The notes beneath the pieces were generated by a model. It was not told where the DNA came from, searched no databases, and was given only the letters and a program-made list of their open reading frames with translations. Of a stretch of 64,000 nucleotides of DNA, positions 1-64,000 are shown one piece after another. The translations under genes and the position numbers were made by a program. Source of the stretch: an uncultured virus (IMG/VR IMGVR_UViG_3300037067_003438) (Duplodnaviria > Heunggongvirae > Uroviricota > Caudoviricetes); the IMG/VR virus record IMGVR_UViG_3300037067_003438; one strand, written 5' to 3'. Numbering within the stretch: position 1 is the stretch's first letter; every line of letters starts with the position of its first letter.

Positions 1-506
1 GAACATACAGGATACATAATATCTTTTAATTCATCAGATGTCATATTTTCCAGATCGTAAAAAAATCTTAATCCAAAAATATAGCTTTTTATAAACCACC
101 ATATACGTTTCCAGCCATATGGCATTCCGGTGAGTTCTCGCATGTTTTCACAAACACAATGTTTTTTTAATAATAATATTGTATTTTCTATTTGCTGTGT
201 TTGTACATTATATTTAAGAATTTCACACTGTTCGGATACACGATAAACATCTATTTGACAGGAGTATTCTGGAAAAAGACGACTGGCATTAAATGTAACA
301 CCACCACCACGCCAGCCATGAAATTCTGTTGTTTCTAAAGTATTATTATTCCAACTAAGTAGACCAACATGTGAGTAATTTCCACGACTCGCACGCTTTA
401 TAAACCAGGAATACCAACATTTACTACTATATAAAAATAAATCTGCGTCTTGTAAAAGAGGTCTTGCGTCTTTATAGGCTATATAAATTCTGTCATGTTC
501 ATGCAT
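1..506 (-). CDS. Permuted papain-like NlpC/P60 (YiiX/YaeF-type) protein, runs off window edge; missing from ORF track
   Basis: Manual translation MHEHDRIY...QDADLFLY...NYSHVG...GMPYGW...YPVC(S); His-before-Cys order of permuted NlpC/P60. Confidence 0.65.
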   Translation of the reverse strand, partial: MHEHDRIYIAYKDARPLLQDADLFLYSSKCWYSWFIKRASRGNYSHVGLLSWNNNTLETTEFHGWRGGGVTFNASRLFPEYSCQIDVYRVSEQCEILKYNVQTQQIENTILLLKKHCVCENMRELTGMPYGWKRIWWFIKSYIFGLRFFYDLENMTSDELKDIMYPVC

Positions 507-510
507 ATCA

Positions 511-1275
511 TTACTTGGTTTCTTTATTTTCCAATCTATTTAATCTAGACATTCTATCATCATATTGCTGTTGCTCTATTTTGTCTATTTGTTTAATCAG
601 AAGATCAAATGTGGCTTTGGTTGAGCCCCTAAATGTTGATGTAGCCGCTTCGTGTTCCAATCTCCACTTTCGCATATCAGTGGCATGACTGCCCTGTTCT
701 TCCATTTGTTTCAAATTTGTGGATGATACTAATCTTTGTTCTATTTGTATTTTTTCGTCTAATGCTTTAATTCTCTCATCAATTCTATCGGCAATTAATT
801 TTGTTTCATTTTGTAATTTATTATCTAAATCTATTAATTTAGTGGACATATCTTGCTGATGAACACTAGCTTTTCCAGCATCAAATTGACTAACAAACAA
901 TCTCTCGTTTACATCTTTTAAATCTTGTATTACTATTGATTTTACATCACGTATAGATTCGGCCTGATTGCTCAGACTGGTATATACCATGCTACTTGCT
1001 AATCCTAAAATAACTATAAATGTTCCTATCCATGGTATAGTAGCAGCGGAACGTGTAGTAGTTATATTATCAATTTTTTGAAAGACAGATTTAAATCCTT
1101 CGGTAACTGATCTCTCCATGCTTTCCAAACCACTTTGTAATCCAGAAACCTGAGTTTCTAATGCTGAAAAGCGTCCTTCTACATGCTGGGAGCCATGTTC
1201 ACCGTTTAGTATAGTACCCTCAAACGGGCAGGTGTGTGATTGTGGTGTGTTTTGGGTATTACGTGTATTAGCCAT
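511..1275 (-). CDS. Coiled-coil protein with one transmembrane segment
   Basis: Hydrophobic stretch IPWIGTFIVILGLASSMVY flanked by heptad-rich helices. Confidence 0.6.
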   Translation of the reverse strand: MANTRNTQNTPQSHTCPFEGTILNGEHGSQHVEGRFSALETQVSGLQSGLESMERSVTEGFKSVFQKIDNITTTRSAATIPWIGTFIVILGLASSMVYTSLSNQAESIRDVKSIVIQDLKDVNERLFVSQFDAGKASVHQQDMSTKLIDLDNKLQNETKLIADRIDERIKALDEKIQIEQRLVSSTNLKQMEEQGSHATDMRKWRLEHEAATSTFRGSTKATFDLLIKQIDKIEQQQYDDRMSRLNRLENKETK

Positions 1276-1298
1276 GATTATATTCCTGGTGCCTAATT

Positions 1299-1335
1299 AA
1301 AAAAAATGAAGAAAGCGGGAGTATTTCATCCCGCT
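1299..1335 (-). terminator. Rho-independent terminator
   Basis: AGCGGGA-loop-TCCCGCT followed by T-rich tract on - strand, after ORF 1354..2217. Confidence 0.6.
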
Positions 1336-1353
1336 AATCCCATGACTATATTC

Positions 1354-2217
1354 TTATTGGGTACGTGCCGCGTATGTTGCCGTAGTTGGATTGATAGCAT
1401 ACTTGTAAATCAAATTACCCTGTTCGTCGTGGGTTAATGTTGATTGTGTATCTGTATTCATCCCACCTACTGCGTTGTCTAATGCAATCGTTGGAGCAGT
1501 TGACCATTTACCGGTAAAATAGTTATAATAACCAGCACGCATAGCAGTTACAACTTTTGTCGTGCGGAAACCTCGACGCCAATGTATACTGTGTCGTGTG
1601 GAGGTTCCCATATTCTTCATAGCTGTATTTGAAACACCAGCCAATGTATATGTATTACCGTGGGCAACAACATATTTATTAGCAGTTAATGTGGCAAAAT
1701 TAGCAGATGCATTAAGGGCGTCACAATAAACCTGGGCACTAGCATAAGCTGTAGCATATACTCTATCTGTTACAATACCAGCGGCACCAGTAGCAGTAAT
1801 GGTTTGAACACCATAAAGGGCGTTTTTAGCCATACGTGGACCGGCTACAACTATACTTGCACCTGTTCCCGATGGTCCAACATTAAGACGTGTGCCAATT
1901 GCCAAACCGTGTGTAGCTGGCGTGGCAATACCAACATAACCACCTGATGTAGTCACGGTACCACTTATAGTAGTAGTAATCGAGGCAGCGGTTACACCAT
2001 TACGGGCACCACGATATACCCGAGTAGAATTATAAAAACTTTGTGGTTGTCCAAAAGCTATATTGTCTACTATACTAGCACCTTTAGCAGCCATAATAGC
2101 ACCACCCAAAACCTTTGGTTGCGAGCTAATAGCGGCATTAGAAACATCATAAAAATCATTACCAGTAACATCTGTACCAGTAGTGTTTACAATTAAATTA
2201 CGATTAGGTAAACCCAT
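1354..2217 (-). CDS. Probable virion structural protein
   Basis: T/A/G-rich composition, upstream GGTGTATAAT promoter motif and downstream terminator. Confidence 0.5.
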   Translation of the reverse strand: MGLPNRNLIVNTTGTDVTGNDFYDVSNAAISSQPKVLGGAIMAAKGASIVDNIAFGQPQSFYNSTRVYRGARNGVTAASITTTISGTVTTSGGYVGIATPATHGLAIGTRLNVGPSGTGASIVVAGPRMAKNALYGVQTITATGAAGIVTDRVYATAYASAQVYCDALNASANFATLTANKYVVAHGNTYTLAGVSNTAMKNMGTSTRHSIHWRRGFRTTKVVTAMRAGYYNYFTGKWSTAPTIALDNAVGGMNTDTQSTLTHDEQGNLIYKYAINPTTATYAARTQ

Positions 2218-2290
2218 TTTTTACAACTCCTTGTCGGATAATTGTAAATTTCCTATAAAATCCAAAATTGTAGTCCAATATCCCACTATA

Positions 2291-2974
2291 TTATACACCA
2301 TATTTCAATATAGTTGATAAATTTTGATACATATTATTTTTACCAACAATATCATCTGCAAAACCATAGAAAACAGCATCTTCCGCACTTAAAAACCAGT
2401 CTTCCTGTCTGTCTATTTTTCCTTGTAGATATTTTCTTACTTCTTTTTCACTTTTACCACCATCTACAAAATATTTGCCAGAAGAACATTTTTCGGCATA
2501 AATATTCAACATTAAGGTGGTAAGATTTTTACTCCAGGTAATGGTAGAACTTGCCACTTTTTGAGTAGAAGATGGTACTTCGATAGACCCTTCATGGATC
2601 ATACAATAAGAACTAGGCATAACCAGACGAACATCAGCGGCTTGTAAGATAAGGCTACCTATAGAATAAGCCTCACCGTGAACAATAGCGGTTACATGAC
2701 AGGGACACAAAGATATAGCATCATAAATAGTAATGCCAGCCCCCCAATCGCCCCCAATGGTAGATAAATGAATAAATATAGGTTTTTCTTCACTTTGAGA
2801 CACCAAATATTGTAGATTTTTTAGAAATAAACTAGACACTCGATAATCTATTTCTGAAGATTCTTTATTAGCATCTTCTAAATAACCATTTAAATATATT
2901 TCTCTGGTTTCTGGATTAATTGAATATTGATGTATAAAATTAAGTATTCGCCCTGTTATATCCTTTCGAGCCAT
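2291..2974 (-). CDS. clpP: ClpP-like serine protease
   Basis: IHLSTIGG, AYSIG (Ser), MIHE (His), DWFLSAEDAVFYGFAD motifs. Confidence 0.85.
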   Translation of the reverse strand: MARKDITGRILNFIHQYSINPETREIYLNGYLEDANKESSEIDYRVSSLFLKNLQYLVSQSEEKPIFIHLSTIGGDWGAGITIYDAISLCPCHVTAIVHGEAYSIGSLILQAADVRLVMPSSYCMIHEGSIEVPSSTQKVASSTITWSKNLTTLMLNIYAEKCSSGKYFVDGGKSEKEVRKYLQGKIDRQEDWFLSAEDAVFYGFADDIVGKNNMYQNLSTILKYGV

Positions 2975-3428
2975 TTACATCTCCTGGAACGCCTAGTAAT
3001 TTAAACAAGTTGCTATCAATCCTACGTAGTGTATCCTGAGTATTAAACATTTTACCTATACCAACACGTAGTCGATATGGGGAAAAAATATTCATGGTTT
3101 CTACGCCCTCAGTATTTTCTATCACTGCCGCTATTGGATTTGTGATACGAAAATTAGTATGGGCTGTCCATAAGTTAAAAACTTTAGAATAATGCGAATG
3201 TTCTGGACATGGGATTGGACCCATTGGGGTCATAAGGATTTTAGTACCCAATTTTAATCCTACGGGTTCGGCATCATATCCATCGGAATATTCTTCTGAA
3301 TCATCATCATCTTGATTATCTATATCATCATCGTATGGATTAACCCACTTTTCCCAACCGATTTTTGGTGTATCTGTTATCATAGTAGTCTTTATTTGCT
3401 TAACCATGCTGCTTTTGTTATTTACCAT
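2940..3428 (-). CDS. Hypothetical protein
   Basis: 162 aa ORF in operon context. Confidence 0.55.
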   Translation of the reverse strand: MVNNKSSMVKQIKTTMITDTPKIGWEKWVNPYDDDIDNQDDDDSEEYSDGYDAEPVGLKLGTKILMTPMGPIPCPEHSHYSKVFNLWTAHTNFRITNPIAAVIENTEGVETMNIFSPYRLRVGIGKMFNTQDTLRRIDSNLFKLLGVPGDVNGSKGYNRANT

Positions 3429-3454
3429 AAGTTCAAAACTTCATATTCTATAAT

Positions 3455-3470
3455 ATTATACACCGTTTTT
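3455..3470 (-). promoter_or_regulatory. Phage promoter motif AAAAACGGTGTATAAT
   Basis: Identical 16-mer at 19277..19292 and 24281..24296, each upstream of a gene. Confidence 0.7.
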
Positions 3471-4091
3471 AGAAAATTCACCAAACAAGACAGCATTCCT
3501 TTGGGCAAAATCTTTAGCGAGTGGAACCATAATTTCCCGCATTTGCGGATGGGATGCTTGGGCACAACGTAGTTTGAAAACATGACGCCATTCACGGGCG
3601 TTTGCAGTCATAACAATTTGTGTTTTTAGAGAATTGGGTAAAACAGCACGGGCTTTTTGTGCGGCCCAACCCTTACACAATAACATTTGATAATGTTTTT
3701 CGGCATCTAACATACTGTCAAACCAATAGGTGGACTCATTATACATTTTAGATAGAATATATTGGTCATACGTACCTGGTTCAATATCAACCCAGAGTGG
3801 TATAATAAAAGTACAACCCGATTCATATGTACAGTAGCGTGTCGATTCCTGGGAGTAGGATGCTAAACGCATTCTGACTAATTCATGGGAAAAACCACGA
3901 TCTACGGTAAAACTTACAGTTGCACTACTATGTTCTATGACAGATTCATGTCCTCTGTCTACTATTTTTTTAATAAAATTATCCGAATCTCCAGTGGGCT
4001 CACTTTGATAGCACACTCGTCCGCATTTCTCAATAAGTTTATTATCTATGTTCCAGTTCCATATTTCGTAACTTGGTTTAATTAATTTCAT
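3456..4091 (-). CDS. thyX: Flavin-dependent thymidylate synthase
   Basis: GHESVIEH, HELVRMRLASYSQESTRY, ARAVLPN, HPQMRE motifs. Confidence 0.9.
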   Translation of the reverse strand: MKLIKPSYEIWNWNIDNKLIEKCGRVCYQSEPTGDSDNFIKKIVDRGHESVIEHSSATVSFTVDRGFSHELVRMRLASYSQESTRYCTYESGCTFIIPLWVDIEPGTYDQYILSKMYNESTYWFDSMLDAEKHYQMLLCKGWAAQKARAVLPNSLKTQIVMTANAREWRHVFKLRCAQASHPQMREIMVPLAKDFAQRNAVLFGEFSKNGV

Positions 4092-4283
4092 TATTCAATT
4101 TCCTCTAATGCTTCACCTGGTACCAAATCTATAAATGTATAGTCGTTTCCTATAAGATATATGTCATGTCCATAATCCTTTTCTATAGTATAGACTATTT
4201 GATTGTTATTACTATCTAATCTTAGTTCATTAAGATAATCAAAACAATAAACTTTATCTCCTACATTATATCGAGAATTCATT

Positions 4284-4643
4284 TTAGTTTAGCACCCTGC
4301 TTGGTTTGACTACTGGTTGATCTATATTTGTTTGTGAATACGCCTCTTTTATCATTGCAACAAATTCGGGACAATTTTTATTTTTCCCATACTCATCTAA
4401 TAATTCAAATATATAACTTTCTAAATATCCATGATTAATACCATATAATAATTCGGCATACATTACCGCACATGTTTTATCATTAGTCAACCAATTAGTT
4501 TGAATATCACATCCACCATCCATCTTGCGGGCAAAAGTAATAAAACAAGGATATGGTGAATCTAAATTGGTATTTTCTTCATCGTCTGGGTCTGCATCGG
4601 GCATTTCTATCCCGAGAATACTATGTAAAATTTCTTTCAACAT
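4284..4643 (-). CDS. Hypothetical protein
   Basis: 119 aa ORF abutting neighbours. Confidence 0.5.
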   Translation of the reverse strand: MLKEILHSILGIEMPDADPDDEENTNLDSPYPCFITFARKMDGGCDIQTNWLTNDKTCAVMYAELLYGINHGYLESYIFELLDEYGKNKNCPEFVAMIKEAYSQTNIDQPVVKPSRVLN

Positions 4644-4996
4644 TAGAATATATTCCTTAAAATATTTTGTGTTAATTCATCTGTATCTATATTTAATAAT
4701 GGCACCCAATATGCATCTTTTAATTGTGTATCTAGTGGAATAATAGATGTATATATAAGTAATAAACTATCACCATAAATAAAAAAGTTTTTAGGTTGAG
4801 TGCTAATCCACTCTTCATGTAAATCAATATATTTAGATTTTATATCTGATAATACAGTGTGTATAATATTATTATCTAGTGTAAATGTTGGTAATTTTAT
4901 ATAATTCTTATCTAAAGATAGGGCGTATTGCTCACCCGTTATCAAATTTTGCCCCGTGGCAACAAATACTATTTTTACTGTATATTGTTTTGTCAT
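4643..4996 (-). CDS. Hypothetical protein
   Basis: 117 aa ORF abutting neighbours. Confidence 0.5.
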   Translation of the reverse strand: MTKQYTVKIVFVATGQNLITGEQYALSLDKNYIKLPTFTLDNNIIHTVLSDIKSKYIDLHEEWISTQPKNFFIYGDSLLLIYTSIIPLDTQLKDAYWVPLLNIDTDELTQNILRNIF

Positions 4997-5524
4997 TCAC
5001 TCACCAAATTCTTGTACATATTGTCTAATTGTATTAAATGCGGTAGATATAACACACTCTACAGCTTGACGGGTTACACCAAAATAGTTTCCCGTTTCCT
5101 GTAGATTCATTCCCTCAAAATAATATTTAGTAATATAATCCCGCTGTTTTTGTGTTACACCCCTGGTATTTAATAAATGTGAGATATATTCTTTATTATC
5201 TATATTATCTAACAAATTTTTACCAAATTTAGTTTCCACGTCTTGAAGTGGATGACATGGTATATTTTTTAAATTTTTACAATAAATTTTCAATAAAGCC
5301 GTTTTTACATATACACATCTTAAAGTAGACAATAAACAGGGTTTGTTTTCAAATCCATAATAATCTTCTTGATACTTCCAATCCGCACACATAATGGCTG
5401 TTGCCACTTCACCAATTTTATCATCGTCTTGTATTATTTGTGGTGCTAATTTTCCTCCGAATTTTATAATCATTCTTTTGGCTTGATTTAAATAAGATTG
5501 TAGAGTTTCATATTGTTGAGTCAT
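4997..5524 (-). CDS. Sigma-factor-like protein (region 4 HTH)
   Basis: C-terminal TQKQRDYITKYYFEGMNLQETGNYFGVTRQAV matches a sigma70 region 4 HTH. Confidence 0.7.
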   Translation of the reverse strand: MTQQYETLQSYLNQAKRMIIKFGGKLAPQIIQDDDKIGEVATAIMCADWKYQEDYYGFENKPCLLSTLRCVYVKTALLKIYCKNLKNIPCHPLQDVETKFGKNLLDNIDNKEYISHLLNTRGVTQKQRDYITKYYFEGMNLQETGNYFGVTRQAVECVISTAFNTIRQYVQEFGE

Positions 5525-6597
5525 TAATAATCCAATAATTGAGTGATTGTTTTAGCAGTATTATTCCAGGAAAATTGTTTGGCTGTTTCTACTCCTTGTG
5601 GATTATCGTGGATTCTATTTTTATACATATTACGCATTAATACCACACCCTGTTCAATTTGATCTTCGTCTATTTTCGCCCAGGAACCCTGCCCAAAAAA
5701 CCATTTATTGTCATAGGCTTTTTCTGTATCTATAATATGAATTAATTCTGCATTAGCTGGTGTACAAAATTCTGTGTGGGAAGAATGGTTTGTAGCAATT
5801 ACTGGTTTACCACATGCCATCATTTCTAATAATTCAAGATTCCAACCCTCTGCACGACTGGGAAAAATACCGCAATCTGCTTGACGCATCAATCCCGCTA
5901 CGTGATATTGGGTTGGGCATCTATCTATTAATAAAATTTTATCACCAAGTGGACTATTTTTATATAATTTAACCCATTTAGCAGTTTCGTCCTCATTTAA
6001 AAATGGATTCCCGGTTAGTAAGTTCAATTGAACATCATCATCTTTGGTAAACGCCCGATTAAACATTTCCACTAGTATATCATGCCCCTTACGAATTTCC
6101 CACTTTCCAGAATTGAAAAAGGTGTATGGGCGATTACCTTGTTCGGCTAGACCATGTTTACCATTTGGATAGAAGATTTTTTGGTCTACACCCAATGGGA
6201 CTACATTGACCTCGATATTAATTCCACTGTCCAACACTATTTGTTTTGCCCATTTTGAACACACAAATAATTCATCTTGATTAGATAGGTGGTGTTTTTC
6301 ACGTTCGGTAAAAGTATCTAATTCAAAAATAGGGAAACCTATATGCCTACCCTGCCCAACGGTTTCGGCAAGTGCGAATTGGTGCCACAATCGTATAGAA
6401 GGAGCCTGACTATCATATGTAGCTTGATTAGCTATCATTTGATTGAATATTGGTATATTTAATTCATCTTCTAACTGAATATTCCCTATAGGAAATAATG
6501 AAACATTATGACCAGCTTTATATAGTTCTTTTGCTATATTAGTACCTGCAACACCATAACCAAGTCCATTTATTGGAAATATTGTATTAATATTCAT
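5524..6597 (-). CDS. Glycosyltransferase, GT4-like
   Basis: RKGHD, PSRAEGWNLELLEMMACGKPVI (EX7E) motifs. Confidence 0.88.
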   Translation of the reverse strand: MNINTIFPINGLGYGVAGTNIAKELYKAGHNVSLFPIGNIQLEDELNIPIFNQMIANQATYDSQAPSIRLWHQFALAETVGQGRHIGFPIFELDTFTEREKHHLSNQDELFVCSKWAKQIVLDSGINIEVNVVPLGVDQKIFYPNGKHGLAEQGNRPYTFFNSGKWEIRKGHDILVEMFNRAFTKDDDVQLNLLTGNPFLNEDETAKWVKLYKNSPLGDKILLIDRCPTQYHVAGLMRQADCGIFPSRAEGWNLELLEMMACGKPVIATNHSSHTEFCTPANAELIHIIDTEKAYDNKWFFGQGSWAKIDEDQIEQGVVLMRNMYKNRIHDNPQGVETAKQFSWNNTAKTITQLLDY

Positions 6598-7814
6598 ATT
6601 TTATTGTCGCCTAATCGTTGTAATTCCAGTTTTATTATTTTATCTATATTATCAAAATCTTTATAATGAATAATTAATAAATTGATATTATTATCTCTAC
6701 AATAATGTTTTTTAATACGATCATATTGCTTAGTTTTGCGTAATTGAATTAATTGTTTAATTTTATTTTTTGTATATAAATTAGATGGATAATAATGCTG
6801 ATATCCATTATATTCAATACACAAATTATAATCTGATACATAAAAATCAAATCGTAATAAATAATTAGATTGAAGTCCTCTTAAATCATTAAATGTTTTT
6901 TGTGTTTTATACCTAATATTATAGTTATCTAAATATGTTGCAATAAGGTTTTCGCCCTTACTATTACGACATTGTGGACATCCCGATGTATGTAATGCTC
7001 TATGCTGAATAGTACTTTGCCAATTACATTTACATTTTTTACATAGCCACCATACACGTTTTTTACTTCCAGGTCTATAATGTTTTGGTCCTAATTTATT
7101 TTTTAAACCGTCCCATTCTTTACACAGTTCGGGGTATAATGTTAATAAATCTGTTTTTCCAACAATAACCTTGTGACCAGAACAATACGGACAGTTTGAA
7201 TTAGAAAAAGAGGATATTCTATTACTAATTGTAGTTTGCCATTCATGTCCTCTTTTACATATCCACCATACTTTTTTACTGCTTCCCCTTGTGTAATTTT
7301 CTGGACCCAACTTATTTTTGGTATAGTTCCATTCTTCACATAATTTTGGATTTATAGTTAATAAGTCGGTTTTTCCCACTAAAGGATTCCTACCAGAACA
7401 ATAAGGACATCCATTACCTTGATTTGTACGGTCTGCTATACGAGTTAACCATACTCCATAACAGACATGACATTTCCACCAGACTTTTTGATTACTACCC
7501 TGTGTAAAATTATCGAGTAAAATATCGGGATTTAATAATATATCCCAATCTTCTATAAGGTTTGGATGGGTAGTCAATACATCATTGTATCCTTTTAATA
7601 CTTTTTTATTAGCACAATATGGACATCCTATGTTGTATATCATTCGATGGTTAATATCAGAATAATATTCGTGTTCTTGTTTACATATCCACCAATATTT
7701 TTTATTTTCTCCATATGTATGATATTCTGGTTTATCTTCACCATTCAAAGTAGGATGCCATTCTTGAGCAATTTCTGGATGTGTAATAGTAATGTTATTG
7801 TTCTTGATTTTCAT
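6594..7814 (-). CDS. Zinc-ribbon-repeat (DUF4379-like) protein with C-terminal Vsr/PD-(D/E)XK nuclease; putative homing endonuclease
   Basis: Four WWxC..H/C...CPxC repeats, then SKGE, RFDFY and IEYNGYQHY. Confidence 0.75.
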   Translation of the reverse strand: MKIKNNNITITHPEIAQEWHPTLNGEDKPEYHTYGENKKYWWICKQEHEYYSDINHRMIYNIGCPYCANKKVLKGYNDVLTTHPNLIEDWDILLNPDILLDNFTQGSNQKVWWKCHVCYGVWLTRIADRTNQGNGCPYCSGRNPLVGKTDLLTINPKLCEEWNYTKNKLGPENYTRGSSKKVWWICKRGHEWQTTISNRISSFSNSNCPYCSGHKVIVGKTDLLTLYPELCKEWDGLKNKLGPKHYRPGSKKRVWWLCKKCKCNWQSTIQHRALHTSGCPQCRNSKGENLIATYLDNYNIRYKTQKTFNDLRGLQSNYLLRFDFYVSDYNLCIEYNGYQHYYPSNLYTKNKIKQLIQLRKTKQYDRIKKHYCRDNNINLLIIHYKDFDNIDKIIKLELQRLGDNKI

Positions 7815-8214
7815 TATCCGAAATAAATTCTCCGTATTGCTCCAGTTTAAGTTTTGTCATAGCTAATTTAATAGTTGAAATATCTATACATTGTTTTATT
7901 TCAGATAGTTCTACTGCCTTATCCTCTATCGCTTTTCTAATATTATATTGCACAGAATGAAGAAAATTAATAGATTGTGTTTCAAATGAGAAAGCCTGTG
8001 GCTCACTTTTACTAGGCTTAAATTCAGCCATTTTTTTTGGAGGGCGTCCGCGTTTTTTACCCATTAATTTTTTCCTTTAAATATTCGTCTACATTATAAA
8101 GTAAAATTACAATAAGTAGAATAATTAAACATCCCGCACCAACAATAGCAAATATTGGGAGCATCAGTATTATCATAAGTATACAAATAATTTGCCAAAA
8201 ATACCACAAAATTT

Positions 8215-8748
8215 TCATTTTAATTCCTCTAAAATTTCTTGAATAAATTTCTGGGGATTATTTTTCCATAAAGTTAATTGATTATACATACGATCAATAA
8301 CACCTTCTGTAATTAAATCGGTTTGCCCACACTCACGGGCACGGTCCTCGCAAACCCCCTTGTCTGTGTCTATTATAGCACATTGTAGATTTTTGTCAAG
8401 AAGAAGTAGCTCTTTTAGGGAGGATTTGGTTGTGTGGGTGCCATCGACCAAAATTGAGTATCCTTGGTCGAGATACATTCTAATTATCATATTTTTTATA
8501 GCGTGAACAAATTGTTCCGCCTCGCCCGCAAATCTTTGTCCGTGAAGGGCAATCCGAATTTTATCCGCACAAACTACAATACGTGGGGCACTTTGTAATC
8601 TACATAATTTTCCGTCGTATATTTTGGGTGTCCCTTTAATTATTTTCCAGTTGAATATATCATACTTGTGGTTCAACCAGCCTTCGGCAATTGTTGATTT
8701 TCCGCTCCTAGGACACCCGATTAAGCAATATAGTCCACCGGTAAACAT
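8215..8748 (-). CDS. P-loop polynucleotide-kinase-like protein
   Basis: GCPRSGKST Walker A, DKIR (DxxR), ILVDGT. Confidence 0.7.
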   Translation of the reverse strand: MFTGGLYCLIGCPRSGKSTIAEGWLNHKYDIFNWKIIKGTPKIYDGKLCRLQSAPRIVVCADKIRIALHGQRFAGEAEQFVHAIKNMIIRMYLDQGYSILVDGTHTTKSSLKELLLLDKNLQCAIIDTDKGVCEDRARECGQTDLITEGVIDRMYNQLTLWKNNPQKFIQEILEELK

Positions 8749-8884
8749 TATTCACCTTATTGGATTAATACAACATATAATATATAATATAAGCATAAGC
8801 ACAATACAAATTTCTGGAATGGTTTCGTCGTACCATCCAACAAGTTTAGCGGTGCGGTGAAATTTTAATAATTTTTTCCACATT

Positions 8885-9454
8885 TTACTCACCCTTTTTA
8901 AGAATATACTTATTTATGTCTATCCAATTTATGACTGGTTTTCCTGTATAAAATTTGGTCCACTCTGCAAACATATACGTAACCATGCCTGTATTAACCT
9001 TACCATCCTCTCTTAGAGGTTCGCCCAACATTGGATAGCGTGAAAAAACCCAAATTTGTGAAAGTGGAAATAATTTATCAGTCCACACTTCGTCATAGCG
9101 TTTTTTTCCATGTAGATACGATAACGGTAAAAGAAAAATAAATCGACGACATACAGTCTTGGCTTTTTGAATAAATTCGTGTGCTAAACTGAATGGTGGA
9201 TTGGAAATTATAGTATCGTAATATTCAGTTTCGGTAAAAAAATCTTTTTCTATATCATAATATGTTGGTGTATACCCCTTTTCCTCTAAAATTTTTACGA
9301 TTGCTCCATTTCCACATGCCGGTTCTAATATTGTTCCAGTAAAAGTAATTCTATCAAGTAATTCTCTTGTTAGACAATATGGGGTTTCATATAGGTCAGA
9401 TTTTTTTCTTTTACCACTGGCGTTATTACACGAAAAATTTTTTCCTTTAGTCAT
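8885..9454 (-). CDS. DNA amino-methyltransferase (likely m6A)
   Basis: ILEPACGNG SAM motif and NPPF catalytic motif. Confidence 0.8.
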   Translation of the reverse strand: MTKGKNFSCNNASGKRKKSDLYETPYCLTRELLDRITFTGTILEPACGNGAIVKILEEKGYTPTYYDIEKDFFTETEYYDTIISNPPFSLAHEFIQKAKTVCRRFIFLLPLSYLHGKKRYDEVWTDKLFPLSQIWVFSRYPMLGEPLREDGKVNTGMVTYMFAEWTKFYTGKPVINWIDINKYILKKGE

Positions 9455-9743
9455 TTATTTCCTCATATTTTGTTGCAAATACATCTGGTTTGCAGGGATA
9501 GAACTCGCCTTTAGTGCCCTTAATAATCCAATCTCCGTGACGGGCAATCATATCACCCTCTAATGTGGGAATGACTAGTTCAATCCATGGTCCTGTTTCA
9601 TTGCAGGTATCTGAATATGTATTAACACTATAATGATTATGCATAGTGATTAAATTATCCATAAATTTGACAATTTCCTGCCAGTTTTTCCAATTTAATT
9701 GTACAGCTTCAATGACGATAGGTTTGCTAACAAATTTTCCCAT
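9447..9743 (-). CDS. Conserved phage hypothetical protein
   Basis: TLEG..A..GDWIIKG..GEFYPCKPD.F motif common in phage proteins. Confidence 0.65.
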   Translation of the reverse strand: MGKFVSKPIVIEAVQLNWKNWQEIVKFMDNLITMHNHYSVNTYSDTCNETGPWIELVIPTLEGDMIARHGDWIIKGTKGEFYPCKPDVFATKYEEIND

Positions 9744-10203
9744 AATAATTTCCTTGAAATTTTTCTAGAAATATTGATCTATCTATGTTTTATCGCGTGG
9801 AAAAACCAATATATTAGAAATGCGGGGGTGTATAATAAAAACGCTATTGGGTAGAGTGGATAGAGTATACAGCATGTTAAAAATGCCATTAAGATATGAA
9901 AATGAATATTGGTAAATTGAAAACACACCCGCTTGTGCATTTTAACAAGCATAGCCTGTTGTTTTGTCTTACGTATTCCAACATATTTTCCCAAAAACCA
10001 CCAGGGTGCCCAATGGTTCCATTTATCAGGTAGGATGTGGGAAAAGTGTAAGACATGTCCTTTTTTATTAAGAACAAGGAAATGATACGGCCACCATGCC
10101 GAATCGCTATTTATTAAAACCAAGGTGTGAATTTTTTTGCGTAAATATAAATATTGAATACTAAGGAGGCAATTACTAAAATGTGGAGTTGTCACCTAAA
10201 TAA

Positions 10204-10458
10204 TTATTCTAAAATTTTCCCTAATGTTTGTGATAATTGTTTATTTTGAGTCATTTCTTCTACTATAGCTGGTTCGTCAACCTCACCCATAATTTTTTTA
10301 AAGTTCTTAGGACCTTCTATTACCAGAGCCTGTTTAACGACTTGTCTCTTTGCTTCTTTTCTTGAGGCTTCATCACCAGGTGTATAGGTCCAACATTTAT
10401 TGGTATTTCCCCATCTATAGCCCGGTTTACCATCTTGTGTACAACTTTGAATAGGCAT
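10204..10458 (-). CDS. Phage hypothetical protein
   Basis: MPIQSC..DGKPGYRWG start; GGAG RBS upstream. Confidence 0.6.
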   Translation of the reverse strand: MPIQSCTQDGKPGYRWGNTNKCWTYTPGDEASRKEAKRQVVKQALVIEGPKNFKKIMGEVDEPAIVEEMTQNKQLSQTLGKILE

Positions 10459-10468
10459 TATATTCTCC

Positions 10469-10858
10469 CTAAGTTGGATATTCTAAATCTTCCATACTTT
10501 CGTTTAATCCGTCTAAATCCATACGCAGATCTTTAATTTCAATTTGTTTTGGATCTTTATAATCTACTTCGCTTAATTCTACAAGATCGCCATTTTCTTG
10601 GATTTTAACATTCTCATAAGGTCCGACCAATCGTCTTAATATCTCCTGTTTAGAACATTCCAATGTGCCAATAACCCTAGATAATGACTCGTAATTCCAC
10701 CCAGTTTTTGGACATAAAATTCTAAGTATTAATTTGGTTATTGTATAATTGGCAACACCACCCAAATTTTCGGCTGTAGTATTGTCTACTATTTTTTTAG
10801 CTAGGGTTAAAATGGTTTTGTCTATAAGTTTACGCTGATCGGGTTGAATATATGGCAT
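10469..10858 (-). CDS. Conserved phage hypothetical protein
   Basis: MPYI...GVANY...GTLEC..E..RR...PYE..KI.ENGD pattern. Confidence 0.6.
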   Translation of the reverse strand: MPYIQPDQRKLIDKTILTLAKKIVDNTTAENLGGVANYTITKLILRILCPKTGWNYESLSRVIGTLECSKQEILRRLVGPYENVKIQENGDLVELSEVDYKDPKQIEIKDLRMDLDGLNESMEDLEYPT

Positions 10859-11027
10859 TGATTTATTTCCCCTAAAAATTCCGTTTGATAATCTAGTATT
10901 TCAAAAATGTTTGATAATTTTCCAGAACCAACTATTGCTGGTAATGGTTCCATATTGCCGCTGAAATTACCCGTTATCCAGTTAAAATTTTTTTCTGTTT
11001 TATTATTGGGTGAATCATATGACAATT

Positions 11028-11237
11028 TTATTTCTTGATTATTGTCCACTTTCTAAAATTCCTAATATTTACGAAAATTCCAGGCACTACCACTAAAAGT
11101 AAGCCATAAATCCGACAATGTATAGCCACCCAAATCCACACTAAACATCCTAATAGATTACACGCAAATCCCCATTTATTCTTATTTCCTACCAGGATAT
11201 TACCAATTAATTCGGCACAGCCAGCGATTAAATCCAT
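11028..11237 (-). CDS. Small membrane protein, half-PnuC-like
   Basis: Three hydrophobic segments, KWGF and terminal N...KW pattern. Confidence 0.45.
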   Translation of the reverse strand: MDLIAGCAELIGNILVGNKNKWGFACNLLGCLVWIWVAIHCRIYGLLLVVVPGIFVNIRNFRKWTIIKK

Positions 11238-11250
11238 AGGATTTGTCTAC

Positions 11251-11820
11251 TTAATTATACACCGAATTTGATGATTTGCCTAAAAGTTTTTTCCAATCAA
11301 AGAATTTGAAATAATCTCCGTTTGGCTGGATCAGTCCTATGTCTATTCCAATTAAAAAATTTACCAGTTCGTCTATATCGTTGAATACATGGTCCACATT
11401 TACAGTCCAGTATATCCAGTTGGGAATTTTTTCTTTACCTTGTTTACAGAATATTAAAACAGGTTTTTTACTTTGGTTGGCGTTGAAAATTTCCTCATAA
11501 GTTCCACACATTGTGATAGAAGTATCAATAAATGCTATAATAATATCCGCCTTATCACAACATCGCAGATCGAAATTGCGGATTTGCCGTCCTTCATCGT
11601 GTAATTGCTTATATTTACCTTCGCTTTTCAATTTTGCGAAATGTTTATGTATATTTTCATCTTCTTTAAAATCGTCGGTTGGCTTGTCGGTTGGGTCAAG
11701 AATAATACATCCCATTTTTTGGAGTTCGGGCGTTAATTCTCGTCGCCACGACACACCACCATCTAAAGAGGCATCAATAGGTCCAGCCTCGTAGATCACA
11801 CATCCAGCTAATTTTCCCAT
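11251..11820 (-). CDS. Nucleoside 2-deoxyribosyltransferase-like protein
   Basis: IYEAGPI, WR, DL...D..D, GTYEE motifs. Confidence 0.7.
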   Translation of the reverse strand: MGKLAGCVIYEAGPIDASLDGGVSWRRELTPELQKMGCIILDPTDKPTDDFKEDENIHKHFAKLKSEGKYKQLHDEGRQIRNFDLRCCDKADIIIAFIDTSITMCGTYEEIFNANQSKKPVLIFCKQGKEKIPNWIYWTVNVDHVFNDIDELVNFLIGIDIGLIQPNGDYFKFFDWKKLLGKSSNSVYN

Positions 11821-12134
11821 TAAATATTTCCTATATCAAGATTAATTGGTATAACCCACGGATCATAAACTTTTAAATATGCCTTGTCTGACCATAGTGG
11901 TCGAGTTGTATAAACCACCCAGTCTTTGCCCTCTACAATTTCGTGATTTATTTCTGTTATTTCTACTTGATATGGAGGTCCACCACTAGCTGGTACAAAA
12001 ACCAAATCGCCTATTTTAAATCGTGGTTGCATCCAATTTCCTTGGAATAAATTATGTTCTCTTTGTATTCTAGCAAATTCTAATTCGGGTAAAATTTTCT
12101 TTGCTAATGATATATATGATCTTTTAAACATAAG

Positions 12135-12205
12135 AGCTTTTATAAGGAATCGAACCTTAATCTGAAGATTACAAATCTACTATAATGCCGTTATACTATA
12201 AAAGC
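12135..12205 (-). tRNA. tRNA-Thr(UGU)
   Basis: Acceptor GCUUUUA/UAAAAGC, anticodon loop UUUGUAA, T loop UUCGAUU; one U-U mismatch in anticodon stem; no encoded CCA. Confidence 0.85.
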
Positions 12206-12253
12206 TAATTAATAGTCTACAATGTGACTTATAGACTATTAATGAAAAATGAA

Positions 12254-12523
12254 TTACTTGTTTACTACAAATTTAAACAATCTAAAATCCCATCGCCATG
12301 TTCGATTAATTTCCCGCACACCCTCTTTTTTAACCTCTACTTTAATAACCCTCTTTTGCTTCACCTGATCTGGTTTGGCTTGATCGGGCTTGACTTGATC
12401 TGGACGAATAACCCCAACTCGTACTTGGTCTGGTTGAACCGGACCGCATACCGAAACTCGAACACCGGCTAAACTTGTTGAACATAATGCTAAACAAATA
12501 ACTGCACTTAAAATATACTTCAT
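12254..12523 (-). CDS. Small secreted protein with PDQ repeats
   Basis: Signal-peptide-like N-terminus; four PDQ units. Confidence 0.5.
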   Translation of the reverse strand: MKYILSAVICLALCSTSLAGVRVSVCGPVQPDQVRVGVIRPDQVKPDQAKPDQVKQKRVIKVEVKKEGVREINRTWRWDFRLFKFVVNK

Positions 12524-12540
12524 TTTGAAATCTCCGTAGT

Positions 12541-13011
12541 TTAATTAATACAAATTTGAACAGGATTTTTTTTATTGGGTAAAACATGGTCGTTGAATTG
12601 AACACGAATTTTCAATAAACCGTTTTCCACGGTTGCTTTAATAGTGTCAATATCAAAATAATATTTAGGAATCCAAACACCGCGTGAAAAACTAGATTGA
12701 TGGATTTCTCTAACATAATATTTATGATTGTTTTTTTCCACTTTATTAGACTTGTCATATTTTATAGTAAGATAATCCTTATCCCACTCTATAGAAATAT
12801 CGCTTTTGGTTAGTCCTGGAATGGTAGCCTCTATATAGTATGACTTATCAATGTCACTTCTATAGTAGTTTAATCGAGGGTAATTTCCCGTAGAATATAA
12901 ACCCTGATAAAATTTGGCTAGTTGTGGTGATAAATTTTCCACTAAAGGTTCAACAAAAAACTTATCTAAATCCACCCATTCTTTAGCAAATAAAGCATAA
13001 TAATCTAACAT
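12541..13011 (-). CDS. Small heat-shock protein (Hsp20)
   Basis: YPR.N, IPGLTKSDI, SFSR, A..ENGLLKI; AAGGAG RBS. Confidence 0.9.
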   Translation of the reverse strand: MLDYYALFAKEWVDLDKFFVEPLVENLSPQLAKFYQGLYSTGNYPRLNYYRSDIDKSYYIEATIPGLTKSDISIEWDKDYLTIKYDKSNKVEKNNHKYYVREIHQSSFSRGVWIPKYYFDIDTIKATVENGLLKIRVQFNDHVLPNKKNPVQICIN

Positions 13012-13102
13012 AACACAAACTCCTTATAAAAAGTAAGTTAAAAATAAGAGCGGCTTCACAGTGAATACCGCTCAATTAAGATATAAACCCAGATAGAATA
13101 AC

Positions 13103-13672
13103 TTATTCTACTGTGGTTTCACCAGTCTGTTGAATGGATAACTCGCCTGGTGTTGCCGGTGGAAATACGTCAGTCAAAACTGTATTCAACACTGATGCCT
13201 GACTCTTATTTCCAGCGTCATCAATATCTACCAAAGATAACTCTATGGCAGCATCTTGTGGACCAGAAAGACCGTTAACTTCAACAGCATCTTTAGCTAC
13301 TGCTGTGACAACAGCATCAGCATCACCAATTTTGACACTCAACTCACGACTCTCAACATCTGCGTCTACCACTGTGGGCAATACGACTTTAAAACTGATA
13401 ATATCCATGGTTTCTCCTGTCTGGATAAGGGTTAGGGAACCTGGCTTATAAGCCAGAGTAAACTTCAACGCTTTTATATCTTCTAAAACTTTATTTAATT
13501 TCAGAAGTATTTCATCTAATTTATGATCGGGACTATTTAATATAGTATCTAATTTACTATTTAGTTTCAAGTAATAGTTATCTATTTTTTGATTTGTTTT
13601 CAAGAAATTATTATCTGTTCTTAGGGCAAAATCTCTAAGTAATCTTTCTATTTCATAATTAAACATACCCAT
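13103..13672 (-). CDS. Hypothetical protein with beta-rich C-terminal domain (Ig-like?); possible internal start at MDIISF
   Basis: DDAGNKS..D..PP.TPG pattern typical of Ig/Fn3-like domain ends. Confidence 0.45.
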   Translation of the reverse strand: MGMFNYEIERLLRDFALRTDNNFLKTNQKIDNYYLKLNSKLDTILNSPDHKLDEILLKLNKVLEDIKALKFTLAYKPGSLTLIQTGETMDIISFKVVLPTVVDADVESRELSVKIGDADAVVTAVAKDAVEVNGLSGPQDAAIELSLVDIDDAGNKSQASVLNTVLTDVFPPATPGELSIQQTGETTVE

Positions 13673-13687
13673 AATATTTATCTCCAG

Positions 13688-13762
13688 TCAGTGTGGAAAG
13701 AATTGAACTTTCAACCTCGGGTTCCCAAAACCCGCACTCTAACCTAGTTGAGCTATACACTG
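13688..13762 (-). tRNA. tRNA-Pro(UGG)
   Basis: C1-G72 acceptor, D arm GCUC/GAGU, anticodon stem CGGGU/ACCCG with loop UUUGGGA, T loop UUCAAUU. Confidence 0.9.
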
Positions 13763-14193
13763 ATATCTATGTTTGTTAATCTTACATCATCGGAAATATG
13801 GTCTGGGATTAACCAACCGAAATCAATATCCGTAGCTTGTTTATATGCTAATCTTACGGCTGCCACACAATTTAATCTACCCCGTAATCTCCAGTTGAAT
13901 AACACAGAAGACCAAAAACTATATTTTCGTCCCACTAAGTCTAGTACTTGGGCGGCAATTTTATCACCATACACCCCATCTTTAAAACGCATGACTTTAT
14001 ATTCTTTATAGCGAAATCCAAATTCGACTAAATCGCTTTTGATAACACTTTTAATAGGTGCCATTTGTGATTCTACAATACCATCTTTAGTAAAGATTGA
14101 AGAATGATTAAAATAACCAGGCATTCCGTTATCTTCATCTTTAAAATTAACAGTTAAAATTATATCACCTGGTAGCAGGTTTTTGTAATTCAA
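13753..14193 (-). CDS. Permuted papain-like NlpC/P60 (YiiX-type) protein
   Basis: PGDIIL, YFNHSSI, GRKY, LNCVAAV...AY. Confidence 0.7.
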   Translation of the reverse strand: MNYKNLLPGDIILTVNFKDEDNGMPGYFNHSSIFTKDGIVESQMAPIKSVIKSDLVEFGFRYKEYKVMRFKDGVYGDKIAAQVLDLVGRKYSFWSSVLFNWRLRGRLNCVAAVRLAYKQATDIDFGWLIPDHISDDVRLTNIDISV

Positions 14194-15162
14194 GGTTATT
14201 CTCGATTTTATCTAATTGTTTGGATATTTCAGTTAGGCGTTGTTCAAGTGATTGACTGGTGGGTGTAACCGTAATTTTATATCCGAATAATGATCCTAAA
14301 ATAAGAATTATTGACCATGCCATTTTGGCGGCATCGACTTGTTTGTGCAACCATTCCCTCATAATATAATCTCTGCTCGTTGTCCAAAGCCAAACCCATC
14401 TAAAAATGATTCAATTGCCAACTTAGAACTGCTTAAAAAACGTAGAACGCTACCTTTATCCTGGTCATATAATTGTAGAACTGTGACCCGCTCTGTGACT
14501 TCGTATGGTGTGTTTCCACCTTCTTTAAATACTAATTGAGTGGTTTGGTGTTCGCCATCTTTTTTATAAAGGTCAAAATAATAGTAAGCCATTTGCCTCG
14601 TCCCTTGCCGCGTTTAATTCTTTTTCTAAATGCTGGATTTCATTCAACTTGTCTACTAATAAATTTTGCATTAGAACGATTTGTTCACATAATTGATTGG
14701 GTGCTTGAATTAAATATCTAGTATTATCTTCTGTCCAATGTCCTTCAATCATTCCAGGTGATTTACATTTCCACCTACTGTATAAAATTGCCGCTAGTTT
14801 TGTTTCTAATATCGTTTCCTTGTTTGTCATTATTTTTCTCGCAATACTTATTTCCTATTATACATTCATGTCGTAAAGGACAAACCAGCCCACAATAAAT
14901 GACCCGCCACGTTGCTGCAAAACCTTTAAAATATTTTAGAATAAAACTTTTTTCTGCTGCCTCAAATCCTACATCAAATCCTGCTTTTTCTGATAAAAAC
15001 CACTTCTCTTCTTCAATACACCTTTTTAATAATTCTGACTGTTTAGTAATAACATCCGTATTAACACAGTGACTAAACATATTGCGGACCTCTTAGTGTT
15101 ATTGTACATAATTACTTCCAAATATGTCCTAAGGTCATTGTTATAAATTCGCGGGTGGTGCC

Positions 15163-15837
15163 TCAATTAGCTATGCCACCATATATATTCATAAAATTAT
15201 CTTGTAAATATTTTATGCCACCTAAAACCTGTTGTATTAATTTAGTTCTATATACGTTAATATATCCAGTACCATATGGTAATTTACCTATTTTTTTAGT
15301 TTTAAATTTTGAGGTATCTTTAATACTAAATTTTCTAAAATGTTTATTTTCCAAGCCTGGAATATTAGATAACCACCAATTTTTTATATCTTGTTCGGAT
15401 AATCCGTTTTCTGTATGATAACATACTGTAAAAACTATATTATCAAAGTAACCTTCTTTTTTCAACCAATTAAATGCGATACGTATAATATTATTATCCG
15501 CATTTGCTATTCTAAATTCATTTTGGCTCTTAGAACCTTCGCCCCAATATAACATACATATTAATTGAAAATCAGTATCTATCTTAGCTCTATTATATCC
15601 ATCCTGATAAAATTCTAATCTTTTATCTCTGGCGTTTATTTTAATGTTATTATGATTAATAGAATTTCCTCTATTTTTATATAAAACATTCTTTTGTGAT
15701 TGTGTTAATTCTATATCGCGTACCCATATTGATACAGAACTTTTGGATACATGAACTTGTTTTGCTATATTAGATATAGATAAGCCCTGTTTACGCAATT
15801 CTATACATTGATTACATTGATTTGGTTTAGTCATCAC
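15163..15837 (-). CDS. HTH plus LAGLIDADG-like putative homing endonuclease
   Basis: N-terminal HTH LRKQGLSISNIAKQVHVSKSSVS and MLYWGEGSK motif. Confidence 0.6.
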   Translation of the reverse strand: MMTKPNQCNQCIELRKQGLSISNIAKQVHVSKSSVSIWVRDIELTQSQKNVLYKNRGNSINHNNIKINARDKRLEFYQDGYNRAKIDTDFQLICMLYWGEGSKSQNEFRIANADNNIIRIAFNWLKKEGYFDNIVFTVCYHTENGLSEQDIKNWWLSNIPGLENKHFRKFSIKDTSKFKTKKIGKLPYGTGYINVYRTKLIQQVLGGIKYLQDNFMNIYGGIAN

Positions 15838-16125
15838 GTCAAATATTTATTCTTTTTTATTTTTAATTTTACATATATTTTCAGCTATAGAATAATTAGT
15901 ATAGCACCCCATACTTAATCTTCCCGTGTTGAAATCCCGTAGATGAAATAATTTTTGATTTGGGAACATGGGTTCTTTTGAATCGTAATCTCTTGGTTCA
16001 ACTATATATCGCATTAAAAAATCCTTTATATATTAAAAATGCGGGGGATTATTCAATCGTTTCTTTAACGATGCGGCCCCCGCGTCAGCACGTTATTGGG
16101 TCGTAACGTTTTAACCCAGGTATTT

Positions 16126-16458
16126 TTACTTAAAAAGTACCAAAATTTGTGTAATAAACGCTATAATAGACGGTAAATTAGTCTTAATCCACTCCATAAT
16201 GGCGGTCCAATCCAGGGCTGTTGGGTCTGCCTCAATACTTGTATCTGCTGCTATTTTACCATCAGCCTTGGCTAAGTCAAGGCAGTGTTCTGCGATTTCT
16301 TGGATTAAATCCACTTCTTTGCCATCTTTGGTTTTACGATTAGAATTCCATAAAACACCCTGGATTTTTAACCAATCACCCAAACCAATTTTGCCTGTTA
16401 ATAAGCCCATTCGGGCCGCACTTCGTAATGTTGATGAAAACTGTGAACGACTTTTCAT
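16126..16458 (-). CDS. Hypothetical protein with amphipathic/hydrophobic C-terminus
   Basis: AGGAG RBS; C-terminal DWTAIMEWIKTNLPSIIAFITQILVLF. Confidence 0.6.
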   Translation of the reverse strand: MKSRSQFSSTLRSAARMGLLTGKIGLGDWLKIQGVLWNSNRKTKDGKEVDLIQEIAEHCLDLAKADGKIAADTSIEADPTALDWTAIMEWIKTNLPSIIAFITQILVLFK

Positions 16459-16781
16459 TTTATCTCCTATTTAAATAAATTATATGATCTTATCTTCTAA
16501 ATCTACGCCTAGAATAGTTCTGATTATTAGTTTGTTTATTAGTATTCGTATTATTATTTATATTAACCTGTGGCTGGGGCTTAACCTGTTCAGGTGATAC
16601 TGTCTTAATTGCCTCGGGTAATTTTTGTGGTGCAAATCCAGATGCTACAACGTCGGAAATAATAGTTCTTTGTGAATTTCTTACCGTTTCTTTAGCAGCA
16701 ACCACCGCGATTAACGATCTCCATCTACCAGCATAAATTGGTGTAGTCAAAATGAATACAATAAATATAAAAATTAATATC

Positions 16782-17747
16782 TTAAAGAAAAACTGATGTT
16801 CCATAATCTGGTAATTTCTGCTTTTTAAATCCAGTGTATTGAGAAAACGCAAAACTGTCTTGTCCTTTAAGGACTTTATCGCAAATACTTGCATCTTCCC
16901 ACCAACTACAACATGCTAGTTCTGATGATAGTTCATACGGTCCTACAGGTCCACTAACAGTATCCCGCCATCCACTATTAACTTTTAGCAATCCTGGACG
17001 AGAACCCCATCTAACTCCTACATAATTCATAGCATGAGAGTAACCCCTTCCACGACCAAACCCTTCACTATCACGACTACCTTCACACGTAGGATTACTC
17101 CCATGCGTATTTAGAATCGCGTAACCATTCATAATGAATTTTGCCGCAGTTTCAAAATCTGTAACCATTGTAGCGGTTTTGACTATATGTTCGCGGGCAA
17201 TTGGTTCCAAATCGTCTGGTACGCCAGTACGACCATATTCTTTTGCCCTACTTCCAATATATTCAGTAAAATCATAACCTTTTCCAAGGTCATACTTCTT
17301 ACGGTGAAGCGTGCCAAATTGCATTACAGATTTAGCGGCGGCACCTCCATACGCACCATCTCCACCATAATCAGGCTTGCCAAAAACCTCAACTCGCATA
17401 AATCCATATGCCGTTTCAGTACAACACGTATATAACATTTCTTCGGGCATATTTTGTAGAAAAATTTGCACACCCATAATAGTATCAACGGATTGAGCAC
17501 ATGCCCATGAACAACAGTCTCCTATTGCCTGTCGTCCAGCTTTCCAACCTGGAAATGCCTTCATTAGATAATGGGATAGTATAACATCCTTTTTCTCATC
17601 ATCAAACACACGAGAGGCTAACACTTTTCCGTCTGGTTCGTGTCCAATTTTCGCCAAAAGATTACAGAACATATCTGTTCCTTCTGGATTTGGAATATAT
17701 CCACCGAATAAATCAGAATCTTGAAAGCTACTTAGTTTCATTTCCAT
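16782..17747 (-). CDS. Papain-family (C1-like) cysteine peptidase
   Basis: Q..GDCCSWA (Cys), SHAM (His), NSGW (Asn). Confidence 0.75.
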   Translation of the reverse strand: MEMKLSSFQDSDLFGGYIPNPEGTDMFCNLLAKIGHEPDGKVLASRVFDDEKKDVILSHYLMKAFPGWKAGRQAIGDCCSWACAQSVDTIMGVQIFLQNMPEEMLYTCCTETAYGFMRVEVFGKPDYGGDGAYGGAAAKSVMQFGTLHRKKYDLGKGYDFTEYIGSRAKEYGRTGVPDDLEPIAREHIVKTATMVTDFETAAKFIMNGYAILNTHGSNPTCEGSRDSEGFGRGRGYSHAMNYVGVRWGSRPGLLKVNSGWRDTVSGPVGPYELSSELACCSWWEDASICDKVLKGQDSFAFSQYTGFKKQKLPDYGTSVFL

Positions 17748-18435
17748 AATTTAGTATCCCATTATATATTTCTTTTTTACGTTGTAGACAAAATCGTTTA
17801 TTGTCATATAATAAATGGTATAAAGTAAGAATATCTGGCTGCTTAGCAACCTGCAATTTGAATGCTTGTTTATTTTTTATTGGATATATATTACCTATAT
17901 TACCTATTTTACTGTTTAATCCTTCTAACATTTTTTTATCGGCGAAAGTTATACAGAAAGAATATCTTGGTTGAATTTTTGTAATAGGTTGTTCGGTTAT
18001 AAATATAGATCCATTACCATCAAATATTCCACGTAAATAATCGCCAATAAATTCTTTTGGTATATCTGGGCATGTTTCAAAACCCGTTTTTTTTTGTAAC
18101 ATACCGTATGATTGTATTGTTTTTACACAATTTTCGTTAATTGGAATTCTTAAATTAAATCCGTGCCGTTCTGGTAAATTATATTTTAGATTTTCTTTAA
18201 ATATAGCATTTTTTACAGGTCTGGTAGGCGATATTTCATTCCTAATAAATTCTAAAATTTCATAATCTTTTACGCTATAACATAATGTTTGTTTACGTCC
18301 ACCTGGTCTTTTATGTAAACATCCGTCCGCCATTGTAAATCCTAATACATAAGCCATATTATGTGACCAAACATCAAAATATTCATTATTTACTGGATAT
18401 TTGATAGTCATACTCATAATATTACTTCTTTCCAC
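17728..18435 (-). CDS. LAGLIDADG homing endonuclease (two motifs)
   Basis: YVLGFTMADGC and YLRGIFDGNGS. Confidence 0.85.
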   Translation of the reverse strand: MERSNIMSMTIKYPVNNEYFDVWSHNMAYVLGFTMADGCLHKRPGGRKQTLCYSVKDYEILEFIRNEISPTRPVKNAIFKENLKYNLPERHGFNLRIPINENCVKTIQSYGMLQKKTGFETCPDIPKEFIGDYLRGIFDGNGSIFITEQPITKIQPRYSFCITFADKKMLEGLNSKIGNIGNIYPIKNKQAFKLQVAKQPDILTLYHLLYDNKRFCLQRKKEIYNGILNYGNETK

Positions 18436-19204
18436 TCTCTTGGATGGCCCAAGCCACCGCTGTAAAAATAGCTATAGCATCATTTCTCTTTTGATCGGTT
18501 AATTCTACTATATCAAGTCCAAGTTTATCAGCCAAAGCCTTATCTATCATTTGACCTAATCCAGGATACCTAGACTTTATACCCGTATTTTGAAATGCTA
18601 TAGTTCCTGCATTAATATTTGTTTGACGTAATTGGTCTGTGGTTTTAATCACTTTTGTGTCTTTATCTCGTGTAAGCGTGTCAGCCATTTCAAGATAAAA
18701 ACTCTTTAGAGTCGCCACATCTTTCTTTAATTGAGATTTTTCACCCACTAAAATAGGGGTAATTGGACTTACTATACTAACCAAATCGCTTGACGGAGTT
18801 GGAATTTCGGGTGTAACTGGATCGGGTGGAACGGGAGTTGGATTACCCCCTCCATACACCAGGGTATGAAGTCCAACATCTGATTTATTATCTTCGGTAG
18901 CCACTAAAACGAAGTAAATCGTTCCAGCTTTCATTGAGGAATAATGTGCCCAATAACTGACAATCGGGGTACCCTTATCGTCTAATCCCCCAAATATAGG
19001 TAGAATAGTAAAACATGTTTCCTCACCCTGTGGTAAAACCCGCCATTGAAAATTTTTCCCTATAGAATTTGTTGTTTTTAACCAGACAGATTCGCCAATA
19101 ACAGCAGTGGCTTTAGCATCAATAATAGCCTTTGGGTCTGCGGCAAAAACGGCATATGTTGATACCAGTACAAGAGTTATCGCTAATAAGAATGATTTGA
19201 GCAT
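18422..19204 (-). CDS. Secreted/virion protein with proline-rich linker (start moved to MLKSF)
   Basis: Signal peptide; PTPVPPDPVTP linker; promoter at 19277..19292 overlaps the longer ORF start. Confidence 0.6.
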   Translation of the reverse strand: MLKSFLLAITLVLVSTYAVFAADPKAIIDAKATAVIGESVWLKTTNSIGKNFQWRVLPQGEETCFTILPIFGGLDDKGTPIVSYWAHYSSMKAGTIYFVLVATEDNKSDVGLHTLVYGGGNPTPVPPDPVTPEIPTPSSDLVSIVSPITPILVGEKSQLKKDVATLKSFYLEMADTLTRDKDTKVIKTTDQLRQTNINAGTIAFQNTGIKSRYPGLGQMIDKALADKLGLDIVELTDQKRNDAIAIFTAVAWAIQESGKK

Positions 19205-19579
19205 AAAGATTGTCCTAAAATAATTGACCGCACGATTTTTGAAAATTCGCTGTCTATTGAATAAACTTCCCACTGTATTATACACCGTTTTTGAAAATTT
19301 AGATTACAATTTAGGTTCCCAAATTTATGCTTCAAGTTCCGCCATTTCTTGTGCTATAATATCCTCATAAGTTTGAAATTCTGGGCGAGAAGTATTATAT
19401 TGTGCAGCCCGCATTGGCGATGTTAATAGATAGTCTGGAATACAAAGCGGCTTGCCCTGGCATTTAACCACAACATAATCGTAATAATTTTCTAAAACCA
19501 CATAATCAACGCCTGGTTTGGCATTAGCATAAACTTGACAAACACCAACTAATTCTTTAATCACTTAATTATCCTCAAT

Positions 19580-20008
19580 TTAAAGTTCGTAAACAAATAC
19601 TTCTTTTCCTAATTTTTCCATTTCCTGAATTAAACTATCGCTTCCGACATCTTCGCCCTGTATCACCACCACAGCATTATCCGCGTATTTAGCTAAAGCC
19701 CTGTTCTTATCGAAACCAGCCTTGGCATTATATTTACCAAATTGACCCTCTCTAATTATTACACCAGGCGCGTCTAAATTATCCCATTCAGCGGGAATGT
19801 GCTTTATTTTAATATCATTTTGTTTAGCCCACGTTTCCCCGCATTTCTCCATTCCTTTAGTGTCACCACAAACCACTTCTGTAATTTTACCCTCTAGATC
19901 ATGTTCTTGAAGAATTTTTACTAACAGTTTATAATCAAATACACTTCGTGATCCACTAATTATAGTCTTAATGATAAACACTCCTATTAATAATTGATAA
20001 AAATGCAA
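19580..20008 (-). CDS. SLOG superfamily (DUF2493/YspA-like) protein
   Basis: IISGSR, VVCGD.KG, PAEW, AG..KN..LA.YAD. Confidence 0.75.
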   Translation of the reverse strand: MHFYQLLIGVFIIKTIISGSRSVFDYKLLVKILQEHDLEGKITEVVCGDTKGMEKCGETWAKQNDIKIKHIPAEWDNLDAPGVIIREGQFGKYNAKAGFDKNRALAKYADNAVVVIQGEDVGSDSLIQEMEKLGKEVFVYEL

Positions 20009-20027
20009 ATTGTCTTTGTCTATCTAT

Positions 20028-20055
20028 ATTATACTACATCTTCTTGGTTTGTCAA
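20028..20055 (-). promoter_or_regulatory. Sigma70-type promoter TTGACA-16-TATAAT
   Basis: Consensus hexamers; CGGACTTGACAAACC shared with the promoter at 39868..39895. Confidence 0.7.
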
Positions 20056-20458
20056 GTCCGACTCACAAATTTCGTCAGAGCCACACCGTGGGCAAAATTG
20101 GTCGGGTGGTTCACACCCGTCATTGTGCCATATGACTTCATAAACTAATAAGCAGTTGATACATTTATTGACCATGCTAATTTTTGTTTCAACATTTAGA
20201 CAATTTCTTCTATCATAGAATTAATGTTGGGATATAATAATATTGCTTCTTTTTCGTAAATATATTTTATCGGACCATTTCCAAGAGCATAAATTGTTTT
20301 ACTCTTATATTTCCAGATATGTAATCTATTACCTAGTGGTAGGTCTACAGTAGAGTAATATGCTATACTATTACCAGACAAATCAGGTTGTAGAAATTTT
20401 TCGTGGAATTTTTGGATACCAAACCACCGTTCTTCCGTCATGTTGTTTGGATACATCA

Positions 20459-20905
20459 CTAACTTTCTAATAATTCTAATGTATTATATAATATTTGCTT
20501 CAATTCATCAGAATAACCAAATCTTTGTTGATTAATTTCAATGGACTTACGAATATTTCCGTCATTATGTCTTTTGGTGGCGGCAACCCAATCACAAATC
20601 ATTTCAAGAATATCCACTAAATTCATATCGTGAATACCATGCAAAAACCCTTCTGGGTGATGTCTTGTATTAGCATAATGATGGATTAGAGTTGGCTCCA
20701 TAGATTTAAGTTGTTCTTTATATTCTGCTGAGCCATATGTTAAACCCGCTAATTTTACCGTACATTCTTCAAATACCTCTACCTCTGGACTTTCTAATTT
20801 GGGTGCATCGTGTGTGCGACCCCTTTCATATAATTCATTTGCTAATTTATTAATAAATTTTTGAACAGTAAGAATGTGTTTATATGTTTCTTCTTTAGCA
20901 GACAT
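20459..20905 (-). CDS. HD-type (DUF5662-like) protein
   Basis: T..H, HD.PK, HHY.N.RHHPE, EMICDW. Confidence 0.7.
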   Translation of the reverse strand: MSAKEETYKHILTVQKFINKLANELYERGRTHDAPKLESPEVEVFEECTVKLAGLTYGSAEYKEQLKSMEPTLIHHYANTRHHPEGFLHGIHDMNLVDILEMICDWVAATKRHNDGNIRKSIEINQQRFGYSDELKQILYNTLELLES

Positions 20906-21454
20906 CTTTTATTACCCAATCTGGTTCAAAAATTCTAATTTTACACATTGGACATAAAATATATGGAACATCACCCTTTTTACATACACCAGATAACACC
21001 TCGTATCCTTTGGAATTAATATAAGTTCTAATTCTTACTGGTTCGTCTTCATAAAATTCAAATATTGTTTCGCAATTATTACATATACATCTATATAACT
21101 TCTTTTCTATAATTGGCATTTTACCATATTTAATAACATTCATTATGATCTCCTAACCATTTCTACTAATTTATTCAATCTTTCTATTTGAATTTGTCTA
21201 CATTTATCACATCCTTTACCATTATTACATGTGGGGGGATAAATACCAACATAATGTTTAGAATTACCGCAATCTTTCAGTCGATCTGGAAGAGGTGGTG
21301 GTTTAACTTTAGGTTTATAGGGTATAACCTCTATACCAGCCTCTCTTAATTCATATTCCGAACACCTTAATTCGGTACCTTTTTTATTAAGTGGACATGG
21401 AGAAGCACACGTACACATACAATATCCATCTTCACCAATTTTAATAGCCATAAT

Positions 21455-21691
21455 TTAATTTCCTGCTATAATACAAGCGTACCAAATACCCTCTTCTGAT
21501 TTAGCCATATCTCCACCTACAAATTTATATTCTTTACGAGCGATTGTCCAGTGTCCTGGCGAACCCCTCCAACTATCCCACATTTGTTTGGCAATTTGAT
21601 CTAAATCTTCATTTTCGTCTATAGATATAATACCTTTATGACATGCCCCAAAATCTAATGTAGTATCTTTAAACGATGTACCCAGGCTATG
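21455..21691 (-). pseudogene. Truncated C-terminal CAP/SCP domain fragment
   Basis: Frame encodes ...MWDSWRGSPGHW...YKFVG..MAKS..GIWYAC; upstream in-frame TAG and no ATG before the domain. Confidence 0.5.
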
Positions 21692-21730
21692 CTAATCCAA
21701 CTTCAAATAATGCTTCTGCGGGAGTTTTAT

Positions 21731-22264
21731 TCATTTTGTTCTATTTCTTTTGAGAATATAATCTAATCCAATATCTTTGTCCCACCACCATATAACAGTA
21801 GAATAATTATATACAGTAGTGTAATAACAATGACGATATGGAGGAATTATACGTTGAATTTCTTGAATGATGTACCATTCTTTAGTGAATGGATTTTGTT
21901 TATAGATATATGTTATTTGTTCATCTTGGTAGTAAATATGGGCGATACGATAAGCATGTGGAATAATTCTATAAGGAATATTATGTTTTATAAAGTATTC
22001 GCTTAAATATCTTTCATCCCAATGATTTACTATTTGGGTTTCCCAGCGGTTTTCCGTAGTGCGAATTTGTGGATTGTACTGGGTTTTACGTTTGACCTTC
22101 CAAGATTTTTGGATAGTTACATGTTTTTCGTTATTCCATGGGTCGAGTTGATAACTACCTCTTTTTGCTCTACCCCATTTTACCCTTTGTCCATCTTCTC
22201 TGTATAAACAATTAGCCCTGCGTTCCTGCTGGGTACGCATTCGTTGATAATAGTGCTGATACAT
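21731..22264 (-). CDS. Phage hypothetical protein
   Basis: 177 aa ORF with AAGGA RBS. Confidence 0.55.
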   Translation of the reverse strand: MYQHYYQRMRTQQERRANCLYREDGQRVKWGRAKRGSYQLDPWNNEKHVTIQKSWKVKRKTQYNPQIRTTENRWETQIVNHWDERYLSEYFIKHNIPYRIIPHAYRIAHIYYQDEQITYIYKQNPFTKEWYIIQEIQRIIPPYRHCYYTTVYNYSTVIWWWDKDIGLDYILKRNRTK

Positions 22265-22655
22265 TGTGGTTCCTTTATATAAGATTAGTTAGAGAAATTA
22301 ATATCTCGTACTAAAATATATAAAGGATATAATTAATTTAATCATTTTCAAACCCTCTAAATTGCCAACGTAAATTCCAAACCTTACGATATTGCTTTAC
22401 ATACTTATCATATTTTGTGAAATAATATTCTATATATTCATATTTACAATTAGCAAATTCTAACCATCGTATGTCACCGTCATCATTTAACGGGAACCAT
22501 AGAAATTTTTTGATTCTTTTAATGTCACCACATTTTGGATATCTTTTAGTCCATCTCATAATTTATAAAACCGCTGTTTCGTCAGACCGGTACAGCGGTA
22601 AACCTTTGCTGGCGTACATATCACTGATAAGACGCAAATTATAATAAAAAAAAAT

Positions 22656-22824
22656 ATATATCTGGCTTGAGTACAGATTCCCAGGCGATTTCCATAAATG
22701 ATGGTTTTTTAGTTTTGTCAATTACTAACGTGTCGCTTCACGTTTGACAATTCCGGGTCTTGCATTTTGGCGTCATCTGTTTAGAACCCACCAAAACCAT
22801 GCGTGTCCTTCCACGCCGATATAT
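22656..22824 (-). ncRNA. Putative tRNA-like structured ncRNA
   Basis: Closing stem AUAUAUC-GGC/GCC-A-GAUAUAU, hairpin GCGUG/CACGC, stem AUGGUUUU/AAAACCAU, followed by U tract. Confidence 0.5.
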
Positions 22825-23208
22825 TTGATTTATATTACTCCGTAGTAGGTAATTTGATTCGTATATTAACTGGAATATCACCCTTTAAACCTAAAATTTC
22901 AATTGGTAAATGAATTTCTAAATCTATTCCGCCATCGGACTGTAGACGATCAATAATTTCGTCTAATTTTTGTACCAAGCCTCTAGCCTCATATGCAGCG
23001 GCATTTGCCTGATTAGCGGCTGCACTTACATTACCCATTGCGTTTTTAACTGCTCTTGGCATTTTTATCCTCTTCTTTGGTATAATTTTTGGGAAGTTTT
23101 TCTATTACGGACTTATCAATAGTATCTAATTCCGAGTCTTGTTCTATGGGTTGTTCAACCCTTTGTGGTAAACCACCCGATCTTTGTTCTGGACTTATAA
23201 ATGTCATA

Positions 23209-24102
23209 TTATTCTCTTTCTGCTAGCTGTTTTCGTAATCGTTTATTTTCCCGTTTTAGATCTCGCACTTCTTGACTTTTGGTTTTTCTAACCTTAACAG
23301 GTTTTTCAGGATAATAACCTTGTAAGAATAATTTTAATATTACACAATCCTTTTCTATATCAATATAAGTTGAACTAAATAACTGTCCTGTTGATTTTCC
23401 TTCTACCGTACAACCATCTTGAAGACTATTAATATTAGCCACCGAACTATTTGACATATATCCAGCGGTTGGTTGGTCGGTTTCTAAACTATAACCATAT
23501 GATTGACCACATGATTGACCACAAATACTACCACCTCTTGATTTTCCAGTACTTCTCGGTGTGGATGGAAATTTATGTCTTGTAGAATTAGTATGTTGAT
23601 TGGATGAATAAAATGTTATATCTGGATATTGTTTAGATGGTGAATATGGTTTATATGGATCTCTCCATGGAATATATGGTTGACCTATATACGGTTGAGG
23701 ATAATAATGGTCGTAATGATGAATATGCACTTCTTTTGGTTGTTCAATCTTTTTTTCAAGATAAAACCGTGCCTCAATAACCCCTTTTACCTTATCTTCG
23801 TTAGCCCCATTTTTTCCCGCGTCTACTGCTTCAGGACTATCTAAATCTACAAATTTGAAACCACAATCTTTATCAGCATGGCGTTTAATATCTATGTAAT
23901 CATTTGCCGGAACTATAAATCCTGCCCCAGATACGTTTTCATTATCTATAGAGAATTTTACTACCGCTCGACGATCATTTTTGTTGCGTAGACGCAGACT
24001 ATAATTAGTTCCGAATGGTATAGGTACACACCCGTTCGCCAATTCTTTCTGGACTTGTCCATCAACCAAAATACACATTACGAACCGTGATGAAAAAACC
24101 AT
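23209..24102 (-). CDS. Conserved hypothetical protein
   Basis: 297 aa ORF with AGGAG RBS. Confidence 0.65.
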   Translation of the reverse strand: MVFSSRFVMCILVDGQVQKELANGCVPIPFGTNYSLRLRNKNDRRAVVKFSIDNENVSGAGFIVPANDYIDIKRHADKDCGFKFVDLDSPEAVDAGKNGANEDKVKGVIEARFYLEKKIEQPKEVHIHHYDHYYPQPYIGQPYIPWRDPYKPYSPSKQYPDITFYSSNQHTNSTRHKFPSTPRSTGKSRGGSICGQSCGQSYGYSLETDQPTAGYMSNSSVANINSLQDGCTVEGKSTGQLFSSTYIDIEKDCVILKLFLQGYYPEKPVKVRKTKSQEVRDLKRENKRLRKQLAERE

Positions 24103-24295
24103 AACATAATCTCCTGTTTAAACTACGCCATTAATCCCAATTTGGCAAATTTGAAAAGTCGGATTAACTTTTCGGGATAAAAACTGCTTTTTAAACGAGA
24201 GCAGTAAACTCTAGCCTATTTCTCTCGCCGCTTTAACGATGGTGGCCACCCAACGTTGTAGGGTGGACGGAACCCTTATAATTATACACCGTTTT

Positions 24296-24787
24296 TTATA
24301 AAAACGACCCTGTTCCCATATCTATTATAACCCTCTTTTCGGGTTTGTCAAGGGACTTTTCCAGAGGTTTATCTAAAGATTTGGGCGATTCCTGCTCTAA
24401 AACTACGATAGATGGCGGTAAGGATTTTTCTACGTTCTTTTTTTTTATTCTATCTAAAAATTTTATAATTCCAGCCTTGTCTGTAACCCCCACCCTATCG
24501 ACTTCCTTATAATTTTCCTCTTTATCTTCCTTTTTCATAAGTAAAACGGTTGGAAATCCCTTGATTTTATAATTTTTCATCATATCAAGATCTTTATCAC
24601 CATTTACACTAATCCTGGTAATCTCTTTTTCCACTAATAATTTTTCTATTTCTTCGTCCATCCACACTGTTTTTTCCATAACTTTACATGGTCCGCACCA
24701 CGGGGCAGAAAAACAATAAAGTTGATAGCTTTCCGGGTAGGCTATCGAGCAATATAATATAATTAGTAAGAAAAATAATTTATACAT
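24296..24787 (-). CDS. Exported thioredoxin-like protein
   Basis: Signal peptide, WCGPC, cis-Pro GFPT. Confidence 0.85.
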   Translation of the reverse strand: MYKLFFLLIILYCSIAYPESYQLYCFSAPWCGPCKVMEKTVWMDEEIEKLLVEKEITRISVNGDKDLDMMKNYKIKGFPTVLLMKKEDKEENYKEVDRVGVTDKAGIIKFLDRIKKKNVEKSLPPSIVVLEQESPKSLDKPLEKSLDKPEKRVIIDMGTGSFL

Positions 24788-25263
24788 TATCGTCTAAACC
24801 AGCGTTTGCGTGAGGAATAATTAGTAGAAGTATTGGTATAAAAATTGGTTTGTGTGGAAATTTCCGCTTTTCCCGAAAACATTTGACACCAATAAGGGGT
24901 CCCGTTGGGGGTATAACTTACTGAAATACCCATATATTTATATCCTCCTAAAATATTAGCTCTGTGTCCCGAACTATTCAACCACGCACGCATTACAGTG
25001 GGGACATCTTTATGAAACATTGCTATGTTTTCGGCTACTGGATAACTACTGTGGGTCATAGAACGGCGATTTGCCATCCATCCAGCATGTTTTCGGGCAT
25101 TTTGAAGTAAATTAATACTTAATTCTAAAGGATGTAATCCATGACGGACTCTCTCTTGGTTAACCGCCTCAAATAATTGTTTTTCTACTGGTTCTAGTAT
25201 AGCTTCTTGGGCGTGTAAAGTCAAGGGTAATAGCAAAATAGTTGACAAAATAAATAATTTCAA
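24787..25263 (-). CDS. CAP/SCP (YkwD-like) domain protein
   Basis: NQER..GL.PL, H..M, H, ENIA, W.NS.GHRANIL, YWCQ.F. Confidence 0.9.
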   Translation of the reverse strand: MKLFILSTILLLPLTLHAQEAILEPVEKQLFEAVNQERVRHGLHPLELSINLLQNARKHAGWMANRRSMTHSSYPVAENIAMFHKDVPTVMRAWLNSSGHRANILGGYKYMGISVSYTPNGTPYWCQMFSGKAEISTQTNFYTNTSTNYSSRKRWFRR

Positions 25264-25466
25264 GATTAATTTTCCGTTTTTATTGTGTATAATCGCAATC
25301 CCGGCAAATCAACCGCACTTGTTCACCATCAAAATACGGATATAAAGGTGTATGATTACTATTATTTCCACAGGTAAATGGATGTAGTTTATTAAGCAAA
25401 TTCTCTTCTTTATATAATCTATTGGTTTAATGTTTAGTATAAAGATTCATAATTCTCACAATATCT

Positions 25467-26150
25467 TCATAATCTATTTCTGAGTTCATTTGTTTTTACC
25501 TCGTCTTCTTCTGTGGAATTTTCATCTGAATATCCTTTATGTCTAAATCTATATTTTTCTTTAGTGTGTAGAATTTCTAAAGTAGAGGTAAATCCAATAA
25601 TTCCCCCAGTTCTATCTAAGGTTTCATGGCATCCTGGACTTGCCCCTGGGGTAGGTGCCATATTTATATATCGACAATCTTTTGAACATCCCCTAAATTG
25701 ATAATCAGGATATAAATCTTTTCTTTCTACTCCATCAATATAGTTCACTCTTGGGAAGGCAATGACCTGACAACCTTGAAGTGCGGCATTGGCTATATCT
25801 TCTTTTACTCTTCCACAATGTAATAATTCTTCATCTGCGTCCAAAAAAATTAACCAATCACAAGGATTGCGTTCTATGATAGAATTACGCATTGTGGCAA
25901 AATCGTTATTGAGAAGGTGGGAAAAAATCTCCAATTTAGAATAAATCATATTGGGATAAAAAAAAGTTCCCATTACTACTTTTTCTGGAGAAAATTGTGG
26001 TAAATATTCTTTTAATTTTTCACCTAAAATCTCAAACGGACAGTCTACAGCAATAATAACACGATCAAAGTGGACCGCGTGATATTCCAACCACTGAGGT
26101 AATAAAGGAAAATCAATTGGTGATAGAATCAGACCTAGTGCTACAGTCAT
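25467..26150 (-). CDS. Glycosyltransferase, GT2-like
   Basis: DF...RN, W...LDADE, PDYQ.R, HE. Confidence 0.75.
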   Translation of the reverse strand: MTVALGLILSPIDFPLLPQWLEYHAVHFDRVIIAVDCPFEILGEKLKEYLPQFSPEKVVMGTFFYPNMIYSKLEIFSHLLNNDFATMRNSIIERNPCDWLIFLDADEELLHCGRVKEDIANAALQGCQVIAFPRVNYIDGVERKDLYPDYQFRGCSKDCRYINMAPTPGASPGCHETLDRTGGIIGFTSTLEILHTKEKYRFRHKGYSDENSTEEDEVKTNELRNRL

Positions 26151-27189
26151 TATAAATATCCTGGAAAAGAGCTTTAAGTGTTAGTGAATAATTTTTAATA
26201 CTATATCGTGAAGCTAATGCAGATATTGGTATTGTATTAATGTTTTCCAATTTCCATGTCTTATCATGATGTGGTTGTAGGGGATCATAAATAAAATCTT
26301 GTGTATGTTCAAGAGCGGCAATAATTCTACATTTTAGATTTTTATATGAATCACCACAATAATTTCTGTCAAGCGAAAGTTCAAAAGGTTGGGTTTGAAA
26401 TTGTGTGTCTAAATCTCCAAAACCAATACATGGTATATTTAATGCCGCACAATTTAGATTAAACGAGCCCGCCGCCCGTGCTGACATTAAATTAATTCCT
26501 ATTCTATAGGTTTTTAATACATTTAACCAATCCGGCCAAGCCATCCAGGGATGAACGGTAATCTGTGGAAATTTAGCAAAAAATTCACGATTTTCCGGTG
26601 TGATCCTACCCATTCCTGGAATACCAATTCGCTCCATACCTAAGTCTAGACATAGTTTTAGAGAGGGCATGGCGTTATACCAGGTTCCTGGACATCCCAT
26701 TATCATTACACCAGAGCGTTGGTCTAAAGGTAGTGGTTCGGGCATCCAACTGTCGTCATAAAGTGTTGGTATAACATAACTTGTGTCGTGATGGCGTGTA
26801 ATCTCTCCTAAATATTCCACGTCTTGTTGATTATGCCCAAATACAAAATTCGCACTATCTAAAATTTTCAACCAATTATATTGATCGTGGGCGGACCATT
26901 CTTCAAAATAATTAATTGGTCCATCCTGAGCTATGCCAACTACAACATTTGGAAATTCCTGTATATATCGCCAAATTAGTTCATTAACTTCTGGTTTTTT
27001 CTTATAGAATAGAAAGAAGGATAAATCAGGGGTGTGTAATTCTTTTTCCTGTATTAATTTTGGAATCATTTCTAACGGAATCATAGTTCCATTTACAGCC
27101 TTTAGGATATTTACATATGTATCATGGGGTAATAATCCAGAAAAGGTTTTACCATAATGTGAATTTGGCGACAAATAACAGATATTCAT
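26113..27189 (-). CDS. Divergent GT-B glycosyltransferase
   Basis: GSFNLNCAALNIPCIG region; cluster context. Confidence 0.55.
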   Translation of the reverse strand: MNICYLSPNSHYGKTFSGLLPHDTYVNILKAVNGTMIPLEMIPKLIQEKELHTPDLSFFLFYKKKPEVNELIWRYIQEFPNVVVGIAQDGPINYFEEWSAHDQYNWLKILDSANFVFGHNQQDVEYLGEITRHHDTSYVIPTLYDDSWMPEPLPLDQRSGVMIMGCPGTWYNAMPSLKLCLDLGMERIGIPGMGRITPENREFFAKFPQITVHPWMAWPDWLNVLKTYRIGINLMSARAAGSFNLNCAALNIPCIGFGDLDTQFQTQPFELSLDRNYCGDSYKNLKCRIIAALEHTQDFIYDPLQPHHDKTWKLENINTIPISALASRYSIKNYSLTLKALFQDIYNDCSTRSDSITN

Positions 27190-27215
27190 TCTTCTACTTG
27201 ACCTTACTGCTTTCT

Positions 27216-27788
27216 TTACTGATCCTGAAATCCTTCGTTTTCCATATCAGCCGCACATAACACCGCTATTAGCGGAGTGGGTTGATAATGTGTATTTTCT
27301 ACTGACATATTATGCCAATTTAAATGGGAATTATTATGGGTGTGACCGTGTAAATAAATAAGATTACTATATGATTGTTCTATTTGTCTATACAAATTAC
27401 ATTCATAAATATTTTCTTCATCAGGTGGGAGATGTGTGAGAAAAAACCACCTATTATTAATTTGTCCAATCCACGATCTTTGAAAAGAGGTAAAAAGTGA
27501 TTGTAAATATTTAGATTTCTTAATTAATTTATCATGATTTCCATAGATAAAATGAATTGTCTGACAATTAATCCTATTTCTCCAATATTCTATGACCGCT
27601 GGATTGTTTTCTCGACCGTATAAAAAATCTCCCAAATACCATAGTACGTCATCTTTACCAACTAACCGGTTGATCTTATCAATTAAAGTATGGTTCATTT
27701 CCTCGATTGTAAAGAAGGGGCGATGACAATACTGAATGATATTTTTATGATTTATGTGAAGATCCGAGGTTATCCAGTGATTTACCAT
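27216..27788 (-). CDS. Calcineurin-like metallophosphoesterase
   Basis: SDLH, LGD, GNHD, H, HGHTH. Confidence 0.9.
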   Translation of the reverse strand: MVNHWITSDLHINHKNIIQYCHRPFFTIEEMNHTLIDKINRLVGKDDVLWYLGDFLYGRENNPAVIEYWRNRINCQTIHFIYGNHDKLIKKSKYLQSLFTSFQRSWIGQINNRWFFLTHLPPDEENIYECNLYRQIEQSYSNLIYLHGHTHNNSHLNWHNMSVENTHYQPTPLIAVLCAADMENEGFQDQ

Positions 27789-28492
27789 GTTATAGAAAAA
27801 TTTGCATCAGATTTGAGAATTGCTTTAGAATAAATTTCTGTTGAGCTAACCCATTTTATATTATAAATTTCATTTAATTTGTTGATATAATTTATTAAAT
27901 TGTTGAAATTATTTTCACTATCTATATTATTTTTTCCGCATTCGGCTGCGGCGTGAGAGTGGAAAATCAATATATCGTCATTATTATACCCTGGTCGATG
28001 GCTCTCGTCAACCCCCCACATGTGTAAATTTTCATACCAACATGGGTGTCCAGCTAGAATATATCCGTAATCTTTTATAATCTGTGCATTTTCGTGAACC
28101 ATCTGCCATCCAGGTGGGCGAATTAACCTACAATTATAAATATCGCAACAAATATTATGCGTTTCCATTATATGTTGAAAATACTCTGGTCTACATAAAT
28201 ATTCACAACATCCAGGATGGCAGGGAGAGTCATGAAAATATCCATGATAAGCAATTTCCACACTACGGGTGGCATCCATACCACTATATTTATTCATTAA
28301 AATATCTATATCTTCCGCAAATTGCCAATAATTGCACACATCACAAAATCCGTGATAGTTTTGTGGAACATACAAAGTCATAGTGGCTTTAGGATAGATG
28401 TTAAAAAATTTATTTAACCACGGCATAGCACGGTCAAAGTAGGGGCAAACATCATCGCAATCAAAAACACAATATAGATTAGGTTTAGTCAT
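27782..28492 (-). CDS. Polysaccharide deacetylase-like protein
   Basis: FDCDD, EIAYHGYFH, RPPGW, FHSH. Confidence 0.65.
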   Translation of the reverse strand: MTKPNLYCVFDCDDVCPYFDRAMPWLNKFFNIYPKATMTLYVPQNYHGFCDVCNYWQFAEDIDILMNKYSGMDATRSVEIAYHGYFHDSPCHPGCCEYLCRPEYFQHIMETHNICCDIYNCRLIRPPGWQMVHENAQIIKDYGYILAGHPCWYENLHMWGVDESHRPGYNNDDILIFHSHAAAECGKNNIDSENNFNNLINYINKLNEIYNIKWVSSTEIYSKAILKSDANFSITW

Positions 28493-29082
28493 TAAATTTT
28501 CCTAACATATGCCATTATTACCTTAAAACTTCCTTCAAAAATATGTAAATCAAATACATCACCGTATGGAGATAATAAATCTTTAATGTCTTGAATAGAA
28601 TACGACCAAACGTGTTCGGTGGTGACAATGGTTTGCTTTATACCCTCCTCCCATGGGGTAGATATCGCTAATATCCCATCTTTTTTAAGAACTCTTATTG
28701 CTTCTTTAATAAATGCGGCTGGTTCTTCTAAATGTTCAATTACCTCGCCCGCAACAACATAGTTAAAATATTGGCTGGGCATTGGAATGCGTGTAAAAGT
28801 ATCGGCAATATAATTGACCTTGGGATAAATTTTCGACATTTCCGCTATAACTTTTTCAGCGTGATCTATGCCCCATATTTCGTTTACGGGATTTTCGGCG
28901 AGTTGTCCAGGTTTAGGAGAGTTGAAACATCCGAGATCGATATATCTACCTTTTGTAAAATATTTTGCCAACTCATCAAATCTATCTTGATCTTCACTGT
29001 GGGGTTTGGAATGCCAGATATTCTTAAAAATATCTTCAGAAAGTTCGGGTGTGTTAATATTGTTTGGATTAAGTCTTATCAT
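28492..29082 (-). CDS. Class I SAM methyltransferase
   Basis: IDLGC, GID, EVIEHL...RVLK.DG..ISTP. Confidence 0.85.
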   Translation of the reverse strand: MIRLNPNNINTPELSEDIFKNIWHSKPHSEDQDRFDELAKYFTKGRYIDLGCFNSPKPGQLAENPVNEIWGIDHAEKVIAEMSKIYPKVNYIADTFTRIPMPSQYFNYVVAGEVIEHLEEPAAFIKEAIRVLKKDGILAISTPWEEGIKQTIVTTEHVWSYSIQDIKDLLSPYGDVFDLHIFEGSFKVIMAYVRKI

Positions 29083-30193
29083 TATATTTATTTATAACCT
29101 CACAAATATATAAAACATCATCATCTGTCAAGGTTGGATATAATGGAAGATATAATCCTGTTTCACTAAGTAGCCGTGCTATTGGATTATCGTGTGTTAC
29201 ATATTTTGTAAGAAAAACTTGCTGGCTGAATGGATTGAAGTATGTGCGGTGATCGACACCATTTTCAGCGAGATGTTCACGGAATTTTTGACGTTCATTC
29301 ACTAAAATTGGCATAACCCAATTTGTTGATCCTGGGGTTGTAGGAACTAAAATACTGGAATTTGTGATATTCTCTTCGTAAATCCCACGGATTTCTTTGC
29401 GACGAATAATAAATCTATCTTTCTTCTTATGTTGTTCTATTCCAATAGCAGCTTGCATGTCAGTCATCCTAACACCCCAGGCGTGTTCAGTGTGCCAAAA
29501 ATGTTTGCCTGGTGTAAAAGCGTGCATTTGTATACGGTCAAGACGATCTTTTACGTCTAGATTATCAGTCAAAACCATGCCACCTTCACCAGTTGTAATA
29601 ATCTTATTAGAGTAAAAACTAAAAATAGATAAATCACCACACGATCCAACTACATTTCCATTATTATCTCTGGCGTAATGACTTTCTGCGCAGTCCTCTA
29701 TGACTCTTATATGTTTATGATGTAAGAAATTTACTATATCTTGTGTATATTCTATCGGTTCCCCGTATGTATGAACAATAATTGCCGCTTTAGTTTTTGG
29801 GGTAATACATTGATTTAGTGTGATTTTAGACACATTACCAACACCACTTTGCACATCACTATCTGCAAATACAGGAATAGCCCCAATAGCCAACACAGCA
29901 TTAGCTACAGCAATCATAGTCAGATCTGGAACGATTACTTCATCGCCAGCTTTCACATCTGCCGCTACCAATGCTAAAATCAGGGCGGTTGCCCCAGAAT
30001 TACATGAACTTCCAAATTTTTTATTATGTGCGTTGGCAATTAATTGTTCAAATTCTTTCACTTTTGGTCCACGGGAAACCCATCCGTCTTGAACAACTTG
30101 TTTTACGGCATCAATTTCTTCTTGTTCAAGTGTCGGTTTGGCTACTTGAATATATTTTTTAGCATTTTTATTTATAATTGGGTCCATTAACAT
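29069..30193 (-). CDS. DegT/DnrJ sugar aminotransferase (perosamine-synthase-like)
   Basis: IEDCAESH, FSFYSNKIITTGEGGM (PLP Lys), GLYLP. Confidence 0.92.
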   Translation of the reverse strand: MLMDPIINKNAKKYIQVAKPTLEQEEIDAVKQVVQDGWVSRGPKVKEFEQLIANAHNKKFGSSCNSGATALILALVAADVKAGDEVIVPDLTMIAVANAVLAIGAIPVFADSDVQSGVGNVSKITLNQCITPKTKAAIIVHTYGEPIEYTQDIVNFLHHKHIRVIEDCAESHYARDNNGNVVGSCGDLSIFSFYSNKIITTGEGGMVLTDNLDVKDRLDRIQMHAFTPGKHFWHTEHAWGVRMTDMQAAIGIEQHKKKDRFIIRRKEIRGIYEENITNSSILVPTTPGSTNWVMPILVNERQKFREHLAENGVDHRTYFNPFSQQVFLTKYVTHDNPIARLLSETGLYLPLYPTLTDDDVLYICEVINKYNDKT

Positions 30194-30818
30194 AATCTAA
30201 ATATACCTTTCTGCCGTCTTTAGTGTAATAATACGCACTTTCTTTACCAGGAAATGTAAAAGCACGAACAATATGTGTCAAATCTTTAGCGTCGTCTAAT
30301 TTTTTGCAGGAATATAGTGGAAAATTTTGATTACCATCCATTAGTAAGGAATATGTATTACTGTATAATTTTGGCAACCATTGTGCAAACATATTATATA
30401 TTATATCTTCGCTTTTTCTAAAGAGTATTTCGGCTGTGTCATTTGGTCGAATTAAAAATTTCTGCACATCAATAATATTACCGCAATCAATCCCACTGGA
30501 AATTTCATGTAGGGTCACACCATGTTCATAATCTTTGTTTATTAGAACCCAACTACAAATTCCAGAACCGCGATAGCGAGGAAGGATACCTGGGTGAAAA
30601 TTATAACATCTGCGACCTTTAATAAATTCTGGAGGTACTATCTTATCATACAAAATTGAGATAAAAATATCGCAATCCCAAATATCGTCTACTAAATCAT
30701 ATTTTAGTGGTGTATGTCCACCATTAGGATATGGATATGTATTTTTTACCCATTCTATACATTTTTCACCAATCGAACGTGATGTTCCAATATATAATTT
30801 ATCCATAGTATTTCTCAT
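30168..30818 (-). CDS. Sugar N-formyltransferase
   Basis: NFHPGILPRYRG, GVTLH....ID.G.II; adjacent to the aminotransferase. Confidence 0.85.
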   Translation of the reverse strand: MRNTMDKLYIGTSRSIGEKCIEWVKNTYPYPNGGHTPLKYDLVDDIWDCDIFISILYDKIVPPEFIKGRRCYNFHPGILPRYRGSGICSWVLINKDYEHGVTLHEISSGIDCGNIIDVQKFLIRPNDTAEILFRKSEDIIYNMFAQWLPKLYSNTYSLLMDGNQNFPLYSCKKLDDAKDLTHIVRAFTFPGKESAYYYTKDGRKVYLDYVNGPNYK

Positions 30819-31665
30819 ATAGATATTTTAGTCGTAAATAAACTTCATATGCCATTGCTTCTGGACTATAATTCGCTACACAAAATTCTTCACATTCTTT
30901 TCTATCTAAAATAGGTGTGTCACACCAAGTATTTTTTATTACCTCTTTCATGGACTCGTAAGTTGGCTCGTAATAGATGGCCAGTTTTCCAAAATAATCT
31001 TGTGCCCCCATATAAGGTGAATTACACACCACAACCGGCTTACCCAAACAATATCCCTCGATTAGCCCCTGTCCTCCTGTAGAAGCCTCGTACCACGGAC
31101 ATACCACAAAAGAACATTCGGATAATACTTTTTTGTATTCTTCTGCTGATAAATTAATATTACTAGAAATATTAGGAAGATTTAACTCCGTACAAATTTG
31201 TTCAAACCAACCACGTTGACGATCAGGAATATCTCTAAGCGGGTTAAGAATACAACTTTTATCTTCTACATTATCATAATTTAGTGGTAATTTGGTACAT
31301 GTTTTAATACGATATGAATTGGTCACCTTCCAGTGTTCTAAAGCACGTCCAGCGGTACAAAATGATGGCACCCAAGACTCTATACTGTCGTGTAATAATT
31401 CGCCATATTCTTTCCAGGGATATCCTCTAGATTGTTCAAATATCCATCCATAACAATCCCAATTATAATTAATTAATGGAATATTAGGAAAACTATGATG
31501 TATATTTAGAATACTGTTATATTGTGAAATACTCCATCCAATAATAAAATCTACATCTGAATCACATGAGTTAATATATATATCTATATTTTTTTGTTCT
31601 AAAAACGGAACTAAATCATATAAAAAATTATCAGAATTAGATGGAAAAATACATGCTATTTTCAT
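30799..31665 (-). CDS. GT-B (GT4-like) glycosyltransferase
   Basis: EASTGGQGLIEGYCLGKPVV. Confidence 0.7.
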   Translation of the reverse strand: MKIACIFPSNSDNFLYDLVPFLEQKNIDIYINSCDSDVDFIIGWSISQYNSILNIHHSFPNIPLINYNWDCYGWIFEQSRGYPWKEYGELLHDSIESWVPSFCTAGRALEHWKVTNSYRIKTCTKLPLNYDNVEDKSCILNPLRDIPDRQRGWFEQICTELNLPNISSNINLSAEEYKKVLSECSFVVCPWYEASTGGQGLIEGYCLGKPVVVCNSPYMGAQDYFGKLAIYYEPTYESMKEVIKNTWCDTPILDRKECEEFCVANYSPEAMAYEVYLRLKYLYEKYYG

Positions 31666-32172
31666 TTATAATATTGTACACAGTGGTACATCTCCGTTTT
31701 CGCCTTGTGTATATTCTAATAACATAACATGTTTTGCTACTCTTTTTAATTCATTTTCCATATTCTGCCAATCGAGTAATCCACATTCACGAATAACCAT
31801 AACTTTTAAAGAGATTGCTAGAGCCCAATCAAAAGATTTGGTTTCATAAGACAATTTACGTAAATCACCTACATGAAAATTTCCTCCAGGATATATTTGA
31901 TGGGCCAAATCAATTAAAAATGGAGAAATATCTATACCTGTATATTGACTATTGGAGAAAAATTCTATTGCACGTCCATAACCACATGCCGCATCTAAAA
32001 TTTTTGTATCAACAGTTGGTTTAATATATTGTTGAATAAATTGTAGGTTTGTATGATGAATTTTTTGCCATTCATCTAGGCTAGTATGAAAAACCGTTTG
32101 ATGTAATAATCCAGATAATAATGCTTTTTCAGCACGCTCTTTCCAAAAATTATCATTATATATGTCATTCAT
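31666..32172 (-). CDS. Class I SAM methyltransferase
   Basis: ILDAACGYGR, GIDIS, GD. Confidence 0.85.
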   Translation of the reverse strand: MNDIYNDNFWKERAEKALLSGLLHQTVFHTSLDEWQKIHHTNLQFIQQYIKPTVDTKILDAACGYGRAIEFFSNSQYTGIDISPFLIDLAHQIYPGGNFHVGDLRKLSYETKSFDWALAISLKVMVIRECGLLDWQNMENELKRVAKHVMLLEYTQGENGDVPLCTIL

Positions 32173-33086
32173 ATTGTTTGAATAAATTCTATTAATTGTT
32201 TACATCTATCAATATATTTATAACATCTTAAAGTTTTTTGCTGTCCCGCAATTCTAATATTTTCTCTATCTTCGGGGTTATCTAAATAAAACTGGATTTT
32301 TTCCCACAACTCCTCGCGGGTTTTATAAAAGACCATTTCATAATCTTCAAGGTATTCTTTTGCTAAATCCTCGCAATATGGATGGATTATAAAAGCCCCC
32401 ATTCCAGTTAAGAGATATGGACGATTTGACCAATAATTCGGGGGATATGGTCCGCCAAGAGTACAATCAAACTGTGGCCAGATTTTAACAGTATTAACTA
32501 AACTTTCCAATTTTTCTTGATGAACATAATTTTGTCCATTAAGCCCATAAACCTTGGTGTGAATACCATTGCTTGTAAGATCCCAAGGGTAGTGTTTATT
32601 TAAATCCTCAAAAAATGATTCTCGGCTTGGATATGCACTTCCAAAAATACCTATATCGTCATAATAATTTGGATATTTATATTGATGTTTATATCTTTGG
32701 TCGAATCCCTGCCTCAATATATCAATTTTATCAGTATAATCACTAAATAGGTCTACGGTAGGTCCATGGGTTAGAAGTGCCAAATCAATTTTTTGCGCAA
32801 AAAGTAGACGATCTATTAATGTATTATCTGTGACTTCATCCCAATGCCATAAAACACGCTTAATAGCGGGGTTGTATAAAACTGGCCAGTCACCCTTTAT
32901 TTGGTGGAATAAAACTACATCATTAGAAGTAGTCATATCAGTATTGATGTCTAGAGCGTTAGCCTCTTCAATTTTGGTAACTGTATGACCTAATTGAGTT
33001 AAAGCATCAGAAATTGCCCCCTCGTCGTCATTTCCACGAACGGGGGAATGTTCAGCAATATGTAGAATATTCATTGTAGACACCAA
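32169..33086 (-). CDS. Glycosyltransferase, CgeB-like
   Basis: WSNR.Y...G.GAF, EKIQFYL...RE.I...G...Y..R. Confidence 0.7.
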   Translation of the reverse strand: MVSTMNILHIAEHSPVRGNDDEGAISDALTQLGHTVTKIEEANALDINTDMTTSNDVVLFHQIKGDWPVLYNPAIKRVLWHWDEVTDNTLIDRLLFAQKIDLALLTHGPTVDLFSDYTDKIDILRQGFDQRYKHQYKYPNYYDDIGIFGSAYPSRESFFEDLNKHYPWDLTSNGIHTKVYGLNGQNYVHQEKLESLVNTVKIWPQFDCTLGGPYPPNYWSNRPYLLTGMGAFIIHPYCEDLAKEYLEDYEMVFYKTREELWEKIQFYLDNPEDRENIRIAGQQKTLRCYKYIDRCKQLIEFIQTI

Positions 33087-33661
33087 AAATTACCATTAGC
33101 ATAAATTTTCTTAGAATGCGATTGGGCAAAATCTCTTACCGCTCTACCAACTGCATCAGCACACACAACCCAATCATCTCCGCATAAAATTGCCATTGGC
33201 CATAAAGAATTGGCTGTTTCCATATCTCTTGTTACATCATCATATTCGTGCGAGGCATCAATATAGACTACCTTTGGAGTAATACCAGCCTCCGCTATAA
33301 CCTTCATTCCATCCCACGAAAACATTCTAATGGGGGTAATTAATGTTCTATATTGCCAACAATTATAAATAAATATATCATATAATCTATCTATAATATT
33401 AGCATAGGTTTTCTTATGTCCTTCATCACCCTCCCATGTATCAACGGAGTAGACGTGTCCACTTTTTTCTGGATTATCGCGGTCATACACTAATTCGGCA
33501 ATATGACGGGTAGATTCACCAACCCACGATCCACATTCTACGACGATATCTCCAGGCTGAATTAATTGCATCAATCCAATTTTATTCTCGATTAAACACC
33601 ACTTTGTTAAAAACAGTGGAATATTTTCTGGTATTTTATCAGGAAATTTATACTTATCCAT
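33071..33661 (-). CDS. Class I methyltransferase (Methyltransf_24-like)
   Basis: VECGSWVGES, VDTW, YIDASHEY, GDD. Confidence 0.85.
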   Translation of the reverse strand: MDKYKFPDKIPENIPLFLTKWCLIENKIGLMQLIQPGDIVVECGSWVGESTRHIAELVYDRDNPEKSGHVYSVDTWEGDEGHKKTYANIIDRLYDIFIYNCWQYRTLITPIRMFSWDGMKVIAEAGITPKVVYIDASHEYDDVTRDMETANSLWPMAILCGDDWVVCADAVGRAVRDFAQSHSKKIYANGNFWCLQ

Positions 33662-33898
33662 TTATATAACCTTTATTAGTATGGACCATTTAGATTTGGA
33701 GTATCTATTTGTTGACTAATATCACTTTTAGTACCATATAATTCATACTGTCTACGATTTAATTCCATTAATTCTTCATCTCTTTTTTTATTGGAATTAT
33801 ATTGTTTTTGCTGTGGCGGCGGATTAGACGATCCATAATTATGACCCATATTAAGAAAAATTCCACTACTAAGTGGTAAAGGCTTGTTATTGTTGTGA

Positions 33899-34930
33899 TT
33901 ATCCATATATATATTTCTCATAAACTGGTTTTAATTTTTTCCATGAATTTTCTTCAGCCCACGCTTTGCCTTGTAAAGAAAGGTTACTGATATCCTTATT
34001 ATACCACAAATCCACCATTTTGGCAAGGTCTTTAGGGGAAATATTGGCGGATTGATAAACTACTGCCCCGTCACCCATACTATCGTATGATGTTACTGGA
34101 ATTAATAATTCTTTTGGAAGCCATGTGTTAATAGGATACCTATCTCCAGCCATAATTGGCATACCAGCCGAAAAAGCCTCTTGAATTGGTAGGGATGACC
34201 CATTATATTTTTCGGGAAAAAGAAATACGTCACCAACATATAGGTCAGATTCAGATAATTCACCAATTTGTGGAATAATTCTGATGTCGTGTTGAGCGTG
34301 TGTCATTATCAAATGTTCTAGTTCTGGGCGTCCTCCTTGTGCGCGAATAGATAATAATATTGGACTATCAACATATTGCATTGCCTCTAGTATTTCTTTT
34401 GTTCCATTGCGAAAATTTGAACAATAACCCGCATTGTGGGTAAAAATTTGAGCCTTTGTGCGTAAAACCCACTCTATATTGTGTGGTGCTGGCACAGGAA
34501 TGAACACATGCGGAGTTTTAGGACATAATTGTTCGCACAAATCAAATTCTAATAACGATGGGCAGATTACACAATCGGCGTATTGATAATATCCAGGATG
34601 GGTGCATTCGTGCATAGGAATAAGAACTATTCTCTTACCTATTTCTTTTATCTTATCTAATGTGTAATATTGACTAATACCCTTCCAACCATAGGCATAA
34701 GGGAGATATTGTTCAAGAATAAGAAGAATGTCGATATCTTTAAGAAATCCTTCCAAATCCCCTTGCGGGTAAACAATTAAATCGTGAAATCTATCCTGAA
34801 TTATCGGCTCTTTATCTGTGGGTTGGATTATAACGCGATCTATCAAGCCATTTTCATAAAAATCCCGAGCCATTACACCAAGACCAGTGTTGTTTGAATA
34901 GACTATAGAACCGACTATTGGTTTCGTCAT
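33899..34930 (-). CDS. GT4-like glycosyltransferase
   Basis: TGLG, RNGT, FPEKYNGSSLPIQEAFSAGMP. Confidence 0.75.
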   Translation of the reverse strand: MTKPIVGSIVYSNNTGLGVMARDFYENGLIDRVIIQPTDKEPIIQDRFHDLIVYPQGDLEGFLKDIDILLILEQYLPYAYGWKGISQYYTLDKIKEIGKRIVLIPMHECTHPGYYQYADCVICPSLLEFDLCEQLCPKTPHVFIPVPAPHNIEWVLRTKAQIFTHNAGYCSNFRNGTKEILEAMQYVDSPILLSIRAQGGRPELEHLIMTHAQHDIRIIPQIGELSESDLYVGDVFLFPEKYNGSSLPIQEAFSAGMPIMAGDRYPINTWLPKELLIPVTSYDSMGDGAVVYQSANISPKDLAKMVDLWYNKDISNLSLQGKAWAEENSWKKLKPVYEKYIYG

Positions 34931-35149
34931 ACCATATCCTCGTCACTAAATATTCTATCTATATTTTCTTTTGATAATAATTTATCTAATGCTTCACAAC
35001 ATGGGTGGCATATTTCACAATGCCAATAATTCTCGCCCTTCCATGGTAAATTATATTGAAGTGCCGTGGCTTCATCCCAAACCTGTGGGTAACATCTTGG
35101 ATGACGCCAACTACACCATAGCCATTTATATAACCACTTCCATAGAAAT

Positions 35150-35998
35150 TTAAGCATTTAACATTCCATGTTCGTGATATAATCTTTCATCGTCATAAAT
35201 ATCTTGAATAGATAAGTCTTGCCCGATATATTTGTCTAATCCCGTCCATTCTTGGTTATCAATATAGGTATCGTGGAATTCACTGGTTTTGGTGTGCAAT
35301 CCTAACGCCCCTATATTTCTTACTCTACTAATACATGGATAGAGAGTTGGTCGCCCATTAGCAAAATATTTGCCAAAAACCCATCCCCATGACCCCATAT
35401 CATTTCGGTGAATGTGATTTAACCATTTATCACCAAAGCACATTGGGTGGCGTCCTTCGTCGTCAATATAGTCCACGCCAAATACACCACCATTTTCATC
35501 TATTTCATCATACCTTTTACGGGTAATAACAAATCCACCACCAGGCTCAAACCAATTTCGTAAACATGCTGTATTAGGATTAGACCGAATAAATGGACGA
35601 TGGCACTCTCTAATAAATGGAGATGCGGCAAAAATTGTATTGTCTTTCAATAATTGATCCGCTGCCCACTCCATATATTCCAAATAATTAGGAGAGACAA
35701 GAACATCGTCTTCTAAATGAATAGTATGAGTTTCGTTATTTAGAAAACTATTATTTAGACACCATTTAGTATTTCCAGCGCAACCAAGTTTTTCTGTGTG
35801 CAGCATACATACCATATTCAGGTCTTTAAATAACCAAAAATATTTATCAAATACTTGATAGGTTTCATTATTATTTTCGGCATTGTCTACACTGACTAGT
35901 ATATAATAATTTTCAATACCACGACAATGAAGAAGATTATGTAAGCATTTATCTAGTAGTTCTGGGCGATTCCAAGTTTTTAGTGTGAGAATTGGCAT
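35150..35998 (-). CDS. GT-A glycosyltransferase
   Basis: WNRP, HLEDD, SR..NIG..GLH. Confidence 0.75.
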   Translation of the reverse strand: MPILTLKTWNRPELLDKCLHNLLHCRGIENYYILVSVDNAENNNETYQVFDKYFWLFKDLNMVCMLHTEKLGCAGNTKWCLNNSFLNNETHTIHLEDDVLVSPNYLEYMEWAADQLLKDNTIFAASPFIRECHRPFIRSNPNTACLRNWFEPGGGFVITRKRYDEIDENGGVFGVDYIDDEGRHPMCFGDKWLNHIHRNDMGSWGWVFGKYFANGRPTLYPCISRVRNIGALGLHTKTSEFHDTYIDNQEWTGLDKYIGQDLSIQDIYDDERLYHEHGMLNA

Positions 35999-36168
35999 AT
36001 TAGTGGTGATGATGGTCTACTATGTAAAAATAATGATCGTTATATTCATTTACACGCTCGGGATTGTAATCGTTTTGCAATTCCGGGTCGTGTTTTGCGG
36101 CATATATTCCAGAATAAATTCCATAAATCACACATATTATAATTAAAATTTCCACATAGAACCTATTT

Positions 36169-36463
36169 TTAATCTTTCACTGGTTCGTAAACTATAACCA
36201 TTTTTTCTACTGGAATAACCTCAAGTAATTCTACGGTATCTTGATCTTCAAATAAACTGTGTTCCTGACATTCTGTAGAACCTCTAGACCAATCAATTGA
36301 ATAATATTTACCTGTTGATTTTTGTTGAACTACTTTAGTATAATAAGTTTCCCCATCTACTTTGATCTATAATTTCTTTAGTATTTGGAATATCAACAAA
36401 ATCCTGGTGGTCTTGACAAACAATATCACAGGCATCATCGTGAGATAAAATTAATTTAGACAT
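36169..36463 (-). pseudogene. Frameshifted phage hypothetical gene (one extra G in GGGG at 36351..36354) or assembly error
   Basis: 295 nt = 98 codons + 1; deleting one G gives MSKLILS...SRWETYYTKVV..GKYY...GSTECQE...EVIPVEK. Confidence 0.65.
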
Positions 36464-36500
36464 TTATTACCTTTCCTTGACCGTGCTGATTTGTTTTAAT

Positions 36501-36537
36501 AAAAAACACCCAACGAGAGCGGTTTACTCCCGTTGGG
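36501..36537 (-). terminator. Rho-independent terminator after rIIB
   Basis: CCCAACGGGAG/CTCTCGTTGGG stem followed by TGTTTTTT. Confidence 0.75.
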
Positions 36538-36550
36538 ACTTAAAGGAGGA

Positions 36551-37648
36551 CTATTTCTTACAAACGAACTTACCATCTTTTCCACGAACATTATAACGAT
36601 AGTTAGATGTGGTATTCGATGATTTATCTACAACTTGAATCCGACAAAGTGGACAATTACAAGTATCATCATCTTTATCAATATCATCGGTTAGATCATC
36701 ATCTTCGTCATCATATCCAACACCATATTCGTCTAAACCGTTATCATCATAACCATCTTCGTCATAGCCATTTCGATCAAAACCATCTTCATTGAAACCA
36801 TCTTCATCGAATCCGTCACAATCATATCCATTCTCATCATATCCATCGGAATCGTAACCATCTTCATCATATTCGTTATCATTATTGCAGCATTCGCACG
36901 GTTGAACCGAGTTAGCCTGATAAAGAGGTTTAGTTAATGAATGCTCAAACTCGCCCATAACCTCATATTGGCAAACACGAAGTTTAACGAAAGATGAATT
37001 GCTAGGTACGCTTACGGCGTCCTTTGGATGAACTTTGACGATTAGCATACGGTCGCCTGATGTTCCGTAAGTTCCAGCATAATCTAAAGCCCCAACATGT
37101 AATCCTTTTGAACATTCTGTATGCTTGTCATCGTCTACCTCATTACGGGGCATAAAAGGTTTTTGCCCAATATGATTATCAACGGTGCCAGTATACTTGT
37201 CCATCCAATCTTGACGTACTGCCTTATATGCCAGAAAACATCCATCTTCGGTAATTGGAAGATTGCGATTAGAAAGGAATGTATAAAGTTCCTGTTGAGA
37301 ATTATAAGATGGATTTTCGGCAATATTTTCCATAAACTTTAGGAGATGATCGAACGGCAAGCCTTCTGCCATAAAATCAAGAACACGCTGAGAAATAGCA
37401 TTATGAACGGGCTTACCGTCTAGGCACACCTGTCCATTGTCAATTGTCACACGCTTATTACCAGTAGAGGTAATATAATTTTCAGTTGCCTTTTTGACAT
37501 CGAAAAGGTTTAAAATTTCTTGTGGCGTAGCCTTCTTTAAAGCCTTACGAATTAAAGCATAAGACGGATGGTCTTGAGCCACCTGGGTTGGCTTGCCGTC
37601 TAACACCATTGAAATCGTGCCGTCGTTAGTAAGAATAAAAGGAACCAT
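36551..37648 (-). CDS. rIIB: rIIB-like protein
   Basis: NPS....ELY.FL...LPITEDGCFLAYKAV, CSKGLHVG, VKVHP.D.VSVP, KLRVC.Y.V. Confidence 0.88.
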   Translation of the reverse strand: MVPFILTNDGTISMVLDGKPTQVAQDHPSYALIRKALKKATPQEILNLFDVKKATENYITSTGNKRVTIDNGQVCLDGKPVHNAISQRVLDFMAEGLPFDHLLKFMENIAENPSYNSQQELYTFLSNRNLPITEDGCFLAYKAVRQDWMDKYTGTVDNHIGQKPFMPRNEVDDDKHTECSKGLHVGALDYAGTYGTSGDRMLIVKVHPKDAVSVPSNSSFVKLRVCQYEVMGEFEHSLTKPLYQANSVQPCECCNNDNEYDEDGYDSDGYDENGYDCDGFDEDGFNEDGFDRNGYDEDGYDDNGLDEYGVGYDDEDDDLTDDIDKDDDTCNCPLCRIQVVDKSSNTTSNYRYNVRGKDGKFVCKK

Positions 37649-37738
37649 TAAAATCTCCTAAATTAAAAAAAAAGGGGGGGGTAATTTGCTTGTCTATACT
37701 ATGATAGGATGTTTTTTGGGTTTGTCAAGGTGGAGGGA

Positions 37739-39814
37739 TTAAGAATTCTTATCTATATAATTAATATAATCAATAAATGCTTGATATTTTTTAGTAGTTA
37801 GAAATCCTGATTCACTGATATAATTTAACATTGGATAGATTTTAATCATATCCTTAAATTTATCTAATGCAATATAGTGTGATTTTGGATTAACAGTGTA
37901 TCCCAAATATGATAGCATTAATATAATACCTTCCGATTCCATATTTTTCTTTTGATATGATAAAAATTCGCTGATAAATTCCCCGAATGGTTTATTAATA
38001 TCAAAATTACTGACATTCATACTCGACAGAAAATTATCAATAGTATAACCAATAGAGAGTTTTGCGGTAGTGCCAGCTAATACATTATTCATACCTTCTT
38101 TATGAAGATATTCAGTCAATTCCACCCAATCCTCATTATCGGCTATTTCTTTTTTAACTACAGAAGGTCTAAAAGCATAAATATCATCATTAGCTTTTAA
38201 CAATTTGAGATTGATGGCTTGTGTTATTATCCGATTAAAATTACCGATTGATAAATTTTTACCATCATGTAGAATTGTCTTATTGGGCATGATAATATAA
38301 AGACCACCAATACTGGTGTCGATATCTTGTAACCGCCAGTTTCGTTCAAATCTCCAGCTAGTAGTATCTAACTTAATGAAAGATTTGCACTTTTTTCGTA
38401 GTCCAGGTGCAGCGGGAATAAAAGGTGGTTTAGCTAGTGAACTAATTGGTTTAATGTCCGACAGTTCTATGCCCGCTTCATCGGCAAATTTCTTAATACA
38501 TTTGTCTTTATCTACTTGTGTTGATCCACCTGGATTAAATAGATAGATCTTACAATCTTTGCTCCAATATTTAGCCCGCATATACGCCCCGACCTTCATA
38601 TCATTATAGAAGAATCGTGTATTTCTATATGCCGGAAGGTTAAAATTATTTTTATAATTGTATGTTTGTGACCCATTTTGATAAGTACGAACAGTACTAT
38701 ATAAATAATCTGAAGAACCTAATTGCACTAATGATTCTGATGTGGGGGATGTTAATCCAAATGGATAGGTGATTAAATCTTTAATTGAAGATAAGAATGC
38801 GTATGTTCCACCTCCAACAAACAATTCCATGCAGGCACATCGCACGTCCCATATATTTTTACAAGATGAAAATTTCTTACCAACGACATCGGCAATGCTT
38901 TGTAGAATTGTATTAGAAATATTCTTTAGATAAGTAATAGTTTTAGGATTATATTGCAAACCCTCTCGACTAATATCTATATCTACACTGCCGATTGGAA
39001 CGTTCACCTCAAGTCCCGCAGTTAATAATTCCACGTATTTATTCTTTTTATAATACCAAGCATTCGGGGTGGTTTTATCAGAAAAATAGGTTGATTCAAT
39101 TGGGTAGACCATCCCCCCCATAACTAATACTGGAGAAGAATGATTAAACAGTTTCCATCCGGGACCACTTAAAATAGAATCGGGCTGTTCTAGCTTGAGC
39201 GGATATAGACCACCAAACACATTAGGTTTTACAGAGAAATAGGTAAATATATTCTGGGCTTTAGATGAAAAATTACTAAAGTCATACGATTTCACGGCAA
39301 AACTAATTTCCATTCCATTGGGTTCATCAGTGGGATTCGCACTAACAAAATTTAGAGTGGGAATACCATCAGCACACTTGCCCGCTAAATAAATATAGCG
39401 AATTCCATTATAATATGATGTAACGGTAAAACTATCTGTATAAGCAAAAGGGGATTTACTTCCAATACCAAGGCATCCCACAAGATCGTTATTATCTGTC
39501 TTATCACTTACCCCATAAGTAGTATATAGGGTTTCCATATTCTGACGTGACATACCCGTACCATAATCACGAATACGAAAGGTGTCGTCATTAGGATTTG
39601 GGAGGTGAACATCAAACGGCTTCGCCGGACATCCGGCAGCGATATGAGAATCTATTGCGTTTGCCGAAAGCTCACGAATCGGGGCTGCAATCTTATCACG
39701 ATAAAGTGAGTCTGATAGCAATTTCATCACATGTGCATTGTTTGCTACAGAGAATTTAGTAGCAGATTGGATGCCTTGGGAGATAAACTTTTTAGTGTCT
39801 GTAGAAATGTTCAA
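37739..39814 (-). CDS. rIIA: rIIA-like GHKL ATPase protein
   Basis: LY.DKI.A..RELSANAIDSH, IRDYGTG, GCLGIGSKSPFAY; adjacent to rIIB. Confidence 0.88.
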   Translation of the reverse strand: MNISTDTKKFISQGIQSATKFSVANNAHVMKLLSDSLYRDKIAAPIRELSANAIDSHIAAGCPAKPFDVHLPNPNDDTFRIRDYGTGMSRQNMETLYTTYGVSDKTDNNDLVGCLGIGSKSPFAYTDSFTVTSYYNGIRYIYLAGKCADGIPTLNFVSANPTDEPNGMEISFAVKSYDFSNFSSKAQNIFTYFSVKPNVFGGLYPLKLEQPDSILSGPGWKLFNHSSPVLVMGGMVYPIESTYFSDKTTPNAWYYKKNKYVELLTAGLEVNVPIGSVDIDISREGLQYNPKTITYLKNISNTILQSIADVVGKKFSSCKNIWDVRCACMELFVGGGTYAFLSSIKDLITYPFGLTSPTSESLVQLGSSDYLYSTVRTYQNGSQTYNYKNNFNLPAYRNTRFFYNDMKVGAYMRAKYWSKDCKIYLFNPGGSTQVDKDKCIKKFADEAGIELSDIKPISSLAKPPFIPAAPGLRKKCKSFIKLDTTSWRFERNWRLQDIDTSIGGLYIIMPNKTILHDGKNLSIGNFNRIITQAINLKLLKANDDIYAFRPSVVKKEIADNEDWVELTEYLHKEGMNNVLAGTTAKLSIGYTIDNFLSSMNVSNFDINKPFGEFISEFLSYQKKNMESEGIILMLSYLGYTVNPKSHYIALDKFKDMIKIYPMLNYISESGFLTTKKYQAFIDYINYIDKNS

Positions 39815-39867
39815 GGTAAACCTCGAAAAAAGGAATATGAATGGCTGTAATTTGAAATACCGTAGGT

Positions 39868-39895
39868 ATTATACTATCTCAAATGGGTTTGTCAA
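39868..39895 (-). promoter_or_regulatory. Sigma70-type promoter TTGACA-16-TATAAT upstream of rIIA
   Basis: Consensus hexamers. Confidence 0.7.
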
Positions 39896-40354
39896 GTCCG
39901 TGACCGTGCTGCTTTTTAATATGGAAGATCAATAGACGTGCCAAATTCGTACCAGGCACACCCCTCCGACACCATAGAGTTATAACAAGGGGATTGGGGA
40001 TTTAGACACAATGCTTCCATAGGACCACACCCAATAGACTGGGCACATAGTTCTGACCAAAATTTACAGCCGTCACAATTTTTACCGCTTATCCCAAATT
40101 CTTCATCTCTCATTTTATCATTCCTATATGAGAATTGCTAATGTGTTTTCGTGTGTTTGATCTATATCCATTACTTGTGCGTTCGCCAAAAATTCATTAG
40201 TATTAATAGGGCATCTCCCAAATAAATCATCTTGAATAATATAGGTATTTTTACTAGAATCTGCTTCAAATAAACCTTCTAAAAAGAAATTATTTCCAAA
40301 TTTAATTCGGGCGTACTTCATGATAATTTCCTTTTGACCGTGCTGCTTTTTCAT

Positions 40355-41344
40355 TTACCTTGACCGTGCTGTTTTGTCATCAATCATTAATTTTTCAATA
40401 GATAAAATTGTTTCATCAAGTGTAATTTTTGGATTCCACCCAATTAATTCTTTTGCTAAAGTTAAATCGGGCACCCGCCTTGTCATTTCATCAAATCCAG
40501 TACCATAGGCTTCATTGTATGTAAGATATTCGTAGGCAGAACGAGAACAGCATAATTGACGTATCATTACAGCTAATTCGTTTATAGAAATTTCGCAATC
40601 GGTACCTAAATTCACCACCTTTCCTATGGCATTATTATTTAGTGGAATTAATCTTAAACCCCGTACTATATCTTTAACATCGCAAAAACATCTTTGCTGT
40701 GTTCCACCTCCAAAAATCGTAATTGGATCACCAGCTATAGCCTGTTTAACAAAGGTTGGGACAACCATGCCATATTGACCTGTTTGGCGTGTACCAATCG
40801 TGTTAAACAAACGAACTATATATACCGGTAATTCGCTTTCGTGATAATAACCAAGAGCTAAAAATTCATCAACCGCTTTAGCGTAGGCATAAGCCCAACG
40901 ATTTCGGCATGTCGGACCCATAACAATATCATCGGTTTCTTTGAATGGTATGTTGGTTGATTTACCATACACCTCACTTGTGGAAGTAATTAATATAGGT
41001 TTACGATATTTCGCACAAGCCTTTAGTACGACAGAGGTTACATTAACTATAGTGTCGATAGTTTTAACGGGTTGTTCTATAATTAATTTTACACCAACCG
41101 CACTAGCTAAATGATAGACGAAATCGGCGTTTGCTACTTCTTTATATATCACACCAATATCGTCAGCAGATGTTATAATAACTTTTAATAAAGGGTTATG
41201 AGATAAATGTGTAATGTTGGACCATCTACCAGTAGATAAATCATCTATAATGGTGACGGGAATATGATCTGCTAAAAATGATTCCGCAAGATGGGAGCCA
41301 ATGAAACCGCATCCACCAGTAATTAAAACCGAATTATATATCAT
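40355..41344 (-). CDS. NAD-dependent nucleotide-sugar epimerase/dehydratase (extended SDR)
   Basis: TGGCGFIGSH, STSEVYG, YAYAK (YxxxK), RLFN. Confidence 0.9.
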   Translation of the reverse strand: MIYNSVLITGGCGFIGSHLAESFLADHIPVTIIDDLSTGRWSNITHLSHNPLLKVIITSADDIGVIYKEVANADFVYHLASAVGVKLIIEQPVKTIDTIVNVTSVVLKACAKYRKPILITSTSEVYGKSTNIPFKETDDIVMGPTCRNRWAYAYAKAVDEFLALGYYHESELPVYIVRLFNTIGTRQTGQYGMVVPTFVKQAIAGDPITIFGGGTQQRCFCDVKDIVRGLRLIPLNNNAIGKVVNLGTDCEISINELAVMIRQLCCSRSAYEYLTYNEAYGTGFDEMTRRVPDLTLAKELIGWNPKITLDETILSIEKLMIDDKTARSR

Positions 41345-41375
41345 TTATCTATTCCATTAATTTACATTTAGAAAT

Positions 41376-41406
41376 AAATAGCCCACAGAAAATCTATAGG
41401 CTATTT
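41376..41406. terminator. Inverted repeat / probable terminator after TROVE gene
   Basis: AAATAGCC...GGCTATTT. Confidence 0.5.
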
Positions 41407-41445
41407 TTAAACGACACTGAAATCTAATTACTAATATAGATTGGA

Positions 41446-42900
41446 TTAATTTAAAGTACGTTCATATTCTGCGATATATCGTAAAAATCCATCCGACCAG
41501 GCGGAAAGTTCGGCTGTCCATAGCCCGCGATAATTTATACCATGTTTATGGCTCGACACATCTATGATATAATTTTTCTTACCATAAGGTTTGGGAACAC
41601 TATTATATCTATCACAATCCTGCGAGTCACTAAAAATGATTACACGATCTGGTTGTTCGGGTTCATGTTCGCGTAAATACTCACAAACTTGACGGGTAAA
41701 AATTCCACCACCACCCAATTTATTTCTTGCTTCTAAAATTTTATCTCGTAAAGCAAATCCTCTTACATTTTGAATTTTTTGGGTAGCATGAATAACCCGC
41801 GAATCATTACCAGCAGTTGCATAGACAGAAATGTGGTCACAGCATTCCGCCGCTAGAACAGACAAACTGGCGGCAATATCCATACGGGTATAGTCAGTAT
41901 TGTTATTTAATTTCTCCATCATTGAACCACTTGTATCTACAACAAACACCGTATGTCCATCAAGACGTGGCCATTGTGCCGCACACCTAAACATTAAATC
42001 CTCAATTTCTCGACCCCATTCTTTGGAGTTATCATATGCTCGCAAAAAATCAATAGGTAAAAGCATGTCGGGATGACAATTAGCAAAAGCATTTTGGATT
42101 AACTTACGTGACACATTAACCTGTTCCATATTACGAATATTCTTCATAAACGCAAGAGCAGGAAGTTTTTCTTCATTAATAAGATGTTCCCATACAGCTT
42201 TCTTGTCAGATTCGGATTTTGCAGCCGATAATCCAACCTCCCAAGTATCGGGAGTTGCTAATTCGCCCTCTTTCAATTTCTTAAATAGGATGGATTGGGC
42301 TAAATCTTTTGGCTTTGGATGAACTAAACGCAAGGCATCACGTAATTTCACCTCTTTGGTTTTGCCCTGCCACTTAGCCATAGAATATTCGCCATAATTA
42401 TTAAAGGCAGTAGCCAAACCCAATTTAACTTGGGCAGGTAGGGATTTCTTCCCCTTATTATCAGCCCAGTAAATAGAAAGAAATTCGGTAATTTCGTCTG
42501 GGCGTTTGCACACCTTAGCCAAAACTGGGGCTACAGGATAACCCTGACGGGCTAATTCACGCACTAACATAAGTGGAACGTGACGTAATTTTTGAGTATA
42601 GCGAGCTTCAATAGCCATATCCGCCACAATATTAGGATCTACTTGTGGAATTAATTCTTTTATTTGTTCTACAATGGTTTGTCCATCGACGTAGAAATTA
42701 TCCTCCCAAAGTAGACAGGTCATTACAAGACGGCGTAGATTGGCTTCCGATGGCTGTTTAGCTGCTTTAGCACCACCACCTCCAGCTAGACGTACAGGAC
42801 GTTCAACCGTTTTAACAGCAAAAGCATAGGGATCTAAAACTATAACTTTTTCTGTTGCAAAAATTCCGCTTTTAGTCGTTTTCTTGTTCAAGCGTGCCAT
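41446..42900 (-). CDS. TROVE/Ro60 (Rsr-like) RNA-binding protein with vWA domain
   Basis: LWED.FY, R...KLRH.P, RPDE..E, F..Y..AK, LRD.LRLVHPKP, PDTWE..LS, MIDAS VDTSGSM, IFSDSQ. Confidence 0.92.
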   Translation of the reverse strand: MARLNKKTTKSGIFATEKVIVLDPYAFAVKTVERPVRLAGGGGAKAAKQPSEANLRRLVMTCLLWEDNFYVDGQTIVEQIKELIPQVDPNIVADMAIEARYTQKLRHVPLMLVRELARQGYPVAPVLAKVCKRPDEITEFLSIYWADNKGKKSLPAQVKLGLATAFNNYGEYSMAKWQGKTKEVKLRDALRLVHPKPKDLAQSILFKKLKEGELATPDTWEVGLSAAKSESDKKAVWEHLINEEKLPALAFMKNIRNMEQVNVSRKLIQNAFANCHPDMLLPIDFLRAYDNSKEWGREIEDLMFRCAAQWPRLDGHTVFVVDTSGSMMEKLNNNTDYTRMDIAASLSVLAAECCDHISVYATAGNDSRVIHATQKIQNVRGFALRDKILEARNKLGGGGIFTRQVCEYLREHEPEQPDRVIIFSDSQDCDRYNSVPKPYGKKNYIIDVSSHKHGINYRGLWTAELSAWSDGFLRYIAEYERTLN

Positions 42901-43066
42901 AATTTTTTCCTTTAAATTAGGTATTAAAAAAAGTCTATTACTATTTCGGCGGGGTACAGCATTGTATACGCTGTGTCGATTACTTAATTAATTGGTAATT
43001 ACTCCAATATTTTTTTCGTCTCTACCCGACTCATCGGTACACCCCCGGAATAATAATAAACAAAAA

Positions 43067-43151
43067 AGAACTGGAATAATCGTAAAAACTGGATTCTTAC
43101 CAAGGAACCCGATAAATGGAGGTGATGTAATTTTTACTGTCGCCAAGTTCT
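43067..43151 (-). ncRNA. Y-RNA-like ncRNA 1 (minimal)
   Basis: AGAACU-U-GG...CC-AGUUCU stem, GUAAAAA/UUUUUAC stem, UUACAUC and AUUCC motifs shared with three paralogs. Confidence 0.75.
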
Positions 43152-43159
43152 ACATTAGT

Positions 43160-43188
43160 ATTGTAGTTTACAGACGGGTGTTTGTCAA
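43160..43188 (-). promoter_or_regulatory. Sigma70 promoter TTGACA-17-TACAAT for Y-like RNA 1 and TROVE
   Basis: Predicted +1 lies within 2-3 nt of the RNA 5' end. Confidence 0.75.
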
Positions 43189-43202
43189 GAGGAAATAAGA
43201 AA

Positions 43203-43276
43203 TACACGAGAATTAGCAATTAAACCTTTTGTTTAGAAACCATTTTCTGATGAAAGTCTAATTTTCACTACGTGTA
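43203..43276 (-). ncRNA. Y-RNA-like ncRNA 2 (minimal)
   Basis: UACACG-U-AG...CU-CGUGUA (compensatory AG/CU), AAUUAGAC/GUUUAAUU, UUUCAUC. Confidence 0.72.
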
Positions 43277-43278
43277 AG

Positions 43279-43367
43279 CTCCGAGGAGAGGATGCGAGCC
43301 TCCATACCGTTCTCACGGAATACACGATTTTAACAGAATCGCCGCCTGCCAGTTAGCGCACCTCGGA
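43279..43367 (-). tRNA. Atypical tRNA-Asn(GUU) with long variable arm
   Basis: U1-A72 acceptor UCCGAGG/CCUCGGA, G73, anticodon stem CGAUU/AAUCG with loop CUGUUAA, ~21-nt variable region, T loop CUCGCAU. Confidence 0.75.
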
Positions 43368-43373
43368 AAAAAA

Positions 43374-43445
43374 GCACTTCGGAATAAAGCAATCGGGATA
43401 TAAAACCTTTAATGTAGATGTAATCTCAACCTCCACCAGAAATGC
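43374..43445 (-). ncRNA. Y-RNA-like ncRNA 3 (minimal)
   Basis: GCAUUUC-U-GG...CC-GAAGUGC, UUACAUC, AUUCC; GTGTATATT promoter-like motif ends 6-7 nt upstream. Confidence 0.72.
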
Positions 43446-43488
43446 CTATTAAATATACACTAAAAATCATTTTAATCAAAAAAATCAC

Positions 43489-43531
43489 CATTCGGACAAT
43501 TATGGTGTATAATATAACATTCGGACAATTA
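43489..43531 (+). repeat. 14-bp direct repeat CATTCGGACAATTA flanking a GGTGTATAAT promoter
   Basis: Copies at 43489..43502 and 43518..43531; promoter motif at 43504..43513. Confidence 0.85.
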
Positions 43532-43549
43532 AACAATAGGGATGATTAT

Positions 43550-44146
43550 ATGACTGAATTGGGTAAAAAAATTATTGAGTTACGTACACAAAATCCAAAA
43601 TATAGTTATGATTATATATCAAGATTATTAAATTGTTCGCCTAGTACGGTATTTTATCATCTGAATGATGGGCGTAGAACAAAAATGTTGTTAAGAGCTA
43701 AGATACATGATAAAAAAAATGGTAATCAACCACACTATATTTTATATAGAAAACTAAACCATTTTAGACAAAACGATAGAAATATATCTTTAACACAATT
43801 TAATTATAAAAAATCATTACATTATTATATTAGAACTAAACTTTTACAATTTACAAGAAGGAACAAAAATATGGCAAATGATGCTACACTAGATGCAGTA
43901 AAGTTAAAAGTTGGAAATAATCCTATATGTTATTTAACAGGCGATCCATTGGATTTAACTAAGCCACGTTCTTTTAGTTTCGACCATATAGTTCCAGTAA
44001 GTCGTGGTGGAGATAATAGTATTGATAATCTTGGTATTTGTACACGCATGGCAAATATGTCTAAAACTAATATGACCGTTGATGAATATTTAAATTTATG
44101 TAAAAAAATATTAGAACATAATGGTTATAAAGTAGAAAAAATATAG
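43550..44146 (+). CDS. HTH plus HNH endonuclease (start likely MTELG)
   Basis: YSYDYISRLLNCSPSTVFYH HTH; CYLTG...FDHIVPVSRGG.N..DNL..C...N..K HNH. Confidence 0.85.
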   Translation: MTELGKKIIELRTQNPKYSYDYISRLLNCSPSTVFYHLNDGRRTKMLLRAKIHDKKNGNQPHYILYRKLNHFRQNDRNISLTQFNYKKSLHYYIRTKLLQFTRRNKNMANDATLDAVKLKVGNNPICYLTGDPLDLTKPRSFSFDHIVPVSRGGDNSIDNLGICTRMANMSKTNMTVDEYLNLCKKILEHNGYKVEKI

Positions 44147-44271
44147 AGGAATTGACTGGCAGTCTGTATTCGGGTTTTACCACTAAACTATATTTGGCGA
44201 ACCAAACAACTGGACTCGAACCAGTATCACGTCATTAATAGTGAAGTAAGATTGTTCGACACCATCTATAT
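44141..44271 (-). ncRNA. yrlA: YrlA-type Y RNA with circularly permuted tRNA-like module
   Basis: Terminal stem AUAUAGA-U-GG/CC-UCUAUAU; inside, 5' to 3': T arm ACUGG-UUCGAGU-CCAGU, acceptor-like stem UGUUUGG/CCAAAUA closed by UUCG, D arm UA-GUUU-AGUGGUA-AAAC. Confidence 0.85.
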
Positions 44272-44286
44272 CTTAATCTCACACCT

Positions 44287-44315
44287 ATTATACGTCGGGC
44301 ACCGCAGGTTGTCAA
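44287..44315 (-). promoter_or_regulatory. Perfect sigma70 promoter TTGACA-17-TATAAT for the YrlA-like RNA
   Basis: Exact consensus 16 nt upstream of the RNA 5' stem. Confidence 0.85.
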
Positions 44316-45114
44316 GCGGGATTTGGTGGATTTTCTAAATTTCCACAATTTCTATAACTCCAATCCCAATAAGCCTTTTAATAATATCTTTATGAATATC
44401 GTCACGAAATGTTGGACAATCTTTCTCAATTAGACGATATAATCTTTTTAATTCAGATTTACACGAATAGCTTAACGCACATGCTGCGGCACCTTTAGTA
44501 GCCCATACAGTTTTTCCTGTGCGTGTTCGCATAAATTCCCCACAAATTTTAATTCTATAACATTTTCTGGGGTCTGTTGTATAATTTTTTAAATAATTAA
44601 TTGCAATGTCAATATATTTATTCGACAAGTTTACCATCATTTTCCTCAATTAATTTATTTAATCTATTTACTTCTTCCCTATATGCCGCTAATTGGATTC
44701 CGCGAAAACCATGATGGAAACCCACCATACACGGGCGAACAATAAAGCCTGCTATATAACCTAAAATGTAGAAAGGAATATTGATAATTATTAAGATAAA
44801 ATTGAGCATATAATATAACCTTTATATTTCCACGATCTGTATAATGCCGTCTTTAAATAATTCTGCAATTAAATCTTTGCTTTTAATATCTCCAATAATA
44901 TTATGTGCATTACAATAAGTATACCAAATATAATCACCGTAATGCAAATTCACCGCGTTTTTTGCAGAACCTATATTATTCCATACAGACTTTCCTTTGG
45001 GTGTTGCGATATATTTACCCTCAAATTTTAAACGATAACATGGTTTATCTACTACATTCCGATTTAGCAAATTCCGCACGTCGAATAAATATTTTTCTTG
45101 TTTAGTCATTATAT

Positions 45115-46245
45115 TTATTCTTCATTTTCAAGTAGAAAATCGGGATTAACCACCTTGAACGAAATGCCCTTTTCAACATTTCGGCACACTATACCCTCTT
45201 GCTTTTGAGTAGGTAATAAGATAGAGTTACCTTTAGAATATTCAACAAGTTCGGGAATAGTTAAGGGTACCACGTAATTTGTTTCAAGAATCGGAACCGT
45301 TGGAATCTCATACTTGTCCATTATAGCCTTTATTTCCACGGTGTCAAGGGAAATTTCTGGATAGATCAAATTAAATACCCGCAATTCATAGTCGGATAAT
45401 TTATATTTATTTTTCTGAATTCCAGGACCTAAAATCTCACCCTGTAAGACAAGGCGATCCGATTTACCAATTAATTCCCGTAAAACTTTCTTTATTTGAT
45501 ATTTTTCTACGATCTGATGGTAAAAATCACCAAAACTTCCTTTAAAGTATTTATTTTTAAAAGAATGAGTTGTTAGATTAACATTACGTGAACAATAACC
45601 AAAATTATATTTATGCCAAAACCAAAGATAGGGAATTTTTTCTAAATAAAAAGTACTGCTTGTTCCATCAGTTTTTTCGGAAATAATTAATGGAATTTTA
45701 TTCTCTTGAACATATCTAAACACCTCTGGCATTGCCTGAATACGTGTTTCGTCGGTCTTTTTAATCCAAGCGGGCCACCCATGGCGTTTCTTTTGCACGA
45801 ATAGTTTTCTATACCAGGCAAATTTATAGAGGAATTTTCCTAATTTTGTGCGGGGTTGTTTATTCTTGTGGTCTACTAAATGATCGAGTTGATTTTCTGA
45901 ATCATATTTAGTAATATGTAGATCTTCTGTGACATCATCACCTTCTCTATACAATATTGGAAATTCACCATGGGGTAAAATGGATAATGGCATAACCAAA
46001 CCCATAGAGTAAACCCCTCGCATTTTCATAATTTTTATGCGAAATTTCTTCTGTCGCAAAAACTCAAAGTGTGGAATATCTGGACACACACTATCGCACT
46101 CTATGTATATAACTTTATCTCCTTCTTTAAATTCATCCTTTTTAACAATACATTGCCAACCCAGTACCGTGGCAAGTACAATACGATCTGCTCCGATGAT
46201 GGGTTCTATCTTATTAATTACTTGAATTGAAGCTAATTTACGCAT
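45115..46245 (-). CDS. ATP-dependent RNA ligase (DRB0094-like) with N-terminal OB module
   Basis: RKLASIQ..I.PI.GAD.I, KTDETRIQ, EKTDGTS (motif I), SRN, QGE..GPGIQKN, EGIV, SFKV.N..FLL. Confidence 0.9.
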   Translation of the reverse strand: MRKLASIQVINKIEPIIGADRIVLATVLGWQCIVKKDEFKEGDKVIYIECDSVCPDIPHFEFLRQKKFRIKIMKMRGVYSMGLVMPLSILPHGEFPILYREGDDVTEDLHITKYDSENQLDHLVDHKNKQPRTKLGKFLYKFAWYRKLFVQKKRHGWPAWIKKTDETRIQAMPEVFRYVQENKIPLIISEKTDGTSSTFYLEKIPYLWFWHKYNFGYCSRNVNLTTHSFKNKYFKGSFGDFYHQIVEKYQIKKVLRELIGKSDRLVLQGEILGPGIQKNKYKLSDYELRVFNLIYPEISLDTVEIKAIMDKYEIPTVPILETNYVVPLTIPELVEYSKGNSILLPTQKQEGIVCRNVEKGISFKVVNPDFLLENEE

Positions 46246-46544
46246 GTTTTAAATTCCTAATATATAAATCAACCTTTTCTGTTTGCTGTTTTACCCGTTC
46301 TATCTTTTGATCTTCAATATCCCGCCACTTCTTTAACCAATTTTTCATCCACTCTTGATGTCTTTCGTATGCTGCTTTTCCTATAGTCTCAATCCATTCT
46401 GGTGTTGCCTCTGAATAGTCATCGTCACCATGACCAGCTAAACATCCACCTAAATAATGTATGCGGCAGGTTTCACATGGTCCACTACAATCACTAAACA
46501 TTTTCATATATATAACCTATTTAGGTAAACCTACTGAAACTAAT

Positions 46545-47156
46545 TTACGTATTATTATTCTCGTTATGTTTTTTAATATAATCAATCATATGATATAATG
46601 TTTCAATATTTTCCTTTATTAGTCCTAATGCTACATTACAACGATTACATAACAACTCACGAATTTTATTAGTTTTATGATTATGGTCTATTGAGAATCT
46701 TCTATTATAATTTTCAATATCTATTCCACATATAGCACATTTATTATTCTGTAATTTTAATTGTTCTTCATACTTCTCTAAGGTCCATCCATGTTTAGAT
46801 TTAAAATTACTGTTTGTACATCTACGTTTTACTGATTTTTTACCGCTGGGGGTTTGTGAGTATATTTTCGCTTTATTACTTTCACATAATTTACAACATG
46901 GACATAACCCATCTTTGTAACGAGATTCTTTTTGGAATTCGGTAATAGGTTTATTACAACCACATTTAACACAAGTTTTGTTTGTTTTACTATAATCTAT
47001 TTCGTATTTTGGTATGCCTAATTTTAATGCCGATTTCTTTCTAACTTTTTGCTGACATGCTTTACAACAATAGTGTAACGCGTCTTTATATCGTTTATTA
47101 TTATTAAACTCTACAACATTCTTCGCTTGCTTACAAACATAACATTCTTTAGTCAT
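46545..47156 (-). CDS. EndoVII-type HNH putative homing endonuclease with zinc-finger repeats
   Basis: Two CxxC..F......DGL/DAL...CK.C repeats; QNNKCAIC, IDHNHKTNKIRELLCNRCN. Confidence 0.8.
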   Translation of the reverse strand: MTKECYVCKQAKNVVEFNNNKRYKDALHYCCKACQQKVRKKSALKLGIPKYEIDYSKTNKTCVKCGCNKPITEFQKESRYKDGLCPCCKLCESNKAKIYSQTPSGKKSVKRRCTNSNFKSKHGWTLEKYEEQLKLQNNKCAICGIDIENYNRRFSIDHNHKTNKIRELLCNRCNVALGLIKENIETLYHMIDYIKKHNENNNT

Positions 47157-47308
47157 AGCCGTCGCCTTTCAAAATGAAGAACAGGCAGCCCAATAAACGT
47201 GCGACGGCTTATAGATTTGGACCACCTGTTCTGGTGTAATTTTTATTAGTTTGCCGTCGCTGGCTTGCTAATATAATATACACCAGATTCAAATTTTTAT
47301 GCCAAAAA

Positions 47309-47454
47309 AGGCGGTAATGGATTCAAACCACCGACCTCTAACCTGTAGATACCAATTTGACATGCCAAGTTGTTGTCGTCATTAGATATACCTTGCAATG
47401 TATAAATAAATCAGACGTATCGTGTTAGGGCTCTAATCACTGAGCTAGGAGGGC
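47309..47454 (-). ncRNA. tRNA-derived RNA with ~80-nt insert in the anticodon loop and unpaired acceptor strands
   Basis: D arm GCUC-AGUGAUUA-GAGC, stem CUAAC/GUUAG, variable loop AGGUC, T arm GGUGG-UUUGAAU-CCAUU. Confidence 0.6.
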
Positions 47455-47467
47455 ATATTATTATTAT

Positions 47468-47899
47468 TTACTGATAATCTTTATCTTGTATTACACCAAA
47501 CTTTTTGAAATATTTTTTTGGACGCATTTTCTTGCCATCAACGTAAAAACCCCACTTATTATACGGTCGTCCGACTAAAAGTAAAGTCCAACATCCATAT
47601 TTCTGGGCAGGAATTTCCAAATAATGCCGCGTTAGAGCATTTGACCGCCACCAAGACGGGGCAATGACATGGAAAATTCCATTTTCTGTATGATTATAAT
47701 ACTCTCCCCATAAAACAACTGATATAAAATTGCCAGCGTGGTCATGCAAATATCTATTATCGTCTGAACGAATCCAGTGATGTAATCGTAAACTATAGTT
47801 AAAAAGAATTAAGGTATATCTAATTAAATATGGACATTCCGGCTTACCAAGCTTCTCCCGCCAACGAATCTGAAAGTATTTTCCAAAATGTCTATACAT
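47468..47899 (-). CDS. Cupin-like phage protein
   Basis: LHH..RSD....LHDH, H, WTL, WGF. Confidence 0.6.
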   Translation of the reverse strand: MYRHFGKYFQIRWREKLGKPECPYLIRYTLILFNYSLRLHHWIRSDDNRYLHDHAGNFISVVLWGEYYNHTENGIFHVIAPSWWRSNALTRHYLEIPAQKYGCWTLLLVGRPYNKWGFYVDGKKMRPKKYFKKFGVIQDKDYQ

Positions 47900-48054
47900 T
47901 ATTATACAATATTCAACAGATTTGTCAAGTTCGCTTATGGTCTTTTTGTAAAATGGCTGTATTGAGACATATTTTCTTTAATAATATTACACATTTCGTT
48001 AATACTGGAATTTTAATCTGTCCAATAATATTTGTTCTAATTGAGTCGTATTCA

Positions 48055-49110
48055 TTATGGTTTATATCCTTTTCTTAAATAAAATTCAAATCTTTCTTTA
48101 GCAATTTGTTCATCGTATACCCCGCCCCAATATGGGTTCCACGTCCAATAATCAAAGTGTTCATCCATCCATTTGCTCTCGCAATTTCTATATATTGCTC
48201 CGTTTAAGGGATAATCAATAATAATATTTGTGGCGACTTTAACCCCTAATTCACGTAGATTTTGTAGTCCACTTATTGTGTATAAGGTATTATATTCATT
48301 TCGATTCATATCTCGAAGAATATCGACATTATCACTTTGAATTGGACAATGTAGAATATTTAGATAGCCATCTTTTGCTAAATCATCCAAAACATCATAT
48401 AAAGCAGCAAATGTTGTTGGTTCTAAATTTCTAATTGAAATTAATTTTTTATATCTTTTTGCAATTAGACACCAATCTTTAACCTGTAATCTTGTTGGAT
48501 TATCTGATATTAACACGACGTTATCGTGATCTAAAAATTCTTTAATTTGTAAGAGGGCATCGGCTTCGTATGATTTCCCTCTAGTATGACGAATGGTACA
48601 ATATTTACATTGTCTTGAACATCCAGCCCCGATCTTGAGCGGATACATATTACGAAATAGATTTCCCTGGTCTAGCGGATTTTTACTGGGCGTTTTAATC
48701 CAGAATGGGTTCTGCCAATCAACACCTTGACATATATGATTTAAATTATCACAATTAATATCCCGAACAACATCCAAACGTCGAACATAATCTGGTAATG
48801 GAATATCAAAACGCTGTGCTAAACATCCACCCATATAGAATGTTTTTTCTGGATACTCCTCATGTAATTTCTTAATAGTTTGAATGTCATTATAAATAGC
48901 CAAATCAGTTACCTGGCAACCCAATACGATTACATTGCGGGCTTGTTCTATTGTACAGGTGAAATTATAGTTAACCGCCCAGGATAAAAAATCCGTATAG
49001 ACCGACATACACGCTGTACACAGACAATAATTTTGGAATAATTTTCCGCTATTTAAATCTTGAGCGTCGTATAATGATCCACAACCAAATTTATTTGTGA
49101 TAATTTTCAC
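48055..49110 (-). CDS. Radical SAM methylthiotransferase-like protein (MiaB/MtaB/RimO family), no TRAM domain
   Basis: N-terminal Cys motifs (CTAC, LGCQV, GGCLAQR), GCSRQCKYC, HCPIQS...IL.DMNR. Confidence 0.75.
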   Translation of the reverse strand: MKIITNKFGCGSLYDAQDLNSGKLFQNYCLCTACMSVYTDFLSWAVNYNFTCTIEQARNVIVLGCQVTDLAIYNDIQTIKKLHEEYPEKTFYMGGCLAQRFDIPLPDYVRRLDVVRDINCDNLNHICQGVDWQNPFWIKTPSKNPLDQGNLFRNMYPLKIGAGCSRQCKYCTIRHTRGKSYEADALLQIKEFLDHDNVVLISDNPTRLQVKDWCLIAKRYKKLISIRNLEPTTFAALYDVLDDLAKDGYLNILHCPIQSDNVDILRDMNRNEYNTLYTISGLQNLRELGVKVATNIIIDYPLNGAIYRNCESKWMDEHFDYWTWNPYWGGVYDEQIAKERFEFYLRKGYKP

Positions 49111-49114
49111 TTCA

Positions 49115-49732
49115 CTATTCCTTTATAGGTAGATCAATATAATCTAATTCGGCTAAAGCGTGAAAGTGCGTTAGTCCAACTGTAAAATTTTTAGTAACGT
49201 GGTAATGTCCAAAAGCCCATTCGGAAGGCTGGTGTATATTGTATAATTCTTGTAATAGTTTTGTGGTAAAAGATAAATTTAATTTCCACTTATTGGTAAT
49301 AATCCCGTACCCATGACAAATATAAGGTGCGTCATGGCTAATCACATAATCAGGGAGAACCTGAGAATATAATGATATACAATCTTGAGCTTGTTGGTAA
49401 TTTAATTCCTCTTGTTCCCACCAAGTAACCCCAGGCATACGCCATTCTTTATCTACGCTATATCCACCCCTAATGAAGAAGAAATTATAACCTCCGACAG
49501 AGTAAACGCCATAATCACCCAAAAAATGTGGATAATCTGTCATATCATAATTATCATGATTACCTTTCAGAACGCGGTGATATAATGGGTCTACATTTTT
49601 CAGTGTATCGTAAGTAAAATTAAAATCCCCAAGTTGAATCGAGTATAATGGTTTTTTAATTAAAGAGTGATATTCAGCCATTTTACCATGACAATCAGAA
49701 ATTAATCTACACACCGATAGTTTTTTAGTCAT
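49115..49732 (-). CDS. Metallophosphoesterase
   Basis: SDCHG, LGD, GNHD, GG.SVDK, SHDAP, FGHYH. Confidence 0.9.
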   Translation of the reverse strand: MTKKLSVCRLISDCHGKMAEYHSLIKKPLYSIQLGDFNFTYDTLKNVDPLYHRVLKGNHDNYDMTDYPHFLGDYGVYSVGGYNFFFIRGGYSVDKEWRMPGVTWWEQEELNYQQAQDCISLYSQVLPDYVISHDAPYICHGYGIITNKWKLNLSFTTKLLQELYNIHQPSEWAFGHYHVTKNFTVGLTHFHALAELDYIDLPIKE

Positions 49733-50154
49733 TTTGATAATTCGCCCTGTCCATCTTCAACTTTTACACATCCCAAAAAGTGTAGACCGATAACGGTTTG
49801 TTTACTATCTATAAAACGAATTTTCTCACAATATTTTACTGTTACATTATCCCCCTCATCAAATGATTCATATATATTTTTCGCCCGTTCATCCCCCTGA
49901 ATTATAAATTTTCCATGCTGGCATTTAAATACCACAGCATAGCGGGCTGGAATATCAATAGATATAGGGGTAATAGTTGGACTTAAATTTCCATCGCCAT
50001 CAAATGTCATCCCAACCGAAACATCTGAACCATGACCAGGGGGGACATAACACATATCGACTATCTGGGCACGTTCAAATTGCTCTGGCCCATATTTAAT
50101 AGGGTTTTCACATCCAATAATAAATAATAATAAGATAGGTAATAAATATTTCAT
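49729..50154 (-). CDS. Lipoprotein
   Basis: Lipobox IIGC after a short signal peptide. Confidence 0.6.
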   Translation of the reverse strand: MKYLLPILLLFIIGCENPIKYGPEQFERAQIVDMCYVPPGHGSDVSVGMTFDGDGNLSPTITPISIDIPARYAVVFKCQHGKFIIQGDERAKNIYESFDEGDNVTVKYCEKIRFIDSKQTVIGLHFLGCVKVEDGQGELSK

Positions 50155-51178
50155 TATTGTAAGTCCTTTAATTTTATTTTAATTTCTTCTGTGATATCAC
50201 CTAATGAACATGTGATTTTTTTAAAAAGAATATAATATTCGCCATTTTCATGTATTAAAGATGCGTTGGCACGATTAAATAATTTTTTCCACTTCTTGAT
50301 AAAATCTTGAACGGTACAATTTGTATTATTAACACGGGCAGCTAAACTACTTAAATTAACTTCGTTAATCATTTGTAAATTTCACTTCTGTTTAGTATAA
50401 CTAATATCGTAATTTTTAAATTGTGGATTAACTTTCCTATATTCTTCAAATTCCCGCCTTAAACTCGCAATATTTTCCGTTAATAATTTTATATAAGTAT
50501 CCTGATCGGTAATAATTTGTTCTGCTGACTCTAATAATTCACGTAGTCGTCTATCGTTCATATCAGAGGCAAAATCATTAATATCCATTAGGAAATTACG
50601 AATTTTATTTACAGGAATTTTACTTGTGTTCATAAGCATAAACCATTCCATTCTCTTTTCCGAATTGAGCGATTTCTGCGTTTAAACAATCTTGTAGAAC
50701 AACACGCCATTTTTTTAACCTTTTATTAACGATAAGTTTATTCTTCTATTATATTCTTTTACAGATAATTCAACTTTAGTAAATGCGGCTTCTATAACCC
50801 TCGTATAATCATTACCAATATATCTCATGTGGTAACTAATACCTATTAAATCTTTTATATAACATTTAACTTTAATATATTCTTTCGGCTTACATATTTT
50901 TGAATTTAAATATACATGAATTCCATGATTAATAACCAATCTATCTCGACAACAAGTTTTTTTACTTCTAGAGTTTGATTTATTTACTCCGGGTTTCCAT
51001 TCGTGGGAATAGTAAGGTGAGTCTAAATAATAATTGGTAATCCTTTGATTAAAAATATCCCAATTACTTTTTAATATAACCTTTTTATATCCCCAGACAA
51101 ATTTCTTTCCTGATTTTAGTAATTTTTCGGTTTCTTTTTTATCAACAAATAAGCACATAATTATACATCCTATTATTG

Positions 51179-51592
51179 TTAAAACCAGATATAGGGAAAT
51201 TTTCCATCAATCATTTGTGCGGGTTTTTCAACCCAACCAAATTTACTATACCAGTCAAAATTTTTAGCTAGTAAGATAGATCGGTGTGCTGAATGAAATT
51301 GTTCGTGACCAAGCCAGTGTGGCATTACAACATCGGAATTATAGGTCCAACGGGTATAAAAGTCAATATGATGGGGATAAAATTTTCCTCGACGGGCAAG
51401 TTCGTCTAATCCACATAAGGCATATTGAGCTAAAGCTGTGTGGTATTTCGCCCACATTTTTGAACATGGATGGTTAGCCCACCCGCCCAAAATCAATGTT
51501 TTACACTCACGATAAATTTGATTACCAAGACGTTTTGGGTCAAGGCAGGCTGTAGAAGTAGCAAAATCGGGATATGGTAAGAAAACCTGCAT
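51179..51592 (-). CDS. Pyrimidine-dimer glycosylase-like (DenV/MSMEG_6728-type) protein
   Basis: MQ.FLPY.DF..A.LD.KRL..Q..E, W.NHP..MW, HRS.LL.K. Confidence 0.75.
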   Translation of the reverse strand: MQVFLPYPDFATSTACLDPKRLGNQIYRECKTLILGGWANHPCSKMWAKYHTALAQYALCGLDELARRGKFYPHHIDFYTRWTYNSDVVMPHWLGHEQFHSAHRSILLAKNFDWYSKFGWVEKPAQMIDGKFPYIWF

Positions 51593-52095
51593 TATACTTT
51601 AACTATAAAACCAAATTGTTTGAAATATTTCTTAAATTTCTTAGTATTCTTACCTATATAAATAAAAGCCTGCCCTTGTAGAGGGGCTGATTTAGTATTG
51701 CCTGGTGCCCAATATCTAATACGTTTAGAGGGAAAGCACATCATTGTGGAAACGGTAATTAAATGTTGAAACCATTTTGTTTCAGTAGCATTGTTGACTA
51801 ATACTATTGCTTCTGAAATATCTTTATTATTTACATGATAAACTAATTTATCAATAAAAAGACCTATTAAGCTACTAGAATAGGGTGGGTTCATCCATAT
51901 ATTACCAAACCAATCTTGTTTTAATCCATCATCAGAAATAGTATAAAATGTATTAGCCTGAACTATTGTATTTGCGTCTACCGACGATGCTGGATCTAAA
52001 TCTATATTACCCATTACCCCTCTAACGGCTTCAATATAAACCGCAGGTGTGTACCACTCATTATTTCCACTATTATGTTTTACGTGTGCTGTCAT
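51592..52095 (-). CDS. Phage DNA N6-adenine methyltransferase
   Basis: EWYTP, IDLDPAS, DGL...W, WMNPPY, TET.WF. Confidence 0.85.
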   Translation of the reverse strand: MTAHVKHNSGNNEWYTPAVYIEAVRGVMGNIDLDPASSVDANTIVQANTFYTISDDGLKQDWFGNIWMNPPYSSSLIGLFIDKLVYHVNNKDISEAIVLVNNATETKWFQHLITVSTMMCFPSKRIRYWAPGNTKSAPLQGQAFIYIGKNTKKFKKYFKQFGFIVKV

Positions 52096-52133
52096 ATTAT
52101 AATAATATATTTTCTATTTTAATAAATATTATT

Positions 52134-52682
52134 TTACTTCTTTTTTAATAATACCTGTTGTTCTAATGTATTTAGTGTATAAATATTAATATTAAAATAA
52201 CCATGATATGCCCAAGACTCTTGAATCAATTTCTCAATAATAGTCCAATCACCACCTGCCCGCAAACTTCCGAACGCCGGACAAATAAATTCAACTTTAT
52301 CCGTTTCACACTTTCGTAATCGGTGTGCCATACGTGCCACCCTATCTATACACTTTGCCAACGCCACATAATGGATAGGATGTGGATTATTAGCACTAAT
52401 CAAACCATCTTGGGCGACCATATTTGCCACGAAAGTATTTGGTTCTACACAAATTATTTGAGATTCACCAAGACAGAAATAAATATCCCGTTCGGGATCA
52501 TAACCATTACGCTCCCAAGCAAGATATTTTTGTTTAGTAATTGGCCATTTATTACCTAGAGGAATTACAAAGCCTCCACCCCATACTCCTATAGAATTGA
52601 CAATATGACAGATAACTATAGGGGATTTGGGCGTAATGGGTAAATCGTCGAATAAATTGCCTATCTTATATTGAATTTTCAT
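52134..52682 (-). CDS. Macrodomain (ADP-ribose binding/hydrolase) protein
   Basis: GNLF, HIVNSIGVWGGGF, VANMVAQ, PAFGSLRAGGDW. Confidence 0.85.
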   Translation of the reverse strand: MKIQYKIGNLFDDLPITPKSPIVICHIVNSIGVWGGGFVIPLGNKWPITKQKYLAWERNGYDPERDIYFCLGESQIICVEPNTFVANMVAQDGLISANNPHPIHYVALAKCIDRVARMAHRLRKCETDKVEFICPAFGSLRAGGDWTIIEKLIQESWAYHGYFNINIYTLNTLEQQVLLKKK

Positions 52683-53646
52683 TAGTTAAAAATCCTTTTT
52701 TTGATGTAACAAATAGGAATTGTATAGAGGTATTACACCTTCTCAACTGGACTTGTCAAGGGTTAATCTTCAAAATTCGTCGTAAAACGGGGGGAAGGGG
52801 GGTGGCGGCGTATGGGGGGTTGGGGGTAAAGACAAATTTGTACAGAAGTATGAAAAGTTATTAAGATAATTTCCCTTAAACACCGCATTTGCTTACGCAA
52901 AAATGTTTTTTTTATATTGTTAACCCGAAAACCCAGATCAAATGATGAATTATTATATAAGTTTACAATTTCACCTTGGGAAAATTACTTTTATAAATAA
53001 TTTACACTTCCCGCTCTGCGACGACCGCAGTTTGTTGGACGGCTTCATGCTATCCTTCTCGCTATGTCTAGCGTAATGCTGGCTTGAATTTAAGTGCGGG
53101 CCAGCACAAATATGCTTTCTCTAATAAATTAGAGCCGATTGCTAATTGTGACACGCAATCAGGGGAAATTTGCAATCCGATGTTTTAGCCCAGAGCTTCG
53201 GTAATCGAACCTGTCTGTACCGTTTGGGAATTAGTATTACTGATAAATCAGGCTCCCTATATAATATTATACAAGTCAACCCCACTGCCTTATAATGGGT
53301 ACTTCCTGTATAATATTTTAATAAATTAATTTTTACAACCTTTTGGCATGTAGTGGGGATACCTATCCCACGCCGCAGCAAATGCCTTAGCCTTCTCGCT
53401 TTTCTTGCGGGCACGCTCTTTTAGAGCTTTATTACGCAAAATACATTGCCCGCAGATAGGTTTGCCATTGGCGTTGGTGTATTTACCACGATAACGCTTA
53501 CACCAATCACATAAAATTTTATCTTCCATACCTTTATTATACACCAAATCTGACAAAGGAGACAGATTTTTCTGTGTAAAACTTGTGTAAAACCTTGTAA
53601 AATTCTCCTAACCACTACATATAGTATGTGCGTATTTTTACACACA

Positions 53647-54318
53647 CTACCTATTGTGCTTTGGGTTTGCTGCTATAAATCGTGTTACTATTTTATTTAG
53701 CGTCACATATTTATTTGTTCCAGGAAATTTAACCAATTCCAATCCCCCGGTATTTGTTTGAGTTAGCATTAATACTTCATGAACAACTGAATTTGTTGGG
53801 ATACGTAATTCTACTACGAAATAATTTCCACCTCCCGTGCGAAGAAAATCCGATCTTATTCCACTAATTGTCTCTACTGCATTTACTATTGTATGGTTAA
53901 ATCTTATATCATTTTTAGGACCCCTCGTAATATTCATTGCAAAATTAGATTTGGACGATTCAGAAGCGTCCCAATGTTGCTTAAAATTTGGGTCATCTTC
54001 AGAAATAAAATCCTCGGTCCATAAAGATTCGTTCTTTTTAATAATAGCCGCTAATTTTTCCGCGTTTTCTTTACGGTTTTTTGCTATTGTGAATTTTATA
54101 TAGTCTTGATCTTCTTTAGAGAATTTTTCCCATAAATATGTTTTATTCTTTTTAACACCTTTAATTGATAGAACTACTTTACCGTTTTCGTCTGCACCAA
54201 CAAGAGTTGCTATTGGATGTAGATCATTTTTAGCGTCCAGTTTAATAGTCCATTTTCGCTCTTGGGCAAACAAATTAGTTGAAAAAATAATAATAAACAG
54301 GAAATAGATTAATTTCAT
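53647..54318 (-). CDS. Secreted protein with SHD1-like N-terminal domain
   Basis: Signal peptide, RKWT...ATLVG....V.L......FSKEDQDYI. Confidence 0.55.
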   Translation of the reverse strand: MKLIYFLFIIIFSTNLFAQERKWTIKLDAKNDLHPIATLVGADENGKVVLSIKGVKKNKTYLWEKFSKEDQDYIKFTIAKNRKENAEKLAAIIKKNESLWTEDFISEDDPNFKQHWDASESSKSNFAMNITRGPKNDIRFNHTIVNAVETISGIRSDFLRTGGGNYFVVELRIPTNSVVHEVLMLTQTNTGGLELVKFPGTNKYVTLNKIVTRFIAANPKHNR

Positions 54319-54919
54319 TTTATTAATCTCCCAATGTATTCACAAAATTTTCCCCAGGCTATTATAGCATTAACAACTACCCAAAACGGGAAAACTAATG
54401 GGGAGAATATAAACATCATTCCTTTTGTTTGATAATCATCATTGTAGAAGTCATTAGATTTCAAAATATACCACATCATTATATAAGAGCAAATCATATA
54501 GATGATTATACTAATGATTATAGTCATAAAATTTTCCTAATTAATTGCCATAAATACCCGATTAACCAACCGAAAATTGCTACATATCCTAATAACAATT
54601 CGGTAATATAGCATACTTCACAACCTAAAAGCATATCATTCCTCCTCGTCCTCATCATCTTCTTCGATGTAATCTAGTGGGTTATATCCAACTGGAATTA
54701 ATTTATAATATTGTGCGTTGGTAATAAAACCTTGATCGTCTGTTAAAGTCTCTAAATTATCCCAGGATAAATCGCAATATACTTCGGAATATTTACCCAA
54801 TATGCTTCCAAAATAAATATGCTTACCAATATTAGCTTCAATATCACGTTCGTCTGCATCGAAAATACCTACAACCCATCCCTCTCGATAACAATCTAAG
54901 ACAAATTTATATATTTTCA

Positions 54920-56581
54920 TCACGATAATGTTTCCCTTTTCATTCTCCAAATTGGGATTGTGGTTATTACTAAAGTCATTAAATATACTAAGGCTTGAGT
55001 TAACACCCATCCTGTCTTTATCTTATCCCGAATTTTGAGTTTTGTCAACTGCCATTTTGACAGGTTGGTGGATTCTGGTTTTCGATCCCACATATCAAAT
55101 ATTTTACCCTGCCCAAGCAGCAGGGGGTGTGTTTTAAGCCTTGGGGCAATCCAGAAGCCCATTGCCATAAATAATGCTGGGAACCACCTATTGAGCAAGC
55201 ACAATCGTTTGAGCCTGGGTATCTGGTACCGTAGGCTATTGGACACCCTCCAGCACTCCCAATAACTTTTTTCTATTTCTTTTCTGGACATATTTGGGTG
55301 ATCTAATACTGGATAGGACGAATCACCCGAATTAATTTCACCCCATAGAATAGTTTTACCATCATTTCTAATTTTGGATTGTAGTGGGCTCCCAAGGGCG
55401 GGACTTAATACCGTAAATAATGGCCAGAATCCATCCTGACATAGTTGATTAACTTCTTCCTGGATAATTTTGGGGGTATGATGTGGTAAGCCAACCATTA
55501 TTGAACCAAGGGGAACGATTTCTTTTTCCCACAATTTATCGCATAATTCTTTATATTCTTTAGGATTGTTATTAAATTTACCTATAGTTTTTAATCCCGC
55601 TTGATTAGTTGTCTCAACCCCAATAAATAGGTGGGCGACACCAGCCTTTTGACATAAATCTAAAAATTCTGGAATTTTATAGCATTGTGTGTCGGCTTGT
55701 AATGAAAGGCTAATATCATAGAAATTTCTATAATGAGCCAACATTTTTAAAAATGCGGAACAATTTTCACTTCTAGCACCATTATCTCCAACGGGAAACA
55801 ATATATTGGGTTTTTTAACACTTAAATTATTAAATAAATATATGCGTATTTTTTCTATATTTCTAACTCTAGTTTTTGAACCGCTTAAACTTCCAATCCC
55901 ACAAAATTGACATCCCTTTCCAGCCTCCCAAAATGGGCAGCCAGATTGTTGATCGAAAGAAATGGTGTCAACAGTATACCCCTTATGTGGTTTGAATTTG
56001 GGAATTTCGGTTTTATTTAAATCTTCCCATCCACCCTCATATAAATGATAATAATTTTCCTCTAAAATATTTTTCAAACATTCGCCATATTTATCGCTAT
56101 ACGCATCACCATGATAAAGAATAAAATCCTCGTTCCTAAATTTCTCTAATTCATCGGTGATTTTTCCTGGATGGGGACTACCAGCGGGCACGCCATCTAG
56201 CATTTCTGCCAATGTCTCATTTACGTGTGGACCCCCAATTATACAGGTCGCCCCTAATTTCTGCCATCTAGACATTGTATCAAATGAAAAGGGAATTTGA
56301 TAGCTCATAACTCCACACATAACCAGAATAATTTTCGTATTCGGACCATGGTTTTGTTGTTCTAATTTATGTAGTATATCGGCGTCGGATTTGAGTTGTA
56401 AATTTAATTTATATACTTCGTGCGGAATATTTAATTTTGTTAGATTTTTCTCTGTTAAATCTTCCATTACGTCTAAAACATAGGGTGGCATAAACAAGCC
56501 ACCCTTAAATCTTCGCGCAAATCCGTTGTCATCATAACCAGTAGGATAAGCGACAACCGCTAAAACATTAGTATATTCCAT
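54920..56581 (-). CDS. B12-binding radical SAM protein
   Basis: IIGGPH cobalamin domain, GCPFWEAGKGCQFC, GDN, FIGVET, MVGLP. Confidence 0.8.
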   Translation of the reverse strand: MEYTNVLAVVAYPTGYDDNGFARRFKGGLFMPPYVLDVMEDLTEKNLTKLNIPHEVYKLNLQLKSDADILHKLEQQNHGPNTKIILVMCGVMSYQIPFSFDTMSRWQKLGATCIIGGPHVNETLAEMLDGVPAGSPHPGKITDELEKFRNEDFILYHGDAYSDKYGECLKNILEENYYHLYEGGWEDLNKTEIPKFKPHKGYTVDTISFDQQSGCPFWEAGKGCQFCGIGSLSGSKTRVRNIEKIRIYLFNNLSVKKPNILFPVGDNGARSENCSAFLKMLAHYRNFYDISLSLQADTQCYKIPEFLDLCQKAGVAHLFIGVETTNQAGLKTIGKFNNNPKEYKELCDKLWEKEIVPLGSIMVGLPHHTPKIIQEEVNQLCQDGFWPLFTVLSPALGSPLQSKIRNDGKTILWGEINSGDSSYPVLDHPNMSRKEIEKSYWECWRVSNSLRYQIPRLKRLCLLNRWFPALFMAMGFWIAPRLKTHPLLLGQGKIFDMWDRKPESTNLSKWQLTKLKIRDKIKTGWVLTQALVYLMTLVITTIPIWRMKRETLS

Positions 56582-57341
56582 TATTCAATTCTTTCCATTG
56601 GGGCGTCCCAGTATAACCAATCTGGGAGTTTGGGGCCAATAATTTGGTGATATTCGTGGTCAATTTGGGTAATTTCTACGATCTTGCCGACAGGCAATTT
56701 TACTATCTCGCAAAGTGTAAAACAGGAAATAGGTTTGGTTAATCTATATTTTCCGGGTTTATCAATAATCATACGACAGATTTTCTATAATTACTTAGTC
56801 AAATTATGTATATAATTATTATGCAAATTTACTAAAATCATCACCAATCAACAATAAACGTTTTTCTTCAATAGCACTCTTTATACATTTATCACAAACA
56901 CTAATAATAAATGAAGAAAGATCAAAATCAGAACCATAACCAGGAATAAATTCGTGTACTCCTGCCCCGTCCCACGCATCGGAAATAGGATCGGTATTAA
57001 TACCCAATTCATCTTCGTATAAATGTTTAATTTTTTTACCACAACATATACATTTAGGTTTTAATTTCATAAATTTCATCTACAGTATTGGATCAAAATA
57101 ACTACAATATTTATTTGCTAAATCAATTATATTAGATAACATTCCATAATATTAAATTGTTCAAATTCACGAACCATATTACCATTATTGTCATATATAC
57201 CGTTTAATGTAACAATACATTTTACATCGCTATCCCACCCTCGTGTACATAAATCTTCATAATCTATATCGTCATTATATTTCTTTAAAAGTTTGTTGAA
57301 ATCTTTTAGAAACTGTTTTTTAAGTAAATTATATGGATTTA

Positions 57342-57746
57342 TCACATCATACCTTTTGTGTTAGCTAGGGTAAAGTGGAATGTATGGCGGAATCCGGGTG
57401 GGGGCTGGTGAAATTTTTGGTGTAATTCTAACCCTAATTCCTGTCTAATATTTTCTAATTCTACAGAAAAACAGTCCATATAGAAATATACACCGTCTTG
57501 ATAAATTAGAGGGCTATAATTAAACCCGACTTTTTTACCTTCGTGTACCTTCCAAAATCTAAAATTTGGTTTTTCTTTGCCCGTTCGCATGATAGTAATG
57601 TGGGGTGGGTAAGCCTGGCTATTGTGTGGAACATATTTAGGAATAAAATGTTGATAATATCTGGCAATTTCGCGGTCTATTAGACAGACTACTTTAGGAA
57701 AAGCGTCATATTGATAAGAGATTGTACCAATAGAGTGATATAACAT
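57342..57746 (-). CDS. 2H phosphoesterase
   Basis: Two HxT motifs: PPHITI and FHFTL. Confidence 0.7.
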   Translation of the reverse strand: MLYHSIGTISYQYDAFPKVVCLIDREIARYYQHFIPKYVPHNSQAYPPHITIMRTGKEKPNFRFWKVHEGKKVGFNYSPLIYQDGVYFYMDCFSVELENIRQELGLELHQKFHQPPPGFRHTFHFTLANTKGMM

Positions 57747-57992
57747 TAGTTAAAAAAGAATGAAAAAGTTTCTCTAATAATTTTCATACTAACCTCTTCA
57801 CAAATCAACCATTTAATCCACGCCAGCGGGAAAAAACACCAATCTACAATAGCCCAAAAAAGACTTTGGTGAATATGGTAGCCAATCATACTAGTGATTG
57901 TTGCCATAATAATTGCCATTAAATTGTAAAATGGATGGTAGATCTTGACTAATTGGATTTGTTTATCTGTCATAATAATTCCTAAATAATTT

Positions 57993-58346
57993 CTAAAAAA
58001 TAATAGTACCCCATTCATTATTTGAAATAGTATAATAACACCGTTTAACCGAATAACGACGCATTTTCTTCTCACAATCACCACATGGTTTTGCTAACAC
58101 ATACTGTCCCGCCCTATTTACACGCACAACATAAATAGTGGAATTAGAAGTAGCCTTATTGAGTACTCTCGATTCGGCATGGGCGTTAGGATTTGGAGAC
58201 TGTGTAGGTAAATTAGAAGCAGCAACCAAGGTTCCATCTCTCCGAATACATACCGCTGCCACACGGTACTGTCTAGTTATATCGCCACGCTCGGGCATTT
58301 CTGCTAATTGTTTAGCAATCTTGAAATATTTTTTTATTTTATTCAT
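57993..58346 (-). CDS. Zinc-dependent cytidine-deaminase-fold protein (start moved to MNKIKK)
   Basis: HAE and PCGDC motifs. Confidence 0.8.
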   Translation of the reverse strand: MNKIKKYFKIAKQLAEMPERGDITRQYRVAAVCIRRDGTLVAASNLPTQSPNPNAHAESRVLNKATSNSTIYVVRVNRAGQYVLAKPCGDCEKKMRRYSVKRCYYTISNNEWGTIIF

Positions 58347-58449
58347 GGCTACGCAATAAAAATATAACACAGAGGTAAGTGGATTTCCTCGCCCTTCCAC
58401 AGAGCCGCATTTTCGGATGCGTCCTAGTTATATATATTCATTAAAAAAA

Positions 58450-58576
58450 TCATTCACCGTCTATAATCAATACCTGCCCACTCAACTTTACGCCTTTGCA
58501 GGCTGTGATTTACACCACTTTTGAGCAACACCCTTATAGTTCATATAGACCCGTTAGGGCTATCGGTTGTGAATGA
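58450..58576 (-). ncRNA. Putative stand-alone small RNA
   Basis: Promoter TTGACC-16-TATAAT at 58586..58613, closing stem UCAUUCAC/GUGAAUGA, U7 tail, no ORF. Confidence 0.55.
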
Positions 58577-60723
58577 CTAATATAGATTATACATTCTTCA
58601 ATAGATCGGTCAAGGTGGAATTCCAGGTTCCCACTCATAATCATCATTTTTTAAATCTTTTTTCAATTGTTTTAAATTAACACCTAGAGATTCTATTACC
58701 CGTTCTAAATACCATTGTTTATGAGAATCCCCATCAACCATTAATCCTTCAATAGCGTAATTTAGTGCTTTATCTGGACCGTTTTTGGCATTTTGGTTAG
58801 TTCTGGTTCACCAACATTATATTTTTCTGCTAAATTTTCTCTCATAATTTTTTTGTTATTTCCTGATATAAAATGTAATATTCATCAATCCATTCTTTTG
58901 GTACCATTATATCCGCTTCTAAATATCGTAGAATTGCTTGACATAATTCGCGGAATCGTATTTCCTGCCAAATCTTTTTAGGTATAATACCTATTGGTGG
59001 TTTTCTATCATTATTCATATATAATACTTCTATATAACATTTCTATATAATATTTATATTTTGTGAAAATAGTTAGTTGTTTCTACCCTTTTATTACTAA
59101 CATTACCTGCTGAACTTATCCGGGTTTACATCTATTTATCATAGACACGTATAATAATAGACTTCAAGGGTACAGGCGTGCAACCCCAAAGGGTTAAATC
59201 CTGAAGATATTCTCTAATTGTTCACTGGTTGGATCATCATAATAAATACTACGGTGTAACAGTGTTAAAGTACCATTTTTATTGATATCTAGAGATTGAA
59301 CAGTACCATCTTTTAATGGAATACCAATGCGGGCAAGATGTTTATAACAATTTGTATCGACTGTTAATAGATTTTTCTTGACAGGCTTAGGTAGTTTGTA
59401 TGCGATAATTACATCGTTATCTGTATATGTTTGATAGCCATCTTCCTGTAATTGACTAATAAAATAGGGAAAATTAAAGTGTGTCGGAAAATCTTTTTTC
59501 ACAAACTTTTTACTATCAATTAGGGTAAATGCCATACCCTTCATCTTAGTGGGAATGAATTGTCTGGGCTCACACTTGTCTAAATCAAACATAGGCAAGC
59601 CACTGGAATTTATAAACTGTCGATCTTCTAAGACAATAGCACGTCTTGTTGCCCCGTACTCGCCTCCACCCAGATACTCAAAACTAATCACATCATACTT
59701 TGAAAACGTTTTCATAACAATTCCTTTCTATTACATTGTTTTACTTTATGATAATTTCAACTTTATTCTTCTAATTTAATTAGTTCATCCCACTCTTGTG
59801 TATTACGATGTAATCTACAATCCCACATAGCTTTTAGGCAACGACGCAATGACTCTACTGCTGGACCCTGTTGGTTATTTAAGAATGCTAATTCACCCGC
59901 ATATTTATATAGGGTGGGTGCTGCCCAATACGATATAGGAAGATAATATGCCAAACCAAGATTTGTAAACATTTCAATTTCTTTAGCGGAATATTTATCC
60001 ATTATTTCTTTTCTTTCTACGCAATGCCCGCAAAATATCTTGTAATTTCCTTAATACCGGAACGGGTTTATGTTTGCGTATTTTGTACTTTGGTATATCC
60101 ATTACAATTATCCAACCAAACGGGATCGAATGTGATAGGAAAAATAAACCAACCCATCTTAATTCCGTGGGCGTTTCCTCGAATACCTAGTTCTGCGGGT
60201 GGATTAAATACCGCCAACCACTTATTTTTTATACTTGGGTGGGAACACTCACTATGGCAATCACCAGGAATATTTCGACGATATTGACATGTATAACAAT
60301 CAAAAGTTTTAGTGGTCATTTATTTATCCTTGAAATAGCGTTCTGCCCTAACCTTCATTTGCTGCATTAATTTTTCATAGGCATCTAGATATTCAACAGG
60401 CAGCCCAATTTCTTCACTGGTTTTAGGGCTCGTATGTCGCAGCGGGATATTATACATAGCCCTGCCTTTTGCAACCTCGACTGCCCTACTCTTCGAGAAC
60501 CTATCTTTAATATTACATTTGCTCCACCCAATCATATCTTTGTTTAGGCATACGATACACCCAACGGGATGACGAGAAATTTCATAATCCAAATTACACG
60601 TTTCTGGATAAACATCTTGAATACGCACATACCTAACCAGCATTTTTTGTTCAGCCATTGTCAAACCCCTTGTAATGATGGGATTGTATTATCCCGAGTA
60701 AAATGTTAAATAACACTAAACAA

Positions 60724-60796
60724 TTGGGCAGGATGGAATCGGACCATCGACAGGCAACTTATAAGATTGCAACTCTAACCACTGAGCTACTGCCCA
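60724..60796 (-). tRNA. tRNA-Ile(UAU)
   Basis: Acceptor UGGGCAG/CUGCCCA plus A73, D arm GCUC/GAGU, anticodon stem GCAAU/GUUGC with loop CUUAUAA, T loop UCCGAUU. Confidence 0.85.
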
Positions 60797-62101
60797 TTAT
60801 ACATTTTCACCAACACTTGTCAAGCATTTTCTGGGGGAATATCTTGAATTACATCCAATACATTTTTTACATATAAAGTTTTTGATAAATGATGATCTTT
60901 CGTACCAATACCCATACTGTTAATATGTCCATAAATAGTGCTGGATAATGCACATATATTAGTATTACAATTCCCACCAACTTTTCCACAAATATATTTG
61001 AGAATACGGGTTTCTTCCACGGTGAGTTCTAGTGTAACACCAGTGATAGTTTCAACAATTTTTTTAATAGGTGTAATTTTCATCAGATATTCCTTAATTT
61101 AACTTCTTCTGTTGGTGGCAAATCTTTAATTATATACATATCTTTGTCTATATAATCACTATAGTACAACTTCCAGTCTAATTGTCCAACACCAAGATTA
61201 TCAATTTGATTATATAAATTTGTTAATAATTCCCGCATATTTGTATTTGGATTTCCATCAACACGTCTAACAACAAATTTTAACATGCGTAATTCTTCTG
61301 GGGATAATTCAAGATTATATCCATCGACAACTTCTATAATTTTAGTATTTTTTGTAATCTTTATATAATATTTCCATTAATTAATATAAAATGCGTCTTT
61401 AAAGGTCAACCACAAGACAAATCCGGCTAATATCAGTATGATGAAATGTCTAAACAACATTGGTTTTTAATCCTTATTTAGCGTTAAATTACCAATTAAT
61501 TTCTTAACATATTTTGAATTTAAGAATGTATAACCATAATAATCCCTTTCTCCGTAAACCTCTTCCCCTTTACGGTAAATTGCACTATAAAGAGATCGTT
61601 CTGGACCCGAGCCACCAATTTTTCCACAAACAGCAGCTAGGGCTAGTAATTCCTCTTTAGATAGCGTAATAACATAATCGGTAGAGGTGGTTTTGACTAT
61701 TTTTTCAACAACGGTTTGCTTTTCTTCAATTTTCATGGTTTTTGGTTTGGTATCATTGTTTACTGAAACTGGTTCTGGGGGTGGTGCAACTGGACTATAA
61801 TATGGTGTAGCGTGTGAGTGATATTTTAGAAATTTTGTAGATGTATAGACTACTTCGTTAGTATATAGATCTAATACAATAACATCATTAAATCTATCTT
61901 TAACGATCAGGGGGAATGGGGTAATAGGGAGATTTCCACCAAATGCGTAAATTTGTACTAGGTGCCATGAATTATAATTATATCGAAAGTCATGCTCTAC
62001 TAATTCACCATTGACATATTTACACGCTTGGGAGTTATCGCGGATTGTACAGATATCACCAATTGCTAAATCGTGTTCATTCCTCATTATAATTTCCTTT
62101 C

Positions 62102-62198
62102 AAAAAAAATAGGGCGGGCGAACCAAAGTGTTCCTTTGATAAAATATTTCCCACCCTGGCTGTAAAGTATGCCCCATGTGGGTGCGTGGGGTACATAC
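62102..62198 (-). terminator. Two-hairpin structure ending in U8 (terminator)
   Basis: GUAUG..CCCCA/UGGGGCAUAC, then AGGGUGGG/CCCGCCCU followed by U tract. Confidence 0.55.
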
Positions 62199-62564
62199 TT
62201 ATTCGGTGACAATATTTTCGGTGACAGTACTTTCGGTTAAATCTTCTGCTAAATTTTCTGTCGCCAAAATCTTTGCTAGAAAAGCATTGGCATTTGCCAC
62301 GTCGATACGGCGGGCACCGGCAGTAGCCGTAAATTTGGGCACATTAATGCCCTTCTTACGATAGTTTGCCGAACGAATACGCACCGATTGAACGGGCAAA
62401 CCCGTCTTGTCTGCCACATCCTTGTACGACTCGCTTCCGGCAAACGCCGCAAGGAAATCATTAGCCTTCACGGTAGGCTTGCGTGTGGACTTAGCCTTGA
62501 TAACTACCGGGGCTGGGGACGCTTCGGTTTCGGTCACTGGAGACACAACTTCATTCTCGCTCAT
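62199..62564 (-). CDS. Small HTH-like protein
   Basis: SYKDVADKTGL..SV..R; strong AGGAG RBS, own promoter and terminator. Confidence 0.55.
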   Translation of the reverse strand: MSENEVVSPVTETEASPAPVVIKAKSTRKPTVKANDFLAAFAGSESYKDVADKTGLPVQSVRIRSANYRKKGINVPKFTATAGARRIDVANANAFLAKILATENLAEDLTESTVTENIVTE

Positions 62565-62634
62565 AAAACAAACTCCTAAAATAAAGGTTAGAACTTACTA
62601 CTTTTGGGGGACATCCCCCTTTGAACTTACTTAT

Positions 62635-62662
62635 ATTATACTATCACAATCGGACTTGTCAA
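62635..62662 (-). promoter_or_regulatory. Sigma70-type promoter TTGACA-16-TATAAT
   Basis: Consensus hexamers; same spacing at 47901..47928, 60796..60823 and 63278..63305. Confidence 0.75.
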
Positions 62663-64000
62663 GCGGTTTCTTGGGCAATATCCTTTTTAATAGCCTTCAC
62701 CATACGACGGGCACAACGTAAAGTATTTTCTAGTTCCCAATTATAATCACGAAATTCTTCACCTGGATCATAATCATAATAATGATTAAATACAATACGA
62801 TAAGCACTTCCTTCGCCACCATGGCAAAGAGGTTGTTTATAAAGTGGACATTGATGACATTTACTCGGTGTATGATTTGGTATATAGATATGGCAATATC
62901 CACAATCCCATCCAGAAAGATCGAAGTCGCCATCATCATCATTTTTTAGATCTTTGACAATATTTTCCCACTTTTCTAAACTTTGTTTCTTTAAATTGAT
63001 TTTGTCTTTCTTACGCATTTTTTTCTCCAATTGCAAATGTTAAATTTTCCTCTGATACTGCGTTGACAGTACAAAACATTTTTAGATAATTTTCCCAGGC
63101 TTTAGCTGGCGAGGAAAACATTTTTATCCAATTATAAGCGTTGACATGATTGACGGGTTCGCCATTCACGTAGAGATTACTTCCGGGTGGGCAATAGCGG
63201 AACTTATCCAGGGCGTCAAAATAATCAAGGGTTTTCATTTTACACCTTTTGGTTTGAATGTCTTGAACTATACCCTAATTATACATTCTTAACTAGGTCT
63301 GTCAAGTCAAAAAGGTATTACCATACAAGAATTTTGAGAATATTTCATATAAATATCTAGCCTACTCATCCCTCCCTGTTTAGCCAACCAGCCCATTCCT
63401 ACTTCAATGTGTAGAGTGGAATGATGATAAACTTTGGGCCAATGATAAGCATTGGGGTGATAGATTGGGCGACCGCCAATAGTGGTATAGTGTGAACTAC
63501 TCCCTAATAACTCTGGGGGGTTGTCACCATCAACAATTTTAACAGGATAATTATATCCAGTATATCCGACATACAGACGGGCTAAAAAATTATCCGAAAT
63601 TCTATCTGGATTGTTAAAATAATTAGTGGACATCAGGAATTCTTCTTATCTTTTCTAAAAGAATATTTATCAAAACCCTTTGCCCGTGCCATAGTTAGAT
63701 CATCAATTTTGGGGATGGGCTTTTCGGGCGATGCTAACCCGCCAAGATACATTTCTAATTCCTGAAAAGCTAAATAAGAATTAAAAACTTTGTAAAATTG
63801 ATATGTGGATAATTTAGCATTAAGAATAAGACGAACTTTATTGTACGCACAAACACTATATACAAAAATAGGAACTTTAAATCCATCAAAAATATATCCA
63901 GCTAATTCTTGGGCAAAATTACTGTAGGATTTTACCTCGGACATATAAAAGAAATTTTGTAAATCTTGGAGAAGATAACTTATGTTTTGTCTGCGTTTGC

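Follow-up and report, generated by a model that had tools for sequence, protein, structure and literature searches.

Short putative Y RNAs lacking a tRNA-like module are arrayed with a YrlA-type unit upstream of a phage Ro60 gene

Three short RNA genes, designated Y1, Y2 and Y3, were identified on the minus strand between positions 43067 and 43445 of a 64,000-nucleotide DNA sequence from an uncultured virus (IMG/VR IMGVR_UViG_3300037067_003438), the whole of which is referred to here as the window. As far as can be judged from the sequence, these genes most probably encode genuine short Y RNAs serving as partners of Ro60. Together with a longer unit of the YrlA type, Y4, they would constitute a four-gene array (three short units and one YrlA-type unit) located upstream of, and co-oriented with, a phage Ro60 gene. 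The presence of three Y-like units within this interval had been proposed in the original prediction, which was made from the sequence alone, and was confirmed both by a structural descriptor and by a covariance model (R2) built without window sequences. Coordinates of all features considered are summarized in Table 1.

Table 1. Features of the putative Y RNA array and the adjacent TROVE gene (bit scores refer to the covariance models R1 and R2).
Feature	Position	Strand	Evidence and remarks
TROVE/Ro60-like protein with vWA domain, 484 aa	41446-42900	-	Pfam TROVE (E 6e-12) and VWA_2
Y1, putative short Y RNA, 85 nt	43067-43151	-	Descriptor; fold; R1 53.9 bits; R2 31.3 bits, E 3e-6
Sigma-70-like promoter, TTGACA-17-TACAAT, 11/12	43160-43188	-	Y1 begins 7-9 nt after its end; predicted function
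Y2, putative short Y RNA, 74 nt	43203-43276	-	Descriptor; fold; R1 72 bits; R2 55.9 bits, E 3e-13; loop subtype
tRNA-like cloverleaf, 90 nt	43278-43367	-	ARAGORN; cloverleaf as MFE structure; overlooked in the original prediction
Y3, putative short Y RNA, about 74 nt	43372-43445	-	Descriptor (43447 to 43372, 76 nt); fold; R1 49.2 bits; R2 25.5 bits, E 1e-4
Weak promoter-like site, TTGATT-16-TATATT, 9/12	43452-43479	-	Y3 begins 7 nt after its end
HNH endonuclease gene	43550-44146	+	Pfam HNH_4 (E 1.2e-8); ORF list
Y4, putative long Y RNA of the YrlA type	44136-44271	-	Descriptor; fold; R1 30.3 bits; R2 23.5 bits, E 4.5e-4
Perfect sigma-70-like promoter, TTGACA-17-TATAAT, 12/12	44287-44315	-	Ends 7-9 nt before Y4

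The content of the window is phage-like and includes tRNAs as well as genes encoding an HNH endonuclease, an endonuclease VII and an RNA ligase. The TROVE/Ro60-like protein is presumed to represent the protein partner of the Y array. A profile prepared from this protein and its 29 nearest relatives matched the Ro60 protein of Thermus phage phiLo (9KOP, 9L5Y) nearly over the full length at E 8.8e-28. The closest relative of the window protein in any source searched showed 65% identity, and among named phages the crAss-like phages are closest (44% identity); no relatives were found in viral contigs scanned with the window TROVE protein alone. Upstream of the TROVE gene, and on the same strand, a non-coding stretch of 545 bases (42901-43445) was observed, in which Y1-Y3 are placed 167-545 nt upstream of the TROVE start. 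Beyond the HNH gene, a further 190 non-coding bases follow. This gene separates Y4 from Y3 within the array, its final codons overlapping the 3' end of Y4. Y4 lies outside the interval 43067-43445 and yet in the same array as Y1-Y3. For a structured leader element at 42915-43064, no relatives were found by blastn. Pieces of the window sequence are contained in two DNA metagenomes originating from other studies; since these pieces are identical to the window, no natural variants were obtained from them. In two runs guessed to represent RNA, contigs cover positions 44026-44350 only, at low depth, and short high-depth pieces continue into unlike sequence.

The three short units share one order of elements, namely a closing stem of 5-7 bp, one bulged U, two further pairs, a 5' GGYG box, helix 2, a UAC(A/U)UC or UUCAUC box, a 3' AUUCY box, the complement of the stem and a U-rich tail. 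Y1 is composed of a closing stem of 6 bp, the bulged U, the pairs GG:CC, a GGCG box, helix 2, a UACAUC box, an AUUCC box and U6. Y2 features the stem ACACG/CGUGU, the bulged U, the pairs AG:CU, a helix 2 of at least 8 bp and a UUCAUC box. Y3 possesses the stem GCAUUUC/GAAGUGC, the bulged U, GG:CC pairs, a GGUG box, an imperfect helix 2, a UACAUC box, an AUUCC box and U7. Neither a T arm nor an acceptor hairpin nor a D arm was found in Y1-Y3, i.e. the tRNA-like domain of YrlA is absent. Hence, the originally proposed architecture, a constant and presumably Ro-binding scaffold with two conserved boxes and without a tRNA module, is borne out by the folds, the descriptor and the lack of T and D arms. 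The segments following the UAC(A/U)UC box comprise 33 nt in Y1, 22 nt in Y2 and 18 nt in Y3, close to the approximately 35, 23 and 17 nt proposed before; with the box of 6 nt included, the apical parts amount to 24-39 nt. They are mutually unrelated, as had been stated, and the GGGUUC/GAAUCC hairpin noted for Y1 was recovered as its apical part in the single-sequence fold.

The structural descriptor applied demanded a stem of no fewer than 5 bp, a single bulged base and RG-YG, followed by ATTCY pairing back and the stem complement. In its loose form it is unspecific by itself, yielding seven unrelated matches in the window, and folding z-scores of the single sequences are unremarkable (Y1 -1.55, Y2 -2.59, Y3 -0.70). 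Evidence that the units exceed chance expectation therefore rests on their relatives. Moreover, a direct-repeat search did not bring out the Y units because the copies are too diverged.

In order to obtain relatives, 80 metagenome loci were fetched with a profile of 30 TROVE proteins. Two covariance models were built, R1 (alignment A2) from a seed of 12 short units, three of which originate from the window, and R2 (alignment A5) from 30 short units of other loci without any window sequence. Searching both strands of the entire window with R2 at E<=10 resulted in exactly four matches, which represent Y2, Y1, Y3 and Y4. At E<=1, R1 detected 171 units in the window and the 80 loci (463,123 bases, both strands), all 171 of them on the TROVE strand. 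The 80 loci account for 167 of these units, 149 being located upstream and 18 downstream of the TROVE gene. At least one unit was present in 67 of the 80 loci (68 of 81 TROVE genes with the window included). Among the 13 loci devoid of R1 units, seven carry the gene at a contig end and three have 160 or fewer bases upstream of it.

Unit lengths in the related loci are bimodally distributed, with 100 short (<=105 nt), three intermediate and 64 long (>=120 nt) representatives among the 167 units, and 87 of the 141 distinct aligned units are short. T and D arm motifs are present in the long units and absent from the short ones, and mixed arrays of two to five short and long units are the rule. 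Furthermore, R1 was applied to two whole phage genomes, those of crAss001 (102,679 bp) and CcrColossus (279,967 bp), in which matches occurred only beside the TROVE gene (two and five, respectively, at E<=0.01). In crAss001, two short units are the sole units detected by R1 genome-wide; putative Y RNAs of tRNA topology were also seen in this phage.

In the common scaffold of the family, a basal stem and the bulged U are followed by RG:CY pairs and an internal loop, after which come helix 2 (8-9 bp) and an apical part opening with U(A/U)C(U/A)UC; the internal loop carries the boxes GGYG(A/U)AG (5') and CG-YUU-UU-CC (3'). In an alignment of the 141 distinct units, which was fitted to the model and hence leans towards the structure, the 16 modelled pairs were formed in 93.5% of cells, as compared to 43-52% after sliding the partners by 1-3 columns and 59.7% after shuffling (none of 500 shuffles reached the observed value). 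Double changes were found in all 16 pairs, with 794 double-change cells versus 119-214 in the slid controls. Results obtained from a plain MAFFT alignment of the 12 seed sequences evaluated with RNAalifold likewise revealed compensatory changes in 15 of 16 pairs.

The bulged U, the last G of GGYG and the U, C, U and C of the second box are identical in 140-141 of the 141 distinct units, and the UU-CC of the 3' box is invariant or nearly so. Every invariant position is kept in each of the window units. The strict motif GNCGAAN0-1G was found in none of the four window units and in only six of the 141 distinct family units; its relaxed form GN[CT]G[ACT]AN0-1G is present in 110 of the 141. On the evidence of the aligned sequences, the clade's own version of the Ro motif is GGYG(A/U)AG. 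The bulged stem and the GGYG box may be viewed as the putative docking site for Ro60, a role suggested by their resemblance to the GNCGAA/CGAA motif of YrlA, YrlB and the phiLo Yrl RNAs and to the bulged helix of animal Y RNAs.

In the smallest short units, among them Y2 and Y3, the apical part has 15-28 bases, which comprise the box and a weak hairpin together with an A-rich run. Units of 85-103 nt such as Y1 add one stable hairpin, the stem of which changes by compensatory substitution among close relatives. In the original prediction, the variable inserts were taken to suggest adaptor, guide or decoy RNAs, each with a different cargo loop. The scaffold would dock on Ro60, and each loop would base-pair with one particular RNA of host or phage, recruiting Ro60 or a nuclease to this RNA or acting as its decoy. 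Such a function is unsupported by the present data and is considered improbable. In its favour, no counterpart of the apical part of Y1 or of Y3 exists among the 87 distinct short units compared (best similarity 0.33 for Y1 and 0.38 for Y3; 95th percentile 0.47), which points to fast turnover, and the Y1 loop exposes CACCUCC, which we take to resemble the core of the anti-Shine-Dalgarno sequence. Shine-Dalgarno-like tetramers precede 26 of 60 long ORFs, compared to 6.8% of random 17-mers, whereas GGAGG precedes none of the 60.

Complementarity, however, remained at chance level. The comparison with phage RNAs that had been suggested was carried out within the window, where the longest complementary matches between the three variable parts and the remaining sequence are 10, 11 and 11 nt and were reached in 169, 147 and 112 of 200 shuffles, respectively. 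Moreover, the loop of Y2 is a recurring subtype, found again in L024 and L034 (similarity 0.69 and 0.67; 99th percentile 0.62) and more weakly in L016, L001 and L064; the TROVE proteins of these loci share only 52-65% identity with that of the window. Finally, the extra apical hairpin in L002, L004, L006, L007 and L010 changes in sequence and retains its pairing and tetraloop, indicating selection on shape and not on a target sequence.

Y4 ends in the same way as Y1-Y3, with the closing stem, the bulged U and the boxes. Its interior has a V hairpin and a T arm (CUGGUUCGAGUCCAG), an acceptor-like hairpin capped by UUCG, and also a D arm, an arrangement that corresponds to the permuted-tRNA layout of YrlA; its helix 2 is poorly formed. 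As an alternative reading, Y1-Y3 would be decaying duplicates of YrlA-type genes that lost the T, acceptor and D arms and now drift as pseudogenes. A stretch of 19 nt in Y1 matches the T arm of Y4 at 79% identity and could represent a T-arm-like remnant, but similarities of this size were flagged by the repeat tool as often due to chance. Short units constitute the majority of the family (100 of 167), and their helices are kept by compensatory change; the homologues covary strongly, which is not the signature of decaying YrlA copies named in the original prediction. Furthermore, each window unit retains every invariant position, Y1 is preceded by an 11/12 promoter at the right distance, and the complete crAss001 genome revealed two short units only. 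Taken as a whole, decay is very improbable. Neither the class nor Y1 and Y2 are likely to be decaying; the possibility is somewhat more open for Y3, a weak member that scores lowest among the three short units of the window (25.5 bits with R2) and combines an imperfect helix 2 with a fold z-score of -0.70 and a 9/12 promoter.

Regarding expression of the array, promoter-like sites as a class are not enriched in the region (12 versus 9.1 +/- 3.1 in shuffles), and sites of the quality of the Y3 promoter are expected by chance. For Y2, no promoter of its own was found in the promoter scan. The gap between Y3 and Y2 is entirely filled by the tRNA-like cloverleaf, the first base of which is the last U of the Y3 U-run and the discriminator of which lies 2-3 nt before the Y2 stem. 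The cloverleaf has CUGUUAA as its anticodon loop; its variable arm is long and its T loop (CUCGCAU) is odd. The Rfam tRNA model did not match it at E<=10, even when a 136-base query (43255-43390) was used; lacking both this match and a canonical T loop, the element cannot be classified as a tRNA, though ARAGORN calls it one. One relative was detected (L015:1017-1108), showing a compensatory acceptor stem.

Immediately beside Y units, no more than 3 nt away, tRNAs are located in 15 of 60 related loci, as exemplified by L016 with the order Y-tRNA-Y-tRNA-Y-Y, and several of these tRNAs pass the Rfam tRNA model. Given these neighbours and the spacer filling the Y3-Y2 gap, release of Y3 and Y2 by tRNA-processing enzymes appears to be the likeliest route, with the cloverleaf probably serving as the processing point that frees both RNAs; since the Rfam tRNA model does not recover the spacer, that RNase P recognizes it can only be assumed. 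In this proposal, Y1 would be transcribed from its own strong promoter and Y3 would start at the weak one, Y2 would probably be cut from a Y3-tRNA-like-Y2 precursor by host tRNA-processing enzymes, and the closing stem with the U-run may act as terminator and 3' end. The frequent end-to-end packing of units with tRNAs renders this processing route testable.

The view that the units are no Ro60 partners at all, but belong to a tRNA-like/TROVE operon as its terminators, processing spacers or leader structures, with motifs shared by chance, is hardly credible: unit ends do consist of a stem and a U-run as in intrinsic terminators, one scan called the inner hairpin of Y1 terminator-like, and 15 of 60 loci have tRNAs interspersed among the units, but terminators need neither an invariant bulged U nor two invariant boxes nor a covarying helix 2, the units in two complete phage genomes occur only beside TROVE genes and at no other operon ends, and one member of the family is a published YrlA.

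For the putative Ro60 partners, a function may be outlined in which the RNAs, once bound, would gate the Ro60 ring and/or link it to a host exoribonuclease such as PNPase, with different apical modules giving alternative RNPs. A more far-reaching scenario is offered as speculation and is judged rather unlikely in its entirety. According to this scenario, short Y RNAs on the YrlA scaffold would be the main partners of a large phage Ro60 clade and not an occasional second RNA; they would be made as tRNA-punctuated polycistrons cut by host RNase P and 3'-end enzymes; their fast-evolving apical kit would couple Ro60 to components of host RNA decay or translation (e.g., CACCUCC of Y1 acting on Shine-Dalgarno sequences); and some phages, such as crAss001, would possess only short and tRNA-topology permuted forms. 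If true, a case like crAss001 would contradict the rule that every owner of Ro60 has a YrlA-type RNA. The family provides natural scaffold-and-loop variants for exploring what is recruited through the apical module of a Y RNA.

Database coverage of these RNAs is poor. The Rfam models for YrlA (RF02553, gathering score 69 bits) and YrlB (RF02565, 97 bits) did not match within 42800-44500 at E<=10, and the Rfam Y_RNA model did not match the window units; hence no full-length match to an existing family, which the original prediction had named as a counterargument, was found. At the gathering score, the full window yielded three ordinary tRNAs only, and 20 related loci yielded only tRNAs and one twister-sister ribozyme. 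RF02565 gave no match in crAss001 or CcrColossus, and the long units of CcrColossus reached sub-threshold RF02553 scores of 42.3 and 29.9 bits against the cut-off of 69. In GenBank/RefSeq, the Y tracts of crAss001 and CcrColossus are blank or marked only as terminators. This constitutes an annotation gap, as no Rfam family reaches RNAs of which a model of the R1/R2 type recovers 171 units. A literature search found no relevant paper linking crAss phages, TROVE and Y RNAs. The wider pattern, comprising a majority of short units, interleaving with tRNAs and lack of Rfam coverage, is considered to be of moderate interest.

Among known systems, YrlA is an RNA with a tRNA-like domain that was reported as a neighbour of Ro60 from 254 bacteria and 22 phages (Chen et al. 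2014, PMC4201824). The same Ro-binding stem module is shared by the units described here; Y4 and the 64 long units feature the permuted T, acceptor and D arms, and in Y1 and Y3 the counterpart of the YUAY that opens the V loop is UUAC. Y1-Y3 differ in that the defining tRNA-like domain is absent. For CcrColossus, a YrlA is listed at 108824-108959 (Chen et al. 2014, supplementary file 5, PMC4201824), and an R1 unit of this genome (record 108820-108960; L081 2407-2547) coincides with it and also receives a sub-threshold RF02553 match. The family is therefore continuous with published YrlA RNAs.

Likeness to animal Y RNAs is confined to the architecture, i.e. an end-paired stem, a single bulged pyrimidine on the 5' strand, a few more pairs, an internal loop and a 3' U-run. 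In animal Y RNAs, seven base pairs precede the bulge. No sequence similarity exists, and the polymerase and terminator logic differ. The Ro-contact motif of the animal RNAs was given as GGUCCGA together with the bulged helix (PMC4201824).

Also comparable are the second Y RNAs described for each studied species, YrlB of Salmonella Typhimurium and Mycobacterium smegmatis and Yrn2 of Deinococcus radiodurans, which form long hairpins without a tRNA-like domain (PMC4201824). In M. smegmatis, a single precursor gives rise to YrlA and YrlB, both encoded upstream of rsr, and a T arm may be present in YrlB (PMC4201824), as it may in Y1. Like YrlB and Yrn2, Y1-Y3 are small, in their case putatively Ro60-associated, RNAs encoded within a few kb of the Ro60 gene on the same strand beside a tRNA-like Y RNA, and they share the long hairpin with a small apical loop and a Ro-box near the 5' end that is common to YrlA. 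Differences comprise the failure of RF02565 to match and the absence of strict GNCGAAN0-1G from the window units, loops that are A/U-rich instead of pyrimidine-rich, and the occurrence of three short units per locus in a phage. Moreover, the window units have the whole scaffold of the adjacent long unit, including the UAC(U/A)UC box. YrlB homologues were reported only from Salmonella serovars (PMC4201824), so the RF02565 model is narrow.

A phage counterpart is provided by phiLo, whose Ro60 is the closest solved relative of the window TROVE family (E 8.8e-28). It was reported to bind Yrl1 and Yrl2, a pair of Y-like hairpin RNAs whose genes lie upstream of the Ro60 gene, via CGAA in an internal loop and to form with them ternary complexes with host PNPase in which the enzyme is attenuated (PMC12135203, 2025). 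By their published description, these RNAs correspond to the short units of the window in being phage hairpin Y-like RNAs without a tRNA-like part, encoded upstream of a phage Ro60 gene and organized as stem-bulge-stem with the Ro-box in an internal loop. The motif is CGAA there as opposed to GGYG(A/U)AG here, and the array in the window additionally has a YrlA-type unit and a tRNA-like gene.

Y1-Y3 possess the features broadly expected of bacterial and phage Y RNAs, being TROVE-adjacent on the same strand with a bulged, end-paired stem carrying a Ro-recognition motif. As long hairpins without a tRNA domain co-encoded with Y4 beside Ro60, they also fall into the YrlB/Yrn2-type functional class. 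Whether such a minimal class has been described, a point left open in the original prediction, is answered by YrlB and Yrn2 (PMC4201824) and by Yrl1 and Yrl2 of phiLo (PMC12135203); with these in print, short Y RNAs without the tRNA module are known. This class is widespread, and its short units make up most of those in the phage-type Ro60 clade, so that the three genes of the window are an expected find rather than a new kind of RNA.

Within the set of 60 scanned loci encoding related TROVE proteins, ordinary tRNA genes were found to adjoin Y RNA units on the same strand with gaps of 0-3 nt in 15 cases (L005, L006, L007, L010, L016, L023, L024, L026, L034, L042, L043, L046, L047, L049 and L059). 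This close packing, exemplified by the order of elements in L016 listed below, suggests that Y RNA precursors are punctuated by tRNAs.

Coordinates of RNA elements and genes in the window, in metagenome loci with related TROVE genes (L013, L015, L016) and in the phages CcrColossus (L081) and crAss001 (L082)
Feature	Source	Position	Strand	Size	Remark
Multi-branched fold	window	42915-43064	-	150 nt	between Y1 and TROVE start
Y1 apical loop, unpaired start	window	43113-43121	-		AUCACCUCC
tRNA-like cloverleaf	window	43278-43367	-	90 nt	occupies gap Y3-Y2
HNH endonuclease gene	window	43550-44146	+		opposite to Y array; between Y4 and Y3
RNA ligase gene	window	45115-46245	-		PHA02142 OB fold and RNA_ligase domain
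Twister-sister match	L013	7226-7297	+		
Cloverleaf relative	L015	1017-1108			
Y unit	L016	2299-2371			
tRNA	L016	2370-2451			
Y unit	L016	2450-2529			
tRNA	L016	2533-2605			
Y unit	L016	2604-2731			
Y unit	L016	2741-2880			
Six Y units and one tRNA	L081	1671-2720			upstream of TROVE gene
Two short Y units	L082	4465-4641			directly downstream of TROVE gene
Two tRNA-shaped RNAs	L082	~4640-5030			beyond short Y units

Y units were also observed in named phages. In the entire crAss001 genome, the covariance model R1, seeded with 12 short Y units including three from the window, matched only the two short Y units, which carry no annotation in the phage record. The tRNA-shaped RNAs beyond them were recognised by eye and were missed by both R1 and ARAGORN. 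As judged by eye, their topology is normal (acceptor 5' strand, D arm ... T arm, acceptor 3' strand), with the presumed Ro-docking module (bulged closing stem and GGYG box) at the position of the anticodon arm, in circularly permuted order and with a small closing loop. The CcrColossus Y units measure 85 nt (two), 107 nt (one) and 141-155 nt (three); portions of the tract are labelled terminators in the record, and the YrlA count for this phage in the published table is one (PMC4201824).

In the window itself, the cloverleaf between the short units is characterized by the anticodon loop CUGUUAA, the T loop CUCGCAU and a long variable arm. ARAGORN classified it as tRNA-Asn; the Rfam tRNA model gave no match at E<=10. 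Its single relative, in L015, shares the same odd design, differing in its canonical T loop and showing compensatory changes in the acceptor stem. The multi-branched fold is closed by a 13-bp stem, with U7 behind it, and has an MFE of -38.1 kcal/mol (z -3.79; equally good folds in 0/200 shuffles). Neither an Rfam match nor a relative among 80 related loci was found for this stretch, which could attenuate the TROVE gene or represent an additional ncRNA. The loop segment AUCACCUCC of Y1 resembles the anti-Shine-Dalgarno end of 16S rRNA. It is absent from the loops of related short units, and of the window's 60 long ORFs none is preceded by GGAGG.

Regarding neighbouring genes, Y arrays are contiguous in related loci, whereas in the window the HNH gene interrupts the array and separates the long YrlA-type unit Y4 from Y3, its final codons overlapping the 3' stem and U-run of Y4. 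L013 contains a match to the twister-sister ribozyme, scoring 50.3 bits against a cut-off of 34, ~2.9 kb downstream of a TROVE gene. The RNA ligase gene of the window shares the strand of the TROVE gene and is situated 2.2 kb upstream of it, an arrangement reminiscent of the linkage between Ro60 and RNA repair in bacterial rsr-rtcB operons.

Follow-up and report, generated by a model that had tools for sequence, protein, structure and literature searches.

A tRNA-Asn(GUU) with a long variable arm lies between Y RNAs in an uncultured virus and belongs to a covarying phage tRNA family

An asparagine tRNA gene with a fifth, stem-forming variable arm lies inside an array of Y RNAs in a 64,000-nucleotide stretch of DNA from an uncultured virus (IMG/VR record IMGVR_UViG_3300037067_003438; hereafter the window). 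Judged by its sequence, the element is a real phage tRNA for asparagine. The best explanation, in which we place moderate confidence, is that it is a working member of a family of phage tRNA-Asn(GUU) that carry this arm. Most likely it is a working asparagine tRNA that is co-transcribed with the Y RNAs on either side, Y2 and Y3, and acts as the mark for their processing. The features of the locus, with the models named here (R2 for Y RNAs, R3 for the tRNA family) described below, are:

41446 to 42900, minus strand: rsr, coding for a Ro60 ortholog of 484 aa with TROVE and vWA domains (Pfam TROVE, E 6e-12; VWA_2)
43064 to 43153, minus strand: Y4, a further Y RNA (R2, 24.5 bits, E 2.6e-5)
43200 to 43278, minus strand: Y3, a short Y RNA (R2, 43.7 bits, E 2.4e-11, the best match in the window)
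43279 to 43367, minus strand: long-arm tRNA-Asn(GUU) (ARAGORN, fold, R3 and covariation)
43372 to 43446, minus strand: Y2, a short Y RNA (R2, 20.9 bits, E 3.5e-4, the third best match in the window)
43452 to 43479, minus strand: weak promoter-like site, TTGATT-16-TATATT (consensus scan, 9/12)
43551 to 44146, plus strand: HNH homing-endonuclease-like gene (Pfam HNH_4, HNH_5 and HNH)
44139 to 44272, minus strand: YrlA-type Y RNA (R2, 12.6 bits, E 0.14, with a 69-nt insert, rank five)
45115 to 46245, minus strand: RNA ligase gene, PHA02142 OB fold and RNA_ligase domains (Pfam, E 6e-26 and 6e-16)

Position 1 of the tRNA is 43367 and its G73 is 43279. ARAGORN, which reported five tRNA-like genes in the window, called tRNA-Asn(gtt) at 43278-43367 on the minus strand and drew it as a full cloverleaf with a fifth arm. 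The acceptor stem reads UCCGAGG/CCUCGGA, giving U1-A72, and is followed by G73 and then C-U-U, so that CCA is not encoded. The D arm is CGCU-AACUGGCA-GGCG, with A14, A15, G18 and G19 present, and the anticodon arm is CGAUU-CUGUUAA-AAUCG, whose loop CUGUUAA exposes GUU at 43332-43334. The variable region (43304-43324) is 21 nt long and reads UGUAUU-CCGU-GAGA-ACGG-UAU, with a 4-bp stem closed by a GAGA loop at 43307-43318. The T arm is GGAGG-CUCGCAU-CCUCU, and its loop lies at 43292-43298. Canonical cloverleaf geometry is found throughout the helices (acceptor 7 bp, D stem 4 bp, anticodon stem 5 bp with U33 in a 7-nt loop, T stem 5 bp), and all 25 pairs are standard pairs in the R3 alignment. 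The T loop departs from the canonical U54-U55-C56-R57-A58: it reads C54 U55 C56 G57 C58 A59 U60, with C54 and C58 in place of the usual U54 and A58, and G18G19, U55 and C56 are kept. The original prediction had proposed an Asn-type tRNA (GUU, U1-A72, G73) with a long variable arm and a non-canonical T loop. The sequence reading bears out the isotype, as do the ARAGORN call and the R3 match; the two T-loop substitutions are read directly, and the arm proved genuine, being both folded and covarying.

Taken alone, this single sequence makes a weak case for a tRNA. The minimum free energy fold of 90 nt gave the same cloverleaf with the fifth hairpin at −29.1 kcal/mol, no better than shuffled sequences (z = −0.75), and fold energy alone is therefore no proof of a tRNA. 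The Rfam tRNA model (RF00005) returned no match at 43278-43367 at its gathering score (29 bits), and in a 3.5-kb search the tRNA-Asn stayed unmatched even at E ≤ 10. The same model also misses a relative at a metagenome locus (L042) whose T loop is canonical, which makes the Rfam miss a property of the family. Since Rfam missed both of the members that were checked, phage tRNA inventories are probably undercounted.

Relatives were collected with successive sequence patterns. The first, which combined the anticodon loop with the arm, found nine IMG/VR contigs and one metagenome locus (L042), and ARAGORN gives a tRNA-Asn(gtt) of 90-93 nt in each of them, within clusters of 5 to 24 tRNA genes. 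When the genomes of 185,579 prokaryote species were searched with this pattern, a single record came up, an 8.5-kb contig with 12 tRNAs in 5 kb that itself looks like phage DNA. Because the first pattern had a fixed arm sequence, a D-arm pattern was used next, and yielded three new members with the arm stems GGG/CCC, CCUU/AAGG and CGGUA/UACCG. A third pattern, in which the arm was left free and UGYA, UAU and GGUUC were fixed, gave 46 loci, 41 of them with a match of at least 80 bits to the first model. In total the family holds 47 records with 41 distinct sequences, nearly all on uncultivated phage contigs, where the relatives occur within clusters of 5 to 24 phage tRNAs. Because the search patterns prescribe the anticodon loop and arm flanks (and GGUUC too for 41 relatives), constancy in these parts and the rarity of odd T loops are partly built in. 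A 16-base T-arm pattern matched 24 loci, about the number estimated by chance. In a blastn search of 50,697 named phage genome records, no match was found for the intergenic region, the window tRNA or a family member, and a full-text literature search found no description of a long-arm tRNA-Asn in phages.

The alignments show that all five helices covary, the extra arm among them. In a MAFFT alignment of 14 members, which was not fitted to a model, 99.7% of cells were paired and 20 of 25 pairs changed on both sides; none of 500 shuffles reached the observed values, and partners slid by 1-3 columns paired in at most 51% of cells. Among the 40 relatives without the window copy, 98.4% of cells were paired (63% in shuffles, at most 51% with slid partners), and 22 of 25 pairs changed on both sides, including all four arm pairs; this alignment was fitted to the model and leans toward structure. 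The variable region is 18-25 nt long across the family, and the arm is a hairpin of 3-5 pairs, often with a GNRA loop, between conserved single-stranded flanks. Its stem differs from member to member (CCGU/ACGG, GGG/CCC, CCUU/AAGG, CGGUA/UACCG, CCCC/GGGG), and the flanks UGYA and UAU stay constant; the window copy fits this rule, with UGYA-NN on the 5' side, UAU on the 3' side and A15 with U48. The original prediction was to be given up if homologs revealed the arm as a recent, non-conserved insertion. The arm is instead conserved in 40 relatives and, as its pairs covary there, it is old and selected as a helix. A covariance model built from the 40 relatives with the window excluded (R3) matched the window copy over positions 1-91 with 89.1 bits (E 2.8e-20), and its next match in the window was an ordinary tRNA at 24.7 bits.

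These results bear on the possibility that the element is a decaying pseudogene or a chance cloverleaf, a reading to which the Rfam miss at E ≤ 10, the shuffle-level fold energy and the degenerate T loop would lend themselves. We regard it as very unlikely, given a score of 89 bits against a model that had not seen the window copy, 25 of 25 standard pairs and the failure of Rfam on the L042 member, canonical T loop and all. Moreover, identical DNA occurs in contigs of two further metagenome runs, with no differences over 43072-43745 and 43219-43369, which shows that the tRNA gene is not an assembly error.

We then considered whether the long-arm RNA carries what an asparagine tRNA needs. According to PMC9976931, bacterial Asn identity lies in the anticodon and G73, with U1-A72 required for amidation by GatCAB. 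This set (G34 U35 U36, G73, U1-A72) is fully present in the window copy. All 41 distinct members have GUU and G73, and position 1-72 is U-A in 33 of the 40 relatives and A-U in the other 7. The body is of class-I type: its D stem has four pairs, and A15 goes with a U immediately 5' of the T stem. That the long-arm RNA may do the job of tRNA-Asn is best supported by comparing the L042 locus with a second phage contig, L043; the two are 99.7-100% identical over the two longest blocks they share (574 and 395 nt). Before the same tRNA-Gln, L042 has the long-arm tRNA-Asn and L043 an unrelated, ordinary tRNA-Asn of 74 nt. This near-identical pair constitutes a natural experiment on the role of the arm.

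Asparagine codons are in heavy use in the window, where AAT is the second commonest codon (5.08% of 14504 codons) and AAC accounts for 1.07%, so that AAU and AAC together make up 6.2% of phage codons. The other window tRNAs, Thr UGU, Pro UGG and Ile UAU, fit favoured A-ending codons, and ARAGORN found no other true tRNA-Asn in the window. An ordinary tRNA-Asn stands beside the long-arm gene in three of five complete jumbo-phage genomes (CheckV 93-100%), and the two are probably not simply redundant. A private phage synthetase was looked for and rejected: PF00152, the domain of AsnRS and AspRS, occurs in none of the five complete jumbo-phage records that carry the long-arm tRNA, and no PF00152-type domain was found in the 75 ORFs scanned (13 + 62) of the 109 in the window. 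Charging would fall to the host AsnRS, or to a non-discriminating AspRS with GatCAB, through GUU, G73 and U1-A72, and the charged tRNA would read AAU and AAC.

Compared with the canonical class-I tRNA-Asn(GUU) of E. coli or phage T5, the element shares GUU, G73, U1-A72, the 7/4/5/5 cloverleaf, A14, A15-U48 and G18G19, and a location in phage tRNA clusters is common to the family and canonical phage tRNA-Asn. The family differs by a hairpin of 12-20 nt inserted in the variable region, to which the window copy adds C54, C58 and G9, and the Rfam tRNA model stays below its threshold. In the textbook scheme, long variable arms belong to Leu, Ser, Tyr and Sec tRNAs alone, and the D arm of these class II tRNAs has a 3-bp D stem. 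The covarying arm on Asn tRNAs of dozens of phages means that this textbook rule is broken systematically in viruses. The original prediction had described the arm as class-II-like. This is accurate for the stem-loop variable region of more than 10 nt, which is common to the family and class II tRNAs (Leu, Ser, bacterial Tyr and Sec), but the likeness is superficial: the isotype is Asn, the D loop is of class-I type, and the D stem has four pairs (10-25, 11-24, 12-23 and 13-22; 99.4% paired). The family arm, with its 3-5 pairs, also has a longer unpaired 5' spacer and the conserved UGYA and UAU flanks. Arm geometry taken from ARAGORN brackets was too noisy to discriminate the family from Ser, Leu and Tyr tRNAs.

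A long arm raises the question of whether SerRS, or another synthetase for long-arm tRNAs, might charge the RNA with the help of G73, so that AAU and AAC would partly be read otherwise. G73 is the serine discriminator too, a switch from Leu to Ser identity needs A73 to become G73 (PMC9976931), and a variable region of 18-25 nt would suit such an enzyme. Yet the acceptor pairs U1-A72, C2-G71 and C3-G70, like the D stem with its four pairs, fit an Asn or class-I tRNA, the arm stem has only 3-5 pairs with about 4-6 unpaired bases 5' of it, and the family conserves the whole Asn identity set. The long-arm gene also replaces an ordinary tRNA-Asn in a near-identical phage, and misreading of the second commonest codon, AAT, would be costly. 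Serine charging of the long-arm tRNA is thus unlikely, and this explanation as a whole appears highly improbable to us. The allo-tRNAs that Mukai and colleagues are said to have described in 2017 resemble the family in having long variable arms and anticodons of other amino acids; they reportedly combine serine identity with an acceptor/T geometry of 8/4 or 9/3, in contrast to the 7/5 geometry and Asn identity set found here.

The surroundings of the tRNA were characterized with R2, a model built from 11 short RNAs of metagenome loci around Rsr homologs (80 loci surveyed), which share a closing stem, UGGUGNAG, an inner stem, UUACUUCG and a CGCYUGUUCCC 3' strand. Run on both strands of all 64 kb with filters off, R2 placed its three best window matches, Y3, Y4 and Y2, around the tRNA-Asn. 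The fourth match (34207-34240, E 0.017) is collapsed and is regarded as spurious. Y2 to Y4 were recovered only by the structure-aware R2 and were missed by a Y RNA HMM based on sequence alone (best match elsewhere, E 0.27), and at gathering score no Rfam family besides tRNA matched in the window. Over the 80 rsr loci, R2 gave 165 matches in 67 loci, and that all 165 are on the rsr strand supports its specificity. Y2 has a closing stem GCAUUUC/GAAGUGC, which is also seen in its hairpin fold, and the motifs UGGUGGAG and UUACAUC. Y3 has a closing stem ACACG/CGUGU from 43275, an inner stem AAUUAGAC/GUUUAAUU and a UUUCAUC motif (fold z = −1.9). Y4 has a strong promoter of its own at 43160-43188 (TTGACA-17-TACAAT, 11/12 consensus match).

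The YrlA-type unit is preceded by a perfect promoter match (TTGACA-17-TATAAT, 44287-44315, 12/12). It contains a permuted tRNA-like domain made of a V arm, a T arm (CUGG-UUCGAGU-CCAG), a closed acceptor-like stem and a D arm, and its 134 nt align with the YrlA-type units of 131-145 nt of six other rsr loci. ARAGORN miscalled part of it as tRNA-Asn(att) at 44201-44275, and the Rfam tRNA model matches it in part, with 19 bits. Two possible RNA runs show high depth at 44206-44243; it consists of short T-arm matches with loose ends and is taken to come from RNAs of other organisms. According to PMC4201824, YrlA has the order V, T, closed acceptor and D, the one seen in this unit, with both ends in the Ro-binding stem. 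YrlA-type Y RNAs and the window tRNA are alike in same-strand coding next to rsr and in tRNA-like D and T arms, often with a V arm. YrlA is permuted, with a closed acceptor-like stem and without an anticodon loop, whereas the acceptor stem of the window tRNA is free and its anticodon arm normal. Nor does R2 match the tRNA, although it matches both of its neighbours; the element is not a YrlA.

The originally proposed placement inside a Y RNA array stands, with R2 matches on both sides of the tRNA, and this array lies upstream of rsr, a Ro60 gene on its own strand. Rsr has 4797 homologs (best identity 65%); among named sequences it is closest to the TROVE proteins of crAss001-like phages (43-44% identity), and no close relatives were confirmed in IMG/VR. 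Between YrlA and Y2 lies the HNH gene, on the strand opposite to the RNA array; its start at 43551 was chosen by eye, the ORF listing giving 43442-44146. The RNA ligase gene, 0.8 kb upstream of YrlA and on the same strand, lends the locus an RNA-repair context. Both this ligase and a MiaB-like radical-SAM enzyme are encoded less than 6 kb from the tRNA.

The junctions between the tRNA and its neighbours are tight. The closing helix of Y2 ends at 43373 and is followed by five U before tRNA position 1, and the Y3 helix begins three bases after G73. The closeness predicted originally is confirmed, with spacings corrected from 2 nt to these five U on the Y2 side and from 6 nt to three bases on the Y3 side. 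The same layout was found elsewhere. ARAGORN made 95 tRNA calls in the 80 rsr loci, 82 of which do not overlap a Y RNA. Twenty-two of these, in 16 of the 80 loci, lie at most 12 nt from a Y match, and nine, in 7 loci, have a Y RNA on both sides. The Y-adjoining isotypes are Asn, Met, Tyr, Thr, Arg, Pro, Gln, His and Glu. Among the 22 calls are four with anticodons unusual for bacteria (Ser act, Phe aaa, Tyr ata) or with odd lengths of 84-86 nt, including a Ser tga, and some of these four may be tRNA-like without being true tRNAs. The Y-tRNA-Y layout is a recurrent design that is not tied to Asn.

Punctuation of transcripts by tRNAs is the mitochondrial model, and the tRNA cluster of phage T4 has co-transcribed small stable RNAs. 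The window resembles such transcripts in having a tRNA a few bases from RNAs that would be freed by RNase P and 3' processing; it differs in that these RNAs are Y RNAs of a phage that bind Ro60. In M. smegmatis, YrlA and YrlB come from one precursor that is processed, and YrlA is an RNase P substrate (PMC4201824). The tRNA probably acts as a cutting mark that separates the Y RNAs. In line with the mycobacterial case, Y2, the tRNA and Y3 would be made as one transcript, possibly from the weak promoter-like site at 43452-43479. This site has its predicted start at the 5' end of Y2 and is a candidate promoter, with 12 such sites found where 8.1 are expected. RNase P would cut at tRNA position 1 and leave Y2 with a U tail, a 3' endonuclease would cut after G73 and free Y3, and CCA would be added by the host CCA enzyme. 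Release of the Y RNAs by tRNA processing had been suggested in the original prediction; the recurrence of tRNA-Y junctions in 16 of 80 loci supports it indirectly. The alternation of tRNA and Y RNA, in the window and in these loci, suggests how Y arrays are cut into units and ties phage Ro60 particles to tRNA biology. No published description of tRNA-punctuated phage Y RNAs was found in the sources at hand, and the supplements of PMC4201824 may list such loci.

An obligate link between the long-arm tRNA and Ro60 was rejected. The tRNA is not confined to Y arrays, most relatives being in ordinary phage tRNA clusters, tblastn found no rsr within 3 kb in 10 loci, and TROVE occurs in 2 of 10 records.

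The window copy is peculiar within the family. Compared with the consensus, the window copy has G9 (not A9), U13-G22 (not U13-A22), C54 and C58, with its helices intact, and such altered tertiary positions beside intact helices could mean that translation is no longer the selected function here. Among the 15 members not selected on the T loop, three have unusual T loops: the window copy, L115 and L110. In L115, the nearest relative, the T loop reads GGCAGGU and the D loop has AG where GG is expected. Its acceptor stem is that of the window apart from one G-C to G-U change, and its arm loop has 4 nt. The T stems are compensated, GCUGG/CCAGC in L115 and GGAGG/CCUCU in the window. In L110 the T loop AUCGUAC has a swapped but pairable A54/U58. 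L115 lies on a 39-kb fragment (estimated completeness 11%) in which no TROVE gene was found; on the tRNA strand, R2 gave 52 bits at 2411-2484 and 44 bits at 1214-1283. By eye, a Y RNA also seemed to follow the L115 tRNA directly; it was rejected, as R2 scored at most 3.3 bits there.

In the lineage of the window and L115, the RNA might then serve outside translation, as a processing mark for the Y array or as a partner or decoy of the Ro60-Y particle; a weakened elbow might make it a Ro60 ligand. The substitutions at G9, G22, C54 and C58 fall at conserved positions beside intact helices, the L115 T and D loops are abnormal although its T stem is compensated, and both copies stand in arrays with Y RNAs. 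Junctions of tRNA and Y RNA are common, and Ro60 binds misfolded small RNAs (PMC4201824). Nevertheless, the anticodon loop, GUU, G73 and U1-A72 are intact, which a mere processing mark would not need, and the window copy retains G18, G19, U55 and C56. Asn codons are used very often and the window has no other tRNA-Asn, and the L110 T-loop variant comes with no Y context shown. We consider a non-translational role a real but rather unlikely alternative. The element is best described as a tRNA-Asn in its working and a punctuation tRNA by position, without a class II body and distinct from the YrlA module. What is new is the placement within a phage Y RNA array, the recurrent alternation of tRNA and Y RNA, and the degenerate elbow of one sub-lineage.

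On a working tRNA-Asn, the arm would be a feature of shape and not a change of the code. Our leading guess is that it sets the phage tRNA apart from the host tRNA-Asn, which would let it escape a tRNA-targeting factor such as a defence nuclease. Nuclease resistance, a decoy role and charging by SerRS had been put forward as possibilities in the original prediction. According to PMC12409363, the AriB nuclease of PARIS targets tRNA-Asn(GUU), Lys UUU and Thr UGU, with weaker cleavage signals for Thr CGU, His GUG and Pro UGG; the tRNAs of phage T5 counter PARIS, and its tRNA-Asn helps it to escape AriB. Long arms also occur on other class-I isotypes in the same clusters as the family (Lys UUU, Lys CUU, Pro UGG, Trp and Arg ACG), and the long-arm Arg ACG adjoins a normal twin. 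The overlap of long-arm Asn, Lys and Pro with the AriB target list is suggestive, although the comparison is post hoc and from few loci, and the long-arm Arg and Trp lie outside the list. Counting against escape from defence, about half of the members keep UAAU near the AriB cut site, a motif taken from the same paper. A wider proposal is that extra arms on class-I phage tRNAs are a widespread counter-defence against tRNA-cleaving nucleases and that here, on one transcript with Y RNAs and beside an RNA ligase, they form part of a single tRNA-damage response module. We offer it tentatively, as a possibility that falls well short of probable.

The arm might instead be a handle for a dedicated protein, such as a modification enzyme, a chaperone or a repair factor (the RNA ligase or the MiaB-like enzyme), that marks phage tRNAs as the phage's own. 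In its favour, the stem covaries between conserved UGYA and UAU flanks, similar small arms are present on Lys, Pro, Trp and Arg tRNAs of the same clusters, and the RNA ligase and the MiaB-like enzyme lie within 6 kb. No protein was found that co-occurs with the arm, however, an enzyme of AsnRS/AspRS type is found in 0 of 5 complete genomes, and the constancy of the flanks is partly forced by the search patterns. We judge this quite unlikely and retain escape from a tRNA-targeting factor as the leading guess.

Across the contigs surveyed, extra arms were seen mostly on Asn tRNAs, also on Lys, Pro, Arg and Trp, and often together with an ordinary twin, and two more long-arm Asn designs were seen in the records of relatives. 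The window itself has a GC content of 34%, with 105 of 109 ORFs on one strand and 4 of 109 on the plus strand. Among its gene products are ThyX, ClpP, a sigma factor, sugar-modifying enzymes, Dam, dCMP deaminase and homing endonucleases, and it looks like a segment of a large phage genome.

The second of ARAGORN's tRNA-Asn calls in the window, a 'tRNA-Asn (att)' at 44201-44275 on the minus strand, is not a tRNA; the call covers the tRNA-like domain within a YrlA-type Y RNA. This unit has its own sigma-70-type promoter, a perfect match at 44287-44315, and Rfam searches reported no Y RNA family over its span, either at the gathering score or at E <= 10. A minority-strand gene resembling HNH homing endonucleases interrupts the Y RNA array, and directly upstream of it lie two direct copies of CATTCGGACAATT; these may represent the gene's control site or its insertion scar.

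Features of the Y RNA array in the window
44139-44272, minus strand: YrlA-type Y RNA, with its tRNA-like domain at 44201-44275
43551-44146, plus strand: HNH homing-endonuclease-like gene
43494-43532: two direct copies of CATTCGGACAATT

Matches to the structure-aware Y RNA model were also found in Bacteroides phage crAss001, cr106_1 and PhiCrAssBcn24, within an unannotated gap of ~900 nt located 3' of the TROVE gene (best E 3e-8). The matches downstream of TROVE probably represent crAss-like phage Y RNAs.

Y RNA model matches
crAss001 (locus L001): 4964-5050, 5058-5138 and 5537-5685
cr106_1 (locus L002): 4875-4960 and 4971-5049
PhiCrAssBcn24 (locus L003): 4874-4960 and 5518-5663

According to their record annotations, crAss001 carries a 91-nt 'tRNA-OTHER (Leu|Ile)(taat)' (L001, 170-260). 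In cr106_1 the annotation lists an 88-nt tRNA-Ile (L002, 789-876) together with a tmRNA (886-1189), these two lying a few kb away from the TROVE gene. Such annotated genes are further over-long tRNAs among Ro60-bearing phages.

Two more designs of long-arm tRNA-Asn(GUU) were identified, at 961-1047 of locus L176 and 1566-1650 of L183. Both are distinct from the window family; they have a 3-pair D stem and a class-II-like D loop, and in one of them the first base of the anticodon loop is abnormal. The jumbo phages with these designs also carry a member of the window family. In a pair of near-identical phage contigs, the tRNA cassettes are swapped, with a long-arm tRNA-Asn in one (L042, 517-608) versus an ordinary tRNA-Asn in the other (L043, 264-337), which provides a natural pair for testing what the extra arm does.

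Extra variable arms also occur on Lys UUU, Lys CUU, Trp CCA, Pro UGG and Arg ACG, all class-I isotypes, in the same phage tRNA clusters. The extra-arm Arg ACG gene immediately adjoins a normal Arg ACG twin, and the variable region of a Thr UGU gene in these clusters is long and unpaired.

Class-I tRNAs with an extra variable arm or a long variable region
L110: 4178-4262, 5169-5251 and 2697-2789
L112: 3154-3237 and 2660-2750
L176: 227-317
L111: 1743-1825

Among the neighbouring protein genes, two radical-SAM genes lie near the Y RNA array and an RNA ligase, and their products are possibly phage tRNA-modifying enzymes. In L115, which holds the closest relative of the window tRNA, an ORF ends ~10 nt before the long-arm tRNA-Asn, and its C-terminal motif looks TnpB-like by eye.

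Protein genes
Window 48055-49110, minus strand: MiaB/MtaB-like methylthiotransferase (UPF0004 + Radical_SAM)
Window 54920-56581, minus strand: second radical-SAM protein
L115 3076-4221, minus strand: 381-aa ORF
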